This document shows positions 1 to 43,478 of a stretch of DNA of 43,478 nucleotides, one piece after another; the stretch's first letter is position 1; each line of letters begins with the position of its first letter. Position numbers and translations under genes: made by a program. The DNA comes from an uncultured Ruminococcus sp. (GTDB taxonomy: Bacteria; Bacillota; Clostridia; Oscillospirales; CAG-272): NCBI GenBank assembly GCA_964461155.1, contig CAYWTG010000001.1, positions 1 through 43,478 of the forward strand. The letters are read 5' to 3'. The notes under the pieces were generated by a model. That model searched no databases and was not told the DNA's origin. It worked only from the letters and a program-made list of their open reading frames with translations.

Positions 1-2
1 AC

Positions 3-1748
3 GAGGCGGATCGTGCGTACTTCACCGAAAAGGGACTCGCGGGAATCAAGAAAGTTCCGCTTGCGGGTCTTCTCGTTGATGGCGACGAGCTCAGCAAGGA
101 GTCTCAGCTTGTAAACAACGGTCAGCGCATGAATCAGGCGAGATACCCGAACAAGCCTTTCATGGATTATGAGGAGAAGTTCCTCGTAGACCCTGTAGAC
201 CGCGCGGGCGGCGATTATCCGTCCGAGTGGACCGTTCGACTCACCGACCCCGTAATGCTTAAAAGAATAGAAAACTACCACACATTCAAGGGAACGGAGA
301 TCATCGGATACCTCGCACAGCCCTATATGTGCAACGCGCAGGAGATCGCCTCTTACGACCCAGAGGAGAAAATAATCACGTTTACAACGGCCTCGTTCCA
401 GGGCACCGGAAACTACACGAACCAGTTCTCGTTCTTCTCGAACATTTCCGAGGAGCTCGACTACAAAAACGAGTACTGGGTAGACGTCGACGGAAAGACG
501 CTTTACGTTTATGAGCCCGACACCGACTATGTACTCACCACACGCGGAACGTACATCACAAGCAGCGCGGAATACGTAAGCTTCGTCGGCTTTGAGTTCT
601 GCGGTTCTTCCGACGGATTCTTCGACATCAACGCGGATCACGTCGATATCAAGCTTTGCGATATGTACGTCGGCGCGGGCAAGTTCGCTGTTATGGCGAT
701 CGGCACGCACATAAACATCAGCGAGTGCGAGCTTTCGTACCTCGCGGGCGGCGGAATCTTCCTTGAGGGACCGCTCGAGGACGTCAACAGCATCGTCTCG
801 AACGAGAGCGTCATCGACAACAACTCCATCCATGATTTCGAGCTCAAGTACAAGGTATATCTCCCCGCCGTCAGACTTTATAACACAGTCGGCGTGCGCG
901 TGTCCCACAATGAGTTCTACAACTCCACTCACAGCGCGATAATCTACGCACACGGCGCAGAGGCTCACGCATATATGCCCGATAAGGTCGGCGGACGCGG
1001 AATCGACAATATCATCGAGTACAACGTCTTCCGCAACATCATCAGAAACACAAGCGACTGCGGCGCGATCTACTCCGACCGCTCCGTCGCAAACTACGGA
1101 AACATCATTCGTTACAACATCTTCTGCTATGTCGTAAACGGAAGCTCTGCGATGAGTATTTACTTAGGCGACGCACTCTCCGGTCAGAGCGTATACGGAA
1201 ACGTCTTCTTTAACGGCGGCGGTGAGTCTATCCGCGCAGACGGACGCGACAACACCATCCGCGACAACGTGTTCATCCAGACGGAAGAAGGTCATATCGC
1301 ACTTTTCGTAAAGGCTAAGTATCGCGGAATGTACATGGGCGATAACAATCCTACCGTCGACAATCTCTGGTCGTCTCCGACATGGGGCACGTACTACTAC
1401 AGCTCGGCACTTCTTCCCGCGGCGGGAACGGCAGAGTGGGATCTGTGGAACAAGCGTTGGCCGACTCTTATGAAGATAAAGACCGATCTTTCAGAGCTTC
1501 CCGCGCTTCAGGACGACGAGGACTTCATCTTCAATCCGTCACATAATGTCGTAAAGGACAACTACTCTTTCGGTACGACGGATCACGCCATCGATGAGGA
1601 CGTATATAAATACGGCACGGTCGAAAACAACCCCGTCTTCTCGCTCGATGAGAACCCGATCTTCACAAATCCCGCACGCGGTGATTACAGCATAAGAGAG
1701 GACGCGGACTTCTTCAAGATCCCGTTCTACGAGATCGGCAGATATTAA
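3..1748 (+). CDS. Right-handed parallel beta-helix (PbH1) repeat protein, 5'-partial (frame is open to the window edge)
   Basis: The frame of the 129..1748 ORF has no stop back to position 3, so the gene starts off-window. It carries repeated PbH1-like turns: VIDNNSIHDF, VSHNEFYNS, IIEYNVFRNI, IIRYNIFCYV, VYGNVFFNGG, TIRDNVFIQ. Confidence 0.75.
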   Translation, partial: EADRAYFTEKGLAGIKKVPLAGLLVDGDELSKESQLVNNGQRMNQARYPNKPFMDYEEKFLVDPVDRAGGDYPSEWTVRLTDPVMLKRIENYHTFKGTEIIGYLAQPYMCNAQEIASYDPEEKIITFTTASFQGTGNYTNQFSFFSNISEELDYKNEYWVDVDGKTLYVYEPDTDYVLTTRGTYITSSAEYVSFVGFEFCGSSDGFFDINADHVDIKLCDMYVGAGKFAVMAIGTHINISECELSYLAGGGIFLEGPLEDVNSIVSNESVIDNNSIHDFELKYKVYLPAVRLYNTVGVRVSHNEFYNSTHSAIIYAHGAEAHAYMPDKVGGRGIDNIIEYNVFRNIIRNTSDCGAIYSDRSVANYGNIIRYNIFCYVVNGSSAMSIYLGDALSGQSVYGNVFFNGGGESIRADGRDNTIRDNVFIQTEEGHIALFVKAKYRGMYMGDNNPTVDNLWSSPTWGTYYYSSALLPAAGTAEWDLWNKRWPTLMKIKTDLSELPALQDDEDFIFNPSHNVVKDNYSFGTTDHAIDEDVYKYGTVENNPVFSLDENPIFTNPARGDYSIREDADFFKIPFYEIGRY

Positions 1749-1758
1749 AAAATCACAA

Positions 1759-1787
1759 AAGGGACGACCGATCTTCGGGCGTCCCTT
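1759..1787 (+). terminator. Probable intrinsic terminator after the beta-helix gene
   Basis: Hairpin aagggacg...cgtccctt lies directly after the stop. The T-tail is weak (tcgctt). Confidence 0.5.
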
Positions 1788-1837
1788 TCGCTTGCCGTTG
1801 CCGCGTGAAAAATGCCGATATTTGCGGCCGATCGCTG

Positions 1838-1866
1838 TTGACAGATAAGGATAAATATGTTAAAAT
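1838..1866 (+). promoter_or_regulatory. Sigma-A-type promoter
   Basis: TTGACA (1838-1843), 17-nt spacer, TAAAAT (1861-1866). An aagggggaa RBS and the ATG at 1896 follow. Confidence 0.6.
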
Positions 1867-1895
1867 CATTATATAAAACATAAGGGGGAATTTTA

Positions 1896-3101
1896 ATGAA
1901 AATCTGTAGTAATTGCGGCGCACTGCTTGAAGATCGAGCGCAGTTTTGCACATCGTGCGGCACGCCTCTCGCAAGTGCCGAGCCGACGGAAACTCCCGAG
2001 AATATCACCGAGGCCGCCGAGGCAAATGCACCCGAGACCGTCACCGACGCGAGCGTGACGCCGTGCGACTGCGGCGCGTGCACCGATAACGGCTTTGCTG
2101 CGAGCGCACACGAAGTCGGAAGCTGTGCGACAAATGCACCCGCGAGCTCGCCCGCGACTTCGCCCGTCGCGAACGTGAGCTTCAATGCCGGAGTAAACGG
2201 AGCACCCAAAGTCACCCGCACAAAAAAGCAACCCTCCGGTATCGGAATAAAGCTCCTTTGCATATTCCTTTCGTTTGTATTCTGCGTTCTCCTTTGCGCG
2301 ACATCAACACTCGGTATCGTGAGATGGTCGCTCGGCTCCGAGGGTCTCGAGGACGCGGTGGCTTCCGTAAGCTTTGACGAGATCGAGAAGCTTACCGTTC
2401 GCTCCGACGGCAAAGAAATGCCGATGGCCGAGTTTATCCTCGATTTCTGCGATGATGAGGTCAAGGACAAGTACGGACTCGACGAAGAAAAGGTCATGGA
2501 CGTGCTGAAAGACACGAAAGCAAACGAATTTATAGGCGAGATCGTCGGTGACTACAGCGCGTACCTCCTCGAAGGAGAGGAGCTTCGCGAGCTGAACGGA
2601 GAGCGTGTGACGGACTGGATCCGCAAAAACGAGTCGAAGATCGAAGACATCATCGAGTACGAGTTCAAGGACGAAGATTACCGCGATCTCGAAAAGCAGA
2701 TCAACGACACTGCCGTTATTCGCTCGATGTCGAAAGAGTCGCTCGAGACGGAGACCGGAATCGGCTTTAACGCATTCGGCCGCACAGCTTCGCTCATCGT
2801 TTACATCGCGATGATCGTGCTGTCCGCGGGCGTTGCCGCGATCATTGTGCTTGTGAACCGCAGAAAAGTTCGTGCGCTGTTTACCTATGTTACGGTGTCT
2901 GTCGCCGTTGTCGGTGGATTTTTTCTCGTCCTTGCGGGCGGCGTGTACATCTCGTCGGGGCTTTTGCTCCCCAAGGTCGCCGCGTCAATGTTTAACGTTG
3001 TGGTATTGAGCGTGCTTTTGCGCGGAGGCGTGATGTTCGTTTTCGGCATAGCCGCAAGCGTGATACACAAGCTCATCTTCGACAGCAGACACAAAGCGTA
3101 A
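1896..3101 (+). CDS. Zinc-ribbon domain membrane protein (function unknown)
   Basis: N-terminal CSNCG...CTSCG double CxxC. Several hydrophobic helices occur mid-protein and at the C-terminus. A promoter and RBS lie upstream and a strong terminator downstream. Confidence 0.7.
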   Translation: MKICSNCGALLEDRAQFCTSCGTPLASAEPTETPENITEAAEANAPETVTDASVTPCDCGACTDNGFAASAHEVGSCATNAPASSPATSPVANVSFNAGVNGAPKVTRTKKQPSGIGIKLLCIFLSFVFCVLLCATSTLGIVRWSLGSEGLEDAVASVSFDEIEKLTVRSDGKEMPMAEFILDFCDDEVKDKYGLDEEKVMDVLKDTKANEFIGEIVGDYSAYLLEGEELRELNGERVTDWIRKNESKIEDIIEYEFKDEDYRDLEKQINDTAVIRSMSKESLETETGIGFNAFGRTASLIVYIAMIVLSAGVAAIIVLVNRRKVRALFTYVTVSVAVVGGFFLVLAGGVYISSGLLLPKVAASMFNVVVLSVLLRGGVMFVFGIAASVIHKLIFDSRHKA

Positions 3102-3126
3102 ATATAAAGCGGGAAAACCGGAAAAA

Positions 3127-3156
3127 AGAGAAGCCGACGCGGGCTTCTCTTTTTTT
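3127..3156 (+). terminator. Intrinsic terminator
   Basis: agagaagcc-gacgcg-ggcttctct hairpin followed by a run of six T (3151-3156). Confidence 0.8.
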
Positions 3157-3262
3157 GGCGTGTGCGGCGGATTTGACTTGTCGGTGTAGTTTTATCTCGG
3201 TAAGCTGGTGTGATGATACTGCGTCGAGCGACTTATCTTCGGCGTGCCGAGGACACTCGATG

Positions 3263-3302
3263 AAAAAAGCGAGACTTCCTTAAAGCGTTAAAGAAGTCTC
3301 GC
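3263..3302 (-). terminator. Intrinsic terminator of the G5/3D gene
   Basis: On the minus strand: gcgagacttc...gaagtctcgc hairpin followed by TTTTTT. Confidence 0.75.
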
Positions 3303-3324
3303 GAAAGTTTTTCGTTTCGGAACG

Positions 3325-4917
3325 TCAACCGAGCACGTACACGGTCACATCCCAGACGCCCTGAGCGGCGAACTGTTCGTAATAAGGACAGCTTCCGTCC
3401 ATCCAGATATCGATGAAGTTGCCGCGCACGGCACCTCCGGTATCTGCGGCGGTACGAAGACCGAGGTCAAAGGAGCTGTTCATGATATACATCTGCGTTC
3501 CGAGAGGGAACACGGACGGGTCTGTGGCGACGACATTCGTGCCTGTCGGCATACCCGAGGCCGTCGTGCCGTAAATGTTGTAGTATGATGCGCGAACGTC
3601 TACGGCGTAGGAATACGAGTAGACATTTCCGTCGGGAGCGGTGAACGTGCCGCCCGTGCCGTAGTAGCATACCTCGTTTACGGGATACGATGCGATATAG
3701 TCGTATTCTTCGGTGCGGCTGACTTCAACACCGTTGAGATACTCGACCGTGTAGACGGTATCGCGAACGCCTGCTTGACCTGCGCTGATCGTTTTGTACG
3801 TTCCGCGCGGGATGCTTGTGACGTTGACGGTCTCGGTCGAATACGGGATGGCTTCCGATTCGGTGACGGTCGCGTACTCCGTCTTGTCGACGGATATCCA
3901 CGAGTCGTATTCGAGAGTGGAGTCGAGATCAACGGAGGGATGCTCGTTTTCGCCGAGCCATATTCCGTTCTGCGCGAGAAGCTCGCGAAGCGTGGTCTTG
4001 CCGGTCTCGCAGCTCAGAGACTCGCGGTCGTAGAAGCTTACGTTGACGGTGAAAGTCTCTTCGTCGATGACATCCGCGCTTTCGTCGTCGGGAGTTTCCG
4101 ATGCGTTGCTTTCGTCATCGCTGCTTTTCTCGTCGCTTTCGCTGTCGGATTTCACCTCGACATCGGAGAGCTCATCATCGCGAGCGGAGTTTGAGCCCGC
4201 GAGCGTCGGCGGGAGCATTGCGGCGTACAGGCCTTCGCTGTAGAGACTTTCGGAGTCGAAATCCGTTGAGACGCCTGTGTTTGACGCGAGAATGTCGATA
4301 TCCGCCGCCTGCTCATTGTCGGAGAATACAGCTCCGTAGACCGCAAGCGGGACGGAGATGCTGATGCAGATGACGAGAACGGCGCAGGTAATGACGGTTC
4401 TTCGATTTCTTACGAGCGCACCCATGAGGGATGCGGCAAAGCTGCGTCGTGTGTTTGTGCCGCGGCGGCGTGGAGCCGAGCTTGCCGTGGCGGCATTTGC
4501 GCGTTGTGCGGCACCTTGGCGCGACGCCGGCTGAATGGGGCGTGCTGCTACATAGGATGCTCGCGGAGAATTTTGAACGCTTCTTCTTTCTGTGTTTGTG
4601 CCTGTCGGACGTGCCGATACTTTTCCGTGCGGAGCGCGAGTTTCGACTCCCGCTGCGGAAGCGCGGCGTGGCGTGTGGCTTGTGCTTCTTACGTTCTCGT
4701 GCACACTGCGCGGTGCGACGGCTTTTCTCGCGGAGCGGGTGCGGCCGTCCCTGACGCAGGCGGGGATCTCGAGATCGTCGAAGACTTCTGTGTTTAGGTT
4801 GCTTTCGTTATTGTTCGGTTGAGAAATGGTGCCACCGCTGTATGCGTTTCCCGAGAGCTCGGGTGAGCATTCGCGACGTTGTCCGGTACAGTCAGGCTTA
4901 TCTGAATTGTGGTACAA
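3325..4917 (-). CDS. YabE/RpfB-like cell-wall protein (G5 domain + C-terminal 3D/RlpA-like domain) with a long basic low-complexity N-terminus. The start is uncertain (TTG at 4917).
   Basis: G5-like segment: TVNVTSIPRGTYKTISAGQAGVRDTVYTVEYLNGVEV. 3D-like C-terminus: ASYYNIYGTTASGMPTG...TAADTGGAVRGNFIDIWMD. Single TM: VITCAVLVICISISVPLAVYGAV. Confidence 0.8.
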   Translation of the reverse strand: MYHNSDKPDCTGQRRECSPELSGNAYSGGTISQPNNNESNLNTEVFDDLEIPACVRDGRTRSARKAVAPRSVHENVRSTSHTPRRASAAGVETRAPHGKVSARPTGTNTERRSVQNSPRASYVAARPIQPASRQGAAQRANAATASSAPRRRGTNTRRSFAASLMGALVRNRRTVITCAVLVICISISVPLAVYGAVFSDNEQAADIDILASNTGVSTDFDSESLYSEGLYAAMLPPTLAGSNSARDDELSDVEVKSDSESDEKSSDDESNASETPDDESADVIDEETFTVNVSFYDRESLSCETGKTTLRELLAQNGIWLGENEHPSVDLDSTLEYDSWISVDKTEYATVTESEAIPYSTETVNVTSIPRGTYKTISAGQAGVRDTVYTVEYLNGVEVSRTEEYDYIASYPVNEVCYYGTGGTFTAPDGNVYSYSYAVDVRASYYNIYGTTASGMPTGTNVVATDPSVFPLGTQMYIMNSSFDLGLRTAADTGGAVRGNFIDIWMDGSCPYYEQFAAQGVWDVTVYVLG

Positions 4918-5059
4918 GATAATACCTACTCGCCGTTAGGCGATTCCTTTCCGCCGACAAAAAATGTCGGAAATTGGAGCCGTTCGCGCTTGATTTTTGA
5001 GTGAAAATCGGGGCATTTTCGGCGCGAGAGGCCATTGCACATTTAAGCAATACCGCTCT

Positions 5060-5088
5060 ATTATACCATATAGGCGGGAAAAAGGCAA
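5060..5088 (-). promoter_or_regulatory. Candidate promoter for the G5/3D gene (gives a leader of about 135 nt)
   Basis: Minus strand reads TTGCCT, 17 nt, then TGGTATAAT (extended -10). Confidence 0.45.
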
Positions 5089-5419
5089 GAAAAATTTTTC
5101 CGTGCACGGCCGACGGCGGGCGAAAACGGCGCGTCGCACCCTCGAATTTGAGGCGATTTTCGTCGTTTCGGGTGCGATTTCGTGCGCGTATGGGAAAATA
5201 TGAAAAAGCCGAAAAATGCGTATCGGGCAACGTGTTTTCGTGCTTTTGCAAGTTATTTTCACCGCTTTTGCAAAGAAAATGTCCAAAGCGGGCGTCTTGT
5301 TCAATTAATGTTTACAATTATATGTTATAATATCATGGTGTGACCTTTAAATCGGGCGGGAAAAGTCCGATATTTAATATACTTGCCGCGGCGCGTCCGA
5401 CGGCACAACGGAGACGATT

Positions 5420-6379
5420 ATGATACAAATAAACAACTTATCGAAGATCTACGGCACGACCGCGGCACTCGAGGGCATCAGCTTCAAGGTCGAGCGCGGC
5501 GAGATCGTCGGATTTCTCGGCCCGAACGGTGCGGGTAAATCGACGACTCTCAACATACTCACGGGATATCTGTCCGCAAGCTCGGGCAGCGCGTCCGTCG
5601 GCGGGATCGATATATACGAATTCCCCGATCAGGCGAAGCGGCTTATCGGCTATCTTCCCGAACAGCCTCCGCTTTATCAGGAGATGCGCGTGTCGGAGTA
5701 TTTGAACTTTGTCTACGAGCTCAAAAAATGTCGCCTCAACCGCAAAAAGCATCTTGAGGAGATAATGCAGGTCACGAAGATACGCGACGTGTCCGACAGG
5801 ATCATCGCGAATCTCTCGAAAGGATATAAGCAGAGAGTCGGTATAGCGCAGGCTCTTGTCGGAAATCCGCCTGTGATAATCCTCGACGAGCCGACGGTCG
5901 GCCTTGACCCGAAGCAGATCATCGAAATACGAAATCTCGTGCGAAATCTCGGCCGCGACCACACGGTCATCCTCTCCTCGCACATCCTCTCCGAGGTGCA
6001 GGCCGTTTGCGACCGCGTCGTCATCATAAACGAGGGACGAATCGTAGCCGACGAGAAGACCGAGCACTTGACGAGCATGGCCGACGACGGAAACGACTTC
6101 GTCGCGAAGATCTGCGGCCCGGTGCGCGAGGTCACGCGTGCGCTTCGCGAGATGGACGGCGTGCTCCATGCCGACAGCTCCGGTGAGCGCGACGGTGACG
6201 CTTATGTCTTCCGCATCCGCTCGGCGAGCGGCATTGACATCAGAAAGTCCATGTTCCGTATGCTTTCCGAAAACGACTGGCCTCTTGTGGGGCTTGAATC
6301 CGTAAAGCTCGACCTTGAGGACGTGTTCGTGCGCCTGACCGCAAAGAACTCCAAAGCTGCGAGCGGCCGCAGAGCTTAA
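5420..6379 (+). CDS. ABC transporter ATP-binding protein (ABC-2/GldA-like)
   Basis: Walker A GPNGAGKST, signature LSKGYKQRV, Walker B VIILDEPTVGLD, H-loop LSSHIL. A ggaga RBS precedes the ATG. Confidence 0.9.
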   Translation: MIQINNLSKIYGTTAALEGISFKVERGEIVGFLGPNGAGKSTTLNILTGYLSASSGSASVGGIDIYEFPDQAKRLIGYLPEQPPLYQEMRVSEYLNFVYELKKCRLNRKKHLEEIMQVTKIRDVSDRIIANLSKGYKQRVGIAQALVGNPPVIILDEPTVGLDPKQIIEIRNLVRNLGRDHTVILSSHILSEVQAVCDRVVIINEGRIVADEKTEHLTSMADDGNDFVAKICGPVREVTRALREMDGVLHADSSGERDGDAYVFRIRSASGIDIRKSMFRMLSENDWPLVGLESVKLDLEDVFVRLTAKNSKAASGRRA

Positions 6380-6400
6380 ACGACGAAAGGAAATAACGAA

Positions 6401-7105
6401 ATGCTTGCTATATACAAAAAAGAGCTCCGCTCATTTTTCACAAGCCCGCTCGGATACATCTTCTGTGCGGTATACCTTGCCGTGTCCGGTCTTATGCTCT
6501 CGATGATGACACTTCACTCCGAGAGCGTTGACACATCGGGATTTTTCTCGCTGATGATCTACCTTAACATCATCCTCGTTCCGATACTTACCATGAAGAG
6601 CTTCGCCGAAGAGCGAAAGCTCCGCACAGAGCAGCTCCTCGTGACCTCCCCTGTGTCCGTTACCTCGACGGTGCTTGCGAAATTTTTCGCCTCCTACACC
6701 GTTTACGCCGTGTCGATGCTCGTCAGTTGCGTTTATATAATCGGACTTAACAGCTACGGAACGGTGAACGTGCCGAAGACGCTCGGATGCATCTTCGCAA
6801 TGCTCCTTGTCGGCATGAGCTTCACCGCCGTCGGTATCTTCGTCTCGTCGCTTACCGACAATATCGTGACTGCCGCCGTCGGCACCATGGGACTTTTACT
6901 GCTCATGGCTCTCGCCTCCGCACTCAACGGACGAATCGACGTGTACGTCATCAGACAGATCCTCTCGTGGGTCTCCGTTTACAGCAGATATCAGTACTTC
7001 ACATACGGACTTTTCGATGCCTCCTCGGCACTTTACTATGTATCCGTCAGTGCGGTGTTCCTCTTCCTCGCGGTTCGCGTTCGCGATCGCCGCAGATGGG
7101 CGTGA
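6401..7105 (+). CDS. ABC-2 family permease (GldF-like)
   Basis: About six hydrophobic helices. It lies immediately downstream of the ATPase and has an aaagga RBS. Confidence 0.8.
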   Translation: MLAIYKKELRSFFTSPLGYIFCAVYLAVSGLMLSMMTLHSESVDTSGFFSLMIYLNIILVPILTMKSFAEERKLRTEQLLVTSPVSVTSTVLAKFFASYTVYAVSMLVSCVYIIGLNSYGTVNVPKTLGCIFAMLLVGMSFTAVGIFVSSLTDNIVTAAVGTMGLLLLMALASALNGRIDVYVIRQILSWVSVYSRYQYFTYGLFDASSALYYVSVSAVFLFLAVRVRDRRRWA

Positions 7106-7132
7106 TGCGCCGACGAAAGGAGAAGTGTACAA

Positions 7133-8629
7133 ATGAACCGTAAGAACATCATAAAAGATCTCGGCAAAGCGAGAAGACTGCGCATCGGCGGCCTCGCGCT
7201 TGCGTTTACCGCTTTCTTCATTGCGATAGTCGTAGTGCTCAACGCCATCGTTTCCGTGCTCACAAACAAGTTCGCATGGTATGTCGACATGACGGACGAG
7301 GCGGTCTTTACGCTTTCCGACGAGGCAAAGAGCTACCTTGCCGACATGACCGACGACGTCAACATCTACTTCGCAGCAGAGCCCGACGAGCTCATGGCCG
7401 ATTACGACATGAGATACGTCTACACCACCGCTAAAGAGCTCGAGGCGAACTTCTCAAACATCAGCATCTCTTGCTACGATGTCGTAAAACACCCCGACTT
7501 CTTTAAGCCTTTCTACGAGTCCACGGGAAGTGAGATCACTCAGAAGACCGTCGTCTTCGAGTGCAGCGGCGAGTCCATCGCCACGGGATACAAGACCTTC
7601 TTCACATATAACGAGGACGGCGACAGATGGGCATACAGCGGAGACTACAGATTTGTGTCTTGCATCATGCGCGTGACTCAGAACGAGACTCCCATCGCTT
7701 ACTTTACCACCGCACACAGCGAGGACGCTTCGAGCGGCATCGAGCAGATGCTCGTCGACAGCGGCTTTGAGGTTCGCCAAATCAACCTCCGCTCCGAGGA
7801 GATCGATGACGACGCGCGTCTTATCATCATAAACAACCCGAAAAACGACTTCCTCGGCATTGACGCCGAGAGCGAGAGCGGAAACGAGATAAAGAAGCTC
7901 GACGACTTCTTAGACGGCCTCGGCGGCCTCATCGTCTTCGAGGATCCCGAGTATTCCGCTCGCCTCGACACGCTTAACGAGTTCCTCGAGGAATGGGGGA
8001 TCTCGTTCCGCAGCGGAAGCAAGATAAAAGATACCGATCACTCGATGTCCGTCGACGGCTATTCCATCGTTGCCGAGTACCCGTCGGACGACAACTTCGG
8101 TACGAGCGTCTACAGCGCGCTCGAGAATTTCGACTCCATGCCGCAGACCGTCGTGCGCGACGCTATGCCGATCGACATCCTCTGGAACGACAGAGGCTCG
8201 GGCAGCAGCTGGAGATACGTCTACCCGATGCTCCTGTCTCACGACTCCGCCGCACTCGTCGACAGCTACACGAACTCCGTTATGGAGCACGGACAGTACA
8301 CCCTCATGACGATAAGCCGCGAGTCTCGCGTTATCGACAATGACCGCTACTTCTCATACGTCCTGGCGGCCGGTACGTCGAATTTCGCGTCCGACAAGTA
8401 CCTCGTTAACAGCAACGCTTACGGAAACAGCGACATTCTCCGCCAGACGATGAAATACATCGGCAGAAACGGAATCCTCGCCGATATTCCGCTGAGACCC
8501 TTTGACGACACAACAAGCACCGCGACGACGCTTCAGGCGAGAAACTTCACGATCTGCACGACCGTCATTCTCCCCGTCATCATCGCCGCCGTCGGAGTCG
8601 TCGTTATCGTAAGGAGACGCCGCGCATGA
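7133..8629 (+). CDS. GldG-like ABC-transporter auxiliary protein
   Basis: N-terminal and C-terminal TM anchors (C-terminal ICTTVILPVIIAAVGVVVIVRRRR) flank a large extracytoplasmic domain. It occupies the typical position after ABC-2 ATPase and permease genes. Confidence 0.7.
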   Translation: MNRKNIIKDLGKARRLRIGGLALAFTAFFIAIVVVLNAIVSVLTNKFAWYVDMTDEAVFTLSDEAKSYLADMTDDVNIYFAAEPDELMADYDMRYVYTTAKELEANFSNISISCYDVVKHPDFFKPFYESTGSEITQKTVVFECSGESIATGYKTFFTYNEDGDRWAYSGDYRFVSCIMRVTQNETPIAYFTTAHSEDASSGIEQMLVDSGFEVRQINLRSEEIDDDARLIIINNPKNDFLGIDAESESGNEIKKLDDFLDGLGGLIVFEDPEYSARLDTLNEFLEEWGISFRSGSKIKDTDHSMSVDGYSIVAEYPSDDNFGTSVYSALENFDSMPQTVVRDAMPIDILWNDRGSGSSWRYVYPMLLSHDSAALVDSYTNSVMEHGQYTLMTISRESRVIDNDRYFSYVLAAGTSNFASDKYLVNSNAYGNSDILRQTMKYIGRNGILADIPLRPFDDTTSTATTLQARNFTICTTVILPVIIAAVGVVVIVRRRRA

Positions 8630-10242
8630 CAGACAAAAAGCGACTTTTATCGGTCATAATATCCGGCGCGATCTTCATTTTGCTCCTTCTCTCGTACCTC
8701 ATCGTGTTCTTGCCGATGTCGCGTGAGAGTGCGGATGCGGACACGGACGGCGAGCTCGTGCTCGAGGAATGGGAAGACACGGGCTACGGAAACACGATCC
8801 TCATGTCAAAGAGAGCGGACAGAGGAAGCATCGCTTCTCTTGACGTCGAAAACTCATACGGAAGCTATCGCTTCGTGAAAAAGAAAGATTCGTCCGGCGA
8901 GAAATTCTTGCTCGAGGGGCATGAGAATATCGAGTACAGCGATATGTCGTTCTCGCTTCTCATCGTAACTACGGGAATCCCGACGGCAAGCGGACGTATC
9001 ACCACCGAGGCGACCGAGGCCGACCTCGAGCTCTACGGTCTTAACGATCCGCAGGCCTCTTGGCGCGTGACGACCGTCTCCGGAGAAGTCTACGAGATCG
9101 CCGTCGGCAACCGAATGCTCTCGGGCGACGGTTACTACGCGATGCGCAAGGATCACCCGACGCACGTTTACGCGCTCAGCACAACTCTCGAGCAGTCGGT
9201 GCTACTCCCCGTTGAGTCGATGCTCAATCCCATCGTCTGCGCCGGTATCGACACGAACAACTATCTCACGTGCGATAATTTCAAGCTCACCTACAACGGC
9301 GACACGGTGCTCCGCATAAGACAGAGAAAATCGAGCGAGTTTTACAATCCCGACGCGCAGGTCGAAACACAGATGACCTACCCCGGCTCATATAAGACCG
9401 ACGACACGTTCTTCCTCGGAAAGATCTCGCTTCTCGATAAATACAGCGTCGAGTCGACCGAGAGCGCGGCGAGCGATATCGAGGCGGTCACTGCGGTATA
9501 CCTCGGCGACGACCCCGAAGTGCTCCGTTCCTACGGCCTCGGAAGCCACTACTACAACATCTCGTTTTCGATAAATGCCGAAGTCGGCTCATCCGTTGTT
9601 TATAACTACGATATCAGAGTCTCCGAGCGTCAGTCGGACGGCTATTACTACGCCGTTTCCAACTACTACGACTACGCGCTCGTGATGAAGTGCCCCGCCG
9701 ATATGTTCTCCTGGATCGACATCAAGAGCTACGAGGACGGCGAGCCGAAGATCGACCTTATCGAGTGGATCGACGAAGACCCGATCATGCTCAACATAAG
9801 CTACGTGGACAGCATCGAGTTAAACCTCGAGGGACGCGAGCTTTCGTTCTCGCTGAAGCACGGCACCGACGCCGACGGCAAGGCGACTCTTGAGGTCGAG
9901 GGCACTGACGGCTTTAAAATGGGCAACAACGACGTTTACATCTTCCGAAATTACTACAAGGTCATGCTCGGAGTCAAGATCATGGCCGACAGCAATCTCG
10001 ACGAGGATGAAGTCGAGTCGCTCATCTCAAACAGCGACAAGCTCCTTGCCTCACTCCGCTTCAATATGAAGGACGGATCGGTCAACGAGTACAGCTTCTA
10101 CAGGGATACGACGCGACGCGCGCTCATGACCTCGGACGGCACGGCTCAGTTCTACGTGCTCTCCGACTGGCTCGAGAAGCTAATCAGCGACACCGACAGA
10201 CTCTATCTCGGACTTGAGATCGACGCTACAATGAAGTATTGA
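8626..10242 (+). CDS. DUF4340-like membrane-anchored protein
   Basis: ATGA start/stop overlap with the GldG-like gene. It has an N-terminal TM and shows the usual GldG-DUF4340 synteny. The family call is from memory of that synteny. Confidence 0.6.
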   Translation: MTDKKRLLSVIISGAIFILLLLSYLIVFLPMSRESADADTDGELVLEEWEDTGYGNTILMSKRADRGSIASLDVENSYGSYRFVKKKDSSGEKFLLEGHENIEYSDMSFSLLIVTTGIPTASGRITTEATEADLELYGLNDPQASWRVTTVSGEVYEIAVGNRMLSGDGYYAMRKDHPTHVYALSTTLEQSVLLPVESMLNPIVCAGIDTNNYLTCDNFKLTYNGDTVLRIRQRKSSEFYNPDAQVETQMTYPGSYKTDDTFFLGKISLLDKYSVESTESAASDIEAVTAVYLGDDPEVLRSYGLGSHYYNISFSINAEVGSSVVYNYDIRVSERQSDGYYYAVSNYYDYALVMKCPADMFSWIDIKSYEDGEPKIDLIEWIDEDPIMLNISYVDSIELNLEGRELSFSLKHGTDADGKATLEVEGTDGFKMGNNDVYIFRNYYKVMLGVKIMADSNLDEDEVESLISNSDKLLASLRFNMKDGSVNEYSFYRDTTRRALMTSDGTAQFYVLSDWLEKLISDTDRLYLGLEIDATMKY

Positions 10243-10251
10243 TAAAGAGAC

Positions 10252-10289
10252 GCGAAAATCGGACGCACCGCCGTCCGATTTCGCATTTT
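10252..10289 (+). terminator. Intrinsic terminator of the ABC-2 operon
   Basis: gcgaaaatcggac...gtccgatttcgc hairpin followed by atttt. Confidence 0.7.
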
Positions 10290-10350
10290 GGCGGGTATAA
10301 AACGCGCCGCACGGGACAAATTATAACAGGTACGGATTTGTCAGTCGGAG

Positions 10351-10731
10351 GTGCGAGTGTTAAGCTATACTATGTCTTTTGCCGTCGGCGCGTTCGTCTA
10401 TACGGCAGTTGAGATCGCTTTCAGAGGATATACCCATTGGAGCATGGCTCTCACGGGCGGCGCGTGCCTTGCGCTCCTTTATATGTTCAACGAAAAGCTG
10501 CCCGCGCGGCACAGCGTGCTAAAGTGGATCGTCGGCGGCCTCTGCATAACCGCAGTCGAGTTCGCCGTCGGCTGTGTCGTGAATCTCGCGCTCGGGCAAA
10601 ACGTGTGGGACTACTCCGATGTGAGATTTAACCTGCTCGGTCAGATATGCCTCCCGTTTTCGCTCGCGTGGTGCCTACTCTCGATACCGGGATTTTATAT
10701 TTGCGATATTATAAGGAAATATGTGAAGTGA
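10351..10731 (+). CDS. Small polytopic membrane protein (CmpB / putative ABC-transporter type IV like), GTG start
   Basis: Four hydrophobic helices. The NVWDYSDVRFNLLGQICLPFSLAW motif resembles PF06541. A ggag RBS sits before the GTG. Confidence 0.55.
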   Translation: MRVLSYTMSFAVGAFVYTAVEIAFRGYTHWSMALTGGACLALLYMFNEKLPARHSVLKWIVGGLCITAVEFAVGCVVNLALGQNVWDYSDVRFNLLGQICLPFSLAWCLLSIPGFYICDIIRKYVK

Positions 10732-10732
10732 T

Positions 10733-11599
10733 ATGAGAAGAAAAACAAAACGCTCCGGCTTTCTCGGAACGCTGATCGGCATTATCGTCATAGCAGTCGT
10801 CTTTTATTTTTATTCGGGCGGCGACACGAAGATCTATCCCGACTCGGAGCTCGAACTGCACTTTATTGACGTCGGGCAAGGTGACGCGTCTATGATAATC
10901 ACCGATGAGGCCGTCGTCGTTGTCGACTGCGGTCCCGTCTCTTCGTCTGATGTGCTGTGCGAGTACATAAGCGCGCGGACGGACAAGATCGACTGCCTTG
11001 TGATAAGTCATCCTCACGAGGATCACATGGGCGGCGCGTCCGCGCTCATCGAGGAGTTCGAGATCGGCGAGATCATCATGGAGGGCTACGACGAGTTTGA
11101 GGACGACGCGCCCGTCTTCTACGAACGTGCATATGACGCGATGGTCGAAAAAGAGCTTTACCCCGTGCTCACGGTGCCGGGAGATATACATACCTACGGA
11201 GACATCACGCTCGAGATCCTCGCGCCGTCAAGCGATTTCGGGGATCGCAACAATAACAGCATAGTACTGCGAGCCGAGGTCGACGGAGTTTCGGCGATCT
11301 TCACGGGAGACGCCGAAAAATCCGCCGAGGCGGCAGTGCTCGATGAGTTTTACGAAAAGCTCGATGCAGATGTGCTGAAAGTCGGCCACCACGGCTCGTC
11401 CACGTCGACCTCCGAGGAGTTTTACGCGGCGGTGTCGCCCGACATCGCGGTCATCTCATGCGGAAAAGACAATTCCTACGGTCACCCCCACGGCGAGACC
11501 TTGCGGATGTTTGAAAATAATTCGCAGGAATACTACCGAACGGATGAGAACGGAAGCGTTGTCATCGTCTGCCGCAACGGCGAACTGTGCCTTAAATAA
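10733..11599 (+). CDS. Membrane-anchored MBL-fold hydrolase (ComEC/Rec2 C-terminal domain-like)
   Basis: N-terminal TM. Motifs: HFIDVGQGDA, SHPHEDHMGG, GDAE, VGHHGS. Confidence 0.8.
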   Translation: MRRKTKRSGFLGTLIGIIVIAVVFYFYSGGDTKIYPDSELELHFIDVGQGDASMIITDEAVVVVDCGPVSSSDVLCEYISARTDKIDCLVISHPHEDHMGGASALIEEFEIGEIIMEGYDEFEDDAPVFYERAYDAMVEKELYPVLTVPGDIHTYGDITLEILAPSSDFGDRNNNSIVLRAEVDGVSAIFTGDAEKSAEAAVLDEFYEKLDADVLKVGHHGSSTSTSEEFYAAVSPDIAVISCGKDNSYGHPHGETLRMFENNSQEYYRTDENGSVVIVCRNGELCLK

Positions 11600-11607
11600 G
11601 AGCAGAA

Positions 11608-11652
11608 ACGACCCTCCCGCGTCGATACGGCGTGCGGAGGGCGTCGTTTTTT
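11608..11652 (+). terminator. Intrinsic terminator
   Basis: acgaccctcccgc...gcggagggcgtcgt hairpin followed by TTTTTT. Confidence 0.75.
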
Positions 11653-11801
11653 GCGCGGGAAAAAGTCGAAAAACTTGCGCGCACCAAGAGCAGTGCACTG
11701 CGAGCGGCAAGGCATGAAACGCGGCATTTCTTCGCTCACTTGTGAGGATGCGAAACGATGCAAAGGCCGACCGTGTCAATGTGAAAAACGCTCATTTTTC
11801 A

Positions 11802-11830
11802 TTGACACGCGGGGCGATACATGGTATAAT
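11802..11830 (+). promoter_or_regulatory. Consensus sigma-A promoter of the TerB/ATPase/helicase cassette
   Basis: TTGACA (11802-11807), 17-nt spacer ending in TGG, TATAAT (11825-11830). Confidence 0.7.
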
Positions 11831-11878
11831 ATAAAGAAACGAACTAATGTTTGAAAGCTGTTTTTCGGGAGGTGCAAG

Positions 11879-13633
11879 GTGAAAGATCGGTTTGATGATT
11901 TCGACGAGCTGTTATTCAATATGTCGCCGTCGTCGCGAAAAACTTACACTCCGCCCAAGCGAAATTCGCACAGCACGGACGGCGTGGAGCTCACACTCGA
12001 AGAAAACGACGAAAAGCTACCTGAGAAAAAGCTCGCCGCGGAGAGAAAGGTCAGAACCGCGCGATATACTGTCCCGGAGGGCGCGGAAAAGCCTTCGAGT
12101 GCGTCTTTTGCTCCGCACGGTGTCGAGAGAGAATATGACGCAAACGGTAGGTTTATAAAGCACGTAAAGATAATAAGCTGGCCGACGAGCGGCGGATTTT
12201 ACGAAAAATTCGCGAAGGACGCCATGGAGTCGCACAAGCTTCGCGGCACGCGCGCGCCGCACGTCCCGTTTTTCTCGTATCTGCCGCGATTCGCACAGAT
12301 GAACGCCGCTCAGTGGGCGTACTACCTCTACATGAAAGAGAGAGCCGCGTGCGGAGTCGGACTTCCCGAAGCCGACCTTTCGTATATCATACTTTACATA
12401 TACGAGATCATAAATCTTGACGGGATCATCCCGCCCGAGCAGGGTGCGGCCATGCTTGCCTCTGTGTGGATGCTTTACCGCAAGGTGCACCCCATGCTCG
12501 ATAAATATATGTCCGAGTGGATGGCGGATTATTGCTTAATACACGGGCTTTCCGTTCCTAAGATACTTTATCCCGATATCGCCTCTCTCGCCGCGCCGAG
12601 CACGGTCAAAGAGTTTTACGCAGAGAGCGTGTTCTCCGACGTGAAGTCCGAGACGGGGCATCTGTTCAGGCTCACGCTGTCCGACTACAACATACAAAAG
12701 AGCCGTTACGCCTCGAAATACGACGATTTTGAAGAGCGATGCAACCGCGTCTTCGACGAGACCGTCGCGGAGCAGCTCGAATGCGAAAGCGGCATATTCG
12801 ACTCGCGACTTCTTCGCCGCATAACGGTCAAGCGTACCGCATTTTGCGGAGCACTTTGCGCGTCGAAGGTCAAAAAGACGCTCGAGCTTGAGCTTGTGAC
12901 GCCGTTCCACGCTCCCGTGATGAGACGGGTCGTGACTGATATCATGAAAGGTGCGGAAAACGCCGTGCGTGCGGGGCTCGGAATACGCTCGCGCCTGAAC
13001 GCACCGCCGCTCACCGGACGCGCGGCAAGTGCCGCAAAGGAGCTCGCCCGCGAGAGCGAATACATCGACCTTTACGCCGCTTTGAGCGATACTCTGTCGC
13101 CCGAAAATGCGGCACTTCTCGAAAAAAACTCATGGCGAAACGCGGAGATACTCACGGATGCGGATCTCGAAGAGAAATTCGACGAAACGGACCTTACGAC
13201 CGCGCCGAGCGTCGCCTCGGTGAAAGATTCATCGACAGTCGCGTCAAGTGACGCATCAAATCCCGTGCCGCCCGATTCCGCCGCCTCCGCCGCTGCACCG
13301 ACGTGCGAAGTTCGTGCGGACATTGAGCTTCAAAACGAGCAAGGGGGAGCACCGGCCGAGGCGGGAAGCGAGACTTTTGCGAAAGCGGACGCGGCACTCG
13401 GCGAGAGCGGTGAGGAGACGCTTCGCGAGGCACTCGGCGAGAGCTTGTACTCTTTGCTGTCTGCCGCCGCCGACGGCAAGTCGTTTGCCGCCGCTTGCAG
13501 AAGCGCGAATGTGTTCGCGGACGACGCGGCACGGCGCATAAACGAGGGAGCTTTCGACATCGTCGGAGACGTGCTTCTCGAAGCCGACGGCACGGACTAC
13601 ATTTTCATCGAAGATTACAGAGAATTTTTATAG
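11879..13633 (+). CDS. sngA: TerB-N / TerB-C domain protein (Shango SngA-like), GTG start
   Basis: GGGAGG RBS lies 6 nt before the GTG. TerB_N-like core: HVPFFSYLPRFAQMNAAQWAYYLYMKERAACG...LSYIILYIYEIINL...VWMLYRKVHPMLDKYMSEWMADYCLIHGL. TerB_C-like tail: ARRINEGAFDIVGDVLLEADGTDYIFIEDY. Confidence 0.7.
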   Translation: MKDRFDDFDELLFNMSPSSRKTYTPPKRNSHSTDGVELTLEENDEKLPEKKLAAERKVRTARYTVPEGAEKPSSASFAPHGVEREYDANGRFIKHVKIISWPTSGGFYEKFAKDAMESHKLRGTRAPHVPFFSYLPRFAQMNAAQWAYYLYMKERAACGVGLPEADLSYIILYIYEIINLDGIIPPEQGAAMLASVWMLYRKVHPMLDKYMSEWMADYCLIHGLSVPKILYPDIASLAAPSTVKEFYAESVFSDVKSETGHLFRLTLSDYNIQKSRYASKYDDFEERCNRVFDETVAEQLECESGIFDSRLLRRITVKRTAFCGALCASKVKKTLELELVTPFHAPVMRRVVTDIMKGAENAVRAGLGIRSRLNAPPLTGRAASAAKELARESEYIDLYAALSDTLSPENAALLEKNSWRNAEILTDADLEEKFDETDLTTAPSVASVKDSSTVASSDASNPVPPDSAASAAAPTCEVRADIELQNEQGGAPAEAGSETFAKADAALGESGEETLREALGESLYSLLSAAADGKSFAAACRSANVFADDAARRINEGAFDIVGDVLLEADGTDYIFIEDYREFL

Positions 13634-13677
13634 GATATTTGAGAGTTAAGACCATTTAGGAATATTACGGAGGAGCT

Positions 13678-15048
13678 ATGAACACCGAACGTATACCAAA
13701 AAGAATACTCGGCTCGCTTTTTTCCGCGATCTCCGCGGGAGTCGTGCCGCGCGTCGGCGCACCGTATGTGGCCATAGGCCGAGTCGAGGAGATAGAGTCG
13801 CTCACCGATCAGCTTCGCCGCGTTGCCGACGGAGAGGGCGGCACGAGATTTATCGTCGGACGCTACGGTTCGGGAAAAAGCTTTTTGATACAGCTCATGC
13901 GCACTTATGCCTCCGAGCACGGATTTGTCAGCGCGGACTGCGACCTGTCCCCCGAGCGCAGACTCGCCGGCGCGGGCGGGCTCGCCACATATCGTGAGCT
14001 CATGAAAAATCTCTCATGTAAGGCATCTCCCGACGGCGGGGCTCTCGGCGTTATTATCGGACGCTGGTATTCCTCGGTCTGCGACAGGCTCACGGACGCG
14101 GGATTTTCACCGAGCGATGAGGACTTCAAAACGCGCGTGCTTCGCGAGATCGTGCGCGACTCGCGCACATTCGAGGGAGCGGTCGGCGGATTTGATTTCG
14201 CACTTGTCGTCAGCGAATACTGCCGTGCATACGGCGACGGCGACGACGAGAAAATGTCGGCCTGCCTCAGATGGCTTCGCGGAGAGTATGCGAACCGCAC
14301 GGAGGCGCGTCGTTCGACGGGACTGCGCACGGTGTCGGTCATCGACGATTCGAACTGGTTTGAGTACATAAAGCTCGTCTGCGCGCTCGTGCGCCACGTC
14401 GGCTACGCGGGACTTTGCGTGTTCATCGACGAGGGCGTGAACCTTTACAAGATAGTCAACAGAATATCGCGAGAGGCGAATTACGAGAAGCTTCTCTCGA
14501 TGTACAACGATACGATGCAGGGCAGAGCGGAGGGACTCATGCTCGTTTTCGGCGGAACTCCCGCTTTTTTGGAGGACACAAGACGCGGGCTCTTCAGCTA
14601 CGAGGCACTCAGAAGCCGCCTGTGCGACAGCAGATTTGTGACCGAGAGCGACGCGAAATTAAAAAACATGACCGGCCCCGTAATACGCCTGCGCCGCCTG
14701 TCCGACGATGAGCTTCTCGCGCTTCTCATGAGACTCACGTCGCTCCACGCGGCATATCGCGCATGGACTCCCTGCGTAAACGAAGAACAGATGACGGAGT
14801 TTCTCACCTCGTCGCTCGCACGCGCGGGGGCAGACGAGATGATAACGCCGCGTGAGATAATCCGCGACTACGTTTCGCTTCTCGAGCTGCTTTTCCAAAA
14901 TCCCCGCGAGAGCTTCGACTCGCTTTTTGAAAACGAGCGTCGCCGTGCTTCGGGCACCAAAGCCACGCGAGAGTCGAGCACCGACGAGAAAAAGGTCGGA
15001 GAGGCGGAAAACTCGCGCCGCATATCCGCAGAGGATATCATATTTTAA
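13678..15048 (+). CDS. sngB: DUF2791 / BrxD-like P-loop ATPase (Shango SngB-like)
   Basis: Walker A IVGRYGSGKSF, Walker B GLCVFIDEG, GGAGGA RBS. It starts 44 nt after the TerB gene. Confidence 0.7.
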   Translation: MNTERIPKRILGSLFSAISAGVVPRVGAPYVAIGRVEEIESLTDQLRRVADGEGGTRFIVGRYGSGKSFLIQLMRTYASEHGFVSADCDLSPERRLAGAGGLATYRELMKNLSCKASPDGGALGVIIGRWYSSVCDRLTDAGFSPSDEDFKTRVLREIVRDSRTFEGAVGGFDFALVVSEYCRAYGDGDDEKMSACLRWLRGEYANRTEARRSTGLRTVSVIDDSNWFEYIKLVCALVRHVGYAGLCVFIDEGVNLYKIVNRISREANYEKLLSMYNDTMQGRAEGLMLVFGGTPAFLEDTRRGLFSYEALRSRLCDSRFVTESDAKLKNMTGPVIRLRRLSDDELLALLMRLTSLHAAYRAWTPCVNEEQMTEFLTSSLARAGADEMITPREIIRDYVSLLELLFQNPRESFDSLFENERRRASGTKATRESSTDEKKVGEAENSRRISAEDIIF

Positions 15049-15072
15049 ACTTAGCTTAAAGAGGGCTGTCAT

Positions 15073-17469
15073 ATGGACGCACAGCGAATATTCGGCTCAT
15101 ACTCACCGTTTATACGTGAGTTTATATACAAGCGCGGCTGGGACTCGCTTCACGATCTCCAGCTTGAGGCGGCGCACGTGATATTCGATACCGACGACGA
15201 TCTTCTGCTTTCCTCGGGCACGGCTTCGGGAAAAACAGAGGCCGCGCTCTTTCCGATACTTTCAGAGCTTCATCGCGCCGCGCCGTGCTCTTTCGGAGCT
15301 TTGTATATCGCGCCGCTTAAATCGCTGATAAACGATCAGTTCGAGAGAATAACGGAGCTTGTCGACGCTGCGGGGATAAATGTCTTTCACTGGCACGGAG
15401 ACGTGCCCGCGTCCGCAAAGGCGCGCGCTCTCAAAAATCCTTCGGGCTTATTGCAGATCACGCCGGAGTCGCTCGAGGCACTTCTCATACGCCGCCCCGG
15501 CGACATTTCGCGACTTTTTTGCGACCTCAGATATGTTATAATAGATGAACTGCACGTGCTCATGGGCACGGATCGCGGCGGGCAGATACTCTGTCAGCTC
15601 GCACGCATTGCCCATGCGACCGGACACGACGCACGACGCGTCGGACTTTCGGCGACGATGGGCGACGCACGCATGGCGGCGCAGTGGCTTTCGGGCGGCA
15701 GAGATCGTGCGATCTCCGTCCCCGTTTCGACCGGCGGCCGACTGAGGATCAGACTCGGTGCGGAGCATTTTTTCATCCATTCAAAGGACGAGGACGCGGC
15801 AGGCGAGGACGCCTACGACGCTTTTCTCGGAAATGAGTACGCACTTCAAGGCGAGAACTGCGCACGTGACGACAGAAGCGGGACTTCGCATGACGCCGCG
15901 CACGGATCGGGCTCGCAAGACGGCGAGCTGCGAGACGACGACTCGAAGTTCGGCGACTCGGAGGCGGATGCGACAAGTGAGTCGGGAAAATACCGCGCGG
16001 ACGCGGGATTTGAATACGTCTACGACTGCGTGTACGGCAAAAAGGCACTTGTATTTTCAAATTCTCGCGAGGAGACCGAGTACGTCACGGCCACGCTCAG
16101 GCAGATCGCCGATCGCAGAGGCGAGGATGACGTTTTTCTCATCCATCACGGAAATCTGTCGGCGTCACTCCGTGAGGAGGCTGAGGCGAAGCTTCGCGAT
16201 GACGATATACGCCGACTTGCCGTCTGCGCCACGGTGACGCTCGAGCTCGGCGTCGACATCGGCAGGCTCGAACGCGTCGTGCAGATCGGCGCACCGAATA
16301 CCGTATCGTCATTTTTGCAGAGGCTCGGTCGCTCGGGCAGACGCGGCGACGCACCCGAGATGATGATGGTCTTCCGTGAGGAAGAACCGCTGTCGGGCGC
16401 GCCGCTCCCCGCGCTCATCCCGTGGGAGCTGCTTCGCGGCATCGCCGTGATCCAGCTGTATGTGGAGGAACGCTTCATCGAGCCGCCGACGCAAGTTAAC
16501 TGCCCGTACAGCCTCATGTTTCAGCAGATACTTTCACTTCTTTGCGGCGAAGGCGCAATGCTTCCGTCGCGCCTCGCGGAGCGGCTGTATTCGCTCCCGC
16601 CGTTTAAGGACGTGCCGCGCGAGGACTGCAAGGTGCTCCTTGCCGACATGATTAATAACGACTTTCTCGAGATAACCGAGGACGGCGAGCTCCTTGTGGG
16701 GCTTCGCGGTGAGCGACTTACCGATTCGTTCAAATTCTTCGCCGTCTTCAAGGACAGCGAGGATTTCACCGTCCGCTCGGGCTCCGAGGAGATAGGCATG
16801 ATAAGCGCGGCACCGCCCGTCGGCGACAGATTCGCGCTTGCGGGACGCGTGTGGGAGGTCGAAGAATGCGATCTTCCGCGACGCATCGTGTACGCGCATC
16901 CGATCAAAGGAAAAATGCAGGTCTCGTGGCCGGGCGACAGCGGTGAGATACACACACGCGTGCTCGAGAGGATGAGGCGCGTGCTGTGCGAAGATACCGA
17001 ATATCCGTATCTGAAAGAGAACGCGATAAAGCGTTTGCGCTCGGCTCGCCGCGTGGCGAGAAGCACCGGCATGACAAGTCGCGAGTTGCTCAGCCTCGGC
17101 GGTGACAGCTTCGTCTGGTTCCCATGGCTCGGCACGCGAGGTATGCGAGCTGCACGCAGATTTGTAAAAAGCCTCGGCGACACCCTCGGAATATCGGCGG
17201 TGGAGTCCGAGAGCACATATATCACATTTCGCTCGGAGCGATGTCAAAATGCCGATGAGATACGCCGACATTTCGCGGAGATCGCCGCAGACGGCATAGA
17301 CGCGTATTCGCTCGTCGGCGAGAACGAAGCTCCCGCATACAACAAATACGACACATTCATTCCGCGTGAGCTGCTCAGACGCGCGTATGTTGAGGACAGG
17401 CTCGCGACGGACGAGCTGAGACTCAGACTTATGCACGGATGCGACGTCGATGTCGGCGCACGATCGTGA
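15073..17469 (+). CDS. sngC: SF2 DEAD/DEAH-box helicase, Lhr/BrxHI-like (Shango SngC-like)
   Basis: Motif I SSGTASGKTEAA, motif II VIIDELH, motif III LSATMG, motif V-like ATVTLELGVDIG, motif VI QRLGRSGRRG. There is a long Lhr-like C-terminal extension and an acidic insert between the RecA lobes. Confidence 0.8.
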   Translation: MDAQRIFGSYSPFIREFIYKRGWDSLHDLQLEAAHVIFDTDDDLLLSSGTASGKTEAALFPILSELHRAAPCSFGALYIAPLKSLINDQFERITELVDAAGINVFHWHGDVPASAKARALKNPSGLLQITPESLEALLIRRPGDISRLFCDLRYVIIDELHVLMGTDRGGQILCQLARIAHATGHDARRVGLSATMGDARMAAQWLSGGRDRAISVPVSTGGRLRIRLGAEHFFIHSKDEDAAGEDAYDAFLGNEYALQGENCARDDRSGTSHDAAHGSGSQDGELRDDDSKFGDSEADATSESGKYRADAGFEYVYDCVYGKKALVFSNSREETEYVTATLRQIADRRGEDDVFLIHHGNLSASLREEAEAKLRDDDIRRLAVCATVTLELGVDIGRLERVVQIGAPNTVSSFLQRLGRSGRRGDAPEMMMVFREEEPLSGAPLPALIPWELLRGIAVIQLYVEERFIEPPTQVNCPYSLMFQQILSLLCGEGAMLPSRLAERLYSLPPFKDVPREDCKVLLADMINNDFLEITEDGELLVGLRGERLTDSFKFFAVFKDSEDFTVRSGSEEIGMISAAPPVGDRFALAGRVWEVEECDLPRRIVYAHPIKGKMQVSWPGDSGEIHTRVLERMRRVLCEDTEYPYLKENAIKRLRSARRVARSTGMTSRELLSLGGDSFVWFPWLGTRGMRAARRFVKSLGDTLGISAVESESTYITFRSERCQNADEIRRHFAEIAADGIDAYSLVGENEAPAYNKYDTFIPRELLRRAYVEDRLATDELRLRLMHGCDVDVGARS

Positions 17470-17728
17470 GGAAAGGACATAATATGACAATAAACGAAAG
17501 ACTTGCCGAGGAACTCGACATTCGTCAAAAACAGGCCGACGCCGCAGTCGAGCTTTTGGACGCGGGCAATACCGTGCCGTTCATCTCCCGCTACCGAAAG
17601 GAGGTCACGGGAGGCCTTGACGACGACATACTTCGCCGACTTTCCGAAAGACTTCAGTATCTGCGCTCGCTTGAAGAGAAGCGCGAGGATATAAAGAAGC
17701 TCATCGACGCGCAGGGAAAGCTGACAGA

Positions 17729-18438
17729 CGAGCTCGCAGAGGCGATCGGCGCGGCGCAGACGGTCACGGAGCTTGACGACCTCTACCGCCCGTACCGTCC
17801 GAAAAGACGCACGCGCGCCTCGGTCGCTCGCGAACGCGGCCTTGAGGGACTCGCGAAGCTCATCACCGAACAGGAAACAGGCGTCGATATCAACGCGGCC
17901 GCAGCCGAATACGTAAACGCGGAGCTCGGCGTGGAAGACGCGCAGAGCGCGATTGCGGGCGCGTGCGACATCATAGCCGAGGATATCTCCGACAACGCGG
18001 ATTTCAGACGAGTCATTCGCACGATGACGCGCACTCGCGGCACGATCGAGTCAAAGAAGATCGCGGACGGCGCGACCTACGAGCAGTATTACGAATACAG
18101 CGAGCCGCTGTCGAAGATACCGCCGCACCGCGTGCTCGCGCTCAACCGCGCGGAAAAAGAGGGAGTTCTCAAAGTCACCGTGCTCCCACCGAGAGAGAAT
18201 ATTCTCTCGTATCTCGAGGGAGAAGTGATAAAAAATCAGGACAGTCCCGCATCCGCTCTCCTGAAAGCGACGAGCGAGGACAGCTACGACAGACTCATTG
18301 CGCCGTCGGTCGAGCGAGAGATACGCGCGGAGCTGTTCGACGCGGCGTCGGAGTCGGCGATAGCACTTTTCTCGAAGAATCTTCGCGGGCTTTTAATGCA
18401 GGCACCGATCAAGGGAAAGACCGTTCTCGGATACGACC
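17729..18438 (+). repeat. Tandem duplication, copy 1 (710 bp)
   Basis: A block-by-block comparison shows it is identical to 18439-19148. The ORF track confirms this with duplicate ORFs at 17783..18043 and 18493..18753. Confidence 0.97.
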
Positions 18439-19148
18439 CGAGCTCGCAGAGGCGATCGGCGCGGCGCAGACGGTCACGGAGCTTGACGACCTCTACCGCC
18501 CGTACCGTCCGAAAAGACGCACGCGCGCCTCGGTCGCTCGCGAACGCGGCCTTGAGGGACTCGCGAAGCTCATCACCGAACAGGAAACAGGCGTCGATAT
18601 CAACGCGGCCGCAGCCGAATACGTAAACGCGGAGCTCGGCGTGGAAGACGCGCAGAGCGCGATTGCGGGCGCGTGCGACATCATAGCCGAGGATATCTCC
18701 GACAACGCGGATTTCAGACGAGTCATTCGCACGATGACGCGCACTCGCGGCACGATCGAGTCAAAGAAGATCGCGGACGGCGCGACCTACGAGCAGTATT
18801 ACGAATACAGCGAGCCGCTGTCGAAGATACCGCCGCACCGCGTGCTCGCGCTCAACCGCGCGGAAAAAGAGGGAGTTCTCAAAGTCACCGTGCTCCCACC
18901 GAGAGAGAATATTCTCTCGTATCTCGAGGGAGAAGTGATAAAAAATCAGGACAGTCCCGCATCCGCTCTCCTGAAAGCGACGAGCGAGGACAGCTACGAC
19001 AGACTCATTGCGCCGTCGGTCGAGCGAGAGATACGCGCGGAGCTGTTCGACGCGGCGTCGGAGTCGGCGATAGCACTTTTCTCGAAGAATCTTCGCGGGC
19101 TTTTAATGCAGGCACCGATCAAGGGAAAGACCGTTCTCGGATACGACC
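18439..19148 (+). repeat. Tandem duplication, copy 2 (710 bp)
   Basis: Identical to 17729-18438. There is 1 nt of junction microhomology: c at 17729, 18439 and 19149. Confidence 0.97.
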
Positions 19149-20389
19149 CCGGTTACAGAACGGGATGTAAGCTTGCCGTCGTCAGCCCCACCGGAAGCGT
19201 GCTCGATACGGCTGTCATCTATCCGACAAAGCCGCACGAGAAGATCGCGGAGTCGCGCCGCATAGTCGAGCGACTTATAAAGAAATACGGAGTCGACGTT
19301 GTCGCCATCGGTAACGGCACGGCATCGGGCGAGAGCGAGATGTTTATCGCGGAGCTGCTCGGTGATATGAAGTGCGACACGAAGTACGTCATCGTATCGG
19401 AGGCGGGCGCGTCGGTTTATTCCGCTTCAAAGACGGGGGCCGAGGAGTTCCCCGAATTTGATGTAACGCAGCGCAGCGCGGTGTCGATAGCACGCCGACT
19501 GCAAGACCCGCTGGCGGAGCTTGTGAAGATCGAGCCGAAATCGATCGGCGTCGGACAGTATCAGCACGATATGAAAGAGGCGAGACTTAACGAGGCACTC
19601 GGCGGCGTCGTCGAAAGCTGCGTAAACTCGGTCGGCGTCGATCTCAACACCGCGTCGTATTCGCTTCTCTCGTATATCGCGGGAATAAATATCACAAGTG
19701 CCAAGAATATTGTGAAATACCGCGACGCAAACGGAGCGTTTTCGACCCGAGAGGGCGTTTTGAAGGTGCCGCGCTTCGGAGCGAAGGCTTATGAGCAGGC
19801 GGCGGGCTTCTTGCGAGTCGCCGACTCGCGTGAGGTGCTCGACAACACGGGAGTTCACCCCGAGTCGTACGGCACGGCACGCGCACTTCTCGAGCTCTTC
19901 GGATATACCGAGGACGACGTGCGCGACGGAAAGCTCACGGATCTTGACGCGCGTGTAAAGAAAGAGGGCGCGTCGCGCATTGCGGAACGCCTCGGTTGCG
20001 GAGTCCCGACGCTTAATGACATCGTCGGCGAGCTGATGAAGCCGGGACGCGACGTGAGAGACTCGCTCCCGCCCGTGCAGCTCAAAGAGCGCGTGCTCAC
20101 AATCGACGAGCTCACCGAGGGAATGGAGCTTTCGGGCGTAGTCAGAAATGTCATAGACTTCGGCGCGTTTGTCGACATCGGAGTGCATCAGGACGGACTT
20201 GTCCACATCTCGCAGATATCGGATAAATTCATAAAGCATCCCTCCGAGGTGCTGTCCGTCGGCATGAACGTAAAGGTGCGCGTGCTCAGCATTGACCGCG
20301 CTCGCGGCAGAATCGGCCTCACGATGAAGAAAAAGTGATCATTCGCGAGGACAAAGTGACGAATTTATAAGTTTTTTTCGTCAAAGACG

Positions 20390-20418
20390 TTGACAGATGT
20401 GTTAAGACGTGATATAAT
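20390..20418 (+). promoter_or_regulatory. Orphan consensus sigma-A promoter with no protein gene downstream
   Basis: TTGACA (20390-20395), 17-nt spacer, TATAAT (20413-20418). The next protein gene is convergent, on the minus strand. Confidence 0.65.
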
Positions 20419-20424
20419 GTGAGC

Positions 20425-20557
20425 AGAGGAAAAGTATTTAACAAAGCGCGATACCGACCGGAGCTGTCCCCCATGTTTGCGGCAGATGTCCTTTGTTTAA
20501 GGTAATAGTTAAAAAGGACACACGGAGCCGCATTTCTGCAGAGACGTGTGCCCTTTT
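20425..20557 (+). ncRNA. Candidate small RNA running from the orphan promoter to the first hairpin (family not recognised; extent uncertain, may read through to 20722)
   Basis: A consensus promoter lies upstream. The hairpin at 20516-20553 is followed by TTTT. The only ORF is a 10-codon peptide. Confidence 0.3.
20516..20553. terminator. Bidirectional terminator-like hairpin
   Basis: ggacacacg...cgtgtgccc stem with one mismatch, A5 upstream and T4 downstream. Confidence 0.5.
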
Positions 20558-20678
20558 GCTTATTCGGAAAAGAAAGAGAGCGAAATGAAATCAAGGCTCC
20601 GTTTTCGGAAGACGAACATCTGAAATGACCTACCGAAAAGTCAAAATAATATCTTCGTTCCGTCTTATTCTTCATAAA

Positions 20679-20720
20679 AGCCGATCCCCCACCGTTTAAC
20701 ACCGCGGTGGGGGATCGGCT
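20679..20720. terminator. Strong bidirectional intrinsic terminator
   Basis: agccgatcccccaccg...cggtgggggatcggct 16-bp stem, flanked by AAAA and TTTT. It lies directly after the stop of the minus-strand oxidoreductase gene. Confidence 0.85.
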
Positions 20721-20728
20721 TTTGTGCC

Positions 20729-21982
20729 TTATTCTTTGTTTTCGAGCTTCTCGAGATATTTTTTCTCGACCTCGCGGTAGACTTCGTCCGGAATGTCGGG
20801 TGTGCCGCCTACGGCTGTGGGAAGAAGCATATCTCCCGCCTTTTCGGGCGTTACGCACGCTGTGTCGGATCTCCACTTCTCGCGCTCTTCGGGCAAGCGG
20901 AGATTCGGGATCTCGGTCGGAACACCGCCGGCAAGCACCGAGCGGTAAGCGAACATTCCCGGCAAGAACATATCGAGTGCTTCGTAAACGTCGATCGTGT
21001 CGGCGTCTTCGTTTCCGAGGATGCGCTCGACGAAATTATACATCGCGTAGAAGTCGGAGCTTCCGTGGCCGAACGGGCGCGCAAGCTCGTCCTGCGGTCT
21101 TTCGGGGAGATAAGTCTCGAGCTTTCCCGTGTCGTACTTTCCCGATTCCTCGTCGACGTTCAAATAAACTCTCGCCACGTGGTCGCACTGTGCGTCCTCA
21201 CGAGCGCATTCAACACGACCGCGACCGCCGTACATCGTGTACCAGATCGAGTCCTTGTAAAGATTTCCGTGGATGCTCTTTACGATGCCTCCGTTTTCGA
21301 GAGTTACCATCTCGATGCCGAACTGTCCGCCCTTTGCGCCGTCGCGAAGATTTCTCTCGGTCATGCGGCTCTCGAAGCCCGTGACGCTGACGGGTCTGAG
21401 CCCCGTGGCATGGATGATCGGACCGAGCGAGTGAGTGCAGTAGAATGTGGAGTACATATTGTTTCTCCAGTGGTCGCGCACGCCGTAGGTGATCTCGGGC
21501 CAAATGGGCTCGCAGTTGTGGATGTACTCGCCCTCGCCGTACTCAAATTCGCCGATGACGCCCTCACGGTAGAGGCGTTTCATCTCGGCGGGAGCGGGCA
21601 TAAAGCAGTAGTTTTCGCCATAAGCGTAGATCTTTCCCGTTTTCTCGACAGTCTCGATGAGCTCGACCGCCTCTTTCATCGTCTCTACGGGGAGAACCTC
21701 GGAGAAAACGTGAAGTCCCGCGTTCATCGCGCGGATGGCAAACGGCGCGTGATCCGTGGCGAAGTTCGCAAGCACGACGGCGTCCATGTCATGCTTTATG
21801 AACTCGTCAAACGAGTCGTAAAAGGCAACATTGTCCTCGGCGTGATTCTTTTTCTGCTCTTCGAGAAGCTCCGGATTGTTGTCGCAGATCGCCACAAGCT
21901 CGGAATTGTCCGATTTCTTGCAGTAGTTGATCATACTTGAGCCGCGTCGAGCACCGACGACGCCGATTCTGACTTTTTTCAT
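20729..21982 (-). CDS. Gfo/Idh/MocA family oxidoreductase
   Basis: I chose the start at the ATG with a GGAGG RBS, giving MKKVRIGVVGARRGSS, a Rossmann N-terminus. The ORF-track start at 22066 has no RBS. Confidence 0.85.
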   Translation of the reverse strand: MKKVRIGVVGARRGSSMINYCKKSDNSELVAICDNNPELLEEQKKNHAEDNVAFYDSFDEFIKHDMDAVVLANFATDHAPFAIRAMNAGLHVFSEVLPVETMKEAVELIETVEKTGKIYAYGENYCFMPAPAEMKRLYREGVIGEFEYGEGEYIHNCEPIWPEITYGVRDHWRNNMYSTFYCTHSLGPIIHATGLRPVSVTGFESRMTERNLRDGAKGGQFGIEMVTLENGGIVKSIHGNLYKDSIWYTMYGGRGRVECAREDAQCDHVARVYLNVDEESGKYDTGKLETYLPERPQDELARPFGHGSSDFYAMYNFVERILGNEDADTIDVYEALDMFLPGMFAYRSVLAGGVPTEIPNLRLPEEREKWRSDTACVTPEKAGDMLLPTAVGGTPDIPDEVYREVEKKYLEKLENKE

Positions 21983-22156
21983 TGGATTTTGACCTCCGTG
22001 AATAAAAAAATATTCGTTTCGCGCGGCATTTCGCGCGATAAATTTAAGTTTTTGATGCAGCGGCAAAAAGTTTTCAACATTTTATGCGGAAAACTTTTTT
22101 CTCTCGCCGAAAGAGTTGCATTTTAAGCTTTCACACGCGGGAAACTTCAGCCGTTA

Positions 22157-22726
22157 TCATTTGCGGCGTTTTTTTCTTACGGAATATCCGAACGAGCCGA
22201 TCTTCTTGCCGAGTGCGAAGTACGAGCCGTGCGCATACGCAGCGAGGGCGCATTTTTCGACGTGGAACTTGCCTCTCTCGTCGATATATCTCTCGTCAAC
22301 GTCAACGGCGACGATGTCAGCCATGAACATATCGTGACTGCCGAGCGGGATAATGTCGGTCACGCGGCACTCGATCGACACGGGACTCTCGGCGACCGAG
22401 GGGCAGGCGACCTCGAAGGCCTTTTCGCGCGTCAGGTGACACTGCTCGAACTTGTCAAGGTCGCGTCCGCTTCTGACGCCGCAGAAGTCGATCGATCTTA
22501 TAATATGCGACGACGGAAGATTTACTATGAACTCGCCGGTCTCCTTTACGATGTCATATGAATAACGCTCGGGTCTGAGCGAGATGTACGTCTTCGGCGG
22601 GTCGGAACACAAAATTCCCGTCCATGCCACCGTGATGAGATTGTCGCGCTCTCCGTCGCCTACGGAAACAAGCGCGGGGGGCAGGGGAGCGGTCAGCGTG
22701 CCGCCTTTCCACTTTTGCTTTGCCAT
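22157..22726 (-). CDS. Flavin reductase-like (FMN-binding split barrel) protein
   Basis: MAKQKWKGGTLTAPLPPALVSVGDGERDNLITVAWTGILCSDPP...FIVNLPS is typical of the flavin reductase-like domain. The start at 22726 has an aaagga RBS. Confidence 0.85.
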   Translation of the reverse strand: MAKQKWKGGTLTAPLPPALVSVGDGERDNLITVAWTGILCSDPPKTYISLRPERYSYDIVKETGEFIVNLPSSHIIRSIDFCGVRSGRDLDKFEQCHLTREKAFEVACPSVAESPVSIECRVTDIIPLGSHDMFMADIVAVDVDERYIDERGKFHVEKCALAAYAHGSYFALGKKIGSFGYSVRKKRRK

Positions 22727-22748
22727 TTTGAGAATCCTTTCATTAGTA

Positions 22749-22778
22749 AAATTTGCGGAGACAAGTCTCCGCAAATTT
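22749..22778. terminator. Perfect palindrome (14-bp arms): terminator of the upstream minus-strand operon and/or an operator in the flavin-reductase leader
   Basis: aaatttgcggagac-aa-gtctccgcaaattt. It lies between the stop at 22862 and the start at 22726. Confidence 0.5.
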
Positions 22779-22861
22779 GCAGGATATCAGTATGTTCGTC
22801 TTAAATGAGTCGGACACCCGAGAGTTTGTGCGATGTCGAGATGTCATATATCAATGTCTGA

Positions 22862-23533
22862 TCAATACGTTGGGTCGTCGAGACGCCAACCGTTCGGGGT
22901 GTATTCCACGGTGAAGCGGACAGTGTCGTCCGGCACGCCGTCGACAAAGGAGTCGAGCTCGATGACGGCCTTTTTGCGGTAAGTTTTCTTTACGCGCACG
23001 TTTGACGTGTCATATGTGCGATTCAGCGTGATGCGCTCGTCATCGTCTACATAGCGCACGATGAGCTGCCCTTCGTATGTGAGATAACGCGCGGGTATCT
23101 GCACGAGCTCAGAGACCGTGTCGTCGTCGCCGAAGTCGACGTTCTGACCGATGAACGCTTTCTCGAAGAGAAAAGCGCAATAGTCCTCCGTGTAAACCGC
23201 AAGCGCGGCCTCGCGAATTTCCGCCTCCGACTTATACGGGCTGTCCTCCGACAGCGCGGAGTATTTGTCGCCCATCAGCTCATCCGTGTCGTCGTAGCCG
23301 ATCGTCGGAAGACCGTCGCCGAAGAAGACGGTGTTTATCTCATAAGATGCCTCGATGAGCTCGGCTACTGCCACGGGAAGCTCATCCGCGTCATACAGCG
23401 GAGTGCAACCGTACATAATGCCGATTACGCCGAAAATAACGCAAAGTGCGACGGCGCAAGCGATCACGACCGTGCGATTTTTCGCCGTCCGTCCGCCGTT
23501 CGAGGGCTTGTCTGTATTTGTTTTGTCTTTCAT
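22862..23533 (-). CDS. Membrane-anchored hypothetical protein (start either ATG 23533 or TTG 23569)
   Basis: Single TM VVIACAVALCVIFGVIGIMYG followed by a soluble domain. It is the last gene of the MinD-like / MGS-like operon. Confidence 0.6.
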   Translation of the reverse strand: MKDKTNTDKPSNGGRTAKNRTVVIACAVALCVIFGVIGIMYGCTPLYDADELPVAVAELIEASYEINTVFFGDGLPTIGYDDTDELMGDKYSALSEDSPYKSEAEIREAALAVYTEDYCAFLFEKAFIGQNVDFGDDDTVSELVQIPARYLTYEGQLIVRYVDDDERITLNRTYDTSNVRVKKTYRKKAVIELDSFVDGVPDDTVRFTVEYTPNGWRLDDPTY

Positions 23534-23565
23534 TTCGTCCGATGACACCGAATGCCGCTTTGGGA

Positions 23566-24009
23566 TCAATAAAGAATGCCGCGACGGCGTCTGTTGTAGT
23601 CGGAGCGGGGGTTGATGATCTCACGCCAGTCAAGGTCACCGCGCTCGAGCGAGCAGATGAGCACCTCTGCCGTGGCGATGTTCGTCGCAACGGGGACGTT
23701 GTGAACGTCGCACATACGGAGCAGGTTGTAGTCAGCCTCGCGGATGGCGGGATCCGTAACGGGAGCCGTGCTGCGGAAATACAAAAGCACGTCGATCTCG
23801 TTATATGAAATTTTGGACGTGATCTGCTGCTGACCGCCGTGTTCGCCGGCGAGGAGCTTTTCGATCTCGAGACCCGTAGCCTCCGACACATACTTTCCTG
23901 TCGTGCTCGTCGCACAGATATTGTGCTTCGAGAGGATTCCGCAGTACGCGATGCAGAATTGCGTCATAAGTTCCTTTTTTGTATCGTCTGCGATGAGAGC
24001 TATGTCCAT
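23566..24009 (-). CDS. Methylglyoxal synthase-like (MGS-like) domain protein with catalytic residues substituted
   Basis: MDIALIADDTKKELM...ATSTTGKYVSEATGLEIE...GGQQQI...VPVATNIATAEVL aligns by eye to MgsA. The start at 24009 has an aaagga RBS. The 317-aa track ORF is an upstream over-extension. Confidence 0.85.
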   Translation of the reverse strand: MDIALIADDTKKELMTQFCIAYCGILSKHNICATSTTGKYVSEATGLEIEKLLAGEHGGQQQITSKISYNEIDVLLYFRSTAPVTDPAIREADYNLLRMCDVHNVPVATNIATAEVLICSLERGDLDWREIINPRSDYNRRRRGILY

Positions 24010-24041
24010 GTTTTTGTATATCCTTTCATGTTGTTGTATTA

Positions 24042-24854
24042 CTACAGAATTGCTCTGCGGCGTTCTTTTTTCATTCCGTGGAAAAGCGGAGTTTGCACCC
24101 CTTGGATACGTCGCGCTATATTTGCCGCGGCAAGAGTTACGGGAGAGCGTTTGCCGACACTTTCGCCCGCGTCCTGAGCGGCGGGAAGATCGGCGTCTGT
24201 CGGTATCACGCCGATGCATTTGACGGCACAACCGTCTATCATGTCGAGGATGCCCGCGCGATGAGCTCGCCGCGCCGCCTCGGTATCGAAATTGTTTATA
24301 AGAAGTCTCACCTGAGAGATGCTTTCGGAGTTCATGAGCCGTGACGCCGATTCTTCGGCGGTGCGCAGAGCCGTTCTGCTTTGCTCGGAAACGACGATAC
24401 CGAGCTCGGCAAAGCCGTCCGCGATGACGGCGGGAATGCGGCTGTCGGCACCGGTGTCGCAGATAACGTAATCCGCGCCCGATTCGCGGCTGATGCGCTC
24501 GAGATATTCCGGGATGCACTCGTAGAGAGTGCCGCTCGATTCAAAGTCGGTCTCGCTCGGAGCGGGGCAGAGTTTGAGAAAACCCTCGCCTGTGCGCGAC
24601 GAGCTCGGCTTGATCGGTATATCGACAAGGAGCGAAGCTGCGGAGCAATGCCCCCTCATAAAATCTCCGAGGTTGAATATGACCCTGTCCGCCGCGCCGA
24701 GCATCAAATCAAGACTGCGCGAGCGAAAATCAAGGTCGACTATGACCGTTTTGTACCCATCGGCGGCAAGCGCGGTCGCAACGGCGCAGGACGCACTCGA
24801 TTTTCCGACACCGCCTTTGAGGGAGGAAAACAGTATTTTTCCGTTACGCATCAT
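24042..24854 (-). CDS. MinD/ParA-family P-loop ATPase
   Basis: Deviant Walker A SLKGGVGKSS followed by VIVDLDFRSRSLDLMLG. A GGGAGGA RBS precedes the ATG at 24854. Confidence 0.85.
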   Translation of the reverse strand: MMRNGKILFSSLKGGVGKSSASCAVATALAADGYKTVIVDLDFRSRSLDLMLGAADRVIFNLGDFMRGHCSAASLLVDIPIKPSSSRTGEGFLKLCPAPSETDFESSGTLYECIPEYLERISRESGADYVICDTGADSRIPAVIADGFAELGIVVSEQSRTALRTAEESASRLMNSESISQVRLLINNFDTEAARRAHRAGILDMIDGCAVKCIGVIPTDADLPAAQDAGESVGKRSPVTLAAANIARRIQGVQTPLFHGMKKERRRAIL

Positions 24855-24921
24855 GCTAAAATCCTCCCGATGGAATTTTAGTTGGGTCAAAAATACTAAA
24901 ATTTCAATACTATGCTCCTAA

Positions 24922-24951
24922 ATTATATCATTAATTCATACAGTATGTCAA
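24922..24951 (-). promoter_or_regulatory. Promoter of the MinD-like / MGS-like operon
   Basis: Minus strand reads TTGACA (24951-24946), 18-nt spacer, TATAAT (24927-24922). Confidence 0.65.
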
Positions 24952-24972
24952 GAGGATATGCAATTTTGCCTT

Positions 24973-25010
24973 ATATTTATTTTGAAAACGTTCTCTTTCG
25001 CGGGGCGGGG
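24973..25010 (+). repeat. 38-bp direct repeat, left copy
   Basis: atatttattttgaaaacgttctctttcgcggggcgggg is identical to 26074-26111. Confidence 0.95.
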
Positions 25011-25046
25011 AATATCGGCTTCGTTTTGCCGATTTATCTCCTCTTT

Positions 25047-25262
25047 TTAAGAGTTTGAAAATGCGCCTCTCGAATGCAGATAAATATCGATATCGCTGTT
25101 GATGTACTGTGCGCCCGTGGTGTGGAGCACGTCGTAAAATTCGCGGAGGTAGTCGAAAACCTCGTATTTCTCGAAAAGCTCGGCCACCTGCCGCCCCGTC
25201 AGGGCTCGGTGCGTTTTGTAGCTTTCCAAGCAGAATACCGTGAACTTTGTTTCGGCACTCAT
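25047..25262 (-). CDS. DUF3791-like small protein
   Basis: MSAETKFTVFCLESYKTHRALTGRQVAELFEKYEVFDYLREFYDVLHTTGAQYINSDIDIYL. An AAGGAG RBS lies 6 nt before the ATG at 25262. Confidence 0.75.
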   Translation of the reverse strand: MSAETKFTVFCLESYKTHRALTGRQVAELFEKYEVFDYLREFYDVLHTTGAQYINSDIDIYLHSRGAFSNS

Positions 25263-25272
25263 AACTTTCTCC

Positions 25273-25509
25273 TTATACATCGGGAAAATGTATCGTCCCG
25301 TGTTTCCATTCCTGTTCGAGAAGAGAATAAAGCATCGGCGTGCTGTATTGCCAGAGCTTTGTTTCTTCGTTTTCGAGAGAGGAATAAAGCTTTGACGAGT
25401 ACAGAAGCTTTATTCCCTCATTTTCCGAAACGCCGCGTTTCGCCACGATCATGCTTATGACATCCGCGCTGATGATCGGGAGCATTGCGTTGAACTGTTC
25501 TTTTCCCAT
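25273..25509 (-). CDS. DUF3791-like small protein (second, divergent copy)
   Basis: 78 aa and helical, with the ...SSKLYSSLENEETKLWQYSTPMLYSLLEQE pattern. A GAGGTG RBS is present and the gap to the upstream gene's stop is 1 nt. Confidence 0.65.
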   Translation of the reverse strand: MGKEQFNAMLPIISADVISMIVAKRGVSENEGIKLLYSSKLYSSLENEETKLWQYSTPMLYSLLEQEWKHGTIHFPDV

Positions 25510-25510
25510 A

Positions 25511-25996
25511 TCACTTCACCTCTCTGTATTCGGCGAAGCGCAGGTGCGACAGTGCTTTTTTCGTGTGGAAAGTCCACTGATCGTGAAGCACCTCGGTCTT
25601 CAGCCTTTTTACCGTTTCTTCCGCGTCATACACGCCCGTCTCGAAAAAACGGATCGACTGATAAACATTGTCATCGGCTACCGGACCGATATGCATATCC
25701 GCAGTATTGTCAAACACTATGCCGCGTCGATTGTCGACGACGAACATAAGCCATTCAAGGTCTGCCGATTCAAACTTTTTTATGTTTATGCTCTCTTTTG
25801 CGCTCTCATAGTCAAATTCATAAGTTGACACATAGCCGACCGTTTTGTCCTCGCGACGCATTTTGATTTTTGCCCAACGCTCTGCCTGCTCATAGGAAGT
25901 CGTGGTGTAGAATCCGATTCCGAAATCGAGAAAGTTTTCACCCGCGCGTATTTTCGGAGCTTCAACCAAAACCGTACTGCCGTGATAGATAATCAT
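25511..25996 (-). CDS. DUF3990-like protein with an ADP-ribosyltransferase-like H-Y-E motif pattern
   Basis: MIIYHGS (H5), FGIGFYTTT (Y30), VSTYEFDY (E60). GGAGGA lies 6 nt before the ATG at 25996. Confidence 0.75.
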   Translation of the reverse strand: MIIYHGSTVLVEAPKIRAGENFLDFGIGFYTTTSYEQAERWAKIKMRREDKTVGYVSTYEFDYESAKESINIKKFESADLEWLMFVVDNRRGIVFDNTADMHIGPVADDNVYQSIRFFETGVYDAEETVKRLKTEVLHDQWTFHTKKALSHLRFAEYREVK

Positions 25997-26032
25997 CAAA
26001 GTTCCTCCGATTTATTTTTGTCTTCCGTACAT

Positions 26033-26061
26033 ATTATACCACACATCGAGCTCGGCTCCAA
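26033..26061 (-). promoter_or_regulatory. Cassette-internal promoter for the DUF3990/DUF3791 operon
   Basis: Minus strand reads TTGGAG, 17 nt, then TGGTATAAT (extended -10). It lies inside the unique region between the 38-bp repeats. Confidence 0.55.
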
Positions 26062-26073
26062 GAGTTCCTCACG

Positions 26074-26111
26074 ATATTTATTTTGAAAACGTTCTCTTTC
26101 GCGGGGCGGGG
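26074..26111 (+). repeat. 38-bp direct repeat, right copy
   Basis: Identical to 24973-25010. The offset between copies is 1101 bp. Confidence 0.95.
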
Positions 26112-26144
26112 GAATTTGCCTTGCGAGAATATTTCGTCCATGTC

Positions 26145-26173
26145 TTGCAATAGTGCGCGAAATATGGTAGAAT
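26145..26173 (+). promoter_or_regulatory. Promoter of the second oxidoreductase gene
   Basis: TTGCAA, 17 nt ending in TGG, then TAGAAT. Confidence 0.6.
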
Positions 26174-26213
26174 AACAAAAGAAAATTTTTTGATCCGAAA
26201 GGAAAAGTAAAAA

Positions 26214-27461
26214 ATGAGAAAAATCAAAGTCGGTGTTGTCGGCTGCGGCGGTATCTGCCGTGGTACATACATGGACAACATGATGTACAAGTTCAACGTG
26301 ATCGACGTTGTCGCAGTCTGCGACCTTATCGATTCCCGTGCGCAGTACATGGTTGACAAGTACGGCGTAAAGAAGATGTCCTTCGAGGAGATGCTCGCGG
26401 ATGATGAGATCGAGATCATCGTAAACCTCACATATCCCGAGTCTCACTTCGAGATATCTTCCCGCGCTCTTGCTGCGGGCAAGCACGTTTACTGCGAGAA
26501 GATGATGGCCCCCACATTTGAGGAGGCGAAAGAGCTCGCTCGTCTTGCCGAGGAGAATCACGTCCTCTTCACCACCGCGCCCGATACATTCCTCGGTGCA
26601 TGGGAGCAGTCCGCGCGTAAGTACCTCGACGACGGAATCATCGGTAAGCCCGTTACCATCCACGCTCAGGTTACATCTCACTACGAGCCCGAGACTCCTT
26701 TCTTCGACCTCAAGCCCAGATACTTCTTCTTCCCGCTTCACTACGGCGGAGGCTTCCCGTTCGACCTCGGCGGTTACTATATCCATGAGATGATCAACCT
26801 CCTCGGTTCCGTTAAGAGAGTAACCGGCTTCGGCGGTAACATCAACCCCCACCGCACATACACAAACCCCAAGCATCCGAAGTACAAGGAGACCTTCGAG
26901 GTAAACACTCCCACAACTCTCATGGCTGCTCTCGAGTTTGAGAACGGCGTTGTCGGAACCTTCCACATCTCCTCCGACTCTCAGGGAACACAGGCATTCC
27001 AGATCACCGGTACCGACGGCGTATTCAACCTCGGTGATCCCAACAGCTTCAGAGACACCATCAGCGTAGTCCGCAACGGTGCCGCTCCCACACACGAGGA
27101 CATTCTCCCCGGCCTTACACCCAAGTCCGAGGTCGTTCGCCTCGATGTTGACGACGAGTGTGACGATCAGAGACTCGGCGAGGGCATTCCCGCACACAAG
27201 GTCAACCTCCCGCTCCTCCACGGATTCTATTCCTCCTGCCGCGGCGTCGGCCTTGCCGATATGTGCTACGCGATCATCAACGGCCGCCGTCCGAGATGCC
27301 ACTACGACATCGGACTCCACGCCATCGAGGTCATCCACGGTATTCAGGAGTCTTGCACATCCGGCAAGATCTACGAGATGACCACGCGTTGCGAGCGTCC
27401 CGCACCGATCCGTCCCAGCGCACTCTCCGAGACTGCTCAGGAAGCAACTCTCGACGACTGA
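26214..27461 (+). CDS. Gfo/Idh/MocA family oxidoreductase
   Basis: MRKIKVGVVGCGGICRGTYM is a Rossmann N-terminus, and EKMMAPT is typical of the family. An aaagga RBS is present. Confidence 0.9.
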   Translation: MRKIKVGVVGCGGICRGTYMDNMMYKFNVIDVVAVCDLIDSRAQYMVDKYGVKKMSFEEMLADDEIEIIVNLTYPESHFEISSRALAAGKHVYCEKMMAPTFEEAKELARLAEENHVLFTTAPDTFLGAWEQSARKYLDDGIIGKPVTIHAQVTSHYEPETPFFDLKPRYFFFPLHYGGGFPFDLGGYYIHEMINLLGSVKRVTGFGGNINPHRTYTNPKHPKYKETFEVNTPTTLMAALEFENGVVGTFHISSDSQGTQAFQITGTDGVFNLGDPNSFRDTISVVRNGAAPTHEDILPGLTPKSEVVRLDVDDECDDQRLGEGIPAHKVNLPLLHGFYSSCRGVGLADMCYAIINGRRPRCHYDIGLHAIEVIHGIQESCTSGKIYEMTTRCERPAPIRPSALSETAQEATLDD

Positions 27462-27521
27462 GAATAACAAAATAACGCGATTGTCCGAGATGAATTTTAA
27501 GTTTGTCTCGGACAAAACGCA

Positions 27522-27741
27522 AAATAAAAGCCAAAGGCTGCCGCCCCGAGGGGTGACAGCCTTTGGCTTTTGAGAAAAGAAAGAAATGAAGAAGAATACC
27601 CAAAATTTATACGTACTACCGCAAGCGGCTCTTTCGTGAGGCTTACGGCTACGAGAAAATCAAATAAACGGAAAGCACCGAGCGAAACGAGTTTTTAACT
27701 CGATATCGCAGTTCACAGTTCATCAAATGTTTGATGCATCT
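27522..27741 (-). ncRNA. Candidate small RNA, unit B (about 220 nt; family not recognised)
   Basis: The orphan promoter at 27748-27776 leads into a region with no plausible ORF. Next come a CU-rich tract UAUUCUUCUUCAUUUCUUUCUUUUCUC and the terminator at 27527-27570. Confidence 0.4.
27527..27570. terminator. Bidirectional intrinsic terminator
   Basis: aaagccaaaggctg...cagcctttggcttt 14-bp stem. TTTT follows on the plus strand and TTTTATTTT on the minus strand. Confidence 0.85.
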
Positions 27742-27747
27742 GCATAT

Positions 27748-27776
27748 ATAATATCACGTATTTTGCGATATGTCAA
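27748..27776 (-). promoter_or_regulatory. Orphan promoter of unit B
   Basis: Minus strand reads TTGACA (27776-27771), 17 nt, TATTAT (27753-27748). Confidence 0.6.
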
Positions 27777-27850
27777 TAGGAATTTTCGTGTTTTTTTTGA
27801 ATATTTTTCCTCAACACGCGAAGAAAATAAGTTTTTCGGTTACGCGGACG

Positions 27851-28069
27851 AAAAAGACGACGGCCGCCATCCGCGAGGGATGACGGCCTGCCGCCTTGAA
27901 AAGAAAAATGAAGAAAAAACTCCGGTCCGATACCGAAAAGATGCCAATGTAAACAGGCGCGGAAAAAAGGCATCGGACGTGGTTAGCAAATTGAAAACAT
28001 TTTAAAGAACGAAAATTAAGTGTCGCACACTCCGCAAGTTGGTTTTGCACCGAAGCTTTGGAAATTTGC
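27851..28069 (-). ncRNA. Candidate small RNA, unit A (about 220 nt; family not recognised)
   Basis: The orphan promoter at 28076-28104 leads into a region with no plausible ORF. Next come a CU-rich tract UUUUUUCUUCAUUUUUCUUUUC and the hairpin ggcggcaggccgtcatccc...ggatggcggccgtcgtc followed by TTTTT. Confidence 0.4.
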
Positions 28070-28075
28070 ACCTAT

Positions 28076-28104
28076 ATAATACCACTTGCCGCACAATATG
28101 TCAA
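28076..28104 (-). promoter_or_regulatory. Orphan promoter of unit A
   Basis: Minus strand reads TTGACA (28104-28099), 17 nt, TATTAT (28081-28076). Confidence 0.6.
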
Positions 28105-28195
28105 GAGGATTTTGAAAAAAATTGTGTAATTTTTCTACGAAGGGCAAAAATATTAAAAAACTGCTCCCGCAAGAGCCGCGGCGAGCCTTAATCTA

Positions 28196-28224
28196 TTGAA
28201 AAAAACACGGGAATGTGGTATACT
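28196..28224 (+). promoter_or_regulatory. Promoter of the rbfA-nrnA-truB operon
   Basis: TTGAAA, 17 nt ending in TGG, then TATACT. Confidence 0.6.
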
Positions 28225-28298
28225 AAATATATGATGTAATATTGTACCCTCGCGAGATTTTTGCCGCGCGGGAATATCGAAAGGACAGAACGGATAAT

Positions 28299-28706
28299 AT
28301 GCCGAAATACAGAAGAAATCGTATAAATGACGCCGTCGCGCACGAGCTTGTCGATATAATTCGCGGAGTTAAAGACCCGCGCGTTTCGGAGGCTTTCGTG
28401 ACCGTGACGAGCGCGGACGTCACGGCGGATCTCAAATTCGCGAAAATATTTTACTCCGTCATCGGAGAGTGCGACGAGAAAGAGCTCTCGCGCGGACTTC
28501 GCTCCGCCGAGCCCTACATGAGACGCGAGCTTGCGCACAGACTTGACCTGAGAATGACTCCCGAGCTTTCTTTCGTTCGCGATACGGGCACGCAGCACGG
28601 CGCGGACATCGCACAGCTTCTTCACGATATAGCTCTCGAGCGCGAAAGTCGCGTGGCTACAGCCGACACGGAGATCGAAGCGAGTGACGCGGAGGAAGAG
28701 AATTGA
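28299..28706 (+). CDS. rbfA: Ribosome-binding factor A
   Basis: MPKYRRNRINDAVAHELVDIIRGVKDPRV...FVTVTSADVTADLKFAKIFYSV is the classic RbfA N-terminus. I chose the start at 28299. Confidence 0.9.
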   Translation: MPKYRRNRINDAVAHELVDIIRGVKDPRVSEAFVTVTSADVTADLKFAKIFYSVIGECDEKELSRGLRSAEPYMRRELAHRLDLRMTPELSFVRDTGTQHGADIAQLLHDIALERESRVATADTEIEASDAEEEN

Positions 28707-29728
28707 CCCCTGCAAAACTTACACTTTCCGAACTTGCCGACAGATTCTTGTCGGCCGAGCGAATTCTGATCGTTTGCCACACGGGCCCCGACGGAGACGC
28801 TGTCGGAAGCTCGACGGCTCTCGCGCTTCTTGCCGAGGCGTGCGGCATCCGCGCCGTTTGCACCGCGCCCGACCGCATCGCGGACAGACTTTCGTTTATC
28901 ATCCCCGACGGACTTTTCCGCGAGTTTGACGACTCGCTTCTCGATGAATGCGATACCGTGATGACCGTCGACACGGCCTCCGTGCTTCAGCTCGGCTCGC
29001 TTTCGCACCTTGCGGAGAATGGAAAGATAGATTTTATGCTCGACCACCACGCTACAGGCTCGCCGTATGCCGACTGCTACGTTGACGGCGACGCTTCGGC
29101 GGCGGGGGAGATCGTTTTTGAGCTTTACGAGTGCCTTCGCGAGAGAGGATGCGTCAAAACGCTCCCGGCTCTCTGCCGCGCGGTATATGCGGCGATAAGC
29201 TCTGACACGGGAAGCTTTAAATTTTCAAACGTGACGCCGAAGACCCATATGACGGCCGCGAAAATCGTCGAGTGCATCTCGAACGCCGACGACGGAGGAA
29301 TGCCCGTCGACGAGATCGCGCGTTGCCTTTACGGCAGAAGAACGATGAACGATATTCGCGCGCAGGGACTTGCCATCGAAAAGCTTCGTGTTTATGCCGA
29401 CGGAGAGATAGGAGCCGTGCTGATCACTGCCGATGATTATCTTTCGCGCGGGCTCGACGAGGCGGATGTGTCAAACTCCGTCGAGACGCCGAGAAGCCTC
29501 GCGGGAGTTCGTCTGGCCGTTGCCGTAAGACAAAAGGCGGATGCGCGCGACACGTTCAAGGCGTCCTGCCGCTCGAACTGCGAGATAAACGTCGCCGATA
29601 TTTGTGCCGAATACGGTGGCGGCGGCCACGCAAAGGCTGCGGGATGCTCACTTCATGCCGACTCGCCCGAAGAGGCACTGGCACGAATGATCGAAAGCTT
29701 TGAAAACGCCCTCGGAGGCGGGAGATGA
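28703..29728 (+). CDS. nrnA: DHH/DHHA1 phosphoesterase (NrnA-like oligoribonuclease / pAp phosphatase), TTG start overlapping the rbfA stop
   Basis: Motifs: IVCHTGPDGDAVGS, MLDHHATG, GGGGHAKAAG. GGAGGA lies 6 nt upstream of the TTG. Confidence 0.85.
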   Translation: MTPAKLTLSELADRFLSAERILIVCHTGPDGDAVGSSTALALLAEACGIRAVCTAPDRIADRLSFIIPDGLFREFDDSLLDECDTVMTVDTASVLQLGSLSHLAENGKIDFMLDHHATGSPYADCYVDGDASAAGEIVFELYECLRERGCVKTLPALCRAVYAAISSDTGSFKFSNVTPKTHMTAAKIVECISNADDGGMPVDEIARCLYGRRTMNDIRAQGLAIEKLRVYADGEIGAVLITADDYLSRGLDEADVSNSVETPRSLAGVRLAVAVRQKADARDTFKASCRSNCEINVADICAEYGGGGHAKAAGCSLHADSPEEALARMIESFENALGGGR

Positions 29729-29729
29729 T

Positions 29730-30659
29730 ATGGCAAGAAAAAAAGAAAGTGCCGTTTCGGGCGTTATAGTAATAGACAAACACGAGGGCGTCACCTCGTT
29801 TCGCATAATATCGATCATGAGACGCCTTTTCGATACGACGCAGGTCGGACATACGGGAACGCTCGACCCCATGGCGACGGGAGTTCTGCCCGTGCTCATC
29901 GGCCGCGCGGTAAAGGCATCGGATTATATAATGGCGCGTGATAAGCGTTACACGGCGCGTCTCAAGCTCGGCCTTACGACTGACACGGAGGACACCACGG
30001 GAGAAGTTCTCTCGCGCTCCGACGAGATCCCGGACGAGCGGACCGTGCGCGAGTGCATCGCCTCTTTCATCGGCGAGATATCGCAGGTGCCGCCCATGTA
30101 TTCCGCGATAAAGATCGACGGACGAAAGCTTGTCGACATAGCCCGTGAGGGCGGAGAAGTCGAGCGTGCGCCGAGAGCGGTCACGATAAACTCGATCGGA
30201 GTCGAGCGTTTGTCCGACGACACGTACGAGCTTGACGTTTCCTGTTCAAAGGGAACGTATATCCGCACGCTTTGCGCCGATATCGGAAAAAAGCTCGATT
30301 GCGGAGCGGCTATGTCGGCACTTCGCAGAACGTCGTCGGGAGATTTCGAGCTTTCCGACGCGTATACCGTGGAACAGCTTGAAGCGATGACTCTCGAAGA
30401 ACGTCAAAGCCTCGTCGTGCCGACCGAAAAGCTCTTTTTGCACCTTGACGAGTGCGCACTGCCCGATTTTTACGCAAAGCTTTTCATCGCGGGAGCACCT
30501 CTTTATCAAAAGAAGCTCCGCACAAGCTTGCCCGTCGGAAAGACCGTGCGCGTGACGAATAAGGGCGAGTTTATCGGGCTCGGCCGCGCGGATGTTTTGT
30601 CCGAAAGCGACGATACCCCCGTTTTGAAAGCGGAAAAGCTTTTCAAGTTGAAGTTATGA
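29730..30659 (+). CDS. truB: tRNA pseudouridine(55) synthase
   Basis: GVIVIDKHEGVTSFRII...VGHTGTLDPMATGVLPVLIG and PPMYSAIKIDGRKL. Confidence 0.92.
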   Translation: MARKKESAVSGVIVIDKHEGVTSFRIISIMRRLFDTTQVGHTGTLDPMATGVLPVLIGRAVKASDYIMARDKRYTARLKLGLTTDTEDTTGEVLSRSDEIPDERTVRECIASFIGEISQVPPMYSAIKIDGRKLVDIAREGGEVERAPRAVTINSIGVERLSDDTYELDVSCSKGTYIRTLCADIGKKLDCGAAMSALRRTSSGDFELSDAYTVEQLEAMTLEERQSLVVPTEKLFLHLDECALPDFYAKLFIAGAPLYQKKLRTSLPVGKTVRVTNKGEFIGLGRADVLSESDDTPVLKAEKLFKLKL

Positions 30660-30726
30660 AAGATAGTTTAAAAGCAGAAAGGACACGCTCGGCGGGCACG
30701 CGCCCGTCGCACATGGGAATATAAAT

Positions 30727-31833
30727 ATGCTGCGTATACTGCATACCGGCGATATACATCTCGATACGCCGTTTTCGGGCATCGATTCGGCACAGGCGCA
30801 GGTGAGACGAAACGAGCTTCGCGCCGCCTTTACCTCGATGCTCCACTATGTAAAGTGTGAGAAGATCGACCTTCTTCTCATTGCCGGCGACCTCTTCGAC
30901 GCGCATTTTGTCACGCGAGAGACGCTCGTGCTCATAAAGCGCGAGCTTGAAGCTCTGAAGTGCCCCGTCGTCATAAGCCCCGGAAATCACGATTCGGTCG
31001 GCGAGTGTGCCGTGTGGCAAAAGGGAGTATTCTCCGACAACACATACATCTTCACGAAGGATACACTCGAGCATTTCGACTTTCCGAGCCTCAACACGCG
31101 AGTTTGGGGCTGGGCTTTCACGTCGAACACGATGGACGAGAACCCGCTCGGCGGCCACCGCGCGACGGAGGACGGCGGAGAGGGAATGATAAATCTTCTC
31201 TGCGCTCACGGCGACCTTATGCCGTCTCGCAGACCGAGTTGCCCGCTGAGCGTCGCGGAACTCGAGAGATTCGGCGCGGATTATGCGGCACTCGGCCACA
31301 TCCACAATCCCCGCGAGTATACGGATCGCATCGCTTACTGCGGCTGCCTCGAGGGACGCGCGTTTGACGAGCTCGGCGTAAAGGGCGCACTGCTCGTCGA
31401 GATCGACGGGGAGCGCATCACGAGAAAGAAGCTTCGCTTCTCGAAGAGAAGATATGAGCTCGACGAGCTCGATGTCTTCGGTGCGTCGTCGAATACCGAG
31501 CTTGCCGAGAAGATCCGCAATTTTATCGCCGCAAAGCGGTACGGGGATGACACGCTCCTCAGACTCACGCTGAAAGGCGAGGTCTCACCCGCATTTTCGG
31601 TAAATGCGGCGGCACTCGAGTCGTGCTCGGATCGCGTGTTCGCACTCAAAATAGTCGACGAGACCGTGCCGATGCTCGATGTCGACCGCCTCAGACGTGA
31701 CCCGACCCTCAGAGGCGAGCTTTACCGCGTGCTCGAGGGTGCGCTGAGTTCGACGGATGCTTCCGAGAGAGAACGTGCGTCGGCGGCACTTCGCGTCGGA
31801 CTTGCAGCGATCGCGGGCGAGGATATACCGTGA
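30727..31833 (+). CDS. SbcD-like metallophosphoesterase nuclease (YhaO/SbcF-like)
   Basis: Motifs: MLRILHTGDIHLD, IAGDLFD, SPGNHD, LGHIH. Confidence 0.85.
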   Translation: MLRILHTGDIHLDTPFSGIDSAQAQVRRNELRAAFTSMLHYVKCEKIDLLLIAGDLFDAHFVTRETLVLIKRELEALKCPVVISPGNHDSVGECAVWQKGVFSDNTYIFTKDTLEHFDFPSLNTRVWGWAFTSNTMDENPLGGHRATEDGGEGMINLLCAHGDLMPSRRPSCPLSVAELERFGADYAALGHIHNPREYTDRIAYCGCLEGRAFDELGVKGALLVEIDGERITRKKLRFSKRRYELDELDVFGASSNTELAEKIRNFIAAKRYGDDTLLRLTLKGEVSPAFSVNAAALESCSDRVFALKIVDETVPMLDVDRLRRDPTLRGELYRVLEGALSSTDASERERASAALRVGLAAIAGEDIP

Positions 31834-31858
31834 TGCGCACGGCGATGAATGGAGATAA

Positions 31859-34114
31859 ATGATGTACATAAAAGAGTTACACATCGGTGCTTTCGGCCCG
31901 ATCCTCGACACGCGCATTTCGCTTGATCGCGGGCTGAATATCATCGAGGGCAAAAACGAAACGGGCAAGACCTCCGTTGCCATGTTCATTAAATTTATTT
32001 TTTACGGTCTGTCGGCACGCGGCACTGACAGCGTCTCGGAAAGACGCCTTTACGTCAATCGCGAGCGAGGAGTGGCCTCGGGCTATGCCGTGATCGCGGT
32101 GAAGTCTTCACGCGGTGAGGAGCGAGAGATCCGCATCGAGCGAACGGTCGCGGAAAGAAGCGACGCCGACGGGCGCACGAAATATTCCGAGCGACTTCGT
32201 GTGCTCGACCACGTCGGAGGAATGCCGCTCGGCGTCAAGGGACAGCCGGGAGAATACTTCTTCGGCGTGCCCGAGCAGGTCTTCACAAGCTCCGTGTTTG
32301 CCGCGCAGGGTGGCGGGATTCGCCCCGACAGCACGGCACTTCGCGAGGCGGTCGAAAACATGATCCTCGCCGCCGACGAGAATGTGAGCGTGAAACGCGC
32401 CGTGGATTCGATCGATCGAGAGCGCGTGAGACTCATGCACAAGAAAGGCTCGGGAGGCGAGATATCCGCGCTCGAGCAGAAGCTCGCAAATTCCGAAAGA
32501 GCACTCATCGAAGCGCAGCAGAGCGCGTCGACGCTCATAAAATCGGAGCTTTCGCTCTCCGACGTCAAAGAGAAGCTCGCCTCCGCGAAGACACGCCTCG
32601 CACAGCTCGAGGAGCTCTCGGGCGCGATGGACACGCTTTCGCGCGATGACGTTAAGCGCAGGATAAGCGATGGTGAAAATAAGCTTTCCGCGCTCAAAAA
32701 AGAGCTCGCCGACGGAACACTTGCGGGAGCGGATGAAAAGTTCCGTTCGACGCTTGCGGTGGCCGTGCGCGACGTGGATCGTGCGGACAAGCTCGAGGCA
32801 GAATATAAAAAGAAGCTTGACACCGTGAGCGAGAATTTTCCGGACGGTGAACCCGGCGATCCCGAGGAAGACGCGCTTTACGCCGAGCGGATGCTCCGCC
32901 GCCGCTCGAACACGCTCGTCCCCGCGCTGATACTCACAATCATCGGTGTCGCGGCATTCGTCGCATCATTTGTGCTTCGCCCCGGAAACAGCCTCTTCTT
33001 GCCGGTATTTTGCTCGGGAGCCGTCACGTTCATGGCGGGTGTCTCGATGCTCATCCTTTCTTCTGCATGGAAGCAGGAGGCCGCGGCTGTCTTCGACGAC
33101 TGGAATGTTGAAGATCTCGAAGAGCTTCGCACGACGACAGGAGAGCTCGGCGCGCTCTATCGCACGCTTGACGGAGACAGGATAGCCGCAGAGAACGCGC
33201 AACTCGCATCGGCCGAGGCCGCAGATACGCTCGACATACTCCTTGACGAAGCCAAGCTTGAAAAAGTCGAAAACGAAAGCACTCGTGAGAGGGCACGCAG
33301 ACTTGTGATATACTCCTCCGAATGCACTAAGAAAAAGAGAACGCTCGAGGATGAGGTATTAAAGCTCGATGGACGCCTTTCGGCGGATCGCGCGCTTCTC
33401 GAACGTGATTTCGCGACGGAGACCGAAAGCAATCCCGAGCTTGTCGCGCGAGTCGGCGCGATGAGTGAGGACGAGCGACGCGAGGTCGTCCGCGAACTCC
33501 GCTTTACGAGAACGAAGATAGAAAACCTGCACGGCCGCGAGCTTGAGCTCGAAAGAGAGTGCTCTGCCGCACGTGCGCTTTCGGCAGACCCCGCTGCGCT
33601 CTTTGAGGAAGTTGAGTCGTTGCGACTCGAGATCGCCGAAAAACGCAAGAAGCTCGACTCGTACCTACTCGCGACGGAAGCATTGCAGACCGCCAGCGAG
33701 AACATTCGACTCTCCGTCCTGCCGAGACTTACGCGCGCCGCCTCCGATATCATGTCGGGCGTGACGGACGGAAAATACGACGAGATCGGTATCTCGCCGT
33801 CGTTTGACATGAACTTCCGCTTTGACGCACTTCAGACGCTTGAGCTCGACTTCCTTTCGACTGGAACGAGAGAGGCGGCGTATCTCGCGCTTCGCCTCGC
33901 ACTGACTCGCGCACTCTACGACGAAGAGCACAGACCGCCGATGATACTCGACGAGAGCCTTGCATCTCTCGATGAGGACAGAGTACGCCGCGCGACGGCG
34001 ATCCTTGCGGAGAGCGACACGCAGATATTCCTCTTTACCTGCCGCAGACTCGAATCCTCCGTCACGCACGGCGGACATATCGTTTCGATGACGGGAAAGC
34101 GCGGTGAGATATGA
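31859..34114 (+). CDS. SMC/SbcC-like AAA ATPase with two central TM helices (YhaN/SbcE-like). The start may be the second ATG at 31862.
   Basis: Walker A EGKNETGKTS and Walker B PMILDESLASLD. Long coiled-coil segments are present. A hydrophobic pair sits mid-protein: LVPALILTIIGVAAFVASFVL and FLPVFCSGAVTFMAGVSMLILSSAW. Confidence 0.8.
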   Translation: MMYIKELHIGAFGPILDTRISLDRGLNIIEGKNETGKTSVAMFIKFIFYGLSARGTDSVSERRLYVNRERGVASGYAVIAVKSSRGEEREIRIERTVAERSDADGRTKYSERLRVLDHVGGMPLGVKGQPGEYFFGVPEQVFTSSVFAAQGGGIRPDSTALREAVENMILAADENVSVKRAVDSIDRERVRLMHKKGSGGEISALEQKLANSERALIEAQQSASTLIKSELSLSDVKEKLASAKTRLAQLEELSGAMDTLSRDDVKRRISDGENKLSALKKELADGTLAGADEKFRSTLAVAVRDVDRADKLEAEYKKKLDTVSENFPDGEPGDPEEDALYAERMLRRRSNTLVPALILTIIGVAAFVASFVLRPGNSLFLPVFCSGAVTFMAGVSMLILSSAWKQEAAAVFDDWNVEDLEELRTTTGELGALYRTLDGDRIAAENAQLASAEAADTLDILLDEAKLEKVENESTRERARRLVIYSSECTKKKRTLEDEVLKLDGRLSADRALLERDFATETESNPELVARVGAMSEDERREVVRELRFTRTKIENLHGRELELERECSAARALSADPAALFEEVESLRLEIAEKRKKLDSYLLATEALQTASENIRLSVLPRLTRAASDIMSGVTDGKYDEIGISPSFDMNFRFDALQTLELDFLSTGTREAAYLALRLALTRALYDEEHRPPMILDESLASLDEDRVRRATAILAESDTQIFLFTCRRLESSVTHGGHIVSMTGKRGEI

Positions 34115-35406
34115 AACGGGGCTTTTCGCAAAGCTTTGATACGAAATATCTAAAGCACATCGCCCTCTGTGCGGCGTCAGCGATACTTTCGGCGAGCCTT
34201 GTGTTTATTTTGATAAGCCACCTGTCGCCGTCGAAGATCGAGGGACTTAAAACCATGTACGCCGTGCCGCAGACAGTCGAGCAGAGCGTGTCCTGCGACA
34301 GCTACATATTGAGACGCGAGAGCGTGATCGCGGGAAGTGCTTCCTCCTCGCTCACTCCGAATATGGAAGACGGAACGAAGGTGCGCGCGGGAGAGTGTGT
34401 GGCGAGCGTGTACAGCGCGTCGTCGCCGATGACCGTGCGAAAGATCGCGCTTGTCGAAGATCAGATCGAGTTTTACGAGAAGTGCATCGAAAACAGCACG
34501 GGCTTCGGTGACACGACATTGACAAACCGCACGCTGGCGTCGTCTGTCATAGCGATAAGACGCGCCGTCGGCTCGGGAGATGTCTCCTCGGCACTGTCGA
34601 TGAAATCTCGGGCGGTGCTGAACATCCGACGGCTCGGCGTCCTCAGCGGCAGAGTCAGCGACTTGAGCTCTGTCGTCTCGTCACTCAAATCGACTCTCGC
34701 CTCGCTCAAATCGAGCCTCGGCTCGGTCAGCTCATCGGTCTACGCGCCGAGCGCGGGATATTATTTCTCCGAGTGCGACGGATACGAGGACATTTTCGCG
34801 ATAGACGACATAGAAAAGCTCACCTATTCTGGCTTTTCCGAAATGGTCGCAGCGGCCGAAGCGAGAGATGTCACGGTCAGTGCGTCGTGCGGAAAGATCG
34901 TCAAAGATTTCAGATGGTACATCGCCTGCCGCATGACAAGCGTCGAGGCCGCGCAGATGAAGCTTTGGAAAAACTACTCGATCACGCTTGAAAACAACGA
35001 CGGCACGAGACTGAAAACTCAGCTGTGCTCGCTTCTCTCGGACGGTGCTGAGAGCGTCGCCGTGTTCAGCTGTGACCGTGTGGACGGTTCGCTCGACATG
35101 ACGCGCTTTCAGACGGCGACGATAGTGCTCTCGAGCACGGACTGCTACACCGTGCCGCGCGAGGCACTTCGCGTATACGACGGAGTCGAGGGCGTCTTCG
35201 TGCTCGACGAGCTGAAAGTCGATTTCCGCAGAGTAAGCATCATCGGCGGAAACGATGACTACGCATACTGCGCGCTCGAAACGGACACTGAGTCCGACGG
35301 CGAGGACGTCGAAGACACGTCACCGTACGCGCTTCTTGCGCAAAACGACCTTGTGATCACCGCCGGAACCGGACTTTACGTCGGAATGATGCTCGACCTG
35401 AAGTAG
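34111..35406 (+). CDS. Membrane-anchored hypothetical protein (possibly a HlyD-like barrel-sandwich fold)
   Basis: ATGA overlap with the ATPase gene. N-terminal TM ALCAASAILSASLVFILISHL. EDGTKVRAGECVASVY resembles a lipoyl/HlyD hairpin, but the fold call is weak. Confidence 0.55.
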   Translation: MKRGFSQSFDTKYLKHIALCAASAILSASLVFILISHLSPSKIEGLKTMYAVPQTVEQSVSCDSYILRRESVIAGSASSSLTPNMEDGTKVRAGECVASVYSASSPMTVRKIALVEDQIEFYEKCIENSTGFGDTTLTNRTLASSVIAIRRAVGSGDVSSALSMKSRAVLNIRRLGVLSGRVSDLSSVVSSLKSTLASLKSSLGSVSSSVYAPSAGYYFSECDGYEDIFAIDDIEKLTYSGFSEMVAAAEARDVTVSASCGKIVKDFRWYIACRMTSVEAAQMKLWKNYSITLENNDGTRLKTQLCSLLSDGAESVAVFSCDRVDGSLDMTRFQTATIVLSSTDCYTVPREALRVYDGVEGVFVLDELKVDFRRVSIIGGNDDYAYCALETDTESDGEDVEDTSPYALLAQNDLVITAGTGLYVGMMLDLK

Positions 35407-35503
35407 CACGACGAAAAGCGTTCGGTCAAGTAGGGAAAATGCACAAAAACGCATCGCATAAATTGTGTAAGCTGATGAAAAACCGAGTTCGAGAAAAGTA
35501 AGG

Positions 35504-35532
35504 TTGATTATCGGCGAAAAAAGTGTTATAAT
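35504..35532 (+). promoter_or_regulatory. Promoter of the solute-binding protein gene
   Basis: TTGATT, 17 nt, TATAAT. The leader is about 100 nt. Confidence 0.6.
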
Positions 35533-35637
35533 ATAACGGAATTAAGGTTTTTACAATGCCTGTCGTCGCTTTGGCGGAGATTTTTGCCCGAGCGTCGTAT
35601 ATTAACTGTAAGAAAACCGTCCAAGGAGGTTCTCTAA

Positions 35638-37557
35638 ATGAAAAAAATACTCGCCCTTGCCATGGCAATCGTTCTCACCGCTTCGGCTCTTGTCGGATGT
35701 ACGACGCTCAAGAAGGATGCCGACGGCAACTACGACCGTGGTGCGGTCATTAAAATGTACCTTACGACAGAGGTACTCAACTTCGACCCGCAGATCGCGA
35801 TCAACGATGACGCGATGCTCCAGATCTTCAGCCTTCTCTATGAGGGCCTTACCAAGCTCAACAAAAAGGGAGACTGGGAAAAGGCTATAATGGAGGATTA
35901 TGAGGTAAAGGCAGACGACCGCGACGGTTACTCCATCCTCATCAATCTCAAGGAAACAAAGTGGACCGACGGACGTACCGTTCAGGCGAACGACTTCGTG
36001 TTCTCCTGGAAGCGTCTTGTTAACCCGAACTCGAAGAGCGAGGCCGCAAGCCTGCTTTACGATGTAAAGAACGCACGCGAAATCAACCGCGGCAACGTGT
36101 CAGTCGACGACATGGGCGTTTCCGCAGTCGATACATACACACTCAAGGTAACATTTGAAAACGAGAACGTCGATCTCGACAGATTCTTCACGAATCTCTC
36201 ATCCATCGCGCTCGTTCCTCTCCGTGAGGACGTCGTTACCAGATTCATGTACCCCGAGGGAATCGAGGAGCCCACCAACGCAGTTACCACAGCTCCCGCG
36301 ACCGACGCGAACGGCGACACCGTCACTGCCGAGACCACGATCGGTACTCCCGCAGACTACGAGCCCGTTGAGTACGGCGACTACTGGGCACGCCGTGCAA
36401 ACGCGATCGTAACAAACGGTCCTTTCTCCGTTAAGGTAAACGACGAGGGCGGCGAGCTCCGTCTCGAGCGTTCCAGCTATTACTATCGCGATACCGAGAA
36501 GAACGAGTATCTCGACAAGTACGTAATCCCCTACAGACTCGTTACCGATTACTCCTCCGGCGACGCTGCAGCTCAGCTTGAGCTTTACGAAGACGACGGT
36601 ATCTTCTATGTCGGAAATCTCCCCCTGTCCGAGCGTAAGAACTACGAGGACGACGCGGAAGTCGCCGATATGATGGTAACTCACTCCTACTTCTTCAACA
36701 CAGACAACCCCATTTTTGCCGATGCAAAGGTTCGTCGTGCTCTCTCTCTTGCACTCGATCGTGAGTACATCGCAGATCTGCTTACATTCGCATCTCCCGC
36801 AGAGGGCGTTATCCCGAGCGGCGTGTTTGACACAAACTACAAGTCCGACTTCAGAGAAGAGGGCGGCTCGCTCATCGCTTCCACAGCCGACGAGGCTGCG
36901 GCAAAGGATCTTCTCTCCGGAGTTAAGCTCTCGAAGAAGTCCTTCTCCATCACCGTTCGCAACAACGAGGCTGACCTCGCGGTTGCCGAGTATGCAAAGG
37001 CTCAGTGGGAGAAGCTCGGCTTCAAGGTCGACATCAAGACTCTGAAGAACACAGAGGTCGAGCACACCGACACATCCACAGATACACCGTACAAATACGT
37101 TGTCGACGCTTTCCAGGAGGCGTACAACAACCGCGACTTCGACGTTATCGCAGTCGATATGAATATGTACTCCCCCGATCCGTTTAACGGTCTGGCACAG
37201 TTTGCCTCCGACTTCTCCGGCAACGGCGCGGATATGCTCAGCGAGAATATCGATGTATACCCGCACGTCACCGGCTTCAACAGCGACGCTTATAACGAGC
37301 TTATCGAAAAGGCATACGCGGCAACGGATGAAGATGACCGCGCGTCCATCCTCCACGAGGCTGAGAAGATGCTCATCGAAGAGATGCCCGTTTGCCCCGT
37401 TGTTACGCTCCAGTCCGCGTATATCTCCAAGGGTATCCTCTCGGGTATCAAGACGACATACTACGGAACCACAGACTTCAAGCGTATGAAGATGAAGAAC
37501 TACATGGATTATAAGGAAGAAGAGGCTGACGAAGGTTCGCTCAACGCCGACGAATGA
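35638..37557 (+). CDS. ABC transporter substrate-binding lipoprotein, family 5 (peptide/nickel type)
   Basis: Lipoprotein signal MKKILALAMAIVLTASALVGC (lipobox LVGC). It shows family-5 length and composition. An AAGGAGG RBS is present. Confidence 0.88.
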   Translation: MKKILALAMAIVLTASALVGCTTLKKDADGNYDRGAVIKMYLTTEVLNFDPQIAINDDAMLQIFSLLYEGLTKLNKKGDWEKAIMEDYEVKADDRDGYSILINLKETKWTDGRTVQANDFVFSWKRLVNPNSKSEAASLLYDVKNAREINRGNVSVDDMGVSAVDTYTLKVTFENENVDLDRFFTNLSSIALVPLREDVVTRFMYPEGIEEPTNAVTTAPATDANGDTVTAETTIGTPADYEPVEYGDYWARRANAIVTNGPFSVKVNDEGGELRLERSSYYYRDTEKNEYLDKYVIPYRLVTDYSSGDAAAQLELYEDDGIFYVGNLPLSERKNYEDDAEVADMMVTHSYFFNTDNPIFADAKVRRALSLALDREYIADLLTFASPAEGVIPSGVFDTNYKSDFREEGGSLIASTADEAAAKDLLSGVKLSKKSFSITVRNNEADLAVAEYAKAQWEKLGFKVDIKTLKNTEVEHTDTSTDTPYKYVVDAFQEAYNNRDFDVIAVDMNMYSPDPFNGLAQFASDFSGNGADMLSENIDVYPHVTGFNSDAYNELIEKAYAATDEDDRASILHEAEKMLIEEMPVCPVVTLQSAYISKGILSGIKTTYYGTTDFKRMKMKNYMDYKEEEADEGSLNADE

Positions 37558-37657
37558 TACACAGAACAAAATGAGCAAAGTGAACGCAGGGCTTCCGACT
37601 TTCTCGGAGGCCTTGCGTTTCTACCTTACGGCGAGCCGCGTAAAGGAACTGATCGCT

Positions 37658-38323
37658 ATGAAAATGACACTGAAGAACCCCGAGGAGATCAAGATATTCA
37701 TCTTGTATCTGCTCGACCGGATCGGATATCCCCTTTGCTATTCTGATCTCGGCACGATCGTTATCCGTGACGGCGTGATCGACTATTTTGCGTACTTTGA
37801 ATATTTCTCGGAGCTCGTCGAGGCGGGACATATCGCCGCCGTGACGGAGGAAGCTTTCGAAGAGATGCAAAGCCGCCCCCATTACGAGAAGCTCCCGGAA
37901 GCCGAGGCGAAGGCACGACTTGACGGCGAGGCTCGATTCCCGCGTCCGACGGGAGAAGAACTGAGCGACCCGACGAAGAAGTATTTCGTGACGAACACGG
38001 GACGGCTCATCGCACGAAGCCTGTCGGAAAACATACTGATGGCTTCGATCAGAGAAAAAAGCTACATCAGCGCGATGCGCCACCTCTCGCTCGAGAAAAA
38101 AGGCGCGACGTGGGATCAGACATTCGAGAAGCAGGGCGACAGCTTTTTGTTCAAGTGCTCGATAAAGGATCGCGACGGTGAGGCGTTGAAAATATCCGTC
38201 CGCGCGGATACGGTCTATCAGCTTAATCGTATGCGCATAAATTTCGATGAGAAGCCCGACGTGATAATGCGAGGAATAATAGCACTCCTGACGGGTAATG
38301 TAAACTACCTTTTCGATGAATAA
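37658..38323 (+). CDS. DUF4364-like protein (putative DNA-binding)
   Basis: KIFILYLLDRIGYPLCYSDLGTIVIRDGVIDYFAYFEYFSELVEAGHI. The ATG at 37658 has an aaagga RBS, whereas the track start at 37571 has none. Confidence 0.65.
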   Translation: MKMTLKNPEEIKIFILYLLDRIGYPLCYSDLGTIVIRDGVIDYFAYFEYFSELVEAGHIAAVTEEAFEEMQSRPHYEKLPEAEAKARLDGEARFPRPTGEELSDPTKKYFVTNTGRLIARSLSENILMASIREKSYISAMRHLSLEKKGATWDQTFEKQGDSFLFKCSIKDRDGEALKISVRADTVYQLNRMRINFDEKPDVIMRGIIALLTGNVNYLFDE

Positions 38324-38407
38324 TTAGCTTTTTGTTGAGATTTCCACATAAAATGACATATTTGAGGTGTCATTTATGAAAATGAGAAAAATAAATTTAA
38401 AAAACTA

Positions 38408-38436
38408 TTGACGAAATGGAAATTGGATGCTATAAT
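38408..38436 (+). promoter_or_regulatory. Promoter of the sigma factor gene
   Basis: TTGACG, 17 nt, TATAAT. Confidence 0.65.
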
Positions 38437-38471
38437 ATCAATAAAGGCATACAAATACATCCGTTTTCGGT

Positions 38472-39077
38472 ATGGAAGCGATTACTAAAATGGCGGAAAA
38501 TGATACTTTGTCTCTGCTAAGTCGCGTGCGCGACGGTGATAACTTTGCTTTCGAGCTTCTGCTCAAAAAGTATCGTGCTCTCGTCGATAACGCTTCGCGC
38601 AGTGCTCAAAAGGAGCTTGAAGCCTCGTCGCTTTCAGCCGAGTTCAGTCTTGAGGATCTGACACAGGAGGCACAGCTTGCGCTATATCGAGCCGCGATGA
38701 GCTACGACGCCGACAAAGTCGCAGACAACGTGACCTTCGGCCTCTATGCGAAGATCTGCGTAAGGAACGCCATGATCTCACAGCTTCGACGCGCCGCATC
38801 GAAAAGACGCAGACGCGAACGGACGGCACTCAAAGAGGCGTATCTGGCTTCACACGATACAGGCGTTGACGCGGACGACTCGAATGGCAAGTTTACCGAG
38901 AAGCTTCTCGAAAGCGGCGGCGACGAGGTGCTCTCGCAATACGAGCGTGATGTATTGATGCTGTATTTACAGGGCAAATCAAATTCCGAGATAGCACGCT
39001 CCGTCGGACGTGACACAAAATCGGTAAGCAACGCGATATACCGCATCAAGGTTAAGCTGAAAGGTTTGTCAAAATAA
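38472..39077 (+). CDS. Sigma-70 family RNA polymerase sigma factor (ECF/SigH-like; regions 2 and 4)
   Basis: Region 2-like: RDGDNFAFELLLKKYRALV...QEAQLALYRAAMSYD. Region 4 HTH: ERDVLMLYLQGKSNSEIARSVGRDTKSVSNAIYRIKVKL. Confidence 0.8.
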   Translation: MEAITKMAENDTLSLLSRVRDGDNFAFELLLKKYRALVDNASRSAQKELEASSLSAEFSLEDLTQEAQLALYRAAMSYDADKVADNVTFGLYAKICVRNAMISQLRRAASKRRRRERTALKEAYLASHDTGVDADDSNGKFTEKLLESGGDEVLSQYERDVLMLYLQGKSNSEIARSVGRDTKSVSNAIYRIKVKLKGLSK

Positions 39078-39208
39078 AAAATCGCACACAGTGCGATCAT
39101 ATAAGACGCCCGTATAGCTTAAGTGAGAGCGTTGTTTACAAAGGTGACGGTTTGAATCCGTCGAGGGCAGAAATCAATCCTTATTTATTTTAAGCGAGGT
39201 AACTCAAA

Positions 39209-39490
39209 ATGTACCAGGACAAGACCCTAAAGTGCAAAGAATGCGGCAACGAGTTCGTATTCACAGCAGGCGAGCAGGAATTCTACGCAGAAAAGGGATT
39301 CCAGAACGAGCCTCAGAGATGCAAGACGTGCCGTGACGCACGCAGAAACGCAGGCCGCGAGCCCCGTGAGATGTTCACGACAGTTTGCCACAAGTGCGGC
39401 GGAGAGGCTAAGATTCCCTTCCAGCCCACAAGCGACAGACCTGTTTATTGCAGCGCGTGCTTTGCCGAGATGAGAGAGCAGCAGGGCTGA
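39209..39490 (+). CDS. Double zinc-ribbon protein (zf-trcl-like)
   Basis: CKECG...CKTC and CHKCG...CSAC pairs with the FxF...EQEFY pattern. A gaggt RBS is present. Confidence 0.8.
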   Translation: MYQDKTLKCKECGNEFVFTAGEQEFYAEKGFQNEPQRCKTCRDARRNAGREPREMFTTVCHKCGGEAKIPFQPTSDRPVYCSACFAEMREQQG

Positions 39491-39523
39491 TCTCACTTTA
39501 GCTACATACGAATATATGTAACG

Positions 39524-39553
39524 CGGGGTGTCTGCCATACGGCAGACACCCCG
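39524..39553. terminator. Bidirectional intrinsic terminator between convergent genes
   Basis: cggggtgtctgcc-atac-ggcagacaccccg, a 13-bp stem with T-rich flanks. Confidence 0.85.
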
Positions 39554-39576
39554 TTTCGGTATTTTCGGAACTGTTT

Positions 39577-40515
39577 TTAAATGGCGGTGATCATCTGTGC
39601 AAATGCGACCGCAAGCGGAAGCGTCACGACGCAGAGAACACTTGTGAGCCCCACAGCACGGGACGCGCAGGCGGGGTCGATCCCGTAGAGCTCTCCGAGC
39701 ATCGTGATGACCGATGCAGACGGCATGGCGGCCATGACCGTGCCGAACACGATGAGAAACTCGCTGAGCCCGCAGAGCTTCAGTAAGCAACACACGAGCG
39801 CGGGAAGAACGATAAGTCGCAACGCCGCCACAGCGTAGAGCTTCTTGTCGCCGAACAGCCGACGTAAGCCGCCCGTCGCGATGAGCGAGCCTGTTATGAG
39901 AAGCGAGATCGGCGTCGAAAGCCCGCCGAGGTAGTTAGCGGTCGTCGTGAGAAATCCCGGCAGGGGAAACGGCAGGAGAAAAAGAAGAAATCCGATGAGC
40001 GACGGGATCGTGCCGTAGTTTACGAAGATCTTCTTCGGCGTGAGCTTTATGTCATCGCGGCCGCGCGACAAGATCGCCATGCCCCACGTCCAGATGAACA
40101 GATGAAATCCCACAAGATAAAACGCACCGCAGAAGAGCCCCTCTTTGCCGTAGAGGCTCTCTATTATCGGAAATCCGATGAATCCGCAGTTTGTGAACAT
40201 AACGGTGAACTCGAAGATCTTGCGCTCGTCGACGTTTTTCATGCGGCAGAGCGCGAAGTGAGCGACGGTTCCCATCACCACGTGCAGGCAGAAGCTGAGC
40301 GCGAGCGCGATGAGCCCGCGACGCAGGTTCTCAGCGGAATACTCAAGCGATATGAGCGATGAGATGATGAGCATCGGCTGACCGACCTTTACGATGAGCG
40401 ATGAGAGCCCTTTCGAGAATGCGTCGTCGATCAGCCCGACGCGGCGGAGAAAATAGCCGACTGCCATCAAAAGCGCGAGTGACGCGATCGTGTTAAGAAG
40501 CGATGTGAAGTTCAA
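39577..40515 (-). CDS. AEC (auxin efflux carrier) family permease, TTG start
   Basis: About ten TM helices with an N-terminus MNFTSLLNTIASLALLMAVGYFLRR typical of the family. GGAGG lies 7 nt before the TTG. The start overlaps the upstream gene's stop. Confidence 0.85.
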   Translation of the reverse strand: MNFTSLLNTIASLALLMAVGYFLRRVGLIDDAFSKGLSSLIVKVGQPMLIISSLISLEYSAENLRRGLIALALSFCLHVVMGTVAHFALCRMKNVDERKIFEFTVMFTNCGFIGFPIIESLYGKEGLFCGAFYLVGFHLFIWTWGMAILSRGRDDIKLTPKKIFVNYGTIPSLIGFLLFLLPFPLPGFLTTTANYLGGLSTPISLLITGSLIATGGLRRLFGDKKLYAVAALRLIVLPALVCCLLKLCGLSEFLIVFGTVMAAMPSASVITMLGELYGIDPACASRAVGLTSVLCVVTLPLAVAFAQMITAI

Positions 40516-41804
40516 GCATGAACCTCCTCGGCGACACGATCGACTTTTTTATCTTCGGAAGTAGGCTTGCGGCGCGCTCCCGCGAGCATGAGCTTGATGC
40601 GGTTCTGCTGGTTTACGGCAGACGCGCCGGTGTCGTAGTCGATGGCGATGATGTTCATGTTCTCTCTCGCGGCTTTGAGCGGCTTCATCATGCCCTTGCC
40701 GCAGATGTGGTTCGGCAGGCATCCGAAGGGCTGAGTGCAGACGATGTTCTCCGCACCGATCTCGTAAAGCTCGAGCATCTCGGCGGTGAGAAGCCATCCC
40801 TCGCCCATCTTTACGCCGTGGCTGATGAATCCCTCGCAGAGCGATACCGTGTGGTCGAACGGCGTGCTCGGGCGGAACGTGCCCTCGGCTTTGATGATGT
40901 CGCTGATGTCGCGCTGTTTTTTGAGTAAGAACTTGTACGCGAAGTTCCAGACGGCGCGTTTCGCGCGTCCGATACCGTAGAGCTCGCAGTCGACGATCCC
41001 GTTGTAGACGCAGTACATACAGAAGTCGCAAAGGCCGGGGATGATGACCTCCGCGCCCTCGGAGACGAGGAACGCCTCAAGATTGTTGTTGCCGAGCGGC
41101 GAGTATTTGACAAAGATCTCGCCGACCACGCCGACCTTGACGCACTCACGCGTGCGGTCAGCCGGTATCGCGGCAAAATCGCGCACGATCGCCTCGTAGT
41201 TTTCCTTTACGCGGCGGTAGCTGATGTTGCTGTTTGCCATCTCATCGGTGAGTCTCGCCGTCCAGTAGTCGCTTTTTGCCTCCGCGTCGCCGCGCGTCAG
41301 CTCGTAGGGCTTCGTCTGGTTGACGAGAGACATGAGCAGATCTCCGTAGAGCACGGCGTACATCATGCGGTGCAGGATAGGGAGCGTGATGTTGAATCCC
41401 GGGTGCTTTTCGATGCCCGTGAGGCCGAACGCGATGACGGGTATGTTAGGATATCCCGCGCGCTCGAGAGCTTTTCTGAGCAGCGAGACGTAGTTTGACG
41501 CACGGCAGCCGCCGCCAGTCTGGAATAGGAGCAGAGCTATGCGGTCGGGGTCGTACTTTCCGCTTTTTATCGCGTGGATGAACTGACCGATAACGAGTAT
41601 CGCGGGGTAGCAGGTGTCGTTATGTACGTATCTCAGTCCCGTCTCTCCGATCTCGGGACCTGTCGTCTCGAGAAGCTCGACATCGAATCCGTAGTTCTGC
41701 AGGACGCGCGCGATGAGCTTGAAGTGCATGGGGAGCATATTGGGGATAAGGATCTTGTAATCCTTTTTCATTTCTTCGGTAAATGGAATGTATTTCTGAG
41801 CCAT
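40512..41804 (-). CDS. Acyl-CoA dehydratase activase-related protein (DUF2229-like)
   Basis: ILIPNMLPMHFKLIARVLQNYGF...VHNDTCYPAILVIGQFI...FQTGGGCRASNY. A GGAG RBS is present. Confidence 0.8.
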   Translation of the reverse strand: MAQKYIPFTEEMKKDYKILIPNMLPMHFKLIARVLQNYGFDVELLETTGPEIGETGLRYVHNDTCYPAILVIGQFIHAIKSGKYDPDRIALLLFQTGGGCRASNYVSLLRKALERAGYPNIPVIAFGLTGIEKHPGFNITLPILHRMMYAVLYGDLLMSLVNQTKPYELTRGDAEAKSDYWTARLTDEMANSNISYRRVKENYEAIVRDFAAIPADRTRECVKVGVVGEIFVKYSPLGNNNLEAFLVSEGAEVIIPGLCDFCMYCVYNGIVDCELYGIGRAKRAVWNFAYKFLLKKQRDISDIIKAEGTFRPSTPFDHTVSLCEGFISHGVKMGEGWLLTAEMLELYEIGAENIVCTQPFGCLPNHICGKGMMKPLKAARENMNIIAIDYDTGASAVNQQNRIKLMLAGARRKPTSEDKKVDRVAEEVHA

Positions 41805-41862
41805 AGATTATCTCCGACTTTCCGTAAATTTTGCGCCGAGGTGATTTGAAGCGGCCAAAGTC

Positions 41863-43478
41863 TCAGCGTTCTTCGAGAGCCGCGAGCAGACTGCGGAGGC
41901 GTATGCGCACCGCACCGAGGTTGGTTATCTCGTCGATCTTTATCTGCGTGCAGTATTTGCCGCCGTCTTCGAGTATGCGGCGCACCTCGTCTGTCGTTAT
42001 CGCGTCGACGCCGCATCCGAACGAGACGAGCTGAACGAGCTCCGTATTCGGATGAGATACCGCAAACGCCGCCGCGCGGTAAAGACGCGCGTGATACGTC
42101 CACTGATTGAGCACGTATACATCGGGAGTTTCCGCAAGGTGGGCGATGCTGTCCTCACTGACTACCGTGAATCCGAGGGACGCGGCAAGCTTGTCGATGC
42201 CGTGGCAGATCTCCTCGTCGATATGGTACGGACGACCTGCGAGGATCATGACGCGTCTGTTATAGCGACGTGCGTGATCGAGAGCGCGCTCGCCCATGTC
42301 GCGTATCTTCGCCATGTGAGCATCATACTCCGCAAAGCCGGCTTTGACGGCGCGAGAGGCCTCGCGAACCGACACGGGATATCCGAGCTGTGTGATGTAA
42401 CGCGAAAGCTCACGCGCCATCTCGCGGCGGTCGTTTATGTTAAGATACGGGAAGAAGAAGCGCGAGTGACCCATGTCCTCGAGATTTCCGTTCAGAAGCT
42501 CGGAATAGTAAGCGACGACGGGACAGTTGTAGTGGTTTGCCGAGCCCTCCTCTTTAACATTGTAGGTGAGCGACGGATAGAATATGATGTCGCAGCCGTC
42601 GTCGATGAGCTCCTGCACATGACCGTGCATCAGCTTCGCGGGGTAGCAGGCGGTGTCGGAGGGGATGGTGAACTGCCCCTTTTCGTAAGTCGAGCGGCGG
42701 GACATCTCGGAGAACTTCACGCGGAAGCCGAGCGAGCGGAACACGCCGTGCCAGATGGGCGCAGTCTCATATATTCCGAGCGCGAGCGGGATTCCGATAA
42801 CGGCGCGGCCGCCGTCGATAGGGTCGTCTTTCGTCAGAGATGTGATAAGCGTGCGCTTGTAGTCGTAGAGGTTATATTTGTGCTCCTTGTAGTCGTCACC
42901 CGTGTGGAGAGGTCTCTCACAGCGGTTTCCGGAGATAAATCTGCGGCCGCCGGAGAAAGTGTTGACGGTGAGTCGACAGCCGTTCGCGCATCCGTGACAT
43001 ACCGTGGCTTTTGCGCGGTGCTCGAACTCTTCGAGCTGTTTTTCAGAGAGGAGGGAAGTCTCCTCAACGCGCATCGCGCGAAGTGCGGCGCCGTAAGCAC
43101 CCATGAGTCCTGCTATAGCGGGGCGGACGACGTCGCGGCCGAGCTCCATCTCAAATGCGCGGAGGACGGCGTCGCTCATGAATGTACCGCCCTGAACCAC
43201 GACGTGAGAGCCGAGCTCTTCGGGAGTCGCGGCGCGGATGACCTTGTAGAGTGCGTTTTTGACGACGCTGACGGAAAGTCCCGCTGAGATATCCTCGGCG
43301 GACGCGCCGTCCTTTTGCGACTGCTTGACGGAGGAGTTCATAAATACCGTGCAGCGGCTTCCGAGGTTGACGGGATGCTCGGCGTATCTTGCGAGAGCGG
43401 CAAACTCTTCCGCCGTATATCCCATGCTTTTCGCGAAGGTTTCGATAAACGAACCTTCGCGAAAAGCATGGGATATAC
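41863..43478 (-). CDS. CoA-substrate-specific enzyme activase (BcrAD/BadFG ATPase + DUF2229 region), 5'-partial (frame open to the window end)
   Basis: The end of an ATPase domain (CTVFMNSSVKQSQKDGAS...VVQGGTF) is followed by the Cys cluster CHGCANGCRLTVNTF...GNRCERP. No stop occurs upstream of the track ATG up to 43478. Confidence 0.8.
   Translation of the reverse strand, partial: ISHAFREGSFIETFAKSMGYTAEEFAALARYAEHPVNLGSRCTVFMNSSVKQSQKDGASAEDISAGLSVSVVKNALYKVIRAATPEELGSHVVVQGGTFMSDAVLRAFEMELGRDVVRPAIAGLMGAYGAALRAMRVEETSLLSEKQLEEFEHRAKATVCHGCANGCRLTVNTFSGGRRFISGNRCERPLHTGDDYKEHKYNLYDYKRTLITSLTKDDPIDGGRAVIGIPLALGIYETAPIWHGVFRSLGFRVKFSEMSRRSTYEKGQFTIPSDTACYPAKLMHGHVQELIDDGCDIIFYPSLTYNVKEEGSANHYNCPVVAYYSELLNGNLEDMGHSRFFFPYLNINDRREMARELSRYITQLGYPVSVREASRAVKAGFAEYDAHMAKIRDMGERALDHARRYNRRVMILAGRPYHIDEEICHGIDKLAASLGFTVVSEDSIAHLAETPDVYVLNQWTYHARLYRAAAFAVSHPNTELVQLVSFGCGVDAITTDEVRRILEDGGKYCTQIKIDEITNLGAVRIRLRSLLAALEER
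43415..43478. repeat. Terminal perfect inverted repeat (27-bp arms, 10-nt loop) at the window end
   Basis: gtatatcccatgcttttcgcgaaggtt (43415-43441), tcgataaacg, aaccttcgcgaaaagcatgggatatac (43452-43478). Confidence 0.95.

Follow-up and report, generated by a model that had tools for sequence, protein, structure and literature searches.

The three co-directional genes at positions 11879-17469 almost certainly form a Shango-type (SngABC) operon, sngA-sngB-sngC, a chromosomal representative of a known family. They lie in a 43,478-nt stretch of DNA (the window), and their host is an uncultured gut Clostridium, Oscillospiraceae-like in character. The original prediction had recognized a domain trio of TerB_N/TerB_C, PF10923 and DEAD helicase and had named it as the composition of Shango; the published descriptions indeed list a TerB-like protein, an ATPase and a helicase. 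We follow this assignment because PADLOC and Pfam matches back the domain trio. SngA, SngB and SngC are the best PADLOC models for genes 1, 2 and 3, in canonical order (4e-38, 1e-151 and 3e-229). Pfam recovers TerB_N (9e-15) and TerB_C (6e-8) in gene 1, PF10923 over the full length of gene 2 (4e-139), and DEAD (3e-25) and Helicase_C (4e-15) in gene 3, so that genes 1 and 2 both have strong HMM matches. The three open reading frames are intact and show no differences among three independent assemblies, and separate gene calling on an identical metagenome contig (L001) gave the same three products. Judged by its sequence, the operon is an ordinary, divergent chromosomal member of the Shango family. 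A derivation from type 2 BREX (Pgl), with genes 2 and 3 as a remnant or satellite BrxD/BrxHI pair, is very improbable. The second-best PADLOC models are those of BrxD and BrxHI, PF10923 is itself named BrxC_BrxD, and the two proteins are tightly linked in type 2 BREX (PMC12839542), a pairing that the original prediction had pointed out. They come a distant second, however (3e-47 for gene 2 and 6e-124 for gene 3): SngB scores 503 bits versus 160 for BrxD, SngC scores 762 versus 413 for BrxHI, and the NCBIfam BrxD model reaches 158 bits on gene 2, under its 350-bit cutoff. Neither the larger ORFs of the window nor the Pfam-annotated related loci include PglZ, PglX, BrxC or PglW, and a TerB_N/TerB_C gene 1 is a feature of Shango rather than of BREX.

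Table 1. Features of the sngABC-tex region, numbered from the first position of the window.
Feature	Position	Strand	Details
Intrinsic terminator of upstream MBL-fold gene transcript	11608..11652	+	terminator scan; -32.1 kcal/mol fold, then UUUUUU
Operon promoter	11802..11830	+	-35 TTGACA, 17-nt spacer, TG-extended -10 TATAAT; 12/12 consensus match
Shine-Dalgarno	11867..11874	+	GGGAGGTG; read from sequence; 4 nt before sngA GTG
sngA	11879..13633	+	584 aa, GTG start
sngB	13678..15048	+	456 aa
SngB Walker A	13858-13884		GRYGSGKSF
SngB Walker B	14416-14436		CVFIDEG
sngC	15073..17469	+	798 aa
SngC motif I	15214-15243		SGTASGKTEA
SngC motif II	15544-15555		DELH
SngC acidic segment	~15769-15999		aa ~233-309
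SngC motif VI	16318-16344		QRLGRSGRR
tex (transcription accessory protein), predicted co-transcribed	17484..20338	+	ATG 14 nt after sngC stop
Perfect 23-bp hairpin between convergent genes	20673..20726	.	inverted repeat; -45 kcal/mol, z = -9.4

SngA has 3304 relatives among representative clusters. It comprises a disordered N-terminus (aa 1-~80), TerB_N (aa ~86-275), a conserved central alpha/beta domain (aa ~276-428), a disordered linker rich in acidic residues, Ala and Ser (aa 429-511), and TerB_C (aa ~512-584). In its AF2 model (pLDDT 77), residues 1-5, 13-21, 23-74 and 429-511 fall under pLDDT 50. The TerB_N- and TerB_C-like signatures noted earlier in gene 1 (VPFFSY, QWAYYLYMK, SYIILYIYEIINL, WMADYCLIHGL and INEGAFDIVGDVLLE) were all located and agree with the Pfam domains. 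The TerB domain proper (PF05099) was not detected in SngA by Pfam; it is present in the Salmonella plasmid SngA (769 aa) at aa 519-624. The two disordered, hypervariable segments of SngA occupy the place of any would-be extra sequence. Between near-identical strains the linker is 61% identical, compared with 97-99% in the domains. Across the clade the folded domains are 55-99% conserved, and drift is confined to the disordered parts. We consider it very unlikely that the trio belongs to a Ter (tellurite-resistance or TerB-dependent stress) system. Such a reading draws on the names of the gene 1 domains, TerB_N and TerB_C, but the missing PF05099 match speaks against it, the larger ORFs of the window include no TerB, TerD or TerC, and the genes conserved alongside gene 1 encode an ATPase and a helicase.

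SngB is, by sequence, a predicted stand-alone BrxD-like ATPase of the ORC/Cdc6 AAA+ type, and both Walker motifs attributed to gene 2 were located (Table 1). SngC is, according to its AF2 model (pTM 0.71), an Lhr-core-type SF2 helicase. The SF2 motifs proposed for gene 3, with DELH as motif II, lie where expected (Table 1), together with SAT; all are intact and invariant, and the C-terminal half of the protein is highly conserved. A PDB sequence search returned MrfA and Lhr as best matches. With the model as query, Foldseek placed the M. smegmatis Lhr core (5v9x) first over the whole length (E 5e-27, TMq 0.63), followed by MrfA and Hel308; identity to the Lhr and MrfA structures is about 16-19%, and Pfam gives a weak WH_Lhr signal. 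The acidic insert that the original prediction had regarded as a peculiarity of this copy is present as a disordered segment between the two RecA domains (20 D/E in 77 residues). It is not peculiar to this copy, however: the inter-RecA linker occurs in all subfamily members and varies in length across 34 homologs.

The predicted terminator 5' of the operon was recovered by scanning and folding, complete with its U-tract, and delimits the unit on its 5' side; the predicted promoter matches the consensus at every position, and the ORF coordinates agree with the proposed gaps of 44 nt (sngA-sngB) and 24 nt (sngB-sngC). An identical 12/12 promoter with the TG extension lies 5' of sngA in L084 (6256-6284) and L004 (4111-4139), despite SngA being only ~50-67% identical there, and the consensus promoter is kept in three lineages. 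The close spacing of tex behind the helicase gene without a terminator had also been noted. The scan found no + strand terminator between ~15300 and the tex stop, and folding revealed no stable structure at the sngC-tex junction (z = +0.45). The genes sngA-sngB-sngC and also tex, with no terminator detected in between, are predicted to be transcribed from this strong, conserved sigma-A-type promoter, and the hairpin 3' of tex is likely a bidirectional terminator closing the region. An exact 710-bp tandem duplication, whose copies begin at 17729 and 18439, splits tex in the window; on the identical contig L001, Tex is intact at 714 aa and has its complete set of domains. SngC-tex adjacency, at -4 to +38 nt, recurs in L084, L004, L005 and L006. 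Within the immediate clade, the trio and tex co-diverge with the same topology for all four genes (identity 82-91% for Tex, 73-86% for SngB and 68-81% for SngC), and this co-divergence points to a long vertical residence of the trio.

The trio stays together as a unit in 40 of 56 informative metagenome loci and in five related lineages. Apart from L004-L006, every fetched related locus (Tex <=79% identical) lacks the trio 5' of tex, which places the trio outside the universal core. Variable presence among close relatives, which the original prediction had proposed to check, is not seen in the immediate clade, where inheritance looks vertical. About 20% of Clostridial relatives are helicase-only loci, one MAG has an orphan SngA and a tex without the trio, and sngB-sngC gaps of 1.1-1.4 kb occur in L094 and L095. 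Patchiness and decay of this kind are typically seen in accessory systems. That the operon itself is a decaying, non-functional relic is highly unlikely: its relatives decay in the ways just listed and the adjoining tex is disrupted in the window, but the three ORFs are intact and identical across assemblies, the catalytic motifs are invariant, the promoter is perfectly conserved, and the folded domains have resisted the drift seen in the disordered parts.

Could the trio instead be a resident genome-maintenance or transcription-associated module, in which an Lhr-like helicase, assisted by a loader and an adaptor, would process R-loops, stalled forks or damaged DNA together with Tex, UvrA or AddAB, and which does not, or not only, serve phage defence? 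We regard this as unlikely, although the following observations are in its favor. The 43-kb window contains only housekeeping-type genes (ABC transporter, NrnA-like DHH, TruB, SbcCD, sigma factor and others), which places the locus outside any defence island or mobile element, and in about 12 Pfam-annotated Clostridial contexts no integrase, transposase, RM or other defence gene was found beside the trio. The trio holds a fixed place directly 5' of tex in five lineages, without a terminator and co-diverging with it, and its conserved strong promoter suggests constitutive expression. Elsewhere in the Clostridia, copies of the trio have uvrA 20-30 nt away in the same direction (L093, L102, L136, L142), overlap addB of addBA by 4 nt through SngC (L106, L110) or lie upstream of mutS-mutL (L095). 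Orthologous helicases of 53-58% identity stand alone in housekeeping contexts, and the two that were checked (57-58%) are still best matched by SngC. Across Clostridia MAGs, SngC identity decays about as slowly as that of Tex. The nearest solved structures, Lhr and MrfA, were deposited as ssDNA- or DNA-bound helicases, and both proteins act in DNA repair. Against such a module stand the patchy, non-universal distribution with its clear losses, and the uvrA and addBA links, each of which may represent a single lineage and hence few independent events. Other family members are carried on conjugative plasmids and lie beside IS elements: 542 of the 696 plasmids with SngB homologs are conjugative, a plasmid copy in C. 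estertheticum is flanked by a relaxase gene on one side and IS110 on the other, and the trio recurs with its gene order on a Salmonella conjugative plasmid, where it is best matched by the same PADLOC models. Moreover, the family is experimentally anti-phage elsewhere, in E. coli (Millman et al. 2022) and P. aeruginosa PA14 (Johnson et al. 2023).

The best explanation overall is probably that the Shango operon encodes a nucleic acid surveillance machine directed against phages or other invading DNA. An anti-phage or anti-mobile element role of SngABC in the present host is somewhat favored by our analysis. We counted for it the activity of the family elsewhere, its plasmid carriage, the patchy distribution and the variable disordered segments of SngA, and against it the housekeeping surroundings, the co-divergence with tex and the DNA-repair operon partners uvrA and addBA; also counted against was the absence from SngA of the TerB domain, the basis of the 'membrane surveillance' idea for Shango. 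SngA could act as a sensor or adaptor that marks a DNA structure, at which SngB would load or activate SngC in an ATP-driven manner. SngC would then translocate 3'->5' on single-stranded DNA, a polarity and substrate extrapolated from Lhr at ~19% identity, and strip or unwind replication, recombination or RNA:DNA intermediates needed by the invader. A loader-helicase mechanism for SngB and SngC is a tentative proposal, consistent with the Lhr-core fold match of SngC, its invariant motifs and the BrxD/BrxHI precedent, in which BrxD, an ATPase assigned to the ORC/Cdc6 AAA+ class, is the proposed loader of BrxHI (PMC12839542). Pfam, PADLOC and NCBIfam results and the SngA and SngC models contain no nuclease, protease, NADase, pore or other catalytic effector domain, and for this reason interference with replication or a hand-over to host nucleases seems more likely as the outcome than direct cleavage or abortive killing.

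We compared the operon to known systems. The complete Shango trio on the Salmonella Infantis plasmid pN55391 (L101) has the same three families and domains in the same order, orientation and close spacing, with SngA, SngB and SngC as best PADLOC models in both. The copy described here had been called divergent, and indeed SngB is 35% and SngC 29-46% identical to the plasmid proteins, SngA has no BLASTP match, and only the pN55391 SngA contains TerB (PF05099). Other Shango systems are found in defence hotspots, genomic islands and plasmids with IS and TA neighbours, whereas the present one is chromosomal, in housekeeping surroundings and transcriptionally fused to tex. Type 2 BREX likewise links a stand-alone ORC/Cdc6-type AAA+ ATPase (PF10923) to an Lhr-like SF2 helicase with wHTH, beta-barrel and Lhr-like CTD, as proposed loader and helicase, but its PglZ, PglX, BrxC and PglW are missing here and a TerB_N/TerB_C protein is found instead. 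The M. smegmatis Lhr core (PDB 5v9x) and MrfA/YprA (PDB 6znp) are the best sequence and fold matches to SngC. DUF1998, named in the MrfA entry, was undetected by Pfam in SngC, and the 798-aa protein has no room for the long C-terminal extension of full-length Lhr. SngC further differs from both in its partners SngA and SngB and in the long disordered acidic linker between its RecA domains. Bunzi BnzA and Dionysus DinB share the loose 'Ter-associated' label and a TerB protein proposed to serve as sensor or in membrane surveillance. They combine a TerB domain with transmembrane or pore-forming partners; here, neither TerB nor a pore-forming domain was detected, and the partners of SngA are instead predicted to act on nucleic acids.

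We compared the proteins encoded by the three genes to profile models of known defense systems. The first is matched by the PADLOC model for SngA (E = 4.2e-38, aligned amino acids 97-582) with no second-best match, and its TerB_N (9.3e-15) and TerB_C (5.7e-8) Pfam domains both score over the gathering scores. The best PADLOC match of the second is SngB (1.4e-151, positions 1-423 of 439), followed by BrxD (3e-47), and Pfam finds PF10923 (BrxC_BrxD; DUF2791) at 3.8e-139. The third is best matched by SngC (2.6e-229, positions 5-713 of 720), followed by BrxHI (6e-124), and contains the DEAD and Helicase_C domains. We rejected the reading of the locus as a BREX-2 remnant, as PglZ, the PglX methyltransferase, BrxC and PglW are absent from the larger ORFs of the window and all NCBIfam models stay below their cutoffs (158 bits for BrxD, with 350 required). 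A Ter cluster was rejected as well, with no TerB (PF05099) or TerD/TerZ/TerC-type domains in the first gene or the neighboring genes, and no ter domains in the larger ORFs of the window. The PADLOC and Pfam matches, together with the absence of these BREX and ter components, identify the locus as a Shango-type (SngABC) operon and a divergent member of the family. The original prediction had named this domain trio, called the copy divergent and proposed the Pfam and PADLOC profiles that here match the first two genes strongly. It had also made conservation as a unit decisive, and the trio is indeed adjacent, co-oriented and kept together in four relatives (L084 and L004-L006) and in 40 of 56 informative metagenome loci.

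Shango combines a TerB-like protein with an ATPase and a DEAD/DEAH helicase, in agreement with the composition given in the original prediction. Its activity against phages has been validated in E. coli (10.1101/2022.05.11.491447) and in P. aeruginosa PA14 (PMC10250203), the only copies for which protection is known. We found no paper in the literature reporting a mechanism. The kinship of the DUF2791 ATPase and Lhr-like helicase with BREX is likewise borne out: in type 2 BREX, the ATPase BrxD and the helicase BrxHI are tightly linked, with BrxD classed as an ORC/Cdc6 AAA+ protein and proposed to be a helicase loader (PMC12839542). The Shango interpretation as a whole is thus supported by HMM identity, and a defense role is suggested by analogy. 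Detection itself is routine, the family being catalogued already and the locus being called Shango by standard defense-system models. Shango has been validated in Proteobacteria, and the value of the present locus is as comparative material.

The three genes are co-directional, and their ORF coordinates agree with the predicted spacing of 44 nt between sngA and sngB and 24 nt between sngB and sngC. Independent gene calls on metagenome contigs 100% identical to the window return the same three genes. A scan finds both the terminator and the consensus promoter that had been described ahead of them. The identical perfect promoter stands 5' of sngA in L084 and L004, where SngA is only ~50-67% identical; its retention despite this divergence shows that it is under selection and no chance match. 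At the other end of the operon, the original prediction had tex following the helicase gene closely and without a terminator. Indeed, no terminator was predicted on the + strand between ~15300 and the end of tex, and folding reveals no stable structure at the sngC-tex junction. Transcriptional read-through from sngABC into tex is therefore likely.

Features of the sngABC-tex region and of its surroundings in the window
Feature	Position	Strand	Description
intrinsic terminator hairpin	~11608-11652	+	-32 kcal/mol fold, followed by a U-tract; ends the preceding MBL-fold gene
promoter TTGACA-17-TATAAT	11802-11830	+	TG extension; 12/12 consensus match
Shine-Dalgarno GGGAGGTG	4 nt before the sngA GTG start
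sngA	11879-13633	+	ORF, 584 aa, GTG start
segment encoding the SngA linker	13163-13411		aa 429-511
sngB	13678-15048	+	ORF, 456 aa
sngC	15073-17469	+	ORF, 798 aa
tex	17484-20338	+	ATG at 17484, 14 nt past the sngC stop
tandem duplication in tex	17729-19149		exact, 710 bp; copies start at 17729 and 18439
second promoter TTGACA-17-TATAAT	20390-20418		perfect; just past tex
candidate small RNA or leader	20390-20726
second terminator hairpin	20673-20726		perfect 23-bp hairpin
DUF3990 protein gene	25511-25999	-
SbcD/SbcC-like pair	30727-34114	+	Metallophos + SMC_N/AAA_23

PF10923 covers SngB over its full length, both Walker motifs (A, GRYGSGKSF; B, CVFIDEG) are intact, and a PDB sequence search with this ATPase returned no match. 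All helicase motifs of SngC are intact as well, and the peptide motifs quoted in the original prediction lie at the expected places in all cases. A predicted SngC model (pTM 0.71, pLDDT 74) aligns over its whole length with the M. smegmatis Lhr core (5v9x; E = 4.7e-27, TMq 0.63), with MrfA and Hel308 ranking next. Lhr-core helicases combine RecA1, RecA2, a winged helix and domain 4 in a single polypeptide and translocate 3'->5' on ssDNA; by the fold of this predicted model, SngC would belong to the Lhr-core class. Its C-terminal half is very highly conserved and yields a weak WH_Lhr match alone in a relaxed Pfam scan. The acidic helicase insert pointed out earlier is present (amino acids ~233-309) but not special: it is the disordered stretch that links the two RecA domains, and its length varies between a few and about 100 residues across all 34 aligned homologs. 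By this alignment the linker is a subfamily trait, relatively long in the window copy. The three Sng proteins gave no sign of a nuclease or other effector domain, in searches that included the structure models of SngA and SngC.

The AlphaFold model of SngA, computed from a 35-sequence alignment, has a pLDDT of 77 and contains two ordered blocks (amino acids ~80-428 and 512-584), which comprise TerB_N, a conserved central alpha/beta domain and TerB_C. Gly-324, Lys-332, Arg-349, Thr-353, Glu-360, Asn-361 and Arg-364 are among the invariant residues of the central domain in the alignment. Residues 1-5, 13-21, 23-74 and 429-511 have pLDDT values below 50 and are probably disordered. The last of these is a low-complexity linker preceding TerB_C. 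Across the alignment, mean identity to the window SngA is 22% and 8% in the disordered segments and 43-51% in the folded domains; the low overall identity of SngA to its relatives is thus due to the divergence of its two disordered segments. A 92%-identical strain variant (P0001) retains 97-99% identity in the folded domains and only 61%, with indels, in the linker, a hypervariable low-complexity segment.

TerB proper (PF05099) was not found in SngA, either in the whole protein (E <= 0.01) or in segments (E <= 5). The SngA of a Salmonella conjugative-plasmid Shango, in contrast, has TerB_N, TerB (PF05099, 1e-7) and TerB_C, and when our SngA alignment was compared with it by hhalign, the last 39 residues alone were aligned (probability 9.5%). 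The SngA copies of Paenibacillus and C. estertheticum likewise are without TerB. The absence of TerB looks like a subfamily trait and gives detection models no reason to drop the locus. From this comparison, TerB proper seems dispensable for the family, which weakens the idea of "TerB membrane surveillance", and TerB_N, the central domain and TerB_C appear to form the conserved SngA core. A PDB sequence search with SngA gave no match, relaxed Pfam scans of its N-terminus and central domain were negative, and a Foldseek search of the model against the PDB gave no significant global match (best E = 0.76). Weak local matches of ~63 residues were obtained to the winged helix-turn-helix of ModE/LysR regulators (probability 0.87-0.92, E = 1.6-2.1), and these map tentatively to the helix-helix-helix-hairpin of TerB_C (amino acids 515-576).

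We analyzed the surroundings of the operon in the window and in related Clostridia. Within the 43-kb window, the larger ORFs are of housekeeping type only, no mobile or defense genes were found, and Rfam and tRNA scans returned nothing. The DUF3990 gene and the SbcD/SbcC-like pair lie 8-17 kb downstream of the operon. Recent transfer was rejected on composition, the GC content from sngB to tex (0.58-0.60) being within the range of housekeeping genes of the window such as sbcC. Other Clostridial trios are embedded among housekeeping genes too, their last stop codon often overlapping or nearly abutting the start codon of the following gene, and in none of ~12 Pfam-annotated Clostridial contexts does an integrase, transposase or other defense gene adjoin the trio. 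The gene directly 3' of sngC is a co-directional uvrA in four loci (L093, L102, L136 and L142) and addB-addA in two (L106 and L110), and a plasmid copy (L098) has a UvrA paralogue there. In L095, ApbE and MiaB are followed by MutS-MutL, with mutS-mutL ~3 kb downstream of sngC; this locus excepted, the repair genes are co-directional and -4 to +30 nt from sngC. The pattern is suggestive, from few independent events. In L089, the trio is accompanied by a SAM methyltransferase and Hsp33, and in L094 by a GT4 glycosyltransferase. L094 (8613-10001) and L095 (8636-10001) have sngB-sngC gaps of 1.1-1.4 kb with no called gene or a 58-amino-acid ORF.

The closest relatives of the window are uncultured gut Clostridia MAGs labeled "uncultured Ruminococcus", Oscillospiraceae and Ca. 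Avispirillum. With Tex as the query, 80 loci were fetched; the trio immediately precedes tex in just the three closest of these (Tex 84-91% identical) and is absent from all other fetched loci (Tex <=79% identical). The synteny of the window is shared by a fourth lineage, L084. In seven of eight Shango-less loci examined, an RluB/RsuA-like pseudouridine synthase gene immediately precedes tex, itself preceded in some by RNHCP, glycosyltransferase and MurJ genes; the eighth (L009) has a MetH-like gene upstream of tex. In L005, the trio sits exactly where these pseudouridine synthase, RNHCP, glycosyltransferase and MurJ genes stand elsewhere. Pairwise identities, computed for each protein among the five Shango-bearing lineages, are 82-91% for Tex, 73-86% for SngB (one close pair 95%), 68-81% for SngC (one close pair 93%) and 47-67% for SngA (one close pair 81%). 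Every gene gives the same grouping of the five lineages, and this points to a single acquisition of the trio followed by co-divergence with tex.

The duplication in the window tex causes a frameshift and splits the gene into two overlapping ORFs. A metagenome contig that is otherwise 100% identical (L001) has an intact 714-amino-acid tex without it; the duplication is therefore an assembly artefact or a strain-specific disruption. The tex of L006, from a low-coverage MAG, contains a single in-frame stop at ~10499-10501 (DIIA*EISD), which may be a sequencing error. Past the window tex, the second promoter is followed by ~250 nt with no convincing ORF and then by the second terminator. This candidate small RNA or leader has no Rfam match; the same-strain contig L001 is the only other sequence in which its terminator was found, and in L084 the corresponding gap measures just 113 nt.

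The main alternative, that the trio is a resident genome-maintenance module of the Clostridial lineage, would fit its housekeeping surroundings, its co-divergence with tex and its links to uvrA and addBA. We consider this unlikely, because an anti-phage role of the family has been shown experimentally, because its distribution is patchy, with decay, and because the family is mobile elsewhere. The 56 informative metagenome loci, retrieved with an SngC profile, include, besides the 40 with a contiguous trio, 3 with SngB-SngC and no detected SngA, 2 with SngA and SngB elsewhere in the locus and 11 with the helicase only. Lone helicases, 47-58% identical to SngC and lacking SngA and SngB in 3.5-10 kb of upstream sequence, occur in L091/L092, L096, L108, L112, L116, L127, L129, L132, L133, L135, L138, L139 and L140; those with annotated neighbors (L091/L092 and L096) have housekeeping surroundings. 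SngC is still the best PADLOC match of two helicase-only orthologs, P0098 and P0131, which came from the protein search. An orphan SngA-like gene (40% identity) without sngB or sngC occurs in L086, followed by a GT4/GT1/pyruvyl-transferase gene of the kind found after sngC in L094, and probably reflects a deletion of sngBC. It comes from the same MAG as L009 (RGIG6494), whose tex has no trio upstream.

Outside these Clostridia, the Shango family is clearly mobile. SngB homologs are found on 696 plasmids, 542 of which are conjugative; none were found in phage genomes. On its plasmid, the C. estertheticum copy has a relaxase gene on one side and IS110 on the other and is followed by a UvrA paralogue; the Salmonella plasmid copy has IS110 and toxin-antitoxin genes as its neighbors. 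The sngA-sngB pair is widespread among conjugative plasmids of Klebsiella and Salmonella. A Klebsiella pneumoniae IncX3 plasmid (L100) was discarded as a comparator, as its annotation has blaTEM-1, OXA-9 and IS26 after sngB in place of a helicase gene.

For a Shango-type defense operon, the Lhr-core class predicted for SngC and the lack of an effector domain in SngA and SngC would narrow the mechanism to helicase-based interference. SngB may load or activate SngC on a nucleic-acid structure recognized through SngA. SngC could then work as a 3'->5' translocase or helicase and break up intermediates of the invading DNA in replication or recombination, or its RNA:DNA intermediates, and the outcome would be interference, not cleavage or cell suicide. 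In view of the housekeeping context and of the co-divergence with tex, the question nevertheless arises whether some "defense" helicase modules are resident genome-maintenance systems. It seems doubtful that the TerB-less trio of gut Clostridia (Oscillospirales) is long-resident, vertically inherited and wired into tex, uvrA, addBA and near-mutSL operons rather than carried as island cargo. If so, an Lhr-type helicase, an ORC/Cdc6-like loader and a TerB_N/TerB_C adaptor would serve genome maintenance or transcription-replication surveillance; Shango elsewhere would represent mobile derivatives of such machinery, or the Clostridial module a domesticated defense system.

Other Shango members ride on plasmids, and defense islands, hotspots or mobile elements are typical, though not defining, locations; the window copy is in none of these. 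The original description of Shango speaks of a "TerB domain protein", whereas the SngA of the window is without PF05099. Compared with the known systems, the present copy has three subfamily peculiarities: it lacks a TerB domain, its disordered segments are hypervariable, and it lies among housekeeping genes in an apparent operonic fusion to tex.

Follow-up and report, generated by a model that had tools for sequence, protein, structure and literature searches.

Gene layout and insertion of the cassette

The window, that is the whole 43,478 nt stretch of DNA analysed here, harbours on its minus strand a compact three-gene operon which lies within a cassette bracketed by direct repeats. The features of the locus are:

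24973..25013, unstranded: left target copy (ATATTTATTTTGAAAACGTTCTCTTTCGCGGGGCGGGGAAT), a 41-nt direct repeat
25014..26073, minus strand: inserted cassette of ~1,060 nt with promoter, three genes and 3' hairpin; no recombinase gene
25014..25033, minus strand: 3' stem-loop AUCGGC-N8-GCCGAU at the cassette end, with no U-run after it
25262..25047, minus strand: gene 3 (c), 71 aa, DUF3791 helical partner
25509..25273, minus strand: gene 2 (b), 78 aa, all-helical partner of an unnamed family
25996..25511, minus strand: gene 1 (A), 161 aa, DUF3990, predicted ADP-ribosyltransferase (ART; PARP-like) fold
26033..26061, minus strand: module promoter, -35 TTGGAG (26061-26056), 17-nt spacer, extended -10 TGgTATAAT (26041-26033)
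26074..26115, unstranded: right target copy; the direct repeat of the left copy was detected at 26074-26122

A preliminary description of this DNA had reported three tightly packed genes, each with its own ribosome binding site, and this is borne out by the open reading frame coordinates, which leave 1 nt between genes 1 and 2 and 10 nt between genes 2 and 3 and give a first product of 161 amino acids starting with MIIYHGS, as well as by the motifs GGAGG, AGAGGTG and AAGGAG that are found 6-9 nt 5' of the three starts. The extended -10 promoter that had been ascribed to the unit can likewise be read in the sequence, and its ATGTGTGGTATAAT core is kept upstream of a homologous operon (locus L008); a consensus promoter scan did not call this promoter owing to a -35 element that matches at only three of six positions. 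The unit was also said to be more AT-rich than its flanks, in agreement with a GC content of 0.469 for the inserted DNA, lower than in the window as a whole (0.549) and in the genes on either side (0.56-0.58). The stem-loop at the cassette end may represent a weak terminator or an end structure; the minus-strand RNA of positions 24990-25060 folds at -15.5 kcal/mol (z = -3.1), while no RNA families were detected in the window by Rfam.

The cassette has been inserted exactly, in an intergenic region among housekeeping genes, and the 41-nt duplication brackets it. A 38-nt exact core of the repeat is present exactly twice in the window, as against zero copies expected, while L087 and L088, both empty alleles, have the target sequence once. 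At the empty sites, which are found in sister strains (L087, L088, L089 and L093), a MinD/ParA-like gene lies 258-275 nt from an oxidoreductase gene that is identical or near-identical to that of the window, the contigs L090 and L091 (1,131 nt), which hold only the module, terminate in the repeat, and an identical module was recovered from independent samples. The module is mobile, and its presence is accessory. The 41-nt repeat was also considered as a shared att site, and this was rejected, as it occurs in two copies in the window, was not found in JGI metagenome contigs, and is unrelated in sequence to the repeats that flank the module in other genomes.

Family, fold and conserved residues of the three products

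All three proteins match the HMMs of PDC-M13 (E-values of 1.5e-27 to 6e-55), a candidate phage defence system of PADLOC-DB v2 (Payne et al.) whose defining cassettes lay inside BREX, DISARM and type I RM systems (bioRxiv 10.1101/2024.01.29.577857) and for which rumen MAGs have yielded 3,324 hits (PMC13356809). By these models and by the gene spacing, the window trio has the composition of PDC-M13, being three families that are adjacent and co-directional, and the three-gene pairing is thus already catalogued as a PADLOC candidate. None of the three genes matched an NCBIfam model, and nothing significant was obtained with PHROGs, where gene 1 alone had a match, at chance level (E 0.31).

Gene 1 belongs to DUF3990 (PF13151), with a match over residues 1-154 of 161 at an E-value of 3e-48 (163.8 bits against a gathering cutoff of 32.2), and matches the PDC-M13 models at 6e-55. 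Sequence and profile searches against PDB sequences gave no meaningful match, and fold comparison alone was informative. For the AlphaFold2 model of gene 1 (pLDDT 95.1, pTM 0.88), the top eight Foldseek matches in the PDB are the catalytic domains of PARP1, PARP2 and PARP4 (E-values of 7e-4 to 3e-2, probability 0.90-1.00, query-normalised TM of ~0.45), followed by Arr-2, cholera toxin A, PARP14 and RCD1, while the viral structure matches are headed by one DUF3990 homologue and continue with ART-PolyVal domains. The split beta-sheet ART fold thus holds for the predicted structure of gene 1, as had been anticipated from the motif pattern. This assignment is not new for DUF3990, as the ART clan of Pfam already includes the family (PMC7955679).

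The motif pattern in question was an H-Y-E triad of H5, Y30 and E60, the first two members of which stood up to scrutiny while the third did not. Across 105 diverse homologues H5 is conserved at 98%, G6 at 96%, S7 at 84% and Y30 at 100%, and position 41 is aromatic (W in 61%, F in 34%). In the model strand 2-7 bears H5 and strand 29-32 bears Y30, and a weak hhalign alignment pairs H5, Y30 and W41 with H862, Y896 and Y907 of PARP1; H5, G6, Y30 and W41 are the residues predicted to line the NAD pocket. E60, by comparison, is a Glu in just 63 of the 105 homologues (60%), being otherwise D, S, T or another residue, and is modelled on strand 54-61, directly past the helix that follows Y30, and not on the catalytic strand. 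As placed by strand order only in the model, the beta-5 equivalent is more likely strand 139-143, which carries the 99% conserved Q140, and the invariant D100, located before strand 101-105, is an alternative candidate for the third catalytic position; D24, R90 and D109 are further invariant polar residues. No conserved catalytic Glu was found on beta-5, and owing to the absence of this canonical residue classical ART activity is not assured. The clade is reportedly described as H-Y-[EDQ] in the 2015 ART review of Aravind.

Classical transfer to an acceptor requires the Glu that is missing here, and gene 1 might act as an NAD+ glycohydrolase which, when released, would deplete NAD(P)+ in the manner of the RES toxins and Tne5, with b and c occluding the pocket. 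There is precedent for ART-fold toxins whose sole activity is NAD+ hydrolysis and whose cleft is plugged, according to modelling, by an immunity protein (PMC13285283). We nevertheless regard such an activity as rather unlikely, as Tne5 relies on other residues (K1392 and E1482) and gives no sign of DUF3990 membership, and as the invariant D24, R90, D100 and D109 would suggest a specific acceptor site. The work on Tne5, an ART-fold Rhs NADase, was also set aside as a possible study of DUF3990, given that the residues differ and that the paper draws no link to this family.

The two downstream products had both been taken for small helical proteins of the DUF3791 type, an assignment that is correct for gene 3 but not for gene 2, which represents a separate family. 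Gene 3 matches DUF3791 (PF12668) at an E-value of 9e-21 (74.1 bits against a gathering cutoff of 25) and the PADLOC model PDLC04445 at 1.2e-29. For gene 2 no Pfam match was obtained at E<=1 and none in NCBIfam or PHROGs, while the PADLOC PDC-M13 model PDLC04439 is matched at 1.5e-27; its family comprises 136 homologues, nearly all of 78 aa, with the conserved motif Y.S.LY..LE.E.TK.W. Genes 2 and 3 gave no BLASTP alignment with each other, and clean profiles of the two families gave no cross-hit and an hhalign probability of 1%. An iterated profile of gene 3 seemed to absorb the gene 2 family, and this was recognized as an artefact of ORFs in the seed that are fusions of b and c. The two resemble each other solely in the predicted model, where their four helices are laid out in a like manner.

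This model, of the concatenated products of genes 2 and 3, was built from homologues in which b and c are fused, as retrieved by the protein search. No significant PDB neighbour was obtained for it, the best being ferritin-like bundles (E 0.5, TM 0.2), and searches of PDB sequences with the two proteins returned chance helix matches only; a match to the N-terminal helix of RBBP4 (E 4e-4) was judged spurious, as it arose from the duplicated fusion chain. Among antitoxins and immunity proteins that are known, neither b nor c has a relative by sequence or by structure. In the paired alignment of b and c only two positions are invariant, both of them in gene 3, namely E13 and H47 (E91 and H125 in the numbering of the joined chain).

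Linkage, distribution and proposed function

What is added here to the catalogued candidate is a description of linkage orders and fusions, empty sites, plasmid carriage and neighbouring defence genes. The linkage survey covered 87 sources, namely 86 loci and the window. Wherever the contig was long enough A, b and c were found to be adjacent and co-directional, and among the interior loci no A was present without b and c, so that the co-occurrence earlier called frequent is almost without exception. A>b>c was seen in 56 cases, b=c>A in 13, c>A>b in 9 and b>c>A in 4, where = indicates a fusion; these are cyclic permutations of one order, and no others were seen. Natural fusions comprise A=b on three occasions (P0122, P0164 and P0211), c=A once and c=A=b once, in addition to the b=c fusions found in Bacteroidales, and locus L039 carries an additional b>c pair without A. 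The constant linkage, the cyclic orders and the fusions argue for A, b and c forming one physical complex.

Fusions of the types A=b, c=A and c=A=b are atypical for a labile type II antitoxin, and an obligate holoenzyme fits them equally well. The module could then be a three-subunit enzyme in which b and c are activating subunits that complete the Glu-less ART active site, directed at a specific target of the cell or of an invader. HPF1 supplies a Glu to PARP1, and by analogy the invariant Glu13 or His47 of DUF3791 could be supplied in trans. In 99% of homologues the position predicted to lie on the catalytic strand is taken by Q140, which is consistent with such an enzyme, as is the restriction of the invariant residues of b and c to a Glu and a His that are both in c, and fusions of every adjacent pair together with a triple one are typical for the subunits of one enzyme. 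The ART of CmdTAC, moreover, is reported to be highly toxic only when co-produced with its partner (PMC11445053). The additional b>c pair of L039 is better suited to orphan antidotes, and Rhs-CT DUF3990 toxins are delivered alone, with no such partners (PMC4524185); we therefore consider the three-subunit enzyme a credible but unlikely account.

The closest relatives of the window's module, at 63-80% identity, usually carry an additional overlapping gene d of ~98 aa upstream, and the lack of this gene in the window could mean that the copy is a decaying, non-functional remnant. Gene d is also absent from 65 of the 80 genome loci, the three ORFs are intact and of full length with all invariant family residues kept, the promoter is retained and the module is identical in independent samples, all of which makes an inert passenger highly improbable.

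As regards distribution, A is present on 87 plasmid records and adjoins the rep gene on pCLI of C. botulinum. In some relatives the module directly borders on HsdR of a type I system or on a gene for a Cas RAMP protein, whereas the window's copy is located among housekeeping genes and not in a defence island, and the immediate neighbours in 80 genomes are heterogeneous with few defence genes. Mobility and plasmid carriage could also point to a resistance or detoxification cassette, with gene 1 modifying a small molecule or antibiotic in the manner of the 16-kDa rifampin ADP-ribosyltransferase Arr. The sizes are similar, Arr-2 ranks ninth among the structural matches, and D100 could fill the role of the Asp in Arr, where H-Y-D replaces H-Y-E (PMC8120803). 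The Arr-2 match is short (66 columns, E 0.08), however, and Arr needs no partners as compared to the two obligatory ones here; furthermore, DUF3990 serves as a Rhs toxin domain (PMC4524185) and the cassettes that define PDC-M13 are embedded in restriction and BREX systems. A role of the Arr type is on these grounds very unlikely.

The interpretation that we favour, and to which we would give an even chance, is that the locus is a self-contained mobile PDC-M13 conflict module in which an NAD-using effector is held by two partners, and which functions in addiction or abortive infection. A conflict module with small partners had been suggested before, and the co-occurrence of the families, their presence or absence among strains, their carriage on plasmids and the use of DUF3990 as a Rhs toxin (PMC4524185) are all in keeping with this. 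The literature search found no published experimental test of the trio or of anti-phage activity of PDC-M13, in line with the earlier statement that no function had been shown for the pairing.

In the favoured conflict module, gene 1 would be a minimal ART-fold enzyme of the PARP/diphtheria-toxin lineage, predicted to bind NAD+ via H5-G6-S7, Y30 and W41, and the presence of Q140 in place of Glu may lead either to mono-ADP-ribosylation with substrate- or partner-assisted chemistry or to NAD+ hydrolysis. A neutralising role would fall to b and c, which may bind each other and the enzyme in a stable complex that holds the latter in check or in an inactive state. If the module were lost, or on a putative trigger such as phage infection, an activity would be released that is presumably toxic through its action on a cellular target, and the ensuing arrest of the cell would result in plasmid or cassette addiction and/or abortive infection. 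A more novel version of the module is doubtful, albeit conceivable: a Gln-for-Glu ART gated or completed by a heterodimer of new helical folds, with the Glu and His of DUF3791 reaching the active site, a target that is not a protein or is unusual in some other way, and spread of the whole as a recombinase-less cassette of ~1 kb with target duplications that vary from 17 to ~220 nt.

In gut and rumen genomes PDC-M13 ranks with the candidate defence loci that are met most often. The conserved residues H5, Y30, Q140, D100 and R90 of the enzyme and E13 and H47 of DUF3791, but not E60, are the targets of choice for mutation. The pair of occupied and empty sites in one species provides a ready system for addiction, excision and phage assays, as do the small Clostridium plasmids on which the module lies beside rep. 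If a Glu-less, partner-dependent enzyme proves to be true, it would widen the ART chemistry found in bacterial conflict systems.

Comparison with known systems

PDC-M13 and the window's module have an identical three-gene composition, yet PDC-M13 was defined by cassettes within other defence systems, whereas the window's copy stands solo among housekeeping genes. The A, B and C labels of the PADLOC models follow gene position and not family, and the three families are consequently mixed under them.

DUF3990 is also known from T6SS Rhs effectors with cognate immunity genes, where it forms the toxin domain at the C-terminus (PMC4524185, PMC10763514), among them Rhs5 of Serratia marcescens and RhsA of Enterobacter bugandensis, each of which is accompanied by a small downstream protective gene. 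These Rhs toxins are secreted and carry PAAR/Rhs delivery domains, in contrast to the window protein with its two partners. Gene 1 has no N-terminal trafficking or delivery domain, the Pfam match starting at residue 1 of 161, and as it begins at domain residue 1 the protein would be expected to stay intracellular.

Two systems without homology to the trio serve as analogies only, for the Q140 substitution and for the fusions. In PARP1-HPF1 a helical accessory protein completes the ART active site, while CapRel, a fused autoinhibited toxin, is a precedent for the covalent fusion of toxin and regulator.

DarTG resembles the module in that an ART-fold toxin comes first in the operon, and in being mobile and acting both as a toxin-antitoxin and a phage defence system (PMC9967889, PMC8120803). 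It differs in that the macrodomain hydrolase DarG reverses the modification and DarT has a catalytic Glu (E160), whereas in a Pfam search neither gene 2 nor gene 3 showed a macrodomain or any other domain of an enzyme. ParST and RES-Xre (MbcTA) similarly have a toxin of the ART clan whose NAD+ site is blocked by a small, helical antitoxin (PMC8120803), but their antitoxins are of the Xre/DUF2384 type, for which no Pfam match was found in the window trio, and their toxin motifs are R-Y-N and R-E-S. CmdTAC consists of an mRNA ADP-ribosyltransferase, an antitoxin and a SecB-like chaperone (PMC11618068); no SecB-like chaperone was detected in gene 2 or 3 with Pfam, NCBIfam or PDB sequences, both products being all-helical proteins of 71-78 aa. 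The likeness of CmdTAC to the window's module lies in its three genes, with the ART effector first and followed by two smaller accessory proteins (PMC11618068), and in an effector whose behaviour depends on its partners (PMC11445053).

Layout and insertion of the cassette

The observation made in the preliminary description is largely correct, being wrong on two interpretive details, namely what E60 does and which family gene 2 belongs to, and its descriptive part, covering genes, ribosome binding sites, promoter and base composition, is correct. The module comprises three tightly packed minus-strand genes, here termed A, b and c, separated by 1 nt (genes 1 and 2) and 10 nt (genes 2 and 3), each preceded at 6-9 nt by a Shine-Dalgarno-like motif, and the whole has a GC content of 0.469, lower than that of the window (0.549) and of the flanking genes (0.56-0.58).

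Features of the module
26061-26033, minus strand: promoter, TTGGAG, 17-nt spacer and extended -10 TGgTATAAT, read from the sequence
25996-25511, minus strand: gene 1 (A), open reading frame of 161 aa
25509-25273, minus strand: gene 2 (b), open reading frame of 78 aa
25262-25047, minus strand: gene 3 (c), open reading frame of 71 aa
25033-25014: stem-loop without a U-tract at the end of the module, from RNA folding

The promoter was not called by a generic promoter scan because its -35 element matches at only three of six positions; its core, ATGTGTGGTATAAT, is also present upstream of the homologous operon of Firmicutes bacterium CAG:145 (L008). An 8-bp perfect palindrome, CGAGCTCG (minus strand; 26045-26052), lies in the -35/-10 spacer and could be an operator for autoregulation, with no equivalent seen in L008.

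The module is flanked by a MinD/ParA-like gene and mgsA on one side and by a divergent GFO/IDH/MocA oxidoreductase gene on the other, with rbfA, a DHH phosphoesterase gene and truB farther out, and this site is not a defence island. Four contigs from other samples (L087, L088, L089 and L093) represent the empty site, where the same or a near-identical oxidoreductase gene and the MinD-like gene are 258-275 nt apart and the module is absent. The empty allele contains a single copy of ATATTTATTTTGAAAACGTTC(G/T)CTTTCGCGGGGCGGGGAAT (L087:3800-3930, L088:1340-1470, L093:2790-2930), which in the window occurs twice, at 24973-25013 and 26074-26115, bracketing the cassette exactly; the cassette is an exact insertion of approximately 1,060 nt between copies of a 41-nt duplication, both of which carry T where the empty alleles carry G. 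In further samples, two contigs of 1,131 nt contain nothing but the module and end in the repeat, the pattern expected when a de Bruijn graph breaks at a duplicated sequence. Direct repeats also flank the module in eight other loci, ranging from 17 nt to approximately 125 nt (L028, 5609-5733 and 6950-7074) and 220 nt (L012, 1538-1759 and 2804-3026), the remainder being L062, L020, L044, L047, L054 and L057. A common att site was rejected, since the repeats of different loci are unrelated in sequence. No recombinase gene is present in the cassette; an excised circle could have entered by Campbell-type recombination, or the insertion process itself could have generated the duplications.

Two further observations concern the surroundings. 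The duplicated target sequence contains a near-palindrome, GAAAACGTTCTC (24984-24995), which falls in the promoter region between the divergent MinD-like operon and oxidoreductase gene and may serve to bind a regulator. The oxidoreductase gene is separated from rbfA by a gene-poor, AT-rich stretch of 780 nt (27462-28241) without a match in Rfam, which contains two terminator-like GC hairpins and two minus-strand promoter-like sequences of the CCTCTTGACATA...TATAAT type, similar to the promoter of the MinD-like gene at 24951-24922.

Protein families, linkage and fusions

Gene 1 was confirmed as a full-length DUF3990 protein (PF13151, E 3e-48) and gene 3 as DUF3791 (PF12668, E 9e-21), but gene 2, also presented previously as DUF3791, has no match in Pfam, NCBIfam or PHROG. 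As gene 2 could not be aligned to gene 3, and as clean-seed profiles of the two families do not match each other (hhalign probability 1%), the claim of two DUF3791 proteins is unsupported by sequence. These profiles were our own builds, seeded from 86 related loci; an apparent merging of the two families in the first iteration was discarded as an artefact of natural fusion ORFs in the seed. An AlphaFold model of genes 2 and 3 joined end to end (pLDDT 82.5) predicts two all-helical parts arranged alike, each with one long helix and then three shorter ones, with no significant PDB neighbour, and a very distant relationship is conceivable.

Gene 1 has over 800 close homologues, and its cluster representatives at E<=1e-3 number 3,132. 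In species-representative genomes, 80 loci were located, mostly in gut, rumen or termite MAGs, from Bacillota, Bacteroidota, Spirochaetota, Lentisphaerota, Planctomycetota, Bifidobacterium, Elusimicrobia and others. The co-occurrence claimed earlier proved general, as our profiles placed A, b and c adjacent and on one strand in every source with enough contig. Their orders, apart from a few tandem doubles, are solely cyclic permutations of one another, and A>c>b was never seen among these sources.

Gene orders and number of occurrences
A>b>c: 56
b=c>A (b=c fusion): 13
c>A>b: 9
b>c>A: 4

Tandem or partial duplicates, A>b>c>A>b>c and A>b>c>b>c (L057:5039-6973, L039:5992-7626, L053:1668-3644), are a plausible route to these permutations across phyla. 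Each adjacent pair is known in fused form: b=c fusions abound in Bacteroidales, while DUF3990 cluster representatives include A=b (P0122, P0164, P0211), c=A (P0263) and the triple fusion c=A=b (P0256, 302 aa), although assembly or frameshift artefacts are conceivable for these five predicted single chains. A single-chain fusion entry also exists at L053:1871-2602. An additional b>c pair without A occurs in L039, and no interior locus shows A without its partners. This linkage, the cyclic orders, the fusions and the lack of a partnerless A together provide strong evidence for a physical complex of the three proteins.

A fourth gene, d, of approximately 98 aa with a weak, sub-threshold match to DUF6788, overlaps the start of A (e.g. 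L001:5708-6004, L008:5708-6004). It was located in 15 of the 80 genome loci as well as in L001-L006, and the copies closest to that of the window mostly carry it. The window's copy lacks d and retains the same core promoter sequence immediately ahead of gene 1; that it represents an inert remnant is very improbable.

Catalogue status and genomic settings

All three proteins match the PADLOC-DB models of the phage defence candidate PDC-M13 (E 6e-55, 1.5e-27 and 1.2e-29), and gene 1 additionally matches PDC-M10A and PDC-M42A. The 145 PDC candidates were nominated from cassettes embedded in BREX, DISARM and type I R-M loci (bioRxiv 10.1101/2024.01.29.577857); a rumen MAG survey reported 3,324 PDC-M13 hits (PMC13356809), and PDC-M13 was not among eight candidates tested in one study (PMC12881386). 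In agreement with the preliminary description, a full-text literature search found no functional work on DUF3990, DUF3791 or PDC-M13. DUF3990 is noted as the toxin domain at the C-terminus of T6SS Rhs effectors of Serratia and Enterobacter (PMC4524185, PMC10763514, PMC12165300). Public resources already record both the resemblance to ARTs and the status as a defence candidate. The window locus adds a member to a catalogued candidate family, and an ART-based conflict module as such would not surprise a specialist.

The module is accessory and mobile. It is present on 87 plasmid records (Bacteroides 42, Clostridium 15, others), 50 of them non-mobilisable, and in only 8 phage records; in C. botulinum pCLI it directly adjoins the replication gene. 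In L039 the module adjoins a type I HsdR and in L080 a Cas RAMP gene, and type I R-M, Fic, YafQ and Mrr each occur beside it in a few of the 80 loci, but the immediate neighbours are otherwise heterogeneous (138 flanking ORFs, 149 Pfam families).

Fold, active site and proposed mechanism

Sequence and profile searches of gene 1 against the PDB found nothing. Its AlphaFold model, built from 105 diverse homologues, is confident (pLDDT 95.1, pTM 0.88), and the eight best PDB matches are the catalytic domains of PARP1, PARP2 and PARP4 (E 7e-4 to 3e-2), with Arr-2, cholera toxin A, PARP14 and the RCD1 PARP domain ranking next; among viral models a DUF3990 homologue (TM 0.79) precedes ART-PolyVal domains. 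The predicted ART-like fold holds, and is not new, since DUF3990 is already placed in the Pfam ART clan (PMC7955679). The best-supported reading, which we consider about evenly balanced, is that A is an NAD+-binding effector held in a stable complex by the helical partners b and c, which would neutralise it, and that a presumed trigger would release or activate A to act on a cellular target and arrest the cell, resulting in addiction and/or abortive infection. A less likely reading, to which we give limited weight, is that A acts as an NADase.

Conservation of gene 1 residues among 105 homologues (33-66% identity to the window protein)
H5: 98%
G6: 96%
Y30: 100%
Position 41: aromatic, W 61%, F 34%
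E60: E in only 60%, otherwise D, S, T or other
Q140: 99%

Residues D24, F29, R90, D100, G104, D109 and W82 are also invariant or nearly so. Of the proposed H-Y-E triad, H5 and Y30 stand and E60 does not: in a weak hhalign alignment with the PARP1 ART domain, H5, Y30 and W41 pair with H862, Y896 and Y907, and E60 falls at "MYEL", on the strand after the helix and not at E988. DUF3990 is a family without a conserved catalytic Glu. Because of this missing Glu and the covalent fusions, a holoenzyme in which b and c complete the active site of A stays alive, if unlikely; the sole invariant residues of the b/c pair are one Glu and one His, both in DUF3791. What makes this a tractable and potentially informative system is its three-part architecture, an active site devoid of Glu and insertion without a recombinase.

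The modelled strands of gene 1 are 2-7, 29-32, 54-61, 72-74, 101-105, 139-143 and 152-160, the last two of which would, by analogy with PARP1 and from strand order only, correspond to beta-5/beta-6, placing Q140 in "L-x-D-Q-W-x-F" opposite "Y-N-E-Y-I-V-Y". The alternative to Q140 is the invariant D100, at the start of strand 101-105, and E60 is not the catalytic residue whichever of the two is chosen. That A is an Arr-like small-molecule transferase is improbable; Arr possesses an H-Y-D triad, which gene 1 would resemble if D100 occupies the catalytic position.
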